Below, in pieces: positions 1 to 64,000 of a stretch of 64,000 nucleotides of DNA. This DNA is from Podarcis melisellensis (Eukaryota). The stretch lies in NCBI GenBank assembly GCA_964234715.1, contig OZ174281.1; one strand, given 5' to 3'. The position numbers and the translations under genes are program-made. A model generated the notes under the pieces. That model saw only the letters and a list, made by a program, of their open reading frames with translations, was not told the DNA's origin and did no database searches. The stretch's first letter is position 1, and every line of letters starts with the position of its first letter.

Positions 1-179
1 TGAAGAAAACTTTATGAAAATAAGCATGTATGCAGCAGAAAATATGATTAACATGCAGGACTTCTGATTTCTTTTCTTTTTTTGTCTTTGAGGGGGGCCT
101 AATAAGGTGTAGGAGGGTTTAGAATAAAAGACATATATATACAAAGGGTCTTACTGTTTTTGACCAAAGGTCTATTTTA

Positions 180-312
180 TGAAGAGGCAGCCAACATGGT
201 GTCATTCAGATGCTGTTGGATTCCAACTCCCATTAGCCCCAGCCAGCATGGCCAAGGGTCAGAGATGATGTGAGTTGCAATTCAACAACATGCACCGTGT
301 TTGCTAATCCTG
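180..312. mobile_element. Short degenerate MITE (related copies near 29925-30010, 32573-32620, 49880-50015)
   Basis: CAGATG[C/T]TGTTGGA...CAACTCCC...GAGTTG...CAACAACAT foldback core shared among copies. Confidence 0.55.
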
Positions 313-317
313 AGCTA

Positions 318-540
318 GTTTTATTTATTATATTTATATCCCACCTTTCCTCTAAGGAGCTCCAGGCAGCACACAAGATTCTCCATGATTTATCCTCACA
401 ACAACCCTACAATGTAGGTTAGGTTGAGCGATGGTGACTGGCCCAAGTCGACAAAGTGAGCTTGTTGGCTAAGTAAGTGGGGATTTGAACCCTGATCTCC
501 CAGGTCCCAGTCCAGCATTCTAACCACTACACCACACTAT
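318..540 (-). mobile_element. CORE/MIR-like SINE
   Basis: ATCCTCACAACAACCCT, GACTGGCCCAAG, GGATTTGAACC and TAACCACTACACCACACT. Confidence 0.75.
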
Positions 541-544
541 GCAT

Positions 545-1040
545 CATTCTGTTTGCTATGGACACTAACCAGATGCTTCTTGGAAGCTCACAGCAAGGGC
601 ACAAAGGCAAGAGCCCTCCCTCAATGTTGTTCAGCAAATGCGATTCAGCAAATGCTATTCAGAGTTATATTGCCTCTGAACACAAACGTTCCATGTTGCC
701 ACCATAACCAACAGCCATCGATTGCTTCATCCTCCATGAATCTGTCTGATCTGCTTTTAAAGGCATCTAGGCTAGTGGCCATCACTACTTCTGGAAGCAG
801 GAATTCAACAAATCATGCATTGTATAAAATGGTATCTCCTTTTTCTATGTCCTCAAACTACTGCCTGTGAGTCTCATGGGATGATCCCAAAGCTCCAGAT
901 GTATGAGAAGGGGGGGGGGAACTTCTCTGTATCCACTTTCCCCCCACCTCACTTTGTTCTAAACTGTAAAAGCCACAAATATTTCATCCTCTTCTTCCAA
1001 GCCCCTGATCATTTGGGCTGCCCTTCTCTGCACCCTTTTG
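545..1040 (-). mobile_element. Old CR1-like LINE fragment
   Basis: Similar to 4670-4960 (TAAAGCTATCTAAGCTGGTGGCCAT segment), with decayed CR1 3' sequence. Confidence 0.55.
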
Positions 1041-1241
1041 TTATCTGAACTGAACTAGTATTTGTTTCCTGGAACGATTATATTGGAGAACATTAATCTG
1101 ACCAGGGAGTGTGTGTGTGCCACAGTCTTCTTTCAGGTGTGTATGTGACTGTAAACCACAAGTCAGGAGAGGGCTTGAGGGATCTACTTTATGTTTTACT
1201 AGACCCAGATAGCCACTGATTGGAGTCAAGGACAAATGACA

Positions 1242-1341
1242 TGTTGTTGTTGTTTAGTCGTGACCAACTCTTTGTGACCCCATGGACCAGAGCACGCCAG
1301 GCACTCCTGACTTCAACTGCCTCCCACAGTTTGGTCAAACT
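1242..1341 (-). mobile_element. BovB (RTE) LINE 3' fragment
   Basis: Minus strand reads GCCTGGCGTGCTCTGGTCCATGGGGTCAC...ACGACTAAAC(AAC)n, the BovB 3' end. Confidence 0.8.
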
Positions 1342-2071
1342 TTGAATTAAAAGTACTAAGTGTGGTATTCAACTAAATAACTGCAAGTGGCACAGGTTCC
1401 ACTTGCCCAATGGGATTTCCTTTCCTCTCCTCCCCCTGTGCTCTCCCAAAATCTGCTTGAGAGGATTGGGGAAATCCCCAGAACAGATTTAAGGGGTGAG
1501 CAGTGGGAGGAAAGAGGCTGAACCTTCTGCTGTGCAAGGAGAAATTCTGCCACTAATGGAATATTCCGTTTAGCACTGTTTTGAGTACAGCCCATGGGGC
1601 CTTTGAACACAGGGACTTCTACTGAGTGACAGATCTGCGTTTTGCTCACAGTTCTTCCATAAGCAAAATTTATTTCTGGTTACCCCAAGTTTTCTTCACT
1701 TCAGCAGCTTAATTTGGTGTGGATGTGCCATTTTGTTGTTGCTACTGTCAAACAACTGGGAGCCAGACATCTTTGGTGATCTGCTGCAAATCACCTAAAG
1801 ATCCATCAGTACATTCCAGGCTATATTCTTCTCACCCCTATCATATGTGGCTCCATCTTTGGAATGGTCGTGGTTCAGTGGGAGAGAACAGGTTTTGCAT
1901 GAAAAGCTTCTAGGTTCATCCCCAGCCTTCTTCGTAAGGCTTGGGGACCACCTGTGCAGAGCTGCTGCCTGTCAGTGTCAACAACACTGAGCTAGATGAG
2001 CCAATGACTTGGGGCTTTCTTTTGCATTTGGAAGGTTGCCAGAGGTTATTGAAAAGCTTAGGGTGGCTTAC

Positions 2072-2372
2072 CTTGCATTTTCTCCATATTGCCGGGTTTG
2101 TGAAACTGTTTTACTAATTGGCATCTTACTGCATGCCTCATTTAGGTTTTAAGTCCTAAGAACTTCTAATGATGTTACCAAGGGCATGTCTTTGTAGCTT
2201 CTGTGATGAAAGGTTTCCAAGCTCATCACCAATTAGTAACTAGAAACAGCCATACTCCTAAACTGATGTGGCCATTAATTCAAATATTCCTATATTCCAG
2301 GTGAAGGTTGTTGGATATTCACCAGCAGACCAATAGCTATGAATGCTGTGAACAATGACATTTAGATTCTAC
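2072..2372 (-). other. Candidate host-gene exon, possibly 5' UTR plus coding start
   Basis: Acceptor cctcttttcag and donor CAAG|gtaagc. ATGs at 2124 (MPISKTVSQTRQYGENA, phase 2) and 2141 (phase 1) run open into the donor. Confidence 0.3.
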
Positions 2373-2885
2373 CTGAAAAGAGGTTCATTTTTTGTGCGGC
2401 AAAAAGGGTAGTTTCTAGAAAAGGCACGGCTGTCATACTCTAATAGTTCTTGATATGGGGTCCACTGGGATAGCTATTTTATTTTCTCTTGGTTGGGTGA
2501 AGACTTGCCCCTCCACAAGTGGAAGGGCTCCTTCCATTTATGGAAGGAAGCAGAGCCCAAGGTAGACCCATGGGAAGAAGGATGCTCAAATCCTAGCTCC
2601 TTTCTGCCTTTCTTGGATGGCTCTGGGCAAGTCTCATCAGTTGCCCATATGCAAAATGCGAATGCTAAGGATGTCCCTCCCATGGTGAGCTGTGAAAATG
2701 TGTACTATGTGTGAAATGAATTTTATATTACTAATTACTTAAATGCAAATGAGGAGTAAAGTTAATAGCACAAACAGAACATTTGCTAGCTTTATTTCTT
2801 CTTTCAGTTTTGCTGCCTTGTTTTTTCTTTTAATGGTTTGTATTCATTTTATAGTATGAGCCAAAGTGTGGTATAGAAATGAATG

Positions 2886-2925
2886 AAACAAACAAACAAA
2901 CAAACAAATAAACAAACAAACAAAA
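2886..2925. repeat. (AAAC)n microsatellite
   Basis: Read directly from the sequence. Confidence 0.95.
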
Positions 2926-4669
2926 TTGTGTCAAAGAAAAGCACATGTGGAGTGTGTAAGATTTTGAATAGTGCTTTTTATGAATGATTTGGGCGGTGGT
3001 GGGGGCAACGATATATAATTCAACAAGACATAAAGCAACTTCTGCGGATATTCAGTTTCAAAGCAGCTTGATTTGGATAAGAAACTTTCACATGCATAAA
3101 ACCACATAGCGGGCGAGAATACAGTTTCCAAATACTGTAGTCCTCACGAGTGAGTTTTATTTCACAGAATAAGCTGTACGTAGCACTGAGAAGCTGAAGA
3201 TGTGATACAATTTCAGTGTTGGATTTCTTCCATTCACACTTGGTCATCAAAATATGATGGACTGGATTCAGGTCTACCACACATACTTAGAGTAGGCCCA
3301 TTGAAATCAAGAAGATTTATGTTTTAATGCATCTATGCTTAAGTATGACTAAGCATAGACTGGCCCCAACCCCGTGTCATTAGCGTGAAGCAGATGTGAA
3401 CACAACCTTCTTGGTCAAAGTTACGCAGCAGAAAAGGTCTAATTTCTAATATGGCACAGGACTAAATGGGAACTTGTGTACCTTCTTTATTTAAATGAAG
3501 CAGAATATCCTGATGAATTCAACCTCAGAATGAGGATGCAAAAACCTCCTTTTATGCAAATATATTGCTGCTTTTCTTCCATCCCATTCATTTTCCAGGC
3601 ATGAGTCAGGACACACACATTTACTCCTATTTATTTTTCTCCTGCATTTCATTTCTATATTTTGGAAATTGATAAATTACTTAAATTATTTGCTTATCAG
3701 CCTGAGTTTTAAAAATGAGGTGCATTTTTCACGTCTCCTTCTCTACCAAAGGCTTAAATGAATAAATCAATTTTGGACTAATGTATGATTCCGCCTTATC
3801 CAGAATGAATCACTAAAACCGAAACAACATATTAACCTCTTGGAACCAGAGGTTGGGATTAGCATATTAGTATTTAAGCGCTGTGAGTTTCAGTCCCTCA
3901 GACCCTTGGGATTAAACCGTAGAACATTTGTTACCCAGTATGTGTGAAAGCATTGGCTGCACATGTTTACAAGCATATGCAGCAGCATGCGGACTGTATG
4001 CCTACAGAGTCTGGGCCACTGCTCTTCGGCTCTCAACATTCTCAGCCCCAAAACAGTGTTTCCCATACTTTTTGATGCCTTGGGTCTTTACACCACCCTG
4101 AAATAAAAGGAAGTGTAGTTCATGTTTGTCCTAAAAAATTTACATATAGTATTTTTCTAAATTAGCTCCCAGAACAAAGGGCAGGCATTTGGGGGGCTAG
4201 GTCAGTTAGTATCTGGTCTGTACTAGCTCCTTGCACCCTGCTCTTCTTTTTGCCCAATCAGCCAAGGACTCTAATGTAAGAGCATGTAAGAGCATGTTTT
4301 GTAATGTAAGAGCATGTTTTGGGATTTCTCCCATGCTTAGAAGCCTGGAAATATGAAATAAAAACAGATTCACATTGAAATGGGTAACTGGGAAAACAAG
4401 CAACACTGATATCTCTGATACTTTGCTCTAGCTATCCCTGAGTTTCTGGACTTCATAGTTACAAAGAACGACTTGAAAATTAAGGCTGAGGTTTGATGAC
4501 ATCTTAGCAGCTGTAAGGAGGTGCCACGTTGATCAACAAGCCATCAGGGGTTGGAAAGACAAATACAAACTGATACGGTTTTCATCCTTCATTATGATTC
4601 CCATCTCATTTGCAGATAATTTGTATTTTCTTTTAGAACTGGATGCACATACTCCTGGCTATCAAACTG

Positions 4670-4962
4670 TGATGCATTAAGAAAATAATAACAGCCCTGC
4701 TGGATCATGCCAAAGACCCCTTTAGTTCAGAATCCTGTTCTCACAGTAGCCAACCAGAAGTCTATGGGAAACATGCAAGGAGGATCTGAGTGCAACAGTG
4801 ATCTTCATACTTGTGATTTTCAGTAACTGGTATTCAGAGGCATATACAACCTCTGGCAATGGAGGTACAGCATAGCCATTGTGCCTAGTAGCCACTGAAA
4901 GCCATATCCTCCATAGATTTGTTTAATCTTCTTTTAAAGCTATCTAAGCTGGTGGCCATAAC
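4670..4962 (-). mobile_element. Old CR1-like LINE 3' fragment
   Basis: AGCCCTGCTGGATCA...CCTGTTCTCACAGTAGCCAACCAGA CR1-type 3' region, related to 545-1040. Confidence 0.6.
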
Positions 4963-5570
4963 TATATCATTATCCAATCTGACTAAAAAGAAATGGGTAC
5001 TGGAGTTACATCGACTCATGAAGGCAGACGTTTACTGCAATAGAAACAGTGCCGTAAAATCAATATCATTCTCTCAACTAGCACCACAGGGTCTTGTGAA
5101 GAACTACTTTTTCCCCCTGAAGGGAGCAGAGTAGATGCTGATAAAGCTTCTTCTAAATGGACAGTAGCCTCTTATGTTTTGTTTTCACATGTTTATTGAT
5201 ACTCGTTGTAATAATAGGATGGGTACATCAGCTTTCTCTGAGTAAACTGAAATAAGAAATGGAACCCATTTGGCTGTTCCCAGAGGATCATCTTTGTATG
5301 CTATAGATTGTAGATATAAAATCCTTCCATATATAAAGTTGTTTAACACACATAAAACATACATAAAATGAAGATGACCTATTAGCCAAAGCAATATAAC
5401 CCCTCACATCGCAGTAGTACTCAGTCAGACTTAAATTAGTAAATTAGAACAGGATATGAAACAACAACAAAAAGAGGTCCCCCCCCCCCTGTGCTGTGGG
5501 ATGGAATATGATTTTTAGAATAACGGATTATATTTATGGAGGCAAGTCAAATGTTGATAAGGTGACTCAC

Positions 5571-5710
5571 CTTGGCTCTCACAGTCCTGTCACCCTACAG
5601 TTGACTGTCCTTTAATGGCTACAACACAGAGTTGTCTGGCTATACCAGCTGTTTCTGAACATCAATAGGTCTCTATTTAAATCTGCATAGTTAGGTGTGA
5701 AGTTGAGATG
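5571..5710 (-). other. Candidate non-coding host exon
   Basis: Acceptor ctttctattttcgagacag and donor CAAG|gtgagt. Confidence 0.2.
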
Positions 5711-6413
5711 CTGTCTCGAAAATAGAAAGTCTGTGTTGGATTTTCTTGCAATATAGTTTTTTTTAACAAGAAAAGGAATCAGTGAGAAAAGTTAACAAGT
5801 ATAGGAGTGCAATTCTTTAATGTGAGAATGTAATTAAAAGGATTGCATATTCATTACTATAAATATGTGAAAGCTACAACATATAATGTGCTCCCCAGAA
5901 GGGATTTAGATGGACACCTGATACACAGCTGTGCTGGACAGTCCAGCTGTGTGAAGGATTCAGCCCACTCTGCTCCCTTTTCCATTCATATGACACAAAG
6001 GTTAATTGTGAGCTAAGCAGTGATTTCTGGTATCAGCAAATGCAGAAGCAGCATGACTGGCTGCCTGCAGAGTGTCACATAGCTGTCCTCCTGATACTGG
6101 CATCACTGCTACCCACTTGTATGTGGGTGGGCTGTGGAACGTTTGTACTGGCAAAATGGGATACCCTTAGAAAATACAAGGCTTTGAATATGGTGGAATT
6201 TTCAAGGCAGAGAACACACATGCCATACATATCATACCACACCACACCACACCACACAGGGATACCATACAAGAGCACTGTGAGGTCTTATGTTTCAATG
6301 AACACATTTTTTGCTCTTTAACATGGCTTCATGGTACTGATTCAGAACTGACCTCAGAGAAAAAGCAGCTCCCATTGATATTGATCATTTGTTTGTGAAA
6401 TAAGGAAGAGGAA

Positions 6414-7246
6414 TGTTATGGTTAGCCTTTCCCACTCCTGCCCCCCCCCCCGAGTTTTTGGTAAAATGTGATTTAAGATGCCCATGAACACCCCAGGTCC
6501 TGGATCAGTCATGCGAGTCCTGGGAAGTCTGTTGGCCTTCTAGGACAGGCAGTTTTGTGGGCGGGTCCTGGGCTGTTTTAGTGAACCGGTAAATGGCAGG
6601 CCAGATTGCCTGTCTGTTGCCAAATTGGCCAATGGTGGTAGGACTTTGCGGGCGTTCCCTGGGTGTGGGACCAACTGTCCAAGGGTAGCACTTGGCCCCT
6701 CTCCTAGGGCCACGATATACTGTGGGCCTACCAGGCCAATTGGCCTCTATTTTCTTTGCTGGTGGGAATTTCCCCATTTTGCAAATTGGCACCAGCCAAC
6801 TGGTTTTCGCCAACCTCATAGCAATTGTCACAACTTTGTGAGGCAGACAGGCATTGGGTAAGTTTAGATCTTGGATGGAGGGGAGATTGTAGCCTCTGCC
6901 TGACTCTTCACAAGTAAGGGTATCCTGTTAAAAGGATCTGGGAGGAGTGGCTACTGTCCGACGCTGAGACAGAGGCTAGGCCATACCACTCCTCCAACAG
7001 GGACCATTTGGGGGATGCCCCAATTTGATATAGGTCATAGAGCATCTCTTCCAGTTGGCTTTACCCTTAGATACACTGCCAGCAGAGGGGCTGGAGTGGT
7101 ATTCGGGTGGCTTATCCCAATGCCCATGGCCAAAACCTTCACATCTGTAACCAATAAAACTGTGGCCTTATTTAATCCCATAAAACCAAAATACCGTGTA
7201 TTGTCTAGTTTTTTTAATCCCTGGAGAATGTCATGGGGCCTTGACA
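6414..7246 (+). mobile_element. Probable solo LTR (ERV or Gypsy type)
   Basis: GC-richer 833-bp block bounded by TGTTA...TGACA, with AATAAA about 90 nt before the 3' end and CCAAT-like repeats. No clean TSD. Confidence 0.55.
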
Positions 7247-9409
7247 TGTAAATATATGCACATCATGACATCTCTAGCAAAGAACACCATGCTTTCAATA
7301 TTTGCCTGCTACCAGTTATCAAGTGCTGAACAGTCAAGTGATGATGAATAAAGTTGTATGAATGTTTGCTCAAAAGTATGTTCCACTATGTTCAATGGGG
7401 CATTCTCACTAGAAAATGGGCTCAAGATTGCAGGTTAACCATGTATGAATGAACCGCTCAGAGTGGCTGGGGCAACCCAGTCAGATGGGTGGGGTACAAA
7501 TAATAAAATTATTCATATTATTAATAATAGACTAGATGTATATGACAGACAAGAACATACGCTTCTGAACATTTGGTTAGTTCATTGTCTACTCAGTGCT
7601 TTTTGAAATCTGTGGGAAGTAAGTGTTCAGATTACCAGATCAAATACTTTGGCATGATCCACAAGGGCAACATGTGATCGTAAGACAATATATGCACAGT
7701 TTTATTCCTATTGTTGGTTTATGCCTAGATACATTCAGAGCAGAGTATAAATTTCAGATTCCAAACAGAGTAGGCGTGCTTGCAAAGTTGCACATGAGAA
7801 AATCATTCAGATTTGCACTTTTGGGACACTAAACAGGAAATTGCCCAGGCTGATCATTTAAGGGAAGCTCACAGTAGCCGTTCAATTCATAATGAGCAAG
7901 AATGCCTAATGTGTCAGACAAACCAAAAATGAGCTGTTGCCCTGATTTTTATAATCTTATTACAGAGCTGCAGAATTTAATGGCACTTTATGATCGATAC
8001 AAACACAAGCCACATTTTGTAACCATAAAACACTGTGTGTCACACATCCTGGAGTGGCAGGAATTGATTTCAGCACAGGAAGCAAAAGGTTCTTTCAGAA
8101 AACCACCACCCACAAAATAAATTAAAACTAAACATTTATCTTAAAAAAATTATTCTATGTCATGTGATACGAAAGAGGCGGATGAGGTATCTGAACTGGA
8201 TATGAGCCAAAACTGATTTTGGGGGGTGTTTTATAGGGGAAAACCCCATAGTAGTTGCTCCTTTTTTGAATAAACAAGTATTCATTTTGGAAAATAGGAA
8301 GCTGCATCATAGTGAGTCAGATCATTGGTCTATCTAGCTCAGCATTATCTACACAGACTGGCAGCAGTTACCCAGGGTTTCAGAGAACTTCCCCCAAACG
8401 TTACCTGGAGATGCCAGAGACCTCAAGTTCAGACCTTCTGCATGCAAACTAAATGCTTTGCCACTGGGCTACAGTCCCACCTTTACTTATCAAGAAAGCA
8501 ATTGTTAGGGGGAGAGGCCTGAAAAACAGGGAGGATTTATAATTCCCCTGCAATGTTGTCCACGGTGCTCAACTCCATATTGCATATGGTGTGGTGCTGA
8601 AAAGTGGCTGACACCCAGCCTTGCCATGTAGCGCAGTACTTTTATACTGCAGACAATGTGGACATTTACCCTGTATGGACTCCCTAGACTTATTACAGCT
8701 ACAGCTACAGCTACAGAACCTACAGTATGGCCTTGTATCAAGCTATCCTTGCCATACAATAAGCCACGGTTTACCTGTACTCCCTGTTGCAGCAATCCAA
8801 TCCCCTTCTGCAAGATACCTGTACCTCTCAACCCACCCTCTTTCCTTGTCCTCACAAGCTGCTTCTCTTCCTCAGGCTTTCTGCGTGGGCTGGCTGGTTT
8901 ATCCTGCCAACATGACATTTCACCTGACCTCTTGGCCTGTACCTGCAACTGTGTCTGTAATTAGTCCCGGCAGTTAATCCTCTTGCTGCGTTGCCAGATC
9001 ACTTTCGGCCTGAACTTTAAAAACAGGTGCTGATCTTGCACAGAACCACACAGTGTCCTGAGTTTCAGAACTCCCTTTGGGGAGAAATATAAATCCTGAA
9101 ATAGAACTCCGAGAGCAACCACGTAGCAGCAAGGAGGCATTTAGGGGTATGCTCTGTTTGGTGTTATCATTAGAAACCACAGCTAAGGAAACTGTCCGGA
9201 ATTAGTTCAGATGGTTTCCATGCCTGGGTTATGCTTCATTTTATTATAACAGATATTCTCAGCAACAACATTTTAGGTGGGAAAAGAAATCATTGCCAGC
9301 TAGGTTGTTTCATACATTTCGTGGCAGCAAACCTTAGTTTGTAACTGGGTTCACAGGGATTGTAATTGACAGGGATTCGCAGCCAATCCTGGCTCCCTGA
9401 TGAGGCCAC

Positions 9410-9674
9410 TGTTATGTAGTGTAGTTTCACCCTGGGCCAACAGGGGGATACTGTATATAGTTTTCACTCAGGTCTGTAGATAGTTTTCACTCAGGTCCGC
9501 GGCAGTTATTTTAGGCGGGAACTCTGGGCTGTGGTTGTTACAATGTTGACAGCCGGCTGCCTATAAAAGCAGGCCGGCTGAGCTGTTTGCAGTCAGTTCT
9601 ATTCCAGCTTACAAAATAAAGAGCTACTTGAAGAAATCGCTGTGCCGGCTGCTATGTCAACCCACAACTTAATA
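9410..9674 (+). repeat. 5' LTR of Gypsy element
   Basis: Starts TGTTATG and ends CTTAATA. TATAAAA at 9562-9568, AATAAA near 9615, internal ~23-bp tandem duplication (ATAGTTTTCACTCAGGTC x2). Confidence 0.96.
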
Positions 9675-9675
9675 C

Positions 9676-9693
9676 TGGCGACGAAGGTGGGAT
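9676..9693 (+). promoter_or_regulatory. Primer binding site, complementary to tRNA-Ser(GCU) 3' end
   Basis: TGGCGACGAAGGTGGGAT one base after the LTR. It is the reverse complement of a vertebrate tRNA-Ser(GCU)-type 3' end (...ATCCCACCTTCGTCG-CCA), recalled rather than searched. Confidence 0.8.
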
Positions 9694-9730
9694 GGATGGA
9701 CATCAGAGCACAGCCAGATGCGGCCAGCCT

Positions 9731-9798
9731 CTGAACTGAGCTGAATCACTGAGCTGAATCACAGAGCGAAATCACTGAGCGAAATCACTGGGCAGAAC
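9731..9798 (+). repeat. Degenerate ~14-bp tandem repeat in Gypsy 5' leader
   Basis: (CTGAGCTGAATCA / CTGAGCGAAATCA)-type unit repeated about 4-5 times. Confidence 0.8.
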
Positions 9799-9869
9799 CA
9801 ATTCAGAGCTGACTGTTCTGGCTAGAGCACTGTGTTCCATCCATCGCCCTTCACGCCGGCATCGGAATC

Positions 9870-12800
9870 ATGGCTTCACTTGTGCCTCTACTGCCGTTTG
9901 CGCCAGCCTCTGAATCATGGGACTCCTACCTCGCTCGGTTCGACTGCTACCTCCAAGCCAACGAGCTGACAGCAGTATCAAAGGATCGGAAGCAGGGCCT
10001 ATTCCTCAGCCTCTGTGGGCCTGAGGTGTTTGAGACGGCCCGAGCATTGGTTGCGCCTGAAGCAGTCCAGGCAACACCATGGGACACGATCCAAGAGAAG
10101 CTCCGCAACCACTATGCACCAAAGCCGTCCAAGATTGCTGCCCGCCATGCGTTCTACCACCGGAACCAGGCAGAGGGGGAGTCAATCAACAACTACACCA
10201 CCGCCCTGCGACAGGCTGCAATGCACTGTGAGTTCCGAGACTTAGACGATGCCCTGATGGATCGAATCGTCTGCGGGGTCCGGGACATCCATCTGCAACG
10301 GCGTCTCCTAGCCAAGCCAGACCTCACGCTACAGAAAGCCATTGAGGAGGCTGTGGCCTCAGAAGCTGCTGAACGCTCCGCCCAGGAGATCCGCAAGTCC
10401 AGCAGCCCGCGTCTTGCTAGGGAGCCAGTTCCGGTGCATCATGAAGAGGCCAGCAGTGATGAGGCATCCTCCAGTGAAGACGATGATGTGCACCAGACAA
10501 AGCGGGAGCGCAGGAAGTTCCAACAGAAGTCCAAGGGCCAACCGGAATGTGCCGGCTGCGGAGGCAACCATTCCCGTGCCAAGTGTCGATTCAGAGACGC
10601 CATCTGTAGGAAGTGTTCCAGAAGGGGCCACATCGCTAAGGTCTGCCGATCGGCTCCGTCTGACACCCCCCCTTCATCGACTCGCAAGTCCAAGTCTTCA
10701 CTCCAGTCTGCCAAGGAAAGTTGTTTCGCTCTCACCAACTGCCGCTGCCCGTCTGGAACCACGATTGGCCAAACCGACTCGCCTACGCGACGCAAGCTGA
10801 ACGTCACGGTGCTCATTGAAGGAGCTCCATGTGACATGGAGATCGACACCGGGTCTGCCCTGTCCATCGTGTCATGGAGCACCATCAAAAGACTGGTACC
10901 CAGAGTGTCCAAGAGGCAACTCAACTCTCACCGCGTACACCTGAGAGACTACCAGGGAAACGACATTCCCGTGGTAGGCGTTGGCCGGTTCCGGATCGCC
11001 TTCAAGGATTTTTCGGGCCTGCTCCGGTTGGTGGTGGTCGAAGGTCAGCGGCCAAGCCTCCTAGGGCTAGACTGGTTTGATGCCCTCGGCCTGGAAGTCA
11101 CCGGCATCAACTGCATCTCTAACGCAGAGACTGAGCGTCTGGTCAAAGACTTTGCCGAGGTTTTTGACGGCACATTGGGGCAATATACAGGTACGCCCAT
11201 CTCCTTTAGCCTTGATCCACAAGCCGCCCCCATCAAGCTAAAGCCACGCCGGGTTCCCTTTGCTCTCAAGGCTAAGGTGGACGAACAACTGGACAAACTG
11301 ATTGCCCAAGGAGTTTTGGAGCCGGTTGCCCACGCCAAGTGGGAAACCCCCATCGTCACGCCTGTCAAGCCAGACGGGTCGGTGAGAATCTGCGCTGACT
11401 ACAAGTGCACGATCAACAAGGCACTTCAGCAGCACGCTTATCCGGTTCCTGTTGTCCAACACCTGCTGCATTCCCTGGGTGAGGGTAAGGTCTTCGCTAA
11501 GCTGGACCTTGCCCAAGCATATCAACAACTGCCAGTTGATGATGCCACTGCTGAAGCCCAGACGATCGTCACCCACCGGGGGGCATTCCGTTGCCGCCGG
11601 TTGCAGTTCGGGGTGAGTGTGGCTCCTGGAATCTTCCAAAGCCTTATGGAGCGTCTCCTGCAAGGGCTTCCGGGCGTGGTACCATATTTTGATGACGTCT
11701 TGGTGTCTGCAGACTCACACCAGCAGCTGTTCGAGCGCCTCCGTGCCGTGCTGACCAGGTTCCAAGAGGCCGGGCTCAAGGTAAAGAGGGAGAAGTGCCA
11801 GATCGCCGTTCCACAGGTAGAGTTCCTGGGCTATCTTATCGATGCCTCCGGCCTTCACCCAACCACATCCAAGATCCGCGCTATCCAGCAGGCCCCCACC
11901 CCAAAGAACAAAACGGAGTTGCAGGCATTCCTGGGGCTGCTGAACTTTTATAACATGTTCCTGCCCCACAAAGCCACAGTGGCTGAGCCTCTTCACCGAC
12001 TCCTTAGCACTAAGACGCCTTGGGCCTGGGGTCATCGGGAGACGGCGGCCTTCAACGCGGTCAAGGCTCTCCTTTCTTCAGACAGTGTGCTGGTACAGTA
12101 CAGTGAATCCAGGCCGCTGGTCCTTGCCTGCGACGCCTCACCTTTTGGCATCGGTGCTGTCCTTAGTCACCGTTTTCCAGATGGAAGAGAAGCACCGCTC
12201 GCCTACTTTTCCAGGACACTATCTCCAACGGAACGGAATTACAGCCAGCTCGACAAGGAGGCATTGGCACTTGTGGCTGGAGTGAAGAGGTTCCATGAAT
12301 ACCTCTATGGCAGGACTTTTGACCTCATCACTGACCACAAGCCACTCCTGGGCCTCCTCGCCGGTGATCGTCCAACTCCACCGGTCCTCTCGCCACGCAT
12401 GCTGCGATGGACTGTTTTCCTGGCTGCCTACCACTACCGGCTCATCCATCGCCCGGGGAAATCGATGGGCCATGCCGACGCCCTCAGCCGTTGCCCTCTT
12501 CCAGCATTTGTGGAAGACCCGGCTCCAGCTTCATCGCTCCTTCTGATTGAGGATCTTCCGGCAGCGCCTGTATCAGCTACCACTGTGGCCTCCGCGTCTG
12601 CCCAGGATCGCACCATCAGCCGGGTGCTCAACTGGGTGTGGAGGGGGTGGCCACAAGGGCCTTTTGCATCGGAGTTCCAGCCCTTCGCAACCAGACAACA
12701 TGAACTCTCAGCTCATCGCGGCTGTCTGCTGTGGGGAGACCGCGTCGTGATTCCCCAGGGACTCCGTCAGCGCGTCCTGGAGGCTCTGCACGTTGGCCAC

Positions 12801-13601
12801 CCGGGAATTGTCAAAATGAAGGCATTGGCTCGGTGTTACGTCTGGTGGCCTAATATGGACGATGCCATCACTGCCTGGGTGTCCGCCTGTCAAGCGTGCC
12901 AAGAGTCGAGGCCTGCACCACCGGCAGCTAAGGGACACACCTGGGAGACGCCAAAGACACCCTGGTCGAGGGTGCACATCGATCTGGCTGGCCCCTTTCA
13001 CGGCCGGACCTTTATGGTAGTGGTGGACGCCTATTCCAAATGGCTGGAGGTCGCCCTGATGCCCTCCACCACTACCGAAGCTGTCATCCGGGTGCTGCGA
13101 GGCCTGTTTGCAACGCATGGGTGTCCTGATGTCCTTGTCTCTGACAACGGACCGCAGTTCACGTCAGGCACCTTTGAGCGGTATCTTTTGGGACTGGGCA
13201 TCCGCCATGCCCTAATGGCACCCTTTCATCCATCCAGCAACGGGCAAGCGGAAAGAATGGTGCGCTCGGCAAAAGAGGCACTGGCGCGCCTGGATCGGGG
13301 AGACTGGCATGAGCGGGTCGCCGAATACTTGTTCGTGCAACACATCACCCCTCATGCGGCCACAGGGAGGAGTCCTGCTGAACTGCTTATGGGCCGCCGC
13401 CTCAGGTCACCACTCGACCGGCTACACCCGGACTTTGCCGTGGCTGAACCCCCAGGCTGTGCCAACGCGCCACGGTCATTTGTCCCAGGAAACCAGGTCT
13501 TTGCCCGGAACTATGTGGGGGACATTCCTTGGGTGCCAGCCACAGTAGTGGGAGTCACTGGACCTCGCTCGTACCAGGTGGCACTCGAAGATGGACGCTA
13601 G
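9870..13601 (+). CDS. gag-pol: Gypsy gag-pol polyprotein (Gag, two Zn knuckles, aspartic protease, RT, RNase H, integrase)
   Basis: 1243-aa ORF. Knuckles CAGCGGNHSRAKC and CRKCSRRGHIAKVC; protease IDTGS; RT LDLAQAY...YFDD; RNase H ACDAS...ERNYSQLDKEALA...TDHKPL; integrase HVGH...CQAC, HIDLAGP, SDNGPQF, GQAERMV. Confidence 0.96.
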   Translation: MASLVPLLPFAPASESWDSYLARFDCYLQANELTAVSKDRKQGLFLSLCGPEVFETARALVAPEAVQATPWDTIQEKLRNHYAPKPSKIAARHAFYHRNQAEGESINNYTTALRQAAMHCEFRDLDDALMDRIVCGVRDIHLQRRLLAKPDLTLQKAIEEAVASEAAERSAQEIRKSSSPRLAREPVPVHHEEASSDEASSSEDDDVHQTKRERRKFQQKSKGQPECAGCGGNHSRAKCRFRDAICRKCSRRGHIAKVCRSAPSDTPPSSTRKSKSSLQSAKESCFALTNCRCPSGTTIGQTDSPTRRKLNVTVLIEGAPCDMEIDTGSALSIVSWSTIKRLVPRVSKRQLNSHRVHLRDYQGNDIPVVGVGRFRIAFKDFSGLLRLVVVEGQRPSLLGLDWFDALGLEVTGINCISNAETERLVKDFAEVFDGTLGQYTGTPISFSLDPQAAPIKLKPRRVPFALKAKVDEQLDKLIAQGVLEPVAHAKWETPIVTPVKPDGSVRICADYKCTINKALQQHAYPVPVVQHLLHSLGEGKVFAKLDLAQAYQQLPVDDATAEAQTIVTHRGAFRCRRLQFGVSVAPGIFQSLMERLLQGLPGVVPYFDDVLVSADSHQQLFERLRAVLTRFQEAGLKVKREKCQIAVPQVEFLGYLIDASGLHPTTSKIRAIQQAPTPKNKTELQAFLGLLNFYNMFLPHKATVAEPLHRLLSTKTPWAWGHRETAAFNAVKALLSSDSVLVQYSESRPLVLACDASPFGIGAVLSHRFPDGREAPLAYFSRTLSPTERNYSQLDKEALALVAGVKRFHEYLYGRTFDLITDHKPLLGLLAGDRPTPPVLSPRMLRWTVFLAAYHYRLIHRPGKSMGHADALSRCPLPAFVEDPAPASSLLLIEDLPAAPVSATTVASASAQDRTISRVLNWVWRGWPQGPFASEFQPFATRQHELSAHRGCLLWGDRVVIPQGLRQRVLEALHVGHPGIVKMKALARCYVWWPNMDDAITAWVSACQACQESRPAPPAAKGHTWETPKTPWSRVHIDLAGPFHGRTFMVVVDAYSKWLEVALMPSTTTEAVIRVLRGLFATHGCPDVLVSDNGPQFTSGTFERYLLGLGIRHALMAPFHPSSNGQAERMVRSAKEALARLDRGDWHERVAEYLFVQHITPHAATGRSPAELLMGRRLRSPLDRLHPDFAVAEPPGCANAPRSFVPGNQVFARNYVGDIPWVPATVVGVTGPRSYQVALEDGR

Positions 13602-13982
13602 TGGCGACGGCACATAGACCAGCTTAGGCGCAGGGTTGGGAACTTGGACACTACCGAGGTGCCCCCAACTGCGCTTGCAGCTCCAGAAGAGACACGTACA
13701 GATGGCGAGGCCCCACCTACACCTCCCTCGCAAACTGCCAGCGTGGAGCCGAACCAAGCCGCTTCAGAACAGACTCAGACCACTCCACTTGCGGAGGCTC
13801 CACCCACAGCACCGGATCCAGGGGAGTTGGTTCCAACGCCACCTAGGGTCGCACCACAGCCTCAGCGAGAACTGTGTGGCCCTCCGGACTTGGCTACCAG
13901 TCCCCGGCGGTCTGGCAGAGTTTCCAAGCGCCCAACTTATTTAAAGGACTATGTTGTTGGACATGTATCACTGTTGGTCTAA
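13602..13982 (+). pseudogene. In-frame integrase C-terminal tail beyond a premature TAG
   Basis: Same frame as 9870 (DGR*WRRHIDQLRRR...). Continues through a Pro-rich linker to RRSGRVSKRPTYLKDYV, a typical LTR-element C-terminal motif, and stops at 13982. Confidence 0.85.
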
Positions 13983-14083
13983 GTATGGGAAATGTAACCG
14001 ATATGCTTTTGTGCCTAATTGAACCATTACGCGTAGTGCTGTATATAAGGAAACCATTACGATTGTAACTAACGCCTTATCTC

Positions 14084-14095
14084 GGTGGGGAGGGG
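14084..14095 (+). promoter_or_regulatory. Polypurine tract of Gypsy element
   Basis: GGTGGGGAGGGG directly abutting the 3' LTR. Confidence 0.9.
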
Positions 14096-14360
14096 TGTTA
14101 TGTAGTGTAGTTTCACCCTGGGCCAACAGGGGGATACTGTATATAGTTTTCACTCAGGTCTGTAGATAGTTTTCACTCAGGTCCGCGGCAGTTATTTTAG
14201 GCGGGAACTCTGGGCTGTGGTTGTTACAATGTTGACAGCCGGCTGCCTATAAAAGCAGGCCGGCTGAGCTGTTTGCAGTCAGTTCTATTCCAGCTTACAA
14301 AATAAAGAGCTACTTGAAGAAATCGCTGTGCCGGCTGCTATGTCAACCCACAACTTAATA
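14096..14360 (+). repeat. 3' LTR of Gypsy element
   Basis: Identical to 9410-9674 and followed by TSD GCCAC. Confidence 0.96.
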
Positions 14361-14755
14361 GCCACCTATATGATACACTCATCTGCAAACTCCTGGTTGG
14401 CTGTATTCCTGTTTGCATTATTTCAGCTTGATGCCTTAAGATGCAATGTGTGAAATGGCACTAGGTTACCTTAAAAGAAAAATAAAAAATGAGTTTTGCA
14501 CATAATGATAAATGAGATTGGTCAGTATCTATGGCATTATATAATAAAGTCTTTATTGAGCCAATAAGGAAGCAGACCTTCTGTTTGCATTGTATACAGA
14601 GACCAATTAAGCCAAGTGGCAGCACCAAGGGAATTAATCATTTGGTGTCTTAGAAGTGAAATCACTGAAACAGAACACTGCCGCAAGATAAATTACTACA
14701 CATTCTTAACTTTGCATCTAAACTAGTTATCAACAATGTATGTAAATTTGCTTAC

Positions 14756-14764
14756 CTCCTCTTT
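14756..14764 (-). other. Candidate 9-nt microexon (AAAGAGGAG) of an unidentified host gene
   Basis: Minus strand reads ctgatTGCtttattttctgtatttttcag|AAAGAGGAG|gtaagc: branch-like CTGAT, UGC, polypyrimidine tract, CAG and a near-consensus donor. Frame-preserving. Confidence 0.6.
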
Positions 14765-16340
14765 CTGAAAAATACAGAAAATAAAGCAATCAGTGTGGTG
14801 TTGCTTTTTTCCTGACACAGCTCCCACTTCCTGGAGAGGGTGGGAACTAAACATGGGACAAATCTCATGCTTTGCTACTATGAAATAGTCTGTCCCTATT
14901 ATGCTGCATGGAAACCAACATTTGGGTCACATATATTTTTTTTAATGGGTAAAGTTTTGCTTAACACAATGTCTATTTATTGCAATGTATTAATGAGAGC
15001 AATAGGACTATAGAATGACACTGTTGTAGCCAATTAATGTGTACAAAGAGTAGACCCACTGAAATAGAAAGGGCCAATTCAAATCAATTGATTTCAATGC
15101 TTCTACTCTGTGTAAGAATTAACTGGCCACAACCCAATGAGTACAACAGGCTTTTCCAATGCTGTGTGTAGTATAAGGAAAATAGGATATGGCTAGAACA
15201 AAGAATAATAAATACTATAGCTATAAGGGAAGGAACCCAAATCACCATAGCAGCTGAAGGCAAGTGTTGACATATGTACTGCTGAACTTGCCCTCATCAC
15301 ATGCCTGACAGCAGACCTATATGGGGTAACCTCTGCTCAGTATGAACAATGGGTTCAGTCCCGCCTGTGTATTGCTAGGACCTTCAATATAACTTCAATC
15401 ATATGAACCACAGGGACCTTGGAATTTCAAGGAGGGCCCAAAACATTCTGATGTCATCCTGCAGGCAAGGAAGGTGAAGGGATCACGTCACTCCTGTGAC
15501 TGGAATCACCAGAGAAACATGAAGTCTAAAGGGTGGTAACTGTAACTTTTGCTTTTCCATGGTTATACTGATTCTACTGGGTGGTTAAGGGCTCCATATA
15601 GAGCCCTCCTTCCACACAACACAGCCGCTGCTTGTCATTCTGCAGCCCCCAGGATTGCCTACCAACTGGAGGGCTCATGAGGACAAACCTAGGCCATGGA
15701 ACTCATTCAGCTGTGGAGCAAAAATCATTACAGACCTGCTTCTTGCACAATTCCCAAAAATAAATGCAATTCCAGGTGCTGTCAGTGAGTGCTGTTTGGA
15801 CATGAGGTACTTGACATTTTTTAAAAAAACAACCACCACAAAACAGGCCTCCTGTATATAAAAAAGCCAGCATGAAGAAGAAATATATGCTTGACTTTAT
15901 ATTATGCCAATCAATTGCTGGAGTAAATTTCCCCGCTTAAGATTTACACCACCACTGAATCTTGTTCCGTCTGGAAAATTGGCATGATATGGGCAGAAAA
16001 TGCCTGGGCTTAAGCTGACATGCTGCACTTCAGATACAGTGTTTTGCCTGGGCTAACTTCTAATGATAAGCCACGCTACTAACATATGTCTACAGTGGAT
16101 ATACAAGCACTATCTCACATTGGAGCAGTTCATCCTGTGGGTCAGCAATGGCCTCTCAGCAGTGACAAACAGTCCAGAGTCAACACAATGTAACAGCAAT
16201 CTGACATCAGAAAGCACAACACAGAAATCAGAAGAACATGTCAACCTCTGAAGGCACTCTGCTACTGACAATCAAGCGGCTACCCTTGAGCAAATAAATT
16301 TCAAAACCAGTCTTCAGCCATTGAATTACAACTTGTCAAG

Positions 16341-16695
16341 TTAATGGACTATGCTGAAATGGCAAAATTAACCGGAATGGGAAATGTTTATTATGTATTT
16401 GCAAAAGTATTGTAATCAAGTTAATACATTGGCAGGATTTTAAGAACACTTGCAATTTTAGAGATAGTATAGGAAATTTGAGGTTATAAATAAGTTGGAG
16501 TAGAAATGATATGGAGTCGGGGGGGGGGACTTTTAAGGAAGCGGGGGGGGGGGTTCACGGAATTTGGAGAATCCCATTTTATGGATTTGATAATGTATTT
16601 TTGTGTATATTTTCTTAGTTTGTTGTTGTTGTTAAAGATTATTTTCTATTTTTGTTACTTCTGTTAAAAACTCTCTCTCTCTCTATATGTATATG
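16341..16695 (+). mobile_element. L1-clade LINE 3' fragment
   Basis: LMDYAEMAKLTG remnant related to the ORF2 ends at 18597-18836 and 48.9 kb, and a G-rich 3' UTR. Flanked by GAATTA[CA/TC]ACTTGTCAAG direct repeats. Confidence 0.75.
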
Positions 16696-17517
16696 AATTA
16701 TCACTTGTCAAGCAGTTCAGCTCCATCACATGTGGACTGAATAAAGAAAACTGGTGCTGAAAGTGAGTGCTGTTTGGAAAAGAAAGCAGGTTTTTATCCC
16801 AGGATGTTTGTTAGATTGCCAGTGTCAGGATGTCTGTATTATCATCAACAATGCTCTCTGAATGGTTGCTGTAATGATTTTATACACTTTGAAGGATTAA
16901 TATGGTCATCATGGTCTGATCTTTTTGCATTCCCTTTCCCTCCACTGCTCAGGATTCCTGTATTTGACAACTGAGATATATTTTTAGGAACCTGCTATTA
17001 TATTGGCTTTAATTTGTTTTACCTGATTTTAATATTGTATCTTAAAATTACTGTAACTGGCCTTGGGGCCTCATGGCAAAGGGTGGATACAAAAGTAATA
17101 AATACTACCTTCTCCTCCAAAACCATGTAGATTAGATACTTGCCAAATTAGCTGATGAAGTGAATACTAGTCCCAGAAACTCTCTATCCTCCCTTCACTT
17201 TCACAATGAACCATACTGCCAGATTTGATTCCTAACCAATTTTGGTCCTTTGCTTAAATATGGTAAAAGAATGTACTGTTTGACTTTCTATTCTGGGCCA
17301 TGTTTTATTTGTATGATCTAACGACAATGCCTTAACTGGACCAAGTACTGTTTTCCTTTGTTGCTGTTTTGTGTTGTGGAATTCTGGAAAAAAATCTATT
17401 AAATTAAAATCTATATTTAACTAACCCTATAAAAAATAGCAACCTGTTATTCTTATTCCAATACTGGCAAATTTAACTAGGACTGAGAAATTTATCTAGG
17501 AGTATATGTGGTGACAA

Positions 17518-17823
17518 GGGATGCGGGTGGCGCTGTGGTCTTGCCGATCGGAAGGTCGGCAGTTCTGTTGTTCGGTCCCAGCTCATGCCCACCTAGCAGT
17601 TCAAAAGCACGTCAAGTGCAAGTAGATAAATAGGTACCGCTCCGGCGGGAAGGTAAATGGCATTTCTATGCGCTGCTCTGGTTCGCCAGAAGTGGCTTAG
17701 TCATGCTGGCCACATGACCCAGAAGCTGTCTGCAGACAAACGCCGGCTCCCTCGGCCTATAGAGCAAGATGAGAGCCCAACCCCATAGTCGTCCGCAACT
17801 GGACCTAGGTCAGGAGTACCTTT
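17518..17823 (+). mobile_element. Sauria-type SINE with internal deletions
   Basis: Shares the core GCAAGTAGATAAATAGGTACCGCT with the other copies. 14-bp TSD with one mismatch (TATAT[G/A]TGGTGACA). Confidence 0.9.
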
Positions 17824-17999
17824 TATATATGGTGACACATATAAATTCTCATGGGACTTCTGTAACAAAAAAACACTTTGCCTGCCATTTCATTCTAGAA
17901 GTGTTCTGTGAGTAACACTATGTCATTATGTGATGCCATTTCCTAGATGGATTCTGAACAACAACAACAAAGAATAATATTGCTGTAAGCTTACATCTG

Positions 18000-18356
18000 G
18001 GGGACGCGGGTGGCTCTGTGGGTAAAACCTCAGCGCCTAGGGCTTGCCGATCGCATGGTCGGCGGTTCGAATCCCTGCGGCGGGGTGAGCTTCCGTCTTT
18101 CGGTCCCAGCTCCTGCCCACCTAGCAGTTCGAAAGCACCCTTAAGTGCAAGTAGATAAATAGGTACCGCTTATAGCGGGAAGGTAAACGGCGTTTCCGTG
18201 TGCTGCGCTGGTGCCGGCTCGCCAGAGCAGCTTCGTCACGTGGCCACGTGACCCGGAAGTGTCTCCGGACAGTGCTGGCCCCTGGCCTCTTAAGTGAGAT
18301 GGGCGCACAACCCTAGAGTCGGACACGACTGTATGGGCAGGGGTACCTTTACCTTT
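18000..18356 (+). mobile_element. Sauria-type SINE, full length
   Basis: GGGACGCGGGTGG head, B-box GGTTCGAATCC, ACCTTT tail, perfect 14-bp TSD TAAGCTTACATCTG (17986-17999, 18357-18370). Confidence 0.92.
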
Positions 18357-18386
18357 TAAGCTTACATCTGATCGAAAAAGCTCATC

Positions 18387-18836
18387 TTTTTTTTGTAATT
18401 AATTTTTATTCAATTTCCAATATACCTTCCATCCATATTTAACATCCATTTCTAACATATACATCTTTTAGACTTCCCTCAGCCTATCTGGCAATTTTCC
18501 ATATTATCACAATTACTCACATTTCTTAAATTTATATTGAGCTTTAACAATCTTAATCTTATAATATCTTTTAAGCAACATTTCTACCAATCATTTTCAC
18601 AGAGCTTGCTGAAAGCCAACAAGTGTTAATTGCTCCTCACATAAATTTTTGATATACTTTGTAAATTTATTCCAGTCCTCGGTGAATCTCTGATCACCTT
18701 GGTTCCGAATTCTCCCCATTAATTTGTCCATTTCTGCATATTCCATCAGTTTCATTCTCCATTCTTCCCTCGTCGGCATTTCTTCCTGTTTCCATTTCTG
18801 GGCCATCAAAATTCTAGCTGCTGTCACTGCATACAC
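18387..18836 (-). mobile_element. L1-clade LINE 3' fragment (ORF2 C-terminus, 3' UTR, poly(A))
   Basis: ORF YAVTAARILMAQKWKQEEMPTREEWRMKLMEYAEMDKL and a T-run at the left end. Confidence 0.85.
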
Positions 18837-19327
18837 TGTGGCATTGCAGTCTTAAATACTTTGCCTGCATTTTATTACCCCAGAAGCACTGCTATCCCCC
18901 ACTTCATTGCCCAGGAATGGGGTAGGAAAACTGGGAGTTCATTTCAGCTCAGTCCAACACCACTATTTCTGTGATTAGCCATACAGAGGTTGATTTAATG
19001 TTGTTGTTTTTCCTTATCTGTGGGCTTGTGTAAACTCAATATAGCTGTTCCCTAACATGTTAGGACAGGAGATGAAAATCTGTAGTAGCATATTAGCACC
19101 CTTTCCAGAAGCAGCATCTTGTTTGATATACTTGCTATATTGAGGTTGACAGAGCACATTTTGTTGTGACTTCCAAGCATATTGAATGTATCTGCCTTGT
19201 GTTGTAGGCTTTATGCACTGAAACATGCAAGGAAAACATGTTTTAAGGAAGATCTGCATTGAAAGCCAAAATATACCTACACAAAGTAACACAGGCAAGC
19301 AGTTGAAACAAAATAAAAAATTAAAAA

Positions 19328-19410
19328 AACTCCTTCGAGTAGCACCTTAGAGACCAACTAAGTTTGTTATTGGTATGAGCTCTCGTGTGCATGCACACTT
19401 CTTCACATAC
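19328..19410 (-). mobile_element. Penelope-like element terminal fragment with decayed minimal hammerhead motif
   Basis: Minus strand reads GTAT-GTGAAGA-A-GTGTGCATGCACAC-GAGA-GC-TC-ATAC...TTAGTTGGTCTCTAAGGTGCTAC. Confidence 0.7.
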
Positions 19411-22400
19411 AGGCAAGTAGTTTATTCACCCTGTGCAATCCAAAAGTAGTTATAAATTTGCAATCCAAAACTAGTTATAAATTAGCTGTCCATTACATCT
19501 GAACTTTCAGAGTTGATATGATTTAAGGATTTTATACATGGCCCACACAGCCACATTTTATTTGCTTTCCAGTTTTGTACAATAATTTACTTTTCCTGGA
19601 TTTTTTCCATTGACTCCAGTAACAATTGAACAGTATTTTTGATTGTAATATGATCCATACTTTAGCAAATCCCAAGTGAGCTTTGGAGCTTATTTGCTTA
19701 TTGTTGGGTGTTCTGCTACTGGGATAATGAATGGAAGGTAACTTGCCCAATTAATCTAGAAAACACGCTCTATTCCAGTATGCATCCACACAATTTGTTT
19801 TTAAATTCCCACAAAAACTGTGGCCATTGTTTCAACAAGACTTATTCAAAATCCAGAAGTGAACACAGTTTTTACTTTCACAGACTGAACACACCTTTGG
19901 GAAATTTTGAAAGGAACCTTTTCTTTTAAGAGCATGTCAACTTGCAGTTTAATAAACTAAAATACTGGGTACATCTCACTAGCTAATGGAGGGACATTTA
20001 AAATCCCAAAATGGGATTCAAAAGCAAACATGCCCGGTCCACCAGTAATTTGGAACATACATTATTGTATTATGGCTATTTCAGCACTATTACAAAAATT
20101 ATATTATTTAGGCTCTCCGTTATAAAGCACTGTATAGGTTTTTTTGTTTAAGCCTATGCCTTTTTTGGGGGTATATGAAACTCACAGTAAAAATTCTGGG
20201 GAAAATGTAAAACAAGTATTTTGAAACATCTACGCTTAAAAATAACTGATTTGTAAGATGAGCATGTAGGAAAAAGCTGACACTATGTTCAGAGGTACGT
20301 ACATCTTTTGTCCTACCCTCTCTCTACTCTTACTTCCTTTCTCAAATATTTGTATCTGATGCGTTGCCTTTTATCAGCAGTGTAGTCCACCAAGGACAGG
20401 AACTTGGTGCTTCTATCTTGTAAAATGTATACAACAAAATCATAAGCAGCAGTCACCTCTGTGCTGAGAATAGCACAGGAAAAATGTCACAAGCTTAAAT
20501 CACAACCTCCTCTCCGATCTAAATTAATAGCAGTAATCAAAATGGTTGCTTTCATTCAATTGTGTGTGACTTGTTTATGCTGGAAAGAAAGGCTAATATG
20601 TAAAGCATGTTTGTGAAATTGAAAACGGTTGTATAGTAATCACTGAATATCTTGCACACTAGGAATGCTTGGACTTTATTCACATTCATATTGATGTTGA
20701 CTCTGGTGGTCTATGATCTGATGCATGCCATTTGATTATGTGATAATCTAATACAGCCATAAAAATTGATTCTGTTCTAAAATGCACTTGAAGGTACATC
20801 AGACGGCTTGTCAACCCGCTCAAGGAAAGAATAAAGTGCTAAGAGTGGATGCACAGCCTTGCTATATATAGAAATCCTATTACAATTACCCTTAACTGTC
20901 CTCTGCCTTCCTATACAGCAGCTTCCCCCACCCCCGCCCCCACGGTGTCCTCCGTTATCTCCCTCTGTTGGTAAATATAATGCGAACATTTTTATGTAAA
21001 CAGAGAGCAGAGCAAAGACCTCCCCTGTTGCTCAGAACAGAACCCCAAGTTGTATTTTACAACCCCATGCCTTAGTAAGTCCTAAATGTGTTATTTAATA
21101 ATAGACCAAAAATATTTTATCCTTTGTTGAGCTATTGATGTGTCAAACTGTGTGGTATACCAAGTTTAAAATAAATGTCCAGGCATAATTAACATTTACA
21201 GAAAGCAAATCTATAAAATAAAATCTGAGGGGTGCTAAAAGGTATAAAAAATAATAATGATTGAATGATTATACATTCTATAGACTGCCAACCTGTAATA
21301 ACAGTGAATATCACATTTGAACAGTTATTTCTATACTGCACCTACATTGTTGTCAAAAGTGCTTTTCCCTACAACAACTTTATTGCTAGCAAGGTTATTC
21401 TTCTTTTTCCTCTTTAAAAGTCATGGCCATTACAGTACACATTTTGATAAGTTTCATTACAATAAAATAACTGCTGCATTATTCATTCATTCAAAATGCT
21501 GGCATTTTCTCCCTAGTCTAGACATATGCCTTTAGTGGAAATGGATTGTCTGGTACCAACTATATTTTATAATATTGAACTTTCTCACTTGGCTTATTGA
21601 CATGCTTGCTTGGAAATTGGCATCTAAGGGCTAAACTACACACTCTGTTAAAAGCATCTTTAAGTAATGTGCTTAGTAGTGGCCACATCACTTTTCTTAG
21701 AAAAGAAGACACAGGATTGGGTCCATGGTGTGGGGAAACGAGGTCCACCCTTTCCCTCAACTTTTTGTGTGTCAAGAATTACCTCCAGTTAATATTTGCA
21801 CCAAAGTACCTTTGGGCATAATTTCTGGTGGCAAAATGGGACTGGGAGAAGGGTTGTAACTAAGCACATTAGTTCAAGATGCTTCTAACATAATGTGTAG
21901 CTTAGTCTTAACTCTATACACTTGTGGATCTATACTAGATGCGGTCTAGATCTTTCTTTCAGGGGACTGCAAGACAAGCAGCAGTAAAATCCTAACACAT
22001 TTTTTTTCAAAAAACCCACACTGGTAAAGACCATTAAATAATAACAGCATATGTTATTTAGGAAGCACAGTTTCTAGTGTATCTGTGGTCTCCTGGACAA
22101 CCTGTAAACTTACCAAAGTTACTACTCTTCTTCCCTGGAGCCAACAACCTTTCCTGGCCAAAAGGTTTGGTTGTATTTACACACAGAGAGGGTAAAAAAT
22201 AGGAAAAACCATCAACTCTTATCTCAACTATCTTTTCTCTCTGCAATTTACCTTCCCCCCCACACACCTGCATTTGTATTTGCCTACTGTAATTGTCACA
22301 ACCCACAACCAGCATGTTCTTGGGAATTTGCTTTCTTTTGAGTCCTTTTCTACACACCAGCAAAAGCACAACAGCCACGTTCATAATTGCTCTCTTTAAT

Positions 22401-22774
22401 CTTTCTCAAAAGCAGGCACTATCAGTGTTTAGTAAATATACTGCACTGGTGTGCAAAAAGTAAGAGTCTGATAAGACTGCTGGTTGAAAGGATAAAGAAA
22501 ACTTAAGATTTATTACTCATAGCAAACAAACCCATTCTAAGCATAAATTTAAGATGTGGCCAAAGTGGAGTCAAGAAGTTAGCAATATCACATGCTAACT
22601 GATATTCTAACTGGCTTGAACTAACTAAACCTAGAGAAGAGGACAAGTCCTCTTAAGGAAGAGTCAGCGAGGAAGAATAGGTTACCTTTCTGTCTATTGC
22701 TCTCATTGGTTCAGACAACGTTTAAGTTTACTTCCAACAATCAACAGCATTGTAGACACTCAAAACAGTCCATC

Positions 22775-23098
22775 AAGGTAAAGGGACCCCTGACCATTAG
22801 GTCCAGTCGCGGACGACTCGGGGGTTGCAGCACTCATCTTGCTTTACTGGCTGAAGGAGCCAGTTTACAGCTTCTGGATCATGTGGCCAGCATGACTAGC
22901 CGCTTCTGGAGCAGCACACGGAAACACCGTTTACCTTCCCGCCGGAGCGGTACCTATTTATCTACTTGCACTTCGTGCTTTCAAACTACTAGGTTAGCAG
23001 CAGAAGGGACCAAACAATGGAAGCTCACCCCGTTGCAGGGATTCGAACCGCCGACCTTCTGATTGGCAAACCCTAGGCTCTGTGGTTTAACCCACAGT
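22775..23098 (-). mobile_element. Sauria-type SINE
   Basis: AAGGTAAAGGGACCCCTGACC tail, GGTACCTATTTATCTACTTGCAC core and GGATTCGAACC B-box on the minus strand. Confidence 0.9.
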
Positions 23099-23363
23099 TT
23101 AACCTTCTGTCAAAGGTTACATTTAGATAATAAAACAGTCCTGGGGACAGAATCCTGGAGTGTCCCACAGACTAAATTGTTCAGTGCTAATTGAAGTGTC
23201 CATTGAAAGAAAAGGCTAAAGAATTCTCAAAGTGATATTTTACTATGTATTCCGGATCCAGATTGTAGACTACAGTAGCAGTGGCAATGGGATACAACCC
23301 TAAGGCACCACTGTTACACTAACCTCTGGCACACATCTCAATAAGGGAAAGAATGTACCGGCA

Positions 23364-23428
23364 GTAGTATACTGCTAGTGGAAATCTATAGTAGTATACT
23401 GCTAGTGGGTAGTATACTGCTAGTGGGT
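23364..23428. repeat. 18-bp repeat x3
   Basis: GTAGTATACTGCTAGTGG three times, with a short spacer between the first two copies. Confidence 0.9.
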
Positions 23429-26400
23429 AAATTTTTTCCTACAAAAGAATTCATACTACTGATGATGAAAGTATATATATGATGTGCTATTTTTGGTAAC
23501 TGGCAGCATCACGTGTTATATTTGCCTGCAATATCTGCTCACTAAATAGGAAAATATCACACAGGTGCTGTGGCGCCTCTTGTGTGGGACTTACTTCTAT
23601 ATAAGTGTGCAGAGGGCCACAGCTTTGACAACATAAGAATAAGAATAATCAAAACAAATATGCCATCATGAAATGGATGCAAACAGGCTGAGTTAATTAG
23701 CATACCTTGGCAAAGGCAGGTAGCATGTTTAAATACCAATCATTACTTTGTAACAAAACAGGTGCTAAAAGTACTGGACTTATTTCCTTCGCTCTAATTA
23801 TGCAGTTTCACAAAGGTGTGTGCTATGCTCACTTTCTGAATTATGAATGGTTGAATTCCTAAAGAAAATATCAGAACTGTAATTAATGGGACAATGTTCT
23901 TTCCATTTGGATAAAACTGTTGGCATAAATGTGTTAACCATTTAAGTGGTATAAAATATCCATCTCTCTCTTCCATAGGTGTACATTATTTCATACACAC
24001 ATTTGAGTAAAAGACACTCAACATTTAAAGCTTTCACCTTTGTTTCTACCATTTTTGTATCTAATCATTTATCCTCTTATAAATGTTAGCTCCTTTGGAC
24101 AGCAGAAGTATTTTGCTCCTGGTTAAAAGCAGAGAGAATCACCTGACCAACCAACTAACCAACACAGATTTCAATGGGTAAAAAGTTAAGCATGTGAATA
24201 ACTTTCCAATGGAGCTTGACTTTTCTTATAAAGATAGGATGCAAGCAGAAGATACACAGAGATGAACTTCAGCCATGGGCTGAGGCTAACTGAAGTGATC
24301 GGCATACCAGTTAATTATGTATTATTTTTATTAGTTGCTTTTGCATTCCTTTTTATCAATAATTGATAATTAAACATTTAAGAAGGTTATGCCTGTATTA
24401 AAAATCTGGAAAGTGAACTTTAACAATGTGTTTGGATTATCATACCTTAGTTAATTTAGATGAGATATACATGAGCTTTTTGTTCATGCATGCAGCTCCT
24501 TTGTCATAAACCTCAGCTGGATCAAGATTTTAATTAACCACTAACCAGTTTTCTGTTTCATCTGAATTTGGAAATTATGGTAAGCAGCTCCATAACAATC
24601 CAGGATATTAGACTAGCTTCAAACTATGGTGTAGCTATTGTTGGAAGTTTCCTGGTTTAATTGTGATTTGGGTGAATGGATTCCATGTGAGAGCAAAACA
24701 CTGTGCATATCTCAGCTTAATAAGTGAAAACTTCATCTTCCAAAGCAGCTCACTCTCTTTGAAGCTGTCTCATTCTAGCTCATCAGAAAAGCGATTCCCA
24801 TGTTTATAAAGAACTGCCACACAGCAACCCTCAGAAAAGAGCTGATTATCAACAAAAATACTATGTTATATGTCTCAAAGGGATTTATTAATATGTGACC
24901 AGATGGTAACTAGCATTAAACATTTAACTTTTAACCACCAGATTAAGGGAAATGGTTTATATTCACTAACAGAGACAGTTTTTGCAGTAATCTAATTTAA
25001 GTCGTTAACATTACAAAGAGGATTGATAGAACTAATCTAAACTCATCTAAGAGAACATGAAAATGGGAGTAGGCACACTTTATAAATTATAAAACTGTGA
25101 ATAAGAAGACAACTTTATGCCCAGAGTAATAAAGCTAAAAAAAAAAAAAAGCCCCAGGAAGTCTTCTGAAAGATTTACATACTGGGTCTTTCAAGCACAG
25201 CAATATTGATGAATTAAGAGGATTAGACTCAAACAAACAAAAGGCCCTAAAGAAGGATGGATACATAATTCTGATAATGGAAAATGATGTATAATACAGA
25301 TAATGGAAAGTAGTTGGAGAAGAGGGAGGGAATGGCAAGGCCTGAGCTTATTCTCACTCCTTATGATCTTATGAACCTATTTGATAGCCAGTGAAGTGTA
25401 GTGTAAGGGTGGGCAGAAAGCAGATCAGTATCTACTCCTGGAAGATACTCTGGGCAATATGCAACAAATTAGCAATGGGTTCTGACCCCAATTCCAAAAC
25501 AACCACAACAAATGAAGCTGCAAATCAAGAGAATTTCTCTACCCAGCCCCAGTATTCACAACCTGTGAAATATTAAGTAATAATTGATTGCTTTTGACCA
25601 GGTCTTTTCTGAATATCTCTAGGTTTCTGTTAAATTCTCTGATCTGAAGCTTAGCGTCAAACTAGATGTGACTTTTTCACACAGTCACATATGATGTGAC
25701 TTTTTGTGTATTCAAATAGTTGGTGGGTGGGGTGGAGCAATCAACATTTCACATCTGGCTTTGAATGGGGGATCTTGAATTTTAAGTAAACCAAAAAGAT
25801 CCAAACGCCACAATTTTGATGTAACAGACAGAGGGCACAGCCTGACACAGAGACACCAAATCTGAAATTTCTGACTTACAGCTCACTGAATTACATTGTT
25901 CCTTTCACCAGCTCTCAACTGAGCTTGTCTTACACAGTTTTGGAGATGAAAAAGTCCAAACACACTGCTCTGAGCTCTTTAGAAGAATGGTGGCAGACAA
26001 CTGTGATAGATTAAAAGACAAACTGTTCAAGGATAATGACCTTTTCATTATGTTTTCATTATGTTTGCTTATATAACCCTTGTGTTCCAAATATGGAGGG
26101 AATGCCAAAGGGATGGAAGAAGTCATCAACCAAGGTATAAACCTACTGCAGCCATGACTATCACCCCTAAAGCAGGAGTGAAACAATTACAGATCTTGCT
26201 TGGCATTTCTACCTACAATATTGGCATAAAAACTGATGCTGCAGTAGTGAATTCTTGGTACGTCTTAGTACATCTAAAGTCATAAAACGTGTTAGAACTT
26301 TTTACAAATGGTGAGTTGCTTTGCATGCCATGCTGAGCCAAAGTTTGGCTTAGCTAAGTGCAGAGTGGGAGCAAAAAGGTCTAGGGAAGAACAAAGCAAC

Positions 26401-28961
26401 TGCGATTCATGAAATCTTGCTAAGCCAAGGTTACCAGGCCAGTAAGTAGTTCTTAAAACATTTGCCATTTGCTTTAGAAAGAGCAGGGAGTTGTATGTGT
26501 GTTAGTAAAAGGCTAAAACAGCCCTATTTCGTGACTGAAAAAAGCACTTCTAGACAACTTAATCTAGACGAGACGCTACCCCCCCATTATTTTGACTTTT
26601 TCAGTGCTGTAATCTTTCTAGATGAATATAAATGATTCTTTCTGAGCTCAAATTTGTGTTTTGTCACTTGTTATTTAAAGAGATTTATCCTGGCTTGACA
26701 CTGGATCTACTCTATACTTCAGAAATTCCAGTGTAATAAATCTCTCAGTTCCTTTTAGAAAACAGATCATTAAAAAGGGCAGACAGATGGGAGTCAATGT
26801 GCTGTTTTGTAATATGTCCAGCATTACTTAAATTAGATAAATACCCAAACCCGCCAGCCTTAAATCTCTCCTTTCTCTCATAAAATCCAGTGAGATTAGG
26901 AGAGATGCACAAATCAAATTCCAATGCTGGAAAAGCAGCACCCAGGACAATGCACACTGCCGAGACACGTGAAAGATGAATGAATTACCCATAAGCCTGC
27001 AAAGGTGAACTTTAACCTGCTTCTGAATGACTAAAATGATTACTGAAATCCCATTGAGAAGTTTCAGTGATAGTAGAACAGGCGGGAGCGGACAGTCTAT
27101 AATGAGCTTGAACAACATGTTTTCTGAATGTTCCTGAAATATTCCACAAAACATTTTTATGGAAGAATTTTTACACTATCCACAAAATACACTGCCAAAC
27201 TGAGAAACACATTTCTGCAAATACAAATTCACTGTTTACACAGCAGCATTGCCAGCCTTTCTATAACTGCACAGATGGGTATGCAAAAACCCAGACATCA
27301 AATAGCCACTGCTGATTTAAAAAACAGCCTTACAGATAAAGGACTGTCCTCTGACAGCCCTTTAAATAGAGAAATTCCTAGGTCAAGTAGGACCCAAGGC
27401 CACTCAGCTAAGATGACTACTCCTTCGGATGCAGTTTCCTAAATAAGCTATATTTAAACATTCTGAAATATTATTAATAATAGGCATTCTATATTCCGAA
27501 GAGCATTGTAACTATGAATTAGTTGAGTGGAGTCATTGCTAGAGTACATTGCATACAGTCACTGCGGCTGCCTTCACAACAGGTATAAAAATAATAATTA
27601 TAGATAAAAGTGGTTCAGGGACTTCCTTTACTTTCAGCAAACAGAAACCTCTTGGAAGTAACTACTAATAAAGGCTGCAGCCTTTAAGCTGGTAAATAAC
27701 AGTTGAATAAACTTTCCAGAAATCGGTGCTTTGGACAAGGCTTTTTCTCATTAGCATGTTTGTAGGATCCCACAACTCCCCCCCCCCTTTTTTAACAGCC
27801 AGGAGAATAACTCAGTGACTTTTCCTTCAAGTCCCAGTTACTCTGTGATTAATGGCAATGCATATTGAGGGTAAATGGCCACTTCTGTCCCACCAGTTAG
27901 CTTTTTAACCTGCATTGATTATATGTCACTTGGGATGTACAGGCAGTGCATGTTAGCTTATTTATTTTAACAGCATCGCTATTACTGCCTATTGGCTCTA
28001 TAAAAAAGAGCCCCCCAAGGCGGTTTACGACAATATCAATTCAATGAAAAAAAGCATTCCTAGAATAGAATCGCCTACATACTTGCTACTGCATCCTAGC
28101 ATAGTTGGTTTATCTTCACATTAGCAAATAAGATGTTACAATGCACTATAGCTTTCTAGTAAATTCTCCTTTAAATGCAGCTAAACTTGTGAAGGCTGAT
28201 CTTTCCTACTTTTCTCTGATTTAAAGTGGAAAAAGTAGTCCAGCAGAGCCGCATAGCATTTACGAAACTTCTCAGAATTTATACAAATCTTACAGAAAAA
28301 CCTGTGCTCCTAACCTAGACACAGTGCACAAATATTCATTATTCTCCTTAGAAATTATGTTAGGAGTTCCCAGTGCTATTTTTATAGAAAAATAGGTGTT
28401 GGAACTCACCATAAATGCCTTCCCTGTTCTTTTATAATGACAATGGCATCTACCTGAGAAGTGCCGGAACTGACTTTTGGAAAGTTATGGCTGAAAAAAA
28501 GCCCTGAGAGTTCCCATTAAGAAGGTTTTGAATGGCACTCATTTAATTTCAACATCCCTATTTAAAAAAATCAACAACCAGCTCAAACCTCTTCATATCC
28601 TGAGGTTCACATGTAGACTGAAGTGAACAAAGGCTTGATCACCTAGTTCCTCCCAAGAGGAGAGGAAGTGGACATAGCTAAGCCTAGCATGACAGCTTAT
28701 TCTATTATATTAACCCCTTCATGCATTAATTAGACTGAAGTATGTTGATTATGGTAGGCTAGTTATCCCACAATTTTGCCACAGTGGACAGCAAGATGAG
28801 TAATTCAGTTTTTTGGCACCAGACAAACTGCAATGGAAGGGAAGAAGTGCCACATGCAACAAAGACAGGGCGGAACAGAAAACAATGACTTCTTACATCC
28901 CTACCTATAGGTTCTCCACCTCTGAAACATAAGAAAAAAGCAAACCAGGTATATTCTACTC

Positions 28962-29205
28962 CATGAGTAGGCAAACTAAGGCCTGGGGGCCGGATCCGGC
29001 CCAAACGCCTTCTAAATCCGGCCCATGGATGGTCCATGAATCAGCGTGTTTTTACATGAGTAGAATGTGTCTTATTTAAAATGCATCTCTGGGTTATTTG
29101 TGGAATTCGTTCATTCCCCCCCCCAAAAAAAAATATAGTCCAGCCCCCCACAAGGTCTGAGGGACAGTGGACCGGCCCTCTGCTGAAAAAGTTTTCTGAC
29201 CCCTA
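28962..29205. mobile_element. Non-autonomous hAT DNA transposon (MITE)
   Basis: Imperfect TIRs CATGAGTAGGCAAACT / AGTTTTCTGACCCCTA and 8-bp TSD TTCTAC[T/C]C. Paralogous to 31102-31350. Confidence 0.85.
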
Positions 29206-31101
29206 TTCTACCCAGTTGCTCACTAAGAAGCAATTTTGCTCCAGCCTTCCAGTATTCTACCTGACAAAAGCACTGGAATAAACGAAAAGCAAATTAGGCC
29301 CCCTTTTTAAGTTTTAAAATGTTTTGCATCTTACTTTATAAATATGTAATACATTTAAATCACTTTAAATATTTTAGGCTACCTGCATTTATGTTCTTCC
29401 CTCTCTGCAGTGATTACCCATCTCCTTAGTTCCCCCCAACCCCCCAGCCAATTAGTTATGAGCCTATTGAAACATCTTTTAAAAGGTGTTCATTAAATTG
29501 ATTTCCAAAATAAGGTTCCCACAGCTCTTTGGCTTCCGGTATCTTTGATGCCTGCAGTGCTCAAATTACTTTTTGCAGACAATTTTCTTCAACTGGCTCC
29601 TTTGCTCTGCTTGTAAAAAGTCAGCCTTTCAAAGAACCACAAACAAGGCACCAAAACCAAACACAAAACAAACAAAAGCAAATAAATAAGGAGTGTAATT
29701 TGAGCTTTTTAAACGATACAAAAAATCAGAGGGGCAGGCATATATCCAAAACATTCCCTAATTCAGTTCACATAGCAAGGAAAAATATTAGTGTGACTTG
29801 TCCTGCTGTCTTAATATGCATAATGGGGGCCCTTTAGCATTTGCCATGCTTTAGTGTCTTTAAATGCTGGTAAGGAACTATGGCAATCCTATCTCAGGAA
29901 CAATGCAGCCCACTGCTAAGGAACTATGGTGGGGTTAGCCAACGTGGTGCCTTCCAATGCAGTTGGACTCCAACTCGCATCAGCCCTAGTCAACATTGTC
30001 GATCAGGGTAGCCATGTAACTGGATACAAATTCACTTCTTGTCAATGCACTTTGGTTCCAATAATCTGCAGAGTAAGAGGGGAACTAAAACTGGTTTGCC
30101 TAGTCTGAGTACTGGAGAGCGTGCATCTAAATAACTTGCAAAGTAGCACTTTTGGACTTGGCTGAGTATCTTTTTTAGGATTTGGAGGTGCTAGATTGAA
30201 GTTGGTTTGGCACCAACATTACCATGTTATTGCTTTTGTACTGCTGTAATTAACCTGCACATTTGTAAATAGATCATTACAAAGACACCATCAATCTACA
30301 TATCCCCTTCAGAGGAAATTTGCCCTGTAGAGGCTGTCTTGACCTTCCCAAGAGGATTGTGAGACAAAGTATACTGAGCTGGTAAGATCGCTTTGAAGCT
30401 GGTGACTTTGCAATATGTATCACATTCATTATGCAACTGATTTTCTGCTGATGCTTCAAAGGTGTTTGAATACATGTACATTGTCGGAATAAAAATGTTT
30501 CTTATTCTCCGCAGTCATAAATTTTCACAGAAAAATAACATGGAATTAACAACCCTGACCATCTGTCATGACACACAAATGTGTTGCAAATTTCCCCATA
30601 ATAAGCAAAACAAAATGTTAATCAAATGACTAAAATAACCAGACTAATTTAAATCTGTCATTTGGATTGTCCTCAGTTGAAAAACAGAATCCATTCATTA
30701 GAGAATGACAATGAAACTCAAAACTGGTCCAAATGTCAAGTTATTCACTAGGTTCCAAATGTCAAGTTATTCACACTGAGGCTCGGGCAACTATCCAAGG
30801 GTTGCAAGTGTGCTCACACACACACACACTCACCATACATAAAACACACACATACACTTCAGCCAGGCAGGCACACACACAAACAAACAAACACAGGAAG
30901 GCCAGCAGGCATATACATACTGTACATATTCAAGCAAATAGAAAGACACACAGACATATGCATATTCAGACAGTCCCCTTGGCTGCTCTGCCAATCAGCA
31001 GAGGATGGGATTTCCCCCCCCCCCCAAATGCAAGACTATGATGGAATGGGGAAACAGGTGGAGGGAAGCCTACCACTTCTCTTTCAAAGGAGCCCCTTCT
31101 C

Positions 31102-31350
31102 CATGGATAGGCAAACTAAGGCCCGGGGACTGGATCTGGCCCTATCGCCTTCTTAATCCGGCCCGTGGATGGTCCGGTAATCAGCATGTTTTCACATGAG
31201 TAGAATGTGTCCTTTATTTAAAATGCATCTCTGGGTTATTGGCGGGGTATAGGAATTTGTTCATCCCCTCCCCCAAAATATAGTCCAGCTCCCCAAAAGG
31301 TCTGAGGGACAGTGGACCAGCCCTTTGCTGAAAAAGTTTGCTGACCCCTG
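31102..31350. mobile_element. Non-autonomous hAT DNA transposon (MITE)
   Basis: TIRs CATGGATAGGCAAACT / AGTTTGCTGACCCCTG and perfect 8-bp TSD CCCTTCTC. Confidence 0.9.
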
Positions 31351-34108
31351 CCCTTCTCCCTCTGGGGAACCATCATTACAAGGATGTCTTAGAAAGCAGG
31401 AAAGAGCCCTCACTGCTAGACCGTCATGTAATAGCAACACCCCCAAAGGTAGACGAGGCCCTTTTTATACGTAAGAAGAAGCACCTGCTCAGGAGACTGA
31501 AGGTGTTCTGGATGCCACGAAATGCCCCAAAGAAGCTAGCAAGGAATAGTAAGGGCATTGCATAAAAGGTCAATTTGGGGGCGTGGTTATTGCGGGGGGG
31601 GGGGAGTGTGAGACAGAGAAATGCTGGGGCTGTGTCCTCAGATATAACACATTGACTGTTGGATAGCCACCACTGCACTTCTATATTGAAAATTGTCAGA
31701 TGCAGGAAGCACAGCAGAAAGGAGTGCTTTTATATAGTCCACTAAATAAATGTACTGGCTTATGCTTTCTATGAAATAACCATTATGAGCTAAAAGTCTA
31801 TGGCAGCAGGTATTGTAAGCCAAGGCACTTGATGATCAGAGCCTTGTTAACCAACCATAACCTTTAATTATATATAATTATATACAATTCAATTTTGCAA
31901 GGGTTCAGTCCCAAGGATATTGTCACCACTGATTTAGTATATTGATGTTGCAAAAATGGTTAGCTGCCTGCTATCAGGCTATTATTTATGTGAATTGGAA
32001 TGATGGACTTTATGGAAGTCAGAAGGCTAGAGTCAGGTGGACACTGGGGAGGGGCCAAAATAAATTCTGATCAGAAGAAATCTCACAGGGGTGTATCAGC
32101 AAATAGTTCAAGAGCGTATGTTTGCAGACACAAAAACTAGTGTCAATTTAATTGTGATCACCTCAGAAAGTTTTGATTAGTTAATTAAATCATATTTTTT
32201 GACTGATGCAGGATAGTTATCTAATACCACTGAATTATAGTGGTATTATACTACCAGAGACCAGAATTATAGTCTGGTCTGTGGCACTTTGCTTGTATTA
32301 GATGGGAAAATAAATTGATTTTATGACTGCATGGAATGCAGAGCTCTAATATCCTTCTCACTGCTGACTTCCCAAAGTATGTTTAATAACGTAAGTTGAA
32401 AATGCTTCCCATGTTATCTTTAAAATGCATGTTGGCAGGTAAAGCACCGTGGAACCACCCTGAACTTCTGAAAGAATTTCATAAAATTCAGTGGAATTCT
32501 GGCTGTTTTATCAGATTATAGACCAAGTTCTGGCCTGTAAAGCTCCCTTGTCTCAAGACCATACAATTTAGTGTAGGATGGAGAACCTGTGATCCTCCAG
32601 ATGTTGCTGGACTCCAACTCAAGTCCTGCTTGTGGGCTTCCCATAAAAAAGAATAATGTTCTCCCACTGTGAGAACATGAAGCTGGACTAGATTGGACTT
32701 TGACCTGATCCAACATGGATCTTTTTATGTTCTAACAATGATGAAAGCTGCAATCCAGCAATATGTTGCATTGCATTGATTTGCATTGCATTGTATAGGG
32801 TGAAGAGCAGCTTAGGCATTTTAAATGTAACTGACTAAATAAGAAATTCACAATAGTTCAATTATTTTAAAACCATGTTATGGTTGTACATTAGGCATGC
32901 CCACAGAATAAGAAGCTATATACTGGGTTATCCAAATAAAGAACACTTACTCTGTTGCTAAACCAAAGGAACCTGGAAAAGCATCAAAGGGCAGTGTAAC
33001 TGCATCAGAGTTCTGGAAGTTTTCATCTTTCTTTTGCCTTTTAATCAGAGGCTTAACTTGTGTTCCTTTGGAAGTTCACTGAGACATCCACGATTACATC
33101 AAGTGCTCAGGTTTAATCTCTTTACTTGTGGGAATTGTGATGTTTGTTTGCATTTTCTAGGACCAGGTGATCATATTTCAAGTTTCAGAACTTTTGAGAT
33201 TAAGTTGTAATGCCTGAAATGTAAAACAGCTCAGTTCCCACAAAGACTTTCCCTTTAACTAGCAATTGTTGCTACAGTGGATAAAAAGAGTTAGGATAGA
33301 TAATGTAGCTTCTGTACACAAATGTAATAATAATTTGTCTCTTACGTTCAACTGAGAAAAAAGAGTGTGCTTCTATAATAGCATGCAAAGCAACACACAA
33401 GCCCTTTGCTAATGTGATGCTGCCAGAACACAGATCATAGGAACATAGGAAGCTACTGAGATAGGTCATTGGTCCCTCTAAACTCAGAATTGTCTACACT
33501 AACTGGAAGTGGCTCTTCAGGGTTTCAGGCAGGGGACATTTGAAGTCCAACTTGGAGATGCTGGAGACTAAACCTGGGGCCTTCTACATGCAAAGGAGAT
33601 GATCTGCCACTCAGTTACAGCCCTTTCCTGAAGAAGGGAATACCAATAACATATTTGTGTTTGCATATTTCTTCTTCTAACTTCTCTCTTAAACAGTTCC
33701 CATGCTAGTCTGCTTCAGCATAAATTTATTACGGCATGAACTTCCACGGACTAGTGCCCACTTTATCAAATGCATGAAGTGTTTTCCTGAGTGATAAGGA
33801 CATGTGGTTGGGGGTGGATTGCAAGCTCAGAGGGAAATTAAATGAAAGGAAGTGCAGATAGCGACAATGTGCATGATTAATAGTGATGATTCACAAAGAA
33901 TGTATAAAAACTCCAAAATGCACGATTGGGAAACACCTTTATTGGGACCAACAAAATTCATGAAAATGTGGCAAGCTTTCAAGTTCTCCCGTTCTCAGGC
34001 AAGATGTGACACAAAGTAGAGAGAACAAAGGAGGAGAACAAAATAAATATAGTAGAAGTACAAAAATTAGGCTGATGAGCTATAGGCAGGGTTGGCCTAT
34101 AGTTCTTA

Positions 34109-35780
34109 TTTTTTTTTTTTTAATATAATTTTTATTAAGATTTTCCAAATTAAAAACAAATTAGATCCAATTCATACACTTTCTTCCAAAACCAAAGCTA
34201 GGACTTCCCCTTCCCGCCCCCAATTGCGTTCCAAATCTTCCGAATAAGCAATTAAATTCAACAAGTTTTTATCCCATGACTCACTTAACATCAATAACCC
34301 AATTTTTCCAAATTCCCATCCCCTAAGATCGATTTTTTCCCTTCCACGAGTTCCCCCTTTCAAAATTTTATAAAAAAAGAAAAAAAGATATAAAGATAAA
34401 AAAATAATTTTACAACCTTTGGATTCCAAATTTCCCTCCCCCCTTTCTCTGTTGTGTTCCTTCTATCCCTTCATCCTAATGTCTTCCTGAAGTTCCTACC
34501 CACTTAATCCATGTCCCTCTAGTAGTTTGCCAGTCATATTTAATTACAAATGTCCAATCTTGGAAGGAGTCTGTCTCAAAAAGGGGCCCATTTTTTCTAT
34601 CCAGATTTTTATATCCAGGAGTAAAAAACTCCCATTTAATTTCCATAAGCTTGTCAAATCTGGATGTCCCAAATGTTCCCAATTCTGTCCAGTTCATGAT
34701 GTTTCCATATTCTTGTCATTCTCTCTCCTCCTTCTGTTTCCCTGTTTTCCCGCAAAAATGTTCTTTTTCCGTGACCTTCTTATTTTCTGCAGAGGCTTGT
34801 TATTCAGAAGCAAAACATTATGTCATGTCCCTTTCGTTTTCCAACTAAAGAATCCATTGTTTCCTGTAGTTTGTAGCCCTCTGTAGACAAAACAATGTTC
34901 CATTTCTGCAGTTCCCAAGAGATTAAAAGTTACAACTGTTCAGGTTTCCTGAGAAAAACACATGCAATGTCGCTCAGCTCCTCTAGGTGGATCGCGGTAA
35001 CTATGTTCCCTTCCAGATCGAATCCATTAGTCCAAATAGTTTGTAAATCCTTATTTGAAACAATTTGTATACAATTTAAAACAAATGTAACCGGCAAAGT
35101 CCTCAAAGCAAAGTCCCTGCTTTATTCTTCCGTTTTGACAGCCTTTGACAGCTGTCAAAACTCCCGATGCTCTTCCCCAGGTAGTTTCGCGGATCACTCC
35201 AGGGATTCCGGGGGGGGGTTTGTTTTTTTAATACAAATTCCACTTTTCTCCTCCAGCACAGTCTTATAATTTTCCCTCGCGAAGTTGCTAATTCATGAAG
35301 ATAGAGATACGCTCGATCTTAGTCGTTAAGTCCTTTGTTTTGGCTCTTCTACAATTAAGGGGTAGGCTGACTTCCTTTTTTCCACCTCCCCCGTTCGCTC
35401 CAGATTTTAAAAATTTATCCCTCTTTTTTAATCCATAGTCCAATTACTCACGGGTTCTTCTTTTAGGTCCAAATTTTCAATAGAAGAAGTCAGCGCTCTC
35501 CGCCGGATGGCATGCGGCTTCGCTCGGCAGGGATAGCAGAGAACTCAAAGCACCACGCTTCTCCCCGGCGCCCGATCCGTAGCCTTTAAAAAGGCTCCTT
35601 CACGAGCCGGGAGGGCGCTAACGGTGCCAGCCGAGTCTCCATGTCCACGGCCTCACTCTGGCCGTGGTTTTTGAGGGTCCCCGCATCGCCGGTGCGGTAG
35701 GACCCAGCCCCTGCCGAGCAGGCTCCCTCCGGAGCTCGGAGGGAGCCCGCCATTCGGCGATGGCGCCGACCCGGAAGTCC
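34109..35780 (-). mobile_element. Short L1-derived non-autonomous retroposon with both 5' and 3' ends
   Basis: Perfect 16-bp TSD TGGCCTATAGTTCTTA (34093-34108, 35781-35796). Poly(A) tail reads as a T-run at 34109-34121. CpG-rich 5' end begins GGACTTCCGG...ATGGCG, as in L1 5' UTRs. No long sense ORF. Confidence 0.8.
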
Positions 35781-36731
35781 TGGCCTATAGTTCTTAGAAG
35801 GTGAGGCAGGGAATAGCTAGGATGGTTCCCTCTCCCCATCTTGGACATCCAGCAATCCTGAGACAGAGCCCTCGTCCCAGTCACTGCTTGTGCCGCATCC
35901 ACTGTCCCCCCACATCTCAAGATCCTCTTCCTCTTTTGCCTCTGACAGATCCTGCCAATGCCCCTGCCCCATCCTGCCTGACACCACAGGGCCCATGACA
36001 GCCACTAACTTTTATACCTGCCAGATATATAGTGGCTATCTCCTCATGGCTGCTGTGGTTCACTTTATAAAGCGATAGTGCTGCATTGAAATTTATCTCT
36101 GACAAATGGGAGCCCAACTTTAACAGATAAAAGTGCCATCCGGCTTGATTCATCAGAAGAAACAAAGACCTCTTGTTGAGAGAGCCATTTGAACTCAAGT
36201 TAACTGTGACTCCTCCACCGTCCTTGGAACATCTGGCCATATGGGCTGTAAGCAGATTAATCCAGCGCTTTGCACTCTCCTCCTTTAAACAGCTTAAAGG
36301 TTGCTGTTTAAATAGCACAGCATGCAATATATTGTTTTGTGTTTCTTCTTTTTTTGTAAAAGAAGACCAACACATCCCCACCACCACCGAATACTGGTAT
36401 TAAATGAACAGCCCACTCCCCGGGCTATTTCGGGAAGGCTTTAAGGCAAGCCAAGGTTTTGACAATTACCAGCACTGAGGCAGATCTTTTCTTTCTTGCT
36501 TTGCGGATCCAAATGTAACCTTTCCCAAAGTTGTCACATCTTATCTGGCTTACATGATTGAACTAGACACATAACTTCCACTCTTACTGCTTCCTAGAAA
36601 TGTAATTTACAACATTACAGCTCAGCTTGAAGTAGTGAGAACAAGGCAGCCAGTGGTAAGCCAAGTAGCAGGCAAGTCTGGGAGATCTACAGAGTAGAAG
36701 CATAACATAAGAATCAGAAATGGCACAAGTA

Positions 36732-36790
36732 TTTCCCACACATGGAGTACATGGAGGAATTTTCCCCACACATGGAGTACATGGAGGAAT
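36732..36790. repeat. ~30-bp tandem duplication
   Basis: TTTCCC(C)ACACATGGAGTACATGGAGGAAT x2. Confidence 0.95.
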
Positions 36791-37072
36791 TTTTTTCACT
36801 AGGTATTTAGCCTCCATTGATTCCCACTGGATTTAGTTATCTTTTTCGGTATTTATATCGTATTTAGAGAGTTAAGGATGGAAAGATCAGGAAACCCTGG
36901 CCCAGTTTTTCTTCACCACCACCACCATTTTATTCTTCAGAATGAATAGTGGTGTTTTTTTAAAAGCAGGGTTTAAAAATATTGCTTTAGGTGCAATATG
37001 CGATGGTTTTTAATTTACAGAACCGCAGCGGTAGACAATCTACAGCATTATGAAATTACAGTCCGCGTATAC

Positions 37073-37258
37073 CAGGGGTAGTCAACCTTTTTATACCTAC
37101 AGCCCACTAATGCATATTTCTTGATGGTAAAATTTCCTTACCACTCACCAGTGCTCAATGGAAGGAGGATTCAGCCTGTGCCGTAGAACCCCCTAACGCC
37201 CACCTAGAATCCTGAAATGCCCATGAGTGGGCAGAACGGACCAGGTTGACAACCCCTG
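37073..37258. mobile_element. hAT MITE (second family)
   Basis: TIRs CAGGGGTAGTCAACCT / AGGTTGACAACCCCTG and 8-bp TSD G[C/T]GTATAC. Confidence 0.9.
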
Positions 37259-39395
37259 GTGTATACTGCAGACATGTGTCATGTCCAATTCTGCAAGAAA
37301 GAGATATTTCTTCTTTTTAAGACAGCTGAAAACAGTTAGAAAAAGAGATAACCACAGTACATACAGTAATCTGAGGGTCATCTCATGAAATAAAAGCTTT
37401 TCTGGGTATTGCTGATTGTAGAGAATATTTATAAGTTCCTTTCTCTCCATGTGGATGCTTTTTGTTTTAAACCCTGCCTATTTTCCCAACTGGCAAGAAA
37501 AAGAAAAAGACATGTTGAATACCTTAGGAAGCAGTAGCTTGGTTCTCTATCTCCAACCCCAAAATCCTTTGGGATTTTAGTTTTTTTTTTATTAAAAAAA
37601 CAACACTGATTCCTGCACCATCCAGGATTTAAATCAGAACTGGGGCGATCACTAGCAGAGTAGGTTCCCTGTTTCAGTCATCCCTCAACACCTAAAAGAC
37701 ACAGCCCATGTAAAATGTAAACGGAATTTCAGTGATGTAAAAGACTAAAAGAAATATGGCAACCAGGTAATCTGTTGTTTGTTATTAGGATTTATCTAGA
37801 AAACACTTAATATATCCTGTTTTCCAAATGTGCCGCCCCCACACTGAAGAATGGGAAAGCGGAGCAGGGCTCCATGCTTGGCCTTCTCTTCCCCGCATGA
37901 CATCAGCAGGGAGGAAGTGGAGCGGGGCCACAGGATATGGGGGGAGGCCATCCCCCTCCTTGAAAAATTTAGGGGACCCTCAGCCCCCATCACTTGTCAC
38001 ACCTGTCGTTTTCCCACACATGTGCAGCCCAGTCCCACACATGTACTCAGTGGGGCTTATTCCCTGACAGTGCCTGATGAAGACATGTGGCCCTAAATGG
38101 TTTCAAGTTTCAGAACCCATAGTCTGAAGCTGGCCACTGGTGCTGTTTGACAGCTGATGCACACCAGATCTAATAAAATTTTGGTATAGTTATTTCCACA
38201 CAGATTTATAAATACAATATGACATATAATTGGACAGTTTTATAGAATGCTTTTGTCATTATCAGAATATTTTCTGCTTTAGTGTCTGTTTTCTTTATTT
38301 TTTTAATCAATTATATAAAACTTGAAATTCAGTTTTTAAAAAAGTATTTATAGTGCCCTTAAAATCTGAGGCCCTAAAATGTAGCTTACTAAGTTTGTAC
38401 ATAAATCAGACACTGTCCCCAGATAAATGTGCATAGGATTTCAGCCTTACATTCTCAGCTTTTGTATAACCACTGTAAGATGCCCCTCAGCCATTCTACT
38501 TCGGCAAGATGCTCTAGTCTGCTTATCATCCAGCCCCCCTGATGCAGCCGCTCAATGCACACCCCTCTCCTCCCAAGCCTTTCCTGAGGGGACTCTCATG
38601 CCCCACACAAGAGGTTTTACAGGGATTGAGGAGGGTTACAATAACGGGGTGGGATATCTCCAGTGCATAAGCAGACTCCCACTTTTGGAATTCTGACTCC
38701 AACCCACCGTCTTGCAAGATTGTTTTTCGTAGAAATAAGCTTCTGTGATTTCTTTTATGAAGAAGCCCTTTGAATATCTACTATAAAGCTAAATCAATCC
38801 CTTGATTCCAGTTTGTCACTTATAGCGGGGGTGGTGGGTGGTGAAAAGAGGATGTGGAATACTTGAATAAAAGAGCTCACCAAGCTACACAGGGTTGTCT
38901 GCATCATTCCTCTGTGTAAATTAACTGTGCCACCTGTACTGACCCTTCAAATCCTTCACAATTCCTCTGGGCAGGCAGCCAGAGATCAAGGCAAGCTGAG
39001 CAGAGGTGCTGTGCAGTTCAGCTGTACAACTGATCCACAATAAAAAGAAAGACACATCCTGCATTTGTAGTCCCAGAAAGACCCGACTTTTGAATTCATT
39101 CAGAATTTGATTGTTTTTTTTAGGGGGTAGCAAACTTAAGAGTTGTGCTATATAACCAGTAAAATCACTTTATTTATCTCTTACTGGAATTTATGCTTCA
39201 GGTGGAGAATCAAATGTCTGAACACACTGCAATGTAAAAATACCCCCAAAATGCATTAATGTACATACGGAACTAGCCTGTCACAGTTCTAGGTTAGCAT
39301 TCTCTCTAACATGTTGGTTTTGTATCTGAACAGAGGTGTTGTTCTTTACATTGGGTCAGATATTTAATCTTTACCAAGTCTGAAATGGTTCATTC

Positions 39396-39890
39396 TGTTA
39401 TTCTAAAGCAGCAATGCGGCAGCAAGCAAAGGCTATAGCAGCCAAGACTGCTGCTTGTGGCTGGAAAGCCAAACAGGAAGTTTGTGACTGTTGCCATGGG
39501 AACAAAGGGGCAGTCCAATCTGTACTGAGCACCGGATGTTAGCTCAGTGGGTTTGTCACATGACCTGTACAGGATGTACATGGGTGGAGCTGGAGTTTCT
39601 CTCTGTCTGTTGAAGAGAGCAGACATGTTTACTGTATGACTGCTTAAAGACACAAATAAAGACATGTAGATACGTTTCTATATGTGTCTGATTCCCCTCC
39701 CTGGGGATATGCAGGGAGGAGGAGAAGGAGGAGGAGCAGTTGGTGTGTTTTCCTCACAGCCTGAGGAAAATCGCCGGAACGGACCTCGTATGTTTTATCC
39801 TGCCGGGAGTCGCCGGAGGGAGGTCTAAGGAATTCAGCCGGTGCCTGAACAGATAGGCACATACCTCTGAGACGGGCTAGAATTCCAACA
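39396..39890 (+). repeat. 5' LTR of Copia element
   Basis: TGTTATTC...TTCCAACA, with AATAAA at 39655-39660. Confidence 0.96.
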
Positions 39891-39891
39891 G

Positions 39892-39901
39892 TGGTAGCAG
39901 A
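39892..39901 (+). promoter_or_regulatory. Primer binding site, initiator tRNA-Met type
   Basis: TGGTAGCAGA one base after the LTR, matching the complement of the animal tRNAi-Met 3' end, as is common in Copia elements. Confidence 0.8.
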
Positions 39902-40360
39902 CGCCGGTTGCTGTTTTCATCGACCTCTGCATCAAGAAGTGGCCTCCATGGAAGCCTGAGGTGAGAAGGCTGATTCTCTGCAGCCAGAAGCTGACCAGAA
40001 GAATCTGAAAGCCAAGCTACGGAGCCCAGGTATGAGTTTTTCGGGCTTAGAAGAGTGAATGCAGATTGATTCATTCTCTGCTTCGAGGGAGGAACGTTTG
40101 GGAACACAGCTCCGGTCAAAAGAGAAACCGCATTCCAAACATTCCTGTGGTTTTTCCTGTCCAAGGAAAAGGAATGCTGTTGCTTAGCAACGAAGGCCAT
40201 GCCTCAGAGAGGAGAAGTGAAAGTTAAAATGGAATGTTTTGACTACACAGTCTGAAGAGCTCTTGGAAAATTCCAACGCAGCCAGCGTTGAGAGCTGCCA
40301 GGTGGCACAGAGTGTAAACAAGCCAGCTATTGGATTTTAGAGGCTTGTGTTTGAGAGTCA

Positions 40361-43048
40361 ATGCAAGGACTCAAAATGGATGCCAAGAAGGGCAGTTTGC
40401 CTTCTCCGCCCCTCCTGACCAGTGACAATTATGCATCTTGGTCTATTAAGATGAAGGCCCTGCTGCAGAATCAGAGACTGTTTGGGGTGATTGAGAACCC
40501 CATTCCAGCAGCACCAACGCGTGCCTGGGAGTCACAGGATGTGAAGGCCAGAACTGCTATAATTCTGTGCGTGTCAGATTCGCAGTTGATCCACATACAA
40601 GATTTACTGCACGCGAGAGATGTTTGGGACACGCTGAGAAGGACACATCAGAGAGATGCAGGTTCTTCAGCGTTGCTGTATTTTGAGAAGCTGACCAACC
40701 TGAGGCTTGCGCCTGATGGAGATGTTCAAGCGCACCTGACAGAAATGAAATTTCTGCGTCAACAGATGGTGGAACGCAATTTCCGTCTGCAGGAGGAAGT
40801 GTTTTGCTTCATGGTGATCAACAGCCTGAATCGGACTTACAAAACAGTTGCTAGTCAGCTGGGGTCTCTCCCAGCAGCGGATCTCACTTCGGAGAGGGTC
40901 TTTGCCGTGGTTCTTTGTGAACATGACAGACTTGCCGCCCTGGAAGTGAAGGACAGGGGGAGACAAGAACGGAGTTCTAACACCCCTACTGCTGAAGCTA
41001 CTGGAGAAAATGCTGTAGCTTTAAACGTTGTCCGATGCTACAATTGTGACCAGACTGGGCATCTTCAGCGGTACTGCAAGAAGCCACGTCGGAACAGAGG
41101 AGCTAAGGCGAGCTCCGCAAAGTCTGAGGCGTCAGACAAAGGTCACACCAAGCCAAAGGCAAAGACTGCAAAAGCTTTGATGTCGCTAAAAGCCACACCA
41201 AAAGCGAGGAACTTCTTTGTCCTAGATACTGGAGCCACAGTTCACATGACAGGACACAGAGGACTATTTTCTACGTTTGAGAAGCAAAGCTTCGCTGTGC
41301 AACTAGCCAACGGTCAAGAGCTGGAAGCGACCGGAATTGGGACTGTGTATCTTAAAAGTCTGAACTTGACTATAAGCAATGTTTATTTGGTTCCAGAGTT
41401 GAAGTTCAATCTGCTCAGCGTTTCGCAGATTGCCAAGAAGGGACTAAAACTGTCCTATGATGATCAGAACTGCGAGATCTACAAAGATGGAGAGTTGTAT
41501 CTTTCTGCCAAAGAGAAAGATGGACTGTATTTGTTGACTTTTGATCAAAGTGATTACATGAAATGTAATTCTTGTGATTCTAACATGATCTCTTTTACAG
41601 GTGTAGCCAAGAAGAACGTCAAGCAAGTGACCTCGAGGGTCAACAAGGCATTTCAGCGGGTGTATGCTGATGTGATTGGTCCTTTAGCACCATCTAGAGG
41701 CAATGCAAAGTATTACCTTATATGTGTTGATTCTTTTACAGGTTTTGTCTGGATTTATCTTTTGGAGAGACCGAAAGAAGCCTTAGAAAGGTTTAAAGAG
41801 TTTTGTGACAAGGTTAAAAATATGCATGATGCTGACATAGATTGTCTTTGCACAGATGAGAAGCCAATTTTTCTTTTACAGGAGTTCCAGAGGTTCCTGA
41901 AGAAGAAAGGGATAAGACACAAAGTGGCTAGTTCCGAAGAAGCTTGGAACAAATGTGTTTGTGTTAGGGTGAACAAAGAATTGCAAAAGGGAATGCATGC
42001 GCAATTGCTAAGTTCACATCTGCCACATGAGTACTGGGCTGAATCGCTAATGTCATATTGTTATACGTGGTTGAGAAAGTTTTCAAAAGAGTTGGGAAGT
42101 TCTCCTTTTGAGAAACTGTTCCACAGAAAACCTTCAGTTGCCCATTTCAAGGTTTTTGGGTCTCATGTGAGAACAGAAGCTCCAGGTGGAGTAAAGGATG
42201 CCAGAGGCATTTTTGTGGGTTATGAAAAGGGTCTCTACAGAGTAATTTTGTCTGAATCTGGTCAGGTGATTCTCACAAAATGTCTAGAGAGTGCTCCTGA
42301 ACAGGAGAGAGTGATTGTTCACACATTTCCCACAGGTGATGATGATTCTGATGATGATGATGATGAGTTTGATCTTATTGAGTTCAGTAGTACTGATGAT
42401 GACAGCGATAGCTCAGACAGCTCAGTTGTCACAGTCATTAAGAGGAAATCTCACATAATTACTAGACCCTCAGAAGAGGAGGATGAACCACTGATTAAGC
42501 TTAGTACTGGTTCTCCAGAGAGTTCAGAGGCTGAACCAGAAATCAAAGAAGAGCAGCACCTCTTACGTAGGTCTGAGAGAGCAACGAAGGGTGTACCACC
42601 CAAGAGGTATTCACAAGAGTTTGCTAACTTATGTGTTGCTGTTGTAAACGACCAAGGTCAGATTGAAGCTGTGTCTGAGTCAGAGACAAAGGCACAACAG
42701 AGAGTTGTTAACCAAGGTAATGCAGAAGCACTCATTCCTTGGAAGTCACACAACCAGAGAGGTACATTGGTAAAACCAGTGGCGGGTAGTTCCAAGGGTG
42801 GAACTGAAACAACAGGGGAGTGTTATAAGTATAACAACTGTTTGTTTTCTTCTCTGGATGACGCTTTGCTCGCGGCACGCATTGATACTTTAGGGGGAGT
42901 ATGTTATTCTAAAGCAGCAATGCGGCAGCAAGCAAAGGCTATAGCAGCCAAGACTGCTGCTTGTGGCTGGAAAGCCAAACAGGAAGTTTGTGACTGTTGC
43001 CATGGGAACAAAGGGGCAGTCCAATCTGTACTGAGCACCGGATGTTAG
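40361..43048 (+). CDS. Copia polyprotein: Gag, CCHC knuckle, protease, degenerate integrase, acidic linker; no RT
   Basis: 895-aa uninterrupted ORF. Copia Gag N-terminus (LTSDNYASWSIKMKALL); CYNCDQTGHLQRYC at 41036-41077; protease VLDTGATVHM (D at 41225) and NVYLVPELKFNLLSV; integrase-like VYADVIGP, CVDSFT, LCTDE, LPHEYWAE, SPFEKLFHRKPSVAHFKVFGS, GIFVGY. No YVDD or other RT motifs. Confidence 0.92.
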   Translation: MQGLKMDAKKGSLPSPPLLTSDNYASWSIKMKALLQNQRLFGVIENPIPAAPTRAWESQDVKARTAIILCVSDSQLIHIQDLLHARDVWDTLRRTHQRDAGSSALLYFEKLTNLRLAPDGDVQAHLTEMKFLRQQMVERNFRLQEEVFCFMVINSLNRTYKTVASQLGSLPAADLTSERVFAVVLCEHDRLAALEVKDRGRQERSSNTPTAEATGENAVALNVVRCYNCDQTGHLQRYCKKPRRNRGAKASSAKSEASDKGHTKPKAKTAKALMSLKATPKARNFFVLDTGATVHMTGHRGLFSTFEKQSFAVQLANGQELEATGIGTVYLKSLNLTISNVYLVPELKFNLLSVSQIAKKGLKLSYDDQNCEIYKDGELYLSAKEKDGLYLLTFDQSDYMKCNSCDSNMISFTGVAKKNVKQVTSRVNKAFQRVYADVIGPLAPSRGNAKYYLICVDSFTGFVWIYLLERPKEALERFKEFCDKVKNMHDADIDCLCTDEKPIFLLQEFQRFLKKKGIRHKVASSEEAWNKCVCVRVNKELQKGMHAQLLSSHLPHEYWAESLMSYCYTWLRKFSKELGSSPFEKLFHRKPSVAHFKVFGSHVRTEAPGGVKDARGIFVGYEKGLYRVILSESGQVILTKCLESAPEQERVIVHTFPTGDDDSDDDDDEFDLIEFSSTDDDSDSSDSSVVTVIKRKSHIITRPSEEEDEPLIKLSTGSPESSEAEPEIKEEQHLLRRSERATKGVPPKRYSQEFANLCVAVVNDQGQIEAVSESETKAQQRVVNQGNAEALIPWKSHNQRGTLVKPVAGSSKGGTETTGECYKYNNCLFSSLDDALLAARIDTLGGVCYSKAAMRQQAKAIAAKTAACGWKAKQEVCDCCHGNKGAVQSVLSTGC
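42892..42901 (+). promoter_or_regulatory. Polypurine tract of Copia element
   Basis: AGGGGGAGTA immediately before the 3' LTR. Confidence 0.85.
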
Positions 43049-43396
43049 CTCAGTGGGTTTGTCACATGACCTGTACAGGATGTACATGGGTGGAGCTGGA
43101 GTTTCTCTCTGTCTGTTGAAGAGAGCAGACATGTTTACTGTATGACTGCTTAAAGACACAAATAAAGACATGTAGATACGTTTCTATATGTGTCTGATTC
43201 CCCTCCCTGGGGATATGCAGGGAGGAGGAGAAGGAGGAGGAGCAGTTGGTGTGTTTTCCTCACAGCCTGAGGAAAATCGCCGGAACGGACCTCGTATGTT
43301 TTATCCTGCCGGGAGTCGCCGGAGGGAGGTCTAAGGAATTCAGCCGGTGCCTGAACAGATAGGCACATACCTCTGAGACGGGCTAGAATTCCAACA
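42902..43396 (+). repeat. 3' LTR of Copia element
   Basis: Identical to 39396-39890 and followed by TSD CATTC. Confidence 0.96.
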
Positions 43397-46300
43397 CATT
43401 CTAGGTATATCACACAACTGCTAATCACACTGGTCAACTCTTAATGAACCACCCATCACGTGTTAACATTACTTTGCGGTCGGTGAATTCACATGTTCTG
43501 AAATATACGTTTTTGTTATGTTTGTCAATGTGCAAAATTAATTTATGTATTTTCCTGAAATTATTGAGCATGACCATCAAACTCACTTCATTTAAACTCA
43601 GTTCCAGAAGGTTAGTCATGCTGCTGTTGTGAAAAAATCCCTGACAGGGTTGTGAGCAACCATAAAGAGTAATGAACTTATTGTAGAATAAACTTTCATG
43701 GGTGAGAGCCCACTTAGGGCAGAAGCAGAGTTCTCATCCACAAGAGTTTATCTCACAATACCTTTCCTTTTGTCTTCAAGGTGACACAGAACTCTTTATT
43801 GATTCAAAACCGGAGTACACCCATCCTATCCATCTTTACCAAAGTTCTTGAAACTTATTTTTGAAACAGAGTCAGCATCTTTCTTTTCCTGATGCTACAA
43901 GGCTATGATGATCTGTGATTTTTTTAAAAAGTCATATAATCAGGGCTGGCCCAAGGTGAAGGCTGCACGAGGTGAAGAACAAGGCAGCACCATTCCTATT
44001 TTATGTAGAGAAACCTCCTGTATAGGCAGTTGAATCTCACTTCAACACTGGCGGACTTTGGGCTCTCAATTTTCAGCAGCGCCCTGTGCAATGCTAAAAC
44101 TCACCCACCCACTTGCCTCTTGTGCTCTGTTCTACAGCATTGTTGTGGCACCTCCTGCAGTGCGGCTGAACTGGTCACACTACCTTAAAACTCTAAGTGT
44201 GCTTCTGATTCTTCCTTTCTTCCTTTGCTGCCACAGCTTGAATCCAAGCTGCAGCTATAGTGGAAAAGAAGAACAGGGAGCACAGTCCAAGTATAATTTG
44301 GAACATGCTTGTCATTTGGCATACAGAGTGACAGAAAAAGGCACAAAAGGATAAAAAGTGCACTGGTTTCTTATTATAAGCTGGAAAGGAAAAACTGGAA
44401 CATACTTAAAGTGTGCTCTTGATCATTCTTTTTCAGATTAACCCCATGGGTTTGCCTGTCCTGCACCAGACTTCATATGTTGTCCAGCAATAAACTGGTA
44501 GGTGTATTTTGGACCAAACCACAGCATGGCTCAAACAGAAAGGCCCGGCAGACCGAATTAGGCTTCTGGCCCAGACAGAGGCTCTCCACCACTGAGCTCG
44601 ACAATATGATTAACTCACATTACGAATGCAGAAATGCTACTAACACTCTACTGGAAAATTCTTCAAAATAGGTGGTAAACAACAATGGCAATGGCATACC
44701 AGCTGCTTGTTATTCATTACAAGGTCTCCAGAAACACCCAGTCCAGCAATATGAAATGTCAAGGACAGGAAAACAAAAAGCCTGTCTAAATGGAACTGCT
44801 TCCCCTCAGGGCAAACCTACTTCAATTGGAGCCAATTGTGTTAATGTGTGCATTTCCATCATGATTAAATATATGCTGTTATTTCATGAACTTATTTACA
44901 TTAGTATTGAAGGTGGGCAGAAATCAGCCAGTGACAGGCATTTTGTTTCAAAATGCAATCCTATTTCTTCTTCTTTTTATTGTTTTGGACCTATTCTGTT
45001 TATTGCATTGATGAAAATTTATAACATTCTGGAACAGTGTAGTAGCTAAGCATGTGAGCAGGGAATCCCTAGTTTTATCTTGTGGTAGCCATTCAACAGA
45101 CAAACCTAGGCAACTTGAGCTCCCTAGCTTCTCTACAATGTCTACAATATGGATTATAAAATGCCATCCTAACATACAGGGATTAATATTTTAGAAAATG
45201 TTAAACCCCCAGATGGCTCCAAACAAATGTGAAGTGTTATACTCATATTACTAGGTTATCCATAAAATGCAGAGGGAGATCAAGAAAACTGAAAACTCAC
45301 CTCTGAGGCCCACAGAAGTGTTCACGTGTTACATGCAACAAGTGCAAAGGGTTGAGTTGTGCATATAAAAAATGAACAATATTTCCCACCAACACTTGTA
45401 CATGTGTAGAGACAGCTTATACTTGTGTTCATTGTAATACAGTATGTGAACAAGCCTTGTGTGGCATTTTCAGTGTGCCTATCTGTAATGTAGCATATCT
45501 ATTGAACAACATCAGAATCAAACTATGTATGGACAATCAGAACACAATTCCCTACCATTGAAAGATGTCAAATGTATTAATTGTAAGTAAAAAAAACCCT
45601 GCTCCACTCACAGACGGCAAGGGCAATAAAATTCAATTCAGTTCAGTTCTGAAGTGATGCTGCTTGAGCCCTGTGGTTTACAGATCTATATACTGTAATA
45701 TATTCACTGTGCATATTGCTTTACAATTGCTTCTTGGCTCAGCAAGGAAATAAAGGTAAATGTTTAGTCAAGGTCACCTCCTCATCTGTGGGATCTCCTA
45801 CTCAAAACTCCCATTTATCTAGGTTCCTTGCTCCCTCATCCTTTGTGACCAGAATTTGCTAGCTAGAGAAGCAAATTAGCATTTTATTTTTTAACTTATT
45901 GTATGCTTGTTTGGTGACTTTTGTGAAACTGTTTATAATTTGCAAAATAAAGATGGGAGTGTGTAAGAGATACTGTCTTTTCATGAGCCAGATTCTTGCA
46001 CACTGTTTGCAATGAAACCAGGTAGATGATGAATCTACATGCACAGCTGAAATGGTAGTTTATGTAATAAAGGGGCTTTGTGTGTGGTGACCAGATCCAT
46101 GAAGCCACAGACTGGTGTGATGACCAATCTGAGAAAGAAATCACAGATACTGGGGAAGATCATAAGCTTACAATCTTCTGGCTGAATCCAGATTTTCCAA
46201 GACACAAACCCTCTACAGTCATTCCCCTCATGTGCAAACTCTACATGTGAGAAAGGAATAGTGAGTATAGTAAGATCTGCTTCCCATGCTAGCACCTTGT

Positions 46301-46449
46301 CAGTCTTCTGGAGTGGAGCTGTAAGATGTGTGGAGGCTTCTCTGCTTAAGGAGGCTCCTTGCATGGTTCATAACCCCAATTACGCATGGTTCCAAATCAG
46401 GTAGGGAGTCAACCTAAACAGGGAGCCATACTGCCTCACACAATCACTG

Positions 46450-46773
46450 GCTCCGTCTTCACAATGCATGTAAAGTCGTATCATATTACTTATATCAACT
46501 ATCATGGCTTTCTCAAAATAATATTGGGAGCTGTAGTTTGTTGAGAGTTGTTAGGAGGTCCCTATCCCCCCCACAAAGTTACAATTCTCAGAGCCCTGTG
46601 GGGAAAGCGTTTGGCTATTTAACTCCTTGGAGAACTGTAGCTCTGTGAGGGGGAATAGGATTCTTCTAACAACTCTCAGCACCCTTAACAAACTATACTC
46701 TCCAGGATTCTTGGGGGGTGGAGCCATGACTGTTTAAAATGGTATGGCAGTGCTTTAAATGTTTGTTGTGGCC
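46450..46773. mobile_element. Palindromic MITE (PIF/Harbinger-like)
   Basis: Foldback arms (GAGAGTTGTTAG.../...CTAACAACTCTC). Second copy at 57020-57355. Confidence 0.65.
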
Positions 46774-46945
46774 ACTCTCTGTGAGCTGGAAGGTGACAGG
46801 GATGGTGACACAGAGGTTAAGGTGGAGCATAGCATACTCATCCCCCCTCAGCCTGCTTGTGTGTAACATTTACACACGAGAAGAACACTTGAAAATGATT
46901 GTCGTTAACTTTGATGAGAGAATGCATTTATGGCATGTCACAAAG

Positions 46946-47668
46946 TTTAGTCAATCCTGGAAAACAGGAGACTGAGAGGAGATATGATAGTTACCGGTAC
47001 TTACAAATATCTTAAGGGCTGTTACACTGAAGAGGGAAGAAGCTTATTTTCTGCTGTTTGGGAGGGTAGGACTTGAACCAATGGCTTCAAATTACAAGAA
47101 AGGAGATTCTGACTAAACCTACGGAAAAACTTTCTGATGGTAAAAGCTGTTCAACCGTGGAACAGTCTCTCTTGGGAGGTGGTGGACTCTCCTTCCTTGG
47201 AGGTTTTTAAGCAGAGGCTGGATGGCCATCTGTCATGGATGATTGATTGATTGATCTTTATTATGGCCATTGGCCCGTCACACCACCATAATGTACTTGA
47301 ACCTCCAAATTTAAAACCGCCAAAACTTACAAAAAAACAGACAAGAACCAAAGCAAAACAAAAACAAAAGACCAACATCATACATTACAACAAATTTGTA
47401 GCATAAACATCGCCCTCTGCTCATAAATTAATAGAAGACATCAATGGTGATATCACCTAATTACATCCTAAAACATAGATCATGGTTTAAAGGGATTATC
47501 CGAGCCACACAGGAGTCCGTTTCTCTTCTTTAGGGATAGGACGCTGACCAAGAATCTGGCAACCATGAGTGATCTTAGGGGGTCATGGATGCTTTAGGTG
47601 AGCTTCCTGCATTGCAGGGGGTTGGACTAGAAGACCCTTGGATCCCTGCCAACTGCATGATTCTATGA
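46946..47668 (+). mobile_element. CR1 LINE 3' end, split by a nested insertion
   Basis: NGFKLQERRF-type ORF2 end, VVDSPSLEVF, and a 3' tail ending ATTCTATGA. Interrupted at 47242-47581. Confidence 0.85.
47242..47581 (-). mobile_element. 5'-truncated non-LTR retrotransposon with (TCAA)n tail nested in CR1
   Basis: 10-bp TSD GTCATGGATG (47232-47241, 47582-47591). AATAAAG followed by (TCAA)n on the minus strand. Confidence 0.75.
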
Positions 47669-48669
47669 ACCCATCTCCAGAACCCCAAACCACCTTCTTG
47701 TGTCTTTACCATGTCACCTTGGTTTAACAAACAGAAGTAAACCATGGCAAACAGAGGGTCATAACCACAGTTTAATTGGACTGGACAGGCCATGAATTAC
47801 CCTCATTTTAAAATGCTCCACCCATCCCAATATCAACCTATGTTCTGTCTTTTCTGTAAGCTTGGCAGTCTAGCAATTCTACTCTGTATTGACCAAAAAA
47901 CCCCAAAGCCCATCTTTCTGACAACTTGCCAATCCGTATAAATAACCTATGACAACATTCTCCAAGAGTTAAGTGGAAAAATACATTCCTGTAAATAGAA
48001 CTGAGATTATTGTCAGCTTCTCGTCCTCTCCGTGTCCATTAGCCCTTTCGAGAAGCTGCTTTCAGATATTTTGTTACAAAAATAATTGTTTTTCAACCTT
48101 GGAATGCAGTTCTGAACTGTCTCTGTAAATCTCTCTTAGAATCTTGGCAACAGTCATCATGTGAAATTACAGATAGCTGTAGAAAAAAGAGAGATATGAA
48201 GAGTTCAGGGAGACGGGATGGGACAGAATGTGTACAACCAAGGCTACTTCAGGCTTGAGGTTATAGGATCCTTGTGGGGTAGAGTGATGAGGAAGTATGC
48301 AACAGCTCTTATATAAAAGTTATGCAGTGTTTGTGTCCAGTTAAACAATAATAATTCAGCCCTTATTCCGCCATGAGCCGGCCTTTCCTAACAGTATTGG
48401 CCCAGCTAGTCAGACTCATCCAATACTATTCTCATCACCTAGCATTACTAAGGACAGGAAAGACTATGATGGAAACAAAAATGGCTACATAAGTGCCAAC
48501 CCAAGATAGTGTCAACCTCATTCTGTGTCCAGAAGCTGAATAGACTGTCTGTTATTGTTGTTGTTGTTGCCGCTACCACAATGTAAAATACAATATTAAA
48601 ATCGGTCAAAACAATTTACAATCCAAAGAATAGGCTAAGCCCTAAAAACATACACCTCTGATGTCAGAG

Positions 48670-48970
48670 GGTAGGGTATAAAGGTTCATCTTCAGCATAT
48701 GCTGAAAGTTATACACAGTGTGGTAACAAAAGCATTATGGGAAATGATATATAATGAGTTGGAAAAAATGTTTAAAATAATATTTGTGAAAAAATCAGAG
48801 GCTTCTTTGCTAGGCATTTTAGGTACAGAGATTCCGAAAGAGCAGAAAAGACAATTTATGTATGCGATGACAGCAGCAAGAATACTACTGGCCGAGAAAT
48901 GGAAAGAAGATAAAGTTCCAACCAGAGAAGAATGCCTGATGAAGATGATGGACTATGCCGAAATGGCGAT
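48670..48970 (+). mobile_element. L1-clade ORF2 C-terminal fragment
   Basis: WEMIYNELEKMFK...LLGILG...YAMTAARILLAEKWKEDKVPTREE, homologous to 18597-18836. Confidence 0.8.
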
Positions 48971-49409
48971 ATCTTACAGTAAACCTTGGTTAGCTGAAAT
49001 GGGAAGCAAAAGCTTGTATCTTCTACTTGCAAGCATGCAGGAGACAGAAAAGACCACAGACCCAAAACTCATTCATAGTTTAGTCTAAACACAGCTTGTA
49101 TACCTCATAGTTTTTTACTTCAGTTCTTATTTCTTGACCTCTCTGCATGCTCTGTATGGCATTTTTGATAAGTCTCTGATGGTGGTTCATTTTCCTAAAC
49201 ATGAATGTATATCTGGTGCTTAATGCATTTTTCCCCCCACTAAAAAAGCTGTGCTAGGTTTGATACAGCCAACATGGTGTTTTCCACAGAAACATAGGAA
49301 GATGCCTTATACCAAGAAAGACCATTGGTCCATGTAGCTTAGTATAGTTGACACTGACTAGCAGTGGCTTCCCAGCATTTCAGGCAGGTGCCATTCTTAG
49401 CTTTAAAAA

Positions 49410-49832
49410 TTAATTAATTAATTAATTAATTAATTAATTATATATCACCCATCTGACTGGGTTCCCCCAGCCACTCTGGGCGGCTTCCAACATATTAAAC
49501 ACAATACAACATCCAACAGTTCTGCCTTCAGATCTCTTCTTAAGGCCAGATAGTTGTTTATTTTCTTGACATCTGGTGGGAGGGTGTTTCACAGGGTGGG
49601 CATGACTACTGCAAAAGCTGTTTGCCTGATTCCCTGTAACTTCACTTCTCTTCTTGAAGAAACTGCCAGAGAGCCCTAGGAGCCAGATCTCAGTGTCCGG
49701 GCTGAATGATGGGGGTGGAGATGTTCCTTCAGGTATACAGGGCCAAAGTCATTTAGGGCTTTAAAGGTCAGCACCAACATTTTGAATTGTGCTCAGAAAG
49801 GTATTTGGAGCCAATGTAAATTCTTTAATGGT
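49410..49832 (-). mobile_element. L2-like LINE 3' fragment with (TTAA)n tail
   Basis: CCCAGCCACTCTGGGCGG 3' motif, also seen on the plus strand at 7445-7525. Continues into GGGCTTTAAAGGTCAGCACC L2-type sequence. Confidence 0.7.
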
Positions 49833-52800
49833 CCAGGAAGTCACCTTACCCAAGAGACACTCAGAAATCAAATGTGGGGCTATAGCCCATACCCTAAACG
49901 TTATCCAGATATTGTTGGACTACAACTCCCAACATCTCTGATCATTGGCTATGCTGGCTGGGACAGATAGGAGTTGTATTCAACAACATATTGGTGGCAC
50001 CAAGTTGGTTACCCCATTCTACGTAATTTATGGAAACTCCCTGTAAGGAAGCTGTATGAGGACTAGGTAGGGCTAATTCCAGCAGAAATTACATGAGTGA
50101 AAAAAAATCATGCTATTCAAAGCTTATCATTTTCTTAGGAAGCTATACAACAGTTGGTTTCCTTGGTGACTAGTTCAGTATATATCCTCTCTTGTGAAAC
50201 AGCTGTCTGTGTTATTACTGGGGATGTTGGCCAGATCGCTCAGTGTTTGCCTTTGCCTAGAAACAAATGTGAAAATTGAAAGTACGGAACACTATTTTGG
50301 GAAAGATAAAAGTTATCCCTAAAAGTTAATTTTCAAATCAAATGGTTCCTTATAAAGATGCCTCCCAAACTTTTTGTTAAGGCTGCTGATCAGGGCAAAG
50401 GGTTTGCATTGCTCCATATATTATCATATCACAAAGAAGTACCTGCATCATTGCAAAGGTGGAAAGGAAAGGGAGAGTAATTTTCAACATGTTCAGTCAG
50501 AAAACAGAAGGCCATCATGGTGACTGGTTGGTGGATGAGTGGGATGAAATGCCAGATTTTGATAAAAGAACACACCAACTTGCTACTCCTTTCCTTTAAG
50601 CAAAAGAAACTGAATGGGTAATAGCATTTTAGATGTCATATTCTCTATACATAATGAACATTCACCTATTTTTAAGAGTGCATAATTGCTATTTCAGCTT
50701 CACAAAGCTACATGCTTAGCACAAAGAAACAGATCTCTGCATTATTAAGCTGTGCCAAATTTTTATACACATGGTAGTTTGCCTTCATAGAAGCCAGTCA
50801 TTATATCATCAACACAGCCAATCACATTTACTGCAACATTCCTGATTCTTCTGGATATCAATGTATTGACTTAATCAAAATGCCATTGACATTCAATTTG
50901 CACACAGAACTTTTCCATATTTATCTCTCATTCCTAGTCAGTGATTTTGATTAGATTGAGATCTGTTTGCATTATGCAGTTATATTTCCTGCCTTGTATT
51001 TTAATTGTCAATCAGAGTTATCATCTCACCTCATCTCATCTCATCTCTGGTTTTCTGTTCAGGAAATATAAAACAGTTACTGGTTAATGCTCCTGGTTAA
51101 TACAGCAAGGTATTCTACCACGACAACAGGAAGAATATTTTTATTAAAGATGTATAACTGCAACTTGAAACTAAAGTGCTTTGTGCAAAATATTGCTAAA
51201 AAATCACAACCCTAAATTATAGTCTTACAACTGTGGCAAATATACACTTACATGTTGACTTACTTTGTGGTGCTCTTCATATTTCTGGTTCTTTAAGTTA
51301 CTGATCTGTATTACAGCTTATTACAATTTAAAGCATTTCCTCCTCTTGCAACTTTGGGCCAGACTAGATATGGTAAGTTAATAGCAAAATTGTGGGGATA
51401 ATTATGGGGATCACTGCATGCATTGCTTGGGAAAAGCACGACTTGAAAGTTGCCATCTGCAATGGGAAGAAACTCCCCCATTGGTGTCACATCTAGGTTG
51501 ACCCTGGGACATTAAGTGTCCCAGGGGCCACATGATGGCTCACTCTAATTCCATCATTGGCCAGGCTTGAGTAGGGCTTCCTCACTGTCACCTGGAATTA
51601 CTGAGGTCACAAGAAAAGGTCACACCTAAAGGAGTTTCCATTATTTATTTATTACTGCAATTTATAAATGTTCCACATAGATGGGTTGTGAGCCACATTG
51701 GGCACAAGAACAGCAACACAAAACCAGGAAGACACACCAAGGCATCATTACATGCCAATAAGGAAATGTCAGAAGGGGCACATGCTCCAACTCTAAGTGT
51801 TTGTGGCTTACAGTACCACCACTATATCCTTACAACATCAGAACAGTGTTACGGACATTGATGATGCGAACAAGTAGATGTTTGAAGCAGATGTCAAAGC
51901 CACATTTTATAGTGTCATAATCTAGGACTCTAACTGCCCATTCTTAGTGATGCATACCAAGGATGCTTTGGATGAGGCTATGCCCTCAGTACCAGACTTT
52001 CAACTTCCCCACCACACTGAGAATTGCTGCATCAGAGGACTCCATGATGCCAGTGCTACTCCAGCCTAAAAACAGATCACATTATCTTCCTCAGGCTTGG
52101 ATGATTGAAGAGAATGGCTCCTAAAGCAGGGCAGATTCCTTTCGAAATAGAGACTTCAATTTTCAAGGGCAGGGCTAGCTGTTCAGACTGGGTTTGATGG
52201 TTGTTGGAGCAAGCCAGTGCACCTTGTTGTTAACCAGAAGGTTAGTGCTTCAAGCCCATCCAGGAACAGCTATGGGCAGGATTCTTGCATTGCAGGGGGT
52301 TGTACTACAATTCTATGAGTCAATGAACATTCAACCATGCCTTGTTGGATATCCAGTCCAGACTCCAACTGGAGCTACCCATGGTGCCACCAGCTTTTCT
52401 GAACACAATTTTGGCTTTACCTGTCTTAGCTTGCTCTTTCTGGCCCTGCTCATCACAATCTGACCTTAGCTTCTTTAACTCTGGCCTCTACTTGACCAGA
52501 TGTTGCTTACTGGATCCTGGAATGGTGGTGTGTGAAATATGTTCCCAGCACACACTGGCTAATATGCCACACCTACCCCTCCATGCTGGGAACATTGGCT
52601 GGGATGGAAATTTAGCTGCTGCTATCAAATATAGCAAGTGAAGGACCAGATAGTAGAATCTTCACGCTGTTGCTTTGGTTTGCAGCTTATCTAAGTTGAC
52701 CGCCTGTCTCCATGTTGTAGGAATTTTAGAAATATTGGCTAGTCTGATAGATCTACTGCACTGCAGCTTAAGCTAGTACATTTTATATAATATAATTATA

Positions 52801-52984
52801 TATATAATGCAAGCAAACTGATGCAGTGTCTTCTACAGTGAGAATAGCAGAACACTTCTCCCACTGAAGTATTTTAAGCAAAAATCAATGACTGTCCATA
52901 TCACATTGATTTTGTTTATATGCATTGCTTTCAGTATACCGAAAATTCTAAAGTTGACTATCTATAATAGGCAAAGTTAGAATC

Positions 52985-53200
52985 AGTCTGGTGTGAAGGA
53001 AGTAGTGGACAGAATGTTGACTAGGATCATGGAAACCTGTGTCCACATTCCTGCTGGGTCATAGAATTCATTGGGCAACCTTGAGCCTGCCACTGTCTCT
53101 CAACCTCAACCTATCTCACATGGTTGTTCTGAGGAAAAAGCAATGTGCATCACTGTAAGCTCCTTAGAACGGAAAGTTACAAGTGTAATAAAGAAATAAA
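52985..53200 (+). mobile_element. Degenerate CORE/MIR-like SINE
   Basis: TGGGCAACCTTGAGC...TATCTCACATGGTTGTT similar to the other copies. Confidence 0.5.
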
Positions 53201-53789
53201 GGGTACCACAACTGAACATTTATTAGTGTGCTAGGTGCTGCACAGAACAAAATCCACATAGGTGCTATAGGTGAAGGTATATGAATATAAGCTTGCTCTT
53301 AAATGTCACCACATGGATAACTTATGTGCCCCTGACACATGTGAACCAGCTCACAGAATGCATCCTATGGATTTATCTTGCATGACAGATAAGTTTTGTT
53401 TTTGTCTGACCAAGATACTTTCAGATCATTTCAGTAGCTAATCCTACCTGGAGTTCCATAGATAATAAGAATGGTAAACAACAACAACCCAGAAAGGATA
53501 AGCCAGTGAAATGGTTAAGAATAAGAAGGGTAGAATCCACAGATTGGTGGTATCTGTGAATAGGAGAAAGTAATTCTGGACACTCTTCCCTGCAGTGTGC
53601 AACACCCCTCTAAACTTTCTACAAAGGGTTGTGAGACGTTTCAGTACATATGTAGGAGTGGGGTGGGGTGCATCATGGAGAAGGTGGAAGCACCCAAAAT
53701 TGCTTCCTACCACATTCCACAGACAGATTTCATTCCACCAGCAAAGAATCACCACTGCATATCACACAACAACTTCTAGGTTCTTATTA

Positions 53790-54036
53790 AAGGTAAAGGT
53801 AAAGGGACCCCTGACCATTAGGTCCAGTTGTGGCCGACTCTGGGGTTGCGGCGCTCATCTCGCTTTATTGGCCGAGTGAGCCGGCGTACAGCTTCCGGGT
53901 GTTGTGGCCAGTATGACTAAGCTGCTTCTGGCGAACCAGAGCAGCGCACGAAAACCCCGTTTACCTTCCCGCTGGAGCGGTACCTATTTATCTATTTGCA
54001 CTTTGACATGCTTTCAAACTGCTAGGTTGGCAGGAG
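53790..54036 (-). mobile_element. Sauria-type SINE, 5' truncated
   Basis: Same tail and core as the other copies. TSD AGGTTCTTA[T/C]TA on both flanks. Confidence 0.9.
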
Positions 54037-57019
54037 AGGTTCTTACTAGTATGCGACAAATCCTGTCTAAGGTTAAAAGAATTTCCACTAGGCTATTTGT
54101 AGTTCTTAAGAACTACTATGTGGCTTCAAACAACAACAGAATTTTTCCAGTATCCTCTTCTTAAAAATGACAATTCAAGAAATAATTTACAAGGAACAGG
54201 GCAATTAAATAATGGATGAAACTGAAATGGTATTTCTTCAAAAATGTTTACAACATCTACTTCTTATACTTTTTGCAATCCTTCAAAACTCACTATAAAA
54301 TAGTTTGAGAAAATTGTATTCATTAATTTCATTGTAATAATTTATCTAACATCTACCATCCAGATTGTTCATGTTTGCAGTTGAGTCCATACTTATAAGC
54401 TCCAGAAGCAAAAAATTAATTATTTTATCATTCTAAATTATGGATTGTCATGATGCAGCTACTAATTTATTCTATGGACTTTTGCTGGAATTTTTGTAGT
54501 AGAATAAATAATATGAATGATAATTTGCTTTTATTTAATTTACAGAGTAGGTGATGAGCAATAATTATTATGAAATGCAATGCAATGCAATTACTCTCAT
54601 TACAAAAGTAAGCATGTCAGATGAATACAAATTCTGATAATCTCATGCAACTTGCTGTTCCTCAAGACTAAATTGTACAATACACTTTTTGGTATATATT
54701 ACAGCAGGCTGTGAAATATTGGAGTTTTTTTAATAGCACATTTTCATTTTCCATGGGGAAGATTTTCTCCTTTACAGATGTTACACCAGAACATCAAAAC
54801 CAAATGCTTCACTTGAGAAGCCATGATCTAAAATCCTGCTGAAGTAACCAAGCAGTACAATCTGAACCTCACTGCTTTTGCTCAGAGTACTTACTTAAAT
54901 CAACAGAGATGCACTGATGTCTAAGCAACGAGATTCACTGCTCCCATCAACTGAAGAAGTGACCACAAGGAGTACAATCCTATGCATGTCTATTCAGAAG
55001 TAAATGCTACTGCGTAAGATTGCATTGCACAACGAACTGCAGCCTAAGTGTTCAAGAATGTGCAGCATTTCCAACAAATGTCTTGATGTCTGTGTACTGC
55101 AGTGTGCAAAATATGATAAGTAGCTGTGGCCCCTCTTTGGTTTTTAAAAAATGAGGACACAGTTTGATAACCAGGTTTTTAGTCAGAGATTAAACCATAG
55201 TTTTAATACAACAAGAAAATTGGTTTAAATTGTAATTTAGCAAACCTAAATGACTATTCTATTATGACATGTCTATTATGACACAAATGAGAAAGAGGAT
55301 GATGGCGAGCATGGGAACAATGCTCATTTATTGAACCCACTGCTTATTGGCCTGAGATAATACCTGAAGAGTTAGCACATTAATGTTATCCATGTATGTG
55401 ATGCTACCTGTCCTTTCTTTTCTTTCTTTTTTATTTAAATAGTTTCTATTATTTTCTATTTCCCAAGAGTTTCATTTTCCCTTTTTGTTTGTTTGTTCAC
55501 TCTGGATACTAAACAATGAGCACAATATTTAAACAGATTAACATGTGCAGGCAAAGAAGGCTCGTTCTTCCTGTTCTCTTTCTCTCTCTGGAAAAGGTAT
55601 CAGCCAATCTTTCTTTGTGTGCGTGGAAGAAATCTTGCACTAGCTGGATCCAAGCCAAAATATAGCCAATACTTTTCCAAACCAAATTCTAGCTGCACCT
55701 TGAAGGGCCTCAGATGATCAATCAAGACCAACATTCCATATTCACACTTAATCTAACTTCAATGCAGTTGCTGCTGCATTTGCTCTGTCCTGCTCAGCCC
55801 TTGGCAATGTTATCCCAAGGGCATAGGAAGATTTAAGGACATCACTGGACAATTTACTACTATAAAAAGACACTAAGAAACTGTTTTATAAGAATGCATG
55901 CAATGATGAGAGATCAAATTATGTGATGCTAAGATACCTGAAAGTCACCATGGCAAATCTTCTAACCACAGCTAAAATTATCACAGCAAGAATATAGAAA
56001 AAATCCATCACCACCTAAAGATAGAGAATTGTTGGCTATACTTTGGGGAAATGCAGAAACAGATACTGGCTATCAAGAGTTTAGCAAAGGAAATGAAGAT
56101 TTATGACAGAGCCTCATTAACTGTTTCTTTCAACAGATGCATTTCTGAACTCTAGAGAATGTGAATATCTGCCACACACTTAACCTCCTATTAGGGAAAT
56201 GAATGGCCAGTGTAAGAGTGAATGTTTCTTTAAAAAAAACCCCACAGGAGTGTATAATAACTAGCCATCAATTCACAGGTACAGTATTATCAGGGCTCTT
56301 ACTACACAATGTAATGTGAAGAATGTGAAAAATCCATGCAAAAGGCCTAACAACATTGTTGTACCTCCAACTCTCTGGATCTGACTTAAGCAATCCTACC
56401 TGGGAGCAAATACCCTTTTCTTTTCCTAACAGCCGTTAAGCAGTTTTTCAGCTGTTGGTTGCAATTTGGGCTAACCAGGGTTTTTCTTAAGGCAGGAACT
56501 GAAACCGTGAGTTGAAACGGATTTTAGATCCTAAGTTAAGGAAAACTCCAATTAGCTTTAATTGCAGTTAACGTTTTTGTGCTGGCAAATAAATTAATTG
56601 GAGGCCTACTACTGGGGGCTATGTTTGAAAACAGTACTAAAGAAGGTGAAATGAGGGAGTAAAAACATGCTCTTCACTGAACAGAAGGCAAGTTAGTTGC
56701 ATCTTTTGATGGGATTGTCATTAACTGTTCTCAGAGCAGCCTGTGTATTCCTTTCCTGGGTCTTTTTGATCTGACTCTCTTTAATGATTCTATCTCTTTC
56801 TCTTGTTTTTGTTGCATCTGTCCCAGGCTTGGCCAATGAAGAAAGAAACCGAACAAAGCAGCTGCTGTGTATAAAAGCACTTCTGAAAGGGAAAGCACCA
56901 GATCATTTTAAAAAGGGGAAACTGCTTGATCAACTATATTCCTTCTCTCTGAAAGCATGAAAATCATATTTTGTATCAAATTGCAACATTCTTTCTTCTC
57001 AGTGTGTTTTCAACACAAG

Positions 57020-57355
57020 ATCCCAGTTATACAATGCATTTTAAATAGTATCAAACCACTTCATATAGTTATGATTTCCCTCAAATCATCTTGGGAAGTG
57101 TTGTTTGTTAAGGGGCTCTGAGAGTTGTTAGGAGAGAGCCATTCCCACTCACCAAGCTACAATTTCCATAGGGTTTAACTTTTAAACCTTCTCTTCTTAG
57201 GGAATGCTGGGAAATGTGGCTCTGTGAGGGGAATAGGGGCCTCCTAAAAACTTTCAGGACCCTTAACAAATTTCAGTTCCCATGAGTCTCTGGAGGAAGC
57301 CATGGCTGTCCAAAGTGATGCAATACTGCTGTACATGTATGGTGAAGATGGGGCC
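57020..57355. mobile_element. Palindromic MITE (PIF/Harbinger-like)
   Basis: Homologous to 46450-46773 (GCTCTGTGAGGGGAATAGG core), with foldback structure. Confidence 0.65.
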
Positions 57356-57365
57356 ATAACTGAGA

Positions 57366-57665
57366 TCATAGAATCGTAGAGTTGGACTCAAGGGTCATCT
57401 AGTCCAGCCCCCTGCAATGCAGGAATCTCAGCTAAAGCATCTATGACAGATGGCCATCCAACCTCTGATTAAAAACCTCCAAGGAAGGAGAGTCCACCAC
57501 CTCTTGTGGTAGTCTCTTCCATGGCCAAACAGCTCTTCCTGTTAGGTTTTTCTGTATGTTTAGTCGGAATCTCCTTTCTTGTAACTTAAAGCCATTGGTT
57601 CGAATCCTACCCTCCAGAGCAGAAGAAAACAAGCTTGTTCCCTCTTCCATGTGATAGCCCCTGAT
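57366..57665 (-). mobile_element. CR1 LINE 3' fragment
   Basis: ORF EEGTSLFSSALEGRIRTNGFKLQERRFRLNI...VVDSPSLEVFNQRLDGHLS and an ATTCTATGA tail. Confidence 0.9.
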
Positions 57666-58289
57666 GGCTATGGTGTGTTTTTAAAGGAATTGTTAAAGAA
57701 TTGCAGGACAACATAAATAATAGTTTGGTTTTAAATAATCTGAGGGACAGAATTTGAGATCAAAATGTTCTCCCTAGTCTACAGACTTGATTTTAAGATA
57801 ATAATGTGAAATTATAAAAATTAAACACACAACACAGTGCATGGAGGAGGGGCCATGTCCTTGAACATAGTTGCAATCCTGTGTTCTCTCAGTTAGAAAA
57901 TGCCCCAGTCAATCGAGCTTTCTTTTGAGTACAAGATGCCTAGGTTTGGGCTCCAGGTGTGAAATGGTTGAAATGAAATACTGTTGAAAGGTAACTTGAG
58001 GTTATCATAAAATCATCAAGGGTCATCTAGTCCAACTCCCTGCAGTGCAGGAATTCTGCCCACAACCATCCCCGGGTGGGCTTGAACCACCAACCTTCTG
58101 GTTAACAGCAAGGTGCACTGACCCATTGTGCCACTGAATAATTTCTAAGCGTTAGGGTTCTATAGGCAGCACCAAGAAAAGCTGATGGTGGGAAGTGATA
58201 GAATGAATGATTCCAGAGGTAAATCCACATCATTAAAATCTCAGTGGCCCTGTTCAATCAATATGGCAGCAGTGAAGCAATTAACTAGC

Positions 58290-58616
58290 TTGAGTTGTTG
58301 AGCTTTTTTTGGCGAGGCATGCCGAGAATCACTCACCAGACTGACAAACGCTGCCAATCGCACATGTCACAGAAGCTCTTCCCGCTCACCAGCAGCAGCC
58401 GACAAGCGCACACCCAATTGATGCAACAGCAGCCAATCCACAGCAGCAATGCCACAGCCACCAATCACCCACCCAATCACCGCTGACAAGCTCCTGCTTG
58501 TGGCTGCAACCAATCACCTGTCCACCCTCTGCACTATCCATGTATAAGATGAGCCCCAATTTGGAACATTATTTTACAGTAAAAAAATCTCGTCTTATAC
58601 ATGGAAAAGTATGGTA
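58290..58616. mobile_element. Tc1/mariner (Tc2-like) non-autonomous element, one end
   Basis: Terminus CGTCTTATACATGGAAAAGTATGG followed by TA, an inverted subterminal copy TCCATGTATAAGATG, and a CCAAT-rich interior. The other TIR was not found. Confidence 0.5.
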
Positions 58617-59340
58617 ACTTTGAGAGATTCAAATGCTACATTGCAGCACAACGTCTGTCAATATTTCAGCATACTTTCCAACACTGCTTTGCTTCTCTGG
58701 TGATATACATTCATGACATTCCCATTGTTGTGATCTTTTAATAAATTGCACCCTTCCCTCCCTAGAATGGGATATTATAGCAAGCCTTTAAGTTGTACTT
58801 TTAAAGAACCTATTTAGGCAAAGCCGCACATAATATTTCCTATTTGAGTGCTTGGCACAAAGGCTTACAAGAGGACTGATAGGAAGAATGAAGATCAAAA
58901 AGTGGGAAATTGGGATTGTCTTGGTAAAAATATACTTGCCTTTTTTACAATTGCATTTAATTAACACTGATTAAACAAGAAGACTTGTAAGGTGAGAGAG
59001 TGTAACCACACATCCACATTATACAAAGGTGTTGATGATATGGGTGAAATGTGCTCCCTCTCCCCTTCCACTGCACATATTACAAGCCTTAAAATGCTAT
59101 GGAATTCAACTACATTTCAACATCTTATTTAGATTCCACCAAATAGTAACAGAATATGTCCATCATCAGAGACTATTTTTTTAAAAACATAGTACTTCTG
59201 ATACTTCTTTTGCTTTGTTTATTATTTGAAAAGTTTATGACTCCGCAAAGGGATACAAAGTGACTTATACTTCATACAATAATTAAAGATACACACCAAC
59301 CAATTGTTATAGATGGACAGCCTACACAAATAGAAAAAGT

Positions 59341-59555
59341 AGAGCCAGGGTGGTATAGTGGTTAGAGTATTGGACTCTAACCACTATAGCAGAAGACCAA
59401 GAAGACAGCAGTTCAAATCCCCACTTGGCCATGAAACTCTCTGGGTGATCTTAGAAGTCATAGTCTCTCTGTCTAACCTACCTCACAGGGTTGTTGTAGA
59501 AATTAAATATGGTGGGAACAACCATGAATGCCACCCTGAGCTCCTTGGAGGAAAG
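59341..59555 (+). mobile_element. CORE/MIR-like SINE
   Basis: GGTGGTATAGTGGTTAGAG A-box, GTTCAAATCCC B-box and TACCTCACAGGGTTGTTG. Confidence 0.7.
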
Positions 59556-59642
59556 ATGTTTGGCAAGGTAGTTAGTTTAGCTACACTGAATGTGCTACCT
59601 TTGAAGAAAACACTGAAAATCTCCAGCACAGCTGGGGGGAAT

Positions 59643-59643
<1 letters not shown>

Positions 59644-59689
<46 letters not shown>
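59644..59689. repeat. (CA)n microsatellite
   Basis: Read directly from the sequence, about 23 units. Confidence 0.98.
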
Positions 59690-59690
<1 letters not shown>

Positions 59691-61807
59691 TCAGGGGAAA
59701 ATAATATGATTCAGGAATAATGCAGTTGCAAGTGATTGCAAAAAACCAGAAATGCAAATATGTATTAACACAAGATAAACACAGAATATGATCTATGTAT
59801 GTATGTTTCTTTTCTCTTTCATTCTGTAGCAGCGGATGCAAAGAAAATATGAGCAAGCATGCTGGTTCCATTTAATAGTGATACACAAACCTTATCATTA
59901 AAATGGCCTCAAGAGTGTGACGTGACTATAATTTTGTCCATGAATCATGGAAGTGCTCACAGGAGTTTAGGAGTCCAAGACAAAAGCCCTGCTGCCCATT
60001 CTAAACACCCTTCAATACAGTACTTGTCGTTCAGCTTACAGATGCTAGTCAACTTCTACCCTGTGGTCTTGTTCCTTCAAACACATTTAAAATGCACTCT
60101 GTATAGTAGGAAGCATATAATTCATTACAGCAGGGACAAATTACCGTGACCTAGTGGCTGACACTGCGGAAGGGCAGTCCCTACGTTGGCTTTAGCATTA
60201 GCCTTTATTGGCAAACACTGGAAACTCTTGAGGAAGAGAAACCTACATTTTTCTTTTATCTATTCTGAAGGGAGATAATTCCCAAAGCACATTACAAAGC
60301 TTCTATCTGCCTCCCCTTTAAATAGATTCTGTTCATTTTGGGTTTTTGTGTGCCTAAAGCCTCTTTGAGCGAACGCTGCAGGCAGGCTCTGCTTCTGTGC
60401 TTCTCGTTTATTTGTGTAATATTTGTTCATTTCTTTTAATAAAAATGGCATATCAGGTAATGCACTTAATTTACCTACTCAACCTGAAACTGCAGGATGG
60501 AAAGAAAATCTATGGATATGGCTCTGTAGGGTAGCAACAGTCGCTTTGGGCTGCAAATGCTAAAAATATCTTTCTCCCTGTAGCAACTCAGGTATGAAAG
60601 ATTCAGACCATTCATAATAACGGCAATTAAAAGCACCTAATGGGATGGAAATTCTCCTTCTTTTCCATTGCTAAATTCATTTTATATGACAGACTCTGCA
60701 GTCATTTTTAAACACACACAAAGCACACCGTTTCTTTAGATTTGTTTGGGTCCTAACCATTTTAATGGCTAAAGGCAGATGACCAGTTAATCGTGGCTAA
60801 GTTATGTCAAAATATTATATATTTGAATCAATATAACCCCAGACCAACTATTCTGTTTTGAAGATGTATTTTGCAATCCTTATTTACAAGTTGATTAATA
60901 TATCTGTATCTTTCTTTCTGAAGCCTTTGGTTAGATATTAGCCCTAGGTCATGGGAGATCTGGGAAGGGCCGTAGGTTGGTAGAAGAGTACATACTGTAC
61001 TTTGCATGCATAAGAGCTCTGATTCAGTCCTCTGAATCTGTAGTTAAAAGGATCTCAGGTAGCATAGTTGGCTTTTCTCTGTCTCAGGCCTCAGAGAACT
61101 TTTGCTAGACAGAGCAAACAGTGCTTGTTTATGGATAGATTGAAGGCTTGACTCACATACCAGCCAACTGTCCTGGAAAAAACAGGCCATCCAGTTTTTT
61201 CTTGAGAGAGGACAACTTTAGGGCCATACTCTTGCCCCCCCCCCAATGCTTTTATTGGGGCAGCGATCTTGTGCAGTGCCCCAAAAGATGCATTTTGGGA
61301 CACCATGCCCCCCAAAGTGTTTTTTGCAGGGGGTGTTGTTACGTGACTTGCGTGGGAATGCTGGAAGATGGTGCCCCAGTTTTGGGCCACTTCTTATTGG
61401 AGAGTATGGACTCAGTGTAAGCTTCATACAGGCTTATGCCAGAACAAAGTCAGTAGGGGACATTTGTGAGCAGCCATGCTAATATCAAGGAGAATCACAT
61501 TTTTTTCCTGTATTCAGATGGCAATATATTTTTGCAGGAAAGATGAATTCCCCCACCTCTCTTTCGTGTCTCTCTGGGATGGCACCATTGCAAGAATGTC
61601 TTCCAGCTAAGGAACAGGGTGGAGTGCTACTTCTGGCAATGGTGCTGTACCAGAGGAACAAGAGATACTTTTCCAAGGCAAGAAGAGTTGTCTGGTTTTG
61701 AAAGAGGGCTGGTGGGACACTAGAAGCAGCTTTATAGGCTAAATCCAGGCTACAGAAATGCTTCTATGCAAGAGAGAGACAGAGACAGTGACAGAGACAG
61801 AGCACAT

Positions 61808-62060
61808 AAGAAGAAGAGAAGAAGAGTTTGGAATTGATATCCCGCCTTTCACTCCCCTTCAGGAATCTCAAAGCGGCTAACATTCTCCTTTCCCTTCCTC
61901 CCCCACAACAAACACTCTGTGAGGTGAGTGGGGCTGAGAGACTTCAGAGAAGTGTGACTGGCCCAAGGTCACCCAGCAGCTGCATGTGGAGGAGCGGAGA
62001 CGCGAACCCGGTTGGCCAGATTACGAGACTACCGCTCTTAAGCACTACACCACACTGGCT
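61808..62060 (-). mobile_element. CORE/MIR-like tRNA SINE (Squam3-like)
   Basis: CACTACACCACACTGG A-box head, GACTGGCCCAAGGTCACCCAG CORE segment and (AGA)n tail. Confidence 0.8.
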
Positions 62061-63325
62061 GGAAAGACACCACTACACTACACCACACTGGAGTGAAAGA
62101 TCAGGTACTATAAAAAACAATACATTATACAGAGCAGTTGCCTCTCTGGGAATCAACACCCTTGCACATTTGTGCAAAGCTACGGTTTGGCTCAGTGTGC
62201 TATCCGAACCTGGACAAAGTATATCTGTCTTCATATCTGTGTTTTTTAAAAAAACAACCCCCCCCAAAAAGAAATAGCCACAATCTGTATGTGTATGTTT
62301 TAAAAAACCCAACTAGCCTATCAGGAGTGATAATTTCAAGTGACATGAAAAAGGCTATGTACCTACTGCCAGGACTTAAAAATTGTGCTCAATCCTTTTT
62401 TAAAATAACAACAACAACCCTTATCTCCCCTAGAGTGAAAAAGACTAGATTCTGAATATTTACTGCTGAGTCTTTAGACATATAATTCATCACCTCAAAA
62501 GAAACCACACATAAGCCAGGCTAAGAGAGCTTGAGGGGATTGTAGACAAACACAAAGGGAAACAGGAGCCTCAGGACACCTTTCTCCTTCCATTATTTAT
62601 CTCTGCTTGTCTTATCTCTTTATTAGTAGCTTAAAGCCAGAATAGAAATCTGAAGTGTCAGAATAATATAAGTTTTTATAGAGTAATGGAGGTATATATT
62701 TGTTGACAGCAGGGCATGAATCTTGAAAAGTAGGGTATCATGAATTCAATATTTCACTGGTGCTTTTCAGGAAAACACATAGATATGTACAGTATTAGGT
62801 ACTGTTCTCACAGTGGCCAACTAGACAGTGCCATAGCTAGGGGCAAGGGGGCAGCTAGACTCCTCCCCCCCGAGTAAAGACAGAGTGAGAGGGACCAAAT
62901 AAAAATAAATAAATAAAAGCACTAAAAATGCAATAAAAAACATACAGCATCTAGCACACTTGGTACAAGGGGCAAAATTTTTTTAAGTGGCTTTCCAAGA
63001 CCCTCAGCAATTTTCAAGGGGTCCATGGGAAATAAATATTTTGAGAACCACCGCTTTGGCAGGGAGGGAAAGGCATAGGAGAAATGAGACCCAGTCATTT
63101 CACAAATGACTTGTCCCTTTCCCATTTGTTGAATGGGAGCTTTTAAATTTCAGCTGTGAATTTTCCAGATGTAATTTCAAGTGGGAAACTCTTACACTCA
63201 GATTGTCTTGTGTTAACCCCCCCCAAAAAAAAAATCCCTGCCACCACTCAACCATTATGCCAAGGATGCTGCAGAGCAGAACCCAAAGCCAAAGTGAGTC
63301 ACATTTTGCAGTCACATGACAGCAT

Positions 63326-63485
63326 GGAAGGGCCATAGCTCAGTGATAGAGCATCTGCTTTCCTTGCAGAAGGTTCCAGGTTCAGTTTTCAGCACCTGTG
63401 GTTTCTTGATGCCCCTGTCTCTTCATGTAGACAATTCTGAGCTAGATGCACCCATGGTCTGACTCAGTATAAAGCATCTTCCTGT
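63326..63485 (+). mobile_element. tRNA-headed SINE with CR1-like tail (related copies near 1862-2010, 8295-8478, 33440-33630, 49295-49390, 60962-61150)
   Basis: GGGCCATAGCTCAGTGATAGAGCA tRNA-like head and CTGAGCTAGATG...TGACTCAGTATAAAGCA tail shared among copies. Confidence 0.7.
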
Positions 63486-64000
63486 GCGTAATTATCTGAG
63501 ACAATGTTTACATGAATAAAGGGAAGCAGCATCAGGTGCCTCCATAGGGGGTTGTTAATAAGAACATGTTGTACTTCTGTGCAGTTTTATATTCTTCCAC
63601 TTTATTACTGTAGTAGCGTTTCTTAAGTTTTCCCAAGCAGGAGAATGGTTCTCAGCGGCGCTCCTCCCACCCCAGGTGTTCAGCGAATTACAAGTCTATT
63701 TTAATACCCTCCTGTATTTACTTGAAAATACACAGTATTTGAGTATGAGTTCAATAGAGTGAACTTGTAATGTTCCGTCCTATATGGCATTCTAAAGAAC
63801 ATTTTCCTAGACCAGTAGTTGCTTTTGGACTCAGATGAAATTCCTAACACGTCACCCACTTCACTTGCCACTTCAATGGAGGGGGCTATTCTCTTACCAC
63901 TCGCTTAACTCTCACTGGTAGAGGAACTCTGTATGAACTCTGGTTCTAGCCTTATATTATGGACACTCCATGGCCCAGTGTTACTGACATGCCATAAAAC

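Follow-up and report, generated by a model that had tools for sequence, protein, structure and literature searches.

Introduction

Non-autonomous LTR elements with coding capacity have been described in plants and mice. Plant TR-GAG elements are non-autonomous and RT-less; they combine LTRs, a primer site and a polypurine tract with an ORF that encodes their own capsid protein (PMC4350172). Mouse IAP 1-delta-1 arose through an internal deletion that created a fusion ORF; it is also non-autonomous, yet it accounts for most new insertions, and its own product helps in cis (PMC6466679). Copia clade assignment relies on RT/RNase H trees (PMC11889832), and RT-less lineages are therefore invisible to surveys of this kind. 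Here we analyze an RT-less element in a wall lizard genome which is most likely a young and insertionally polymorphic member of a non-autonomous, helper-dependent Ty1/Copia lineage of lacertid lizards.

Results

The Ty1/Copia-type element is 4,001 bp long and lies at positions 39396-43396 of the window, that is, the whole 64,000-nucleotide stretch of Podarcis melisellensis contig OZ174281.1 that was analyzed; all features described are on the + strand. Its two 495-bp LTRs (39396-39890 and 42902-43396) are 100% identical with termini TGTTA...CAACA and are flanked by the target-site duplication CATTC (39391-39395 and 43397-43401), as evidenced by the flank sequence and an empty-site contig of run X4. 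Contigs of the public run X1 bridge both flank/LTR joints with zero mismatches. An AATAAA at 39655-39660 in the 5' LTR is a possible polyadenylation signal. The untranslated leader (39891-40360), located between 5' LTR and ORF start, is the poorest-conserved part compared with the P. lilfordi copy (59-75% identity). It contains, one base after the LTR, the 10-nt primer-binding site TGGTAGCAGA (39892-39901), which we take to be complementary to the 3' end of initiator tRNA-Met. In the relatives L002 and L004 the primer site has the same start and extends to 18 and 23 nt. The polypurine tract AGGGGGAGTA (42892-42901) lies inside the ORF and abuts the 3' LTR. Identical LTRs, the 5-bp duplication, primer site and polypurine tract, all reported in a preliminary description of the locus, are confirmed at these coordinates. 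The element shows the Ty1/Copia superfamily signals of TG...CA LTR ends, 5-bp target duplication, tRNA-iMet primer site and polypurine tract, and retains all cis signals that a helper would use.

ORF reading, Pfam and alignments define a single ORF of 895 codons (40361-43048) with the order Gag, CCHC knuckle, protease, inactive integrase, acidic linker, RT/RNase H remnant and 49 LTR-encoded codons. These final codons come from the 3' LTR, as the frame continues across the polypurine tract to a stop codon 147 nt into U3. The Gag capsid domain occupies residues 31-191 (40451-40933; Retrotran_gag_2, 1.6e-22), and DUF4219 was also matched. The Pfam match to zf-CCHC is weak; nevertheless, the C-x2-C-x4-H-x4-C motif of the zinc knuckle (residues 226-239, 41036-41077) is intact and its C, C, H, C columns show no variation in alignment A2. 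The aspartic protease barrel (Pol_BBD, 1.7e-20; residues 286-361, 41216-41443) has its DTG at residues 289-291 (41225-41233), where the copy from Zootoca has DSG. Overall, the Copia-type domain order is kept (Retrotran_gag_2, Pol_BBD, a weak rve and SH3_retrovirus in Pfam), and a tree puts the element inside Copia polyproteins. Pfam and motifs therefore bear out the earlier account of an unbroken ORF with Gag, CCHC and DTG protease. Its anatomy otherwise holds with amendments: the last 49 codons lie in the 3' LTR, and an integrase-shaped domain that is predicted to be dead is present.

The N-terminal zinc finger of this domain is reduced to its CxxC half (41561-41575), as a deletion of some 45 residues has taken out the HH half as well (alignments A2 and A3). 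The remnant is disordered in an AlphaFold2 model and evolves neutrally (dN/dS 2.5 over 30 codons, not significant). The catalytic-core fold (41645-42115) was recognized by rve, alignment and AlphaFold2, the rve match scoring 23.7 bits, below the cut-off of 32.6. D437 and D499 are retained; V535 (41963-41965) stands in place of the catalytic E. This replacement and the HH deletion are common to all three RT-less copies (window element, L004 and P0020), and in the Zootoca copy both catalytic D positions are changed too. An SH3-like C-terminal domain follows at residues 587-639 (42119-42277; weak match to Pfam SH3_retrovirus). The AlphaFold2 model, which is partly homology-guided as its alignment included active integrases, has a mean pLDDT of 82, exceeds 90 across the integrase core and matches the PFV and RSV integrase cores with E = 1e-14. 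Alignments and model predict that the domain is catalytically dead while its fold is kept. Because all three RT-less copies have V for the catalytic E and the HH half is deleted, integrase activity must be borrowed.

Neither RVT_2 nor any RNase H gave a Pfam match in the 895-aa ORF, even at E up to 1, in accordance with the reported lack of RT motifs. Sequence and alignment delimit an acidic, serine-rich linker (about residues 651-734, 42311-42562), followed by the tail (42563-42901), identified using BLASTP against the RT-bearing protein P0002. The tail begins with the IN-RT linker motif (residues 735-750), continues until about residue 809 as a degenerate N-terminal part of RT and ends with about 18 codons overlapping the polypurine tract; residues 817-829 are a probable remnant of an RNase H strand. 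BLASTP of the window tail against P0002 gave matches at residues 806-847 and 1157-1216 (E = 1e-4 each), and the P0020 tail matches P0002 residues 796-877 (E = 3e-6). The roughly 100 codons described earlier between linker motif and polypurine tract are not random but consist of these remnants. The internal deletion yields a new in-frame fusion ORF, and it is the proliferating form that carries it.

The same tail recurs in relatives. P0001 from Podarcis lilfordi (78% identity) shares it together with the polypurine-tract read-through and the LTR-encoded C-terminus. The second P. lilfordi copy, L004, is collinear with element positions 931-3981 (83% nucleotide identity), and the collinearity extends through the tail and the polypurine tract into the LTR. 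The LTRs of this copy show 99.56% identity, and its reading frame is broken between Gag and protease. L002/P0020 from Zootoca vivipara has the same tail and junction in an intact 869-aa ORF with 42% protein identity, and its 290-bp LTRs differ by 1 mismatch. In addition, a contig from organism C reaches from the tail across the polypurine tract into the LTR and shows 3 differences. The RT-less copies group together in one clade with the RT-bearing P0002/P0021 as its sister (SH-aLRT 100 for the RT-less clade), and on this tree have a single origin. L003, which belongs to the sister lineage, displays a separate, unrelated RT deletion.

Internal deletions are common among LTR elements, rare deleted variants occur in run X1, and L003 has its own RT deletion; a single copy could in principle have lost its RT after insertion, or the assembly could have collapsed there, with close relatives being complete. 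This is extremely unlikely. P0001, L004, L002 and the organism C contig share tail and junction, read depth is even over the tail, and a search of 1.8 billion representatives yielded no RT-bearing protein with an identity above 34-39%. Since the LTRs are identical, a deletion after insertion could only have happened very recently, which is at odds with a tail that is 42-78% diverged among copies. Near-identical complete relatives were the finding named beforehand as speaking against an RT-less family; instead, the closest RT-bearing protein found is 34% identical. Absence of RT is an old feature of the whole family rather than an accident of one copy.

The closest RT-bearing protein (34-39% identical) stems from contigs of an unplaced host, and its own nearest named RT relative, from the lizard Elgaria, is 57% identical. 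The RT-bearing L001 and the window element share the junction of GGGGGAGTA with TGTTA as well as CAACA followed by TGGTAGCAGA. Signals at the polypurine, LTR and primer junctions are thus shared with an RT-bearing sister lineage; no helper was identified, the nearest RT-bearing protein found being 34-39% identical.

BARE2, a plant element with defective Gag, uses the Gag of its partner BARE1. Such plant precedents would fit an arrangement in which the RT-less family supplies Gag and protease to a Gag-less, Pol-only Copia and neither partner is autonomous. As nothing connects the RT-less family with a Pol-only family, we regard this arrangement as unlikely and favor dependence on an autonomous helper.

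Per-domain dN/dS, as suggested in the preliminary description, was obtained from three copies: the window element, L004 (itself broken between Gag and protease) and the Zootoca copy. Compared with L004, dN/dS is 0.11 in Gag (Fisher p = 4e-20), 0.17 in the protease (p = 3e-9), 0.31 in the integrase core (p = 7e-6) and 0.10 in the SH3-like domain (p = 5e-6), and the value of 0.75 in the acidic linker is not significant. Against the Zootoca copy, for which dS is saturated, Gag, protease, integrase core and tail all have a pN lower than their pS, with p values between 3e-7 and 1e-19 (tail pN 0.32, pS 0.67, p = 3e-7). The low tail dS against L004 (0.10) may reflect recombination rather than constraint. 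Among the best-supported family variants in reads, 20 of 34 are synonymous compared with about 22-30% expected (p = 5e-4). These codon comparisons indicate purifying selection on Gag, protease and integrase fold (dN/dS 0.1-0.3).

The data bear on whether the element moves by its cis signals alone, like LARD or ETn, with the ORF as a leftover without a role. Non-coding ETn and VL30 are efficiently mobilized (PMC6466679), the acidic linker and zinc-finger remnant are near neutrality, and the Gag-protease frame of L004 is broken. On the other hand, Gag, protease, integrase core and SH3 have highly significant dN/dS values of 0.1-0.3, intact ORFs of 869 and 895 codons persist at 42% identity while the other two forward frames across the ORF stretch contain 54 and 76 stops, and family variants show a synonymous excess. 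A roleless ORF is accordingly improbable; instead, the open frame appears to be maintained by selection and not by youth.

Run X4 comes from another individual and shares its organism label with the best holder of the element. One of its contigs joins 39390 to 43397 and skips 4006 bases (4001 + 5), representing the empty site, while run X1 has both filled joints. The proposed check for insertion polymorphism was therefore positive: the insertion is recent and polymorphic within the labelled species. Together with the identical LTRs and the same tail in P0001, L004 and L002/P0020, the empty site upholds the initial suggestion that the RT-less form itself was recently copied.

Summed word depth in run X1 is about 1e5 in the element compared with 66-78 in its flanks, and in run X4 about 1.5e4 compared with 10.7; read depth is even through the tail. 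This suggests a family of about a thousand copy-equivalents, a crude depth figure that is not a copy number. Parts of the element are contained in 20 runs from 8 coded organisms, and run X1 includes several rare deleted variants of the RT-less family. One contig, from runs guessed to be RNA, extends from the LTR into the primer site, as DNA would also give. According to gene annotation, Podarcis vomeronasal-receptor gene models have absorbed pieces of the RT-less family.

A dead, well-folded and selected integrase is the expected look of a dominant-negative subunit, and in yeast the Gag-derived p22 of Ty1 is an inhibitor. The lizard integrase and Gag might similarly poison helper particles, as a weapon or a brake on copy number, with selection acting on that effect. 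However, the young, polymorphic and abundant copies demonstrate efficient copying of the family, and interference alone leaves the retained protease and all cis signals unexplained. We consider this very unlikely, more so than a roleless ORF.

Discussion

The window element is Copia-derived, yet not an autonomous member of Ty1/Copia. We propose that an ancestor lost the RT core and nearly all of RNase H, and that its integrase was stripped of the zinc-finger HH half and of the catalytic glutamate. With RT lost and integrase disabled, the family must spread on enzymes of other elements. From sequence we infer trans-mobilization, a role for the encoded proteins and a helper, as follows. Transcription would be driven by the LTR, and the polyprotein would be made and then cleaved by the element's own protease. 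Its Gag, perhaps with the dead integrase as adaptor, would capture the RNA that encoded it, which we liken to the cis effect of mouse IAP 1-delta-1. RT, RNase H and active integrase would be provided by particles of an autonomous Copia in the same cell, and the helper integrase would insert the cDNA with a 5-bp duplication.

More tentatively, and with clearly less confidence than in helper dependence itself, the lineage can be seen as an ancient 'parasite of parasite' that predates the split of Podarcis-type and Zootoca-type subfamilies. The dead integrase would then be a selected pseudo-enzyme adaptor docking the element's own RNA-protein complex to helper particles or the intasome, and the lineage would owe its survival to it. 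In this way the RT-less lineage would out-copy autonomous Copias and be among the most active lacertid LTR families, maybe as a split system with Pol-only Copias.

Non-autonomous LTR elements are commonly viewed either as non-coding passengers (LARD, TRIM, ETn) or, among plants, as Gag-only elements. Between these classes stands a vertebrate Copia lineage that discarded its polymerase and disabled its integrase, whose long polyprotein appears selected across lizard genera and which is still inserting. This raises the questions of what a retroelement must make itself to be copied preferentially, what a dead integrase does and how helper and parasite co-evolve. It also exposes a blind spot of Copia surveys based on RT/RNase H, which miss such lineages. 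For wall lizard populations, the polymorphic insertions might be useful as markers.

Autonomous squamate Copia elements (Mtanga clade; PMC11889832) and P0002/L001 resemble the window element in the Gag-CCHC-protease-integrase order within a single ORF, the tRNA-iMet primer site, the TGTTA...CAACA ends and the GGGGGAGTA polypurine tract; unlike it, they have an HHCC zinc finger, the full DDE triad, RVT_2 and RNase H. The marker domain used to place elements in the Mtanga clade is deleted in the window element. With LARD, TRIM, ETn and VL30 the lizard family has helper dependence in common, along with LTR ends, a primer site and a polypurine tract that are conserved. None of these elements possesses a conserved ORF, whereas the lizard family has one of 870-895 codons, apparently under purifying selection. 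LTRs, primer site, polypurine tract, Gag ORF and absent RT are common to TR-GAG elements and the lizard family; TR-GAG elements encode Gag only, measure <4 kb and are described in plants, while the single ORF of the 4.0-kb lizard element (4,001 bp) additionally encodes protease, an integrase that is folded but inactive, and what remains of RT/RNase H. The closest model for the probable working of the lizard family is IAP 1-delta-1, a deleted coding form that proliferates, the likeness denoting a functional class and not a lineage. IAP 1-delta-1 is a young class II endogenous retrovirus found in mice only, with part of gag and pol deleted and RT left. In the lizard family, by contrast, nothing of the RT core is left, the integrase is predicted to be dead, and the age of the lineage shows in a protein identity of 42% between two lizard genera.

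Structure of the element

The RT-less Ty1/Copia element spans 39396-43396 of the window, the full 4,001 bp of a complete LTR element. Its 495-bp LTRs, the 5′ at 39396-39890 and the 3′ at 42902-43396, are identical at every position (100%), have the termini TGTTA...CAACA and are enclosed on both sides by a perfect 5-bp target-site duplication (TSD), CATTC. The primer-binding site (PBS) TGGTAGCAGA starts one base past the 5′ LTR and is complementary over 10 nt to the 3′ end of the initiator tRNA-Met, and the polypurine tract (PPT), a AGGGGGAGTA run, adjoins the 3′ LTR. The interior is taken up by one 895-codon ORF (40361-43048); in the two remaining forward frames of this stretch there are 54 and 76 stops. 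The frame crosses the PPT and reaches its stop codon 147 nt into the 3′ LTR. The preliminary description had claimed this architecture of identical LTRs, TSD, PBS, PPT and unbroken ORF, and all of it is confirmed here. No second family copy or LTR was found elsewhere within the window, which is also free of N. Elsewhere in the window, at 9870-13601 on the plus strand, an intact 1,243-codon ORF encodes a Ty3/Gypsy-type polyprotein with matches to RVT_1, RT_RNaseH_2, Integrase_H2C2 and rve and weak matches to Gag and aspartic protease.

Encoded domains and loss of RT

Pfam searches identified a Copia-type Gag (1.6e-22), a Copia protease barrel (1.7e-20) with the DTG motif at residues 289-291, and DUF4219 in the ORF. 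Matches to the CCHC domain, whose motif itself is intact, and to the SH3-like integrase C-terminal domain are weak, and the integrase core falls below the Pfam threshold (23.7 bits vs a cut-off of 32.6). RT and RNase H families gave no match to the ORF, even at E up to 1. The earlier reading of the ORF as one with Gag, CCHC knuckle and protease and without RT therefore stands. Alignment with RT-bearing Copia polyproteins shows that the ORF lacks about 45 residues, the HH half of the integrase zinc finger among them, and that D437 and D499 of the DDE triad are kept and the catalytic glutamate is changed to valine (V535).

The linker motif occupies residues 735-750 and is followed by about 100 further codons before the PPT, as first described. 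A BLASTP comparison with P0002, the closest RT-bearing protein, resolves this tail into two remnants, the first matching the start of RT (P0002 806-847, E = 1e-4) and the second matching one RNase H strand (P0002 1157-1216, E = 1e-4). Some 430 residues (about 1.3 kb) have been lost, comprising the RT core and almost the whole of RNase H. A MAFFT alignment had assigned the whole tail to the RT N-terminus, a reading we dropped because pairwise BLASTP fits the last part better to the RNase H strand. We consider the RNase H remnant probable and no more, since the corresponding part of the Zootoca tail matches P0002 weakly (E = 0.26). Just past the linker motif, at 42628-42631, about 9 extra bases are present in many copies of the family from organisms A and C (organisms are coded by letter), an in-frame tail length variant relative to the window copy.

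Relatives sharing the RT-less form

Three relatives carry the same type of tail. The Podarcis lilfordi protein P0001, part of a vomeronasal-receptor gene model, is 78% identical and has the same tail and the same LTR-encoded C-terminus; like that with the P. muralis protein P0003, this comparison is at protein level only. A second P. lilfordi copy, L004, is collinear with the window element from position 931 to 3981 (83% nucleotide identity), and the collinearity extends through tail, PPT and LTR. Between the two LTRs of L004 there are 2 differences in 458 positions; the 3′ LTR lacks 11 nt through truncation and adjoins a fragment of another copy. The frame of L004 is broken between Gag and protease; it was left unmended and the two ORF pieces were compared separately. 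In a search among 1.8 billion representative proteins we found P0020 (869 aa), 42% identical over query residues 16-841, whose source assembly GCA_963506605.1 is Zootoca vivipara according to its genome note. The element at its locus, L002, is 3,471 bp long, with 290-bp LTRs that differ at one position, an 18-nt tRNA-iMet PBS, and LTR ends and tail type as in the window element; 45 nt of leader-like sequence lie directly 3′ of its 3′ LTR. The PBS is long in these relatives (18 nt at L002:4677-4715, 23 nt at L004:3610-3632), compared with only 10 nt in the window copy, and that of the Zootoca copy is in two parts, with a second block, GGTTTCGATCC, 7 nt further on.

In all three aligned RT-less copies the HH region is missing and the glutamate position is occupied by valine, and the Zootoca copy has lost both triad aspartates as well. 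A quick maximum-likelihood tree of 30 Copia polyproteins groups the RT-less copies in one clade (SH-aLRT 100), whose sister, with support of 100, is the nearest RT-bearing lineage, P0002/P0021. The shared deletions and the tree thus point to an RT-less form that arose once and then diversified over a long time.

A further Logan contig (L005:481-1771, run ERR14042333) carries a fragment of Gag, protease and integrase with 45% identity in Gag, and its stretch between protease and integrase core is likewise shortened; by its sequence, it may represent a third RT-less subfamily. In vomeronasal type-2 receptor 26-like gene models (P0001, P0003 and also P0024) Gag, protease and integrase pieces of the family are spliced to receptor exons, and these chimeras are probably annotation artefacts from insertions in or near those genes. 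The window insertion was considered as the locus of the P0003 model and rejected, because the window does not contain the receptor gene of that model.

Selection on the ORF and the integrase fold

Comparison with L004 domain by domain, a check proposed in the preliminary description, yielded low dN/dS for Gag (0.11, Fisher p 4e-20), protease (0.17, p 3e-9), the integrase core (0.31, p 7e-6) and the SH3-like domain (0.10, p 5e-6), a range of 0.10-0.31. Values for the zinc-finger remnant (2.5 over 30 codons) and the acidic linker (0.75) were not significant. Against the Zootoca copy, where synonymous sites are saturated, non-synonymous change is far below synonymous in Gag, protease, integrase core and tail (p 3e-7 to 1e-19). 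In public reads 20 of the 34 best-supported variant positions in the ORF are synonymous, with about 22-30% expected (p = 5e-4). These substitution patterns indicate that selection maintains the ORF.

Along its length the window copy resembles L004 in a mosaic manner, with identity of 59-89% over LTR body, leader and Gag-to-integrase and of 91-94% over window 42196-42995 (linker, tail, PPT and the first 100 nt of U3). This suggests either recombination between subfamilies or cis-acting constraint, and the low tail dS between these two copies is therefore not readable as selection.

For residues 388-650, AlphaFold2 gives a model with pLDDT >90 across the core and SH3-like domain, and the zinc-finger remnant is disordered. 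The model matches foamy-virus and Rous-sarcoma-virus integrases (E ~1e-14; PFV core entry 3dlr, 2.0 Å). Because the alignment behind it included active integrases, the model shows compatibility of the region with an integrase fold, which is short of proof.

A recent, polymorphic insertion in an abundant family

Contigs of the public run X1, labelled organism A, the best holder of the window element, span both flank/LTR joints with no mismatch. In X4, a run with the same organism label from a different sample and study, a 2,311-nt contig joins 39390 straight to 43397 and skips 4,006 bases, exactly the element plus one TSD copy. The site is thus filled in X1 and empty in X4, and the insertion polymorphism proposed as a check is present. 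The window insertion is recent and polymorphic. Its identical LTRs are compatible, by our own estimate from commonly used squamate rates, with an age well below a few million years. Together with the same tail in P0001, L004 and P0020/L002, the identical LTRs and the empty site uphold the original proposal that the RT-less form itself was recently copied.

Near-identical parts of the element occur in 20 runs from eight coded organisms and nine studies. Summed word depth is ~1e5 inside the element vs 66-78 in single-copy flanks in X1, ~1.5e4 vs 10.7 in X4, and roughly even through the tail. This depth suggests an abundance near a thousand copy-equivalents, an order of magnitude only and no copy number.

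Proposed mode of spread

The element has no reverse transcription or RNA-template removal of its own and almost certainly, judging from its integrase sequence, cannot integrate by itself; RT, RNase H and integrase are therefore needed from an autonomous Copia. The likely cis signals are conserved across the RT-less family and shared with the RT-bearing sister lineage, namely a 5′ junction of CAACA with TGGTAGCAGA one or two bases on and a 3′ junction of GGGGGAGTA followed by TGTTA. We propose that the element would be transcribed and its proteins would be active, and that an autonomous Copia recognizing these signals would supply the three enzymes in trans. As Gag, protease and the integrase fold are under selection, the polyprotein would contribute to the spread of its own element.

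The nearest RT-bearing relatives of the window protein are only 34-39% identical. With the RT/RNase H half of P0002 as query, no lacertid protein emerged as a candidate helper; the closest named relative, at 57% over half of that region, comes from Elgaria. The sister lineage also includes L003:292-3074 (Logan contig, run ERR14657248), with an intact HHCC and DDE integrase. Its RT deletion spans P0002 residues 831 to 1281 and differs from that of the RT-less family, and on this sequence comparison it is an independent loss of RT.

Comparison with known elements

Squamate Copias are numerous and are placed in the Mtanga clade on the basis of RT/RNase H (PMC11889832), a classification that is blind to an RT-less lineage. 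In the open literature, with subscription papers and Repbase entries outside the search, we found no previous account of coding Copias without RT from reptiles. The window element is a coding non-autonomous LTR element. LARD, TRIM, ETn and VL30 are non-coding, in contrast to this family. Plant TR-GAG elements (PMC4350172) keep their own Gag and lack RT as the window element does, but encode Gag only. By analogy, the best precedent for its mode of spread would be mouse IAP 1-delta-1, a deleted non-autonomous form that accounts for the majority of new insertions and is helped in cis by its own fusion protein (PMC6466679). Overall, the family is unusual in having an integrase that is dead yet conserved, and in its long history, abundance and ongoing activity.
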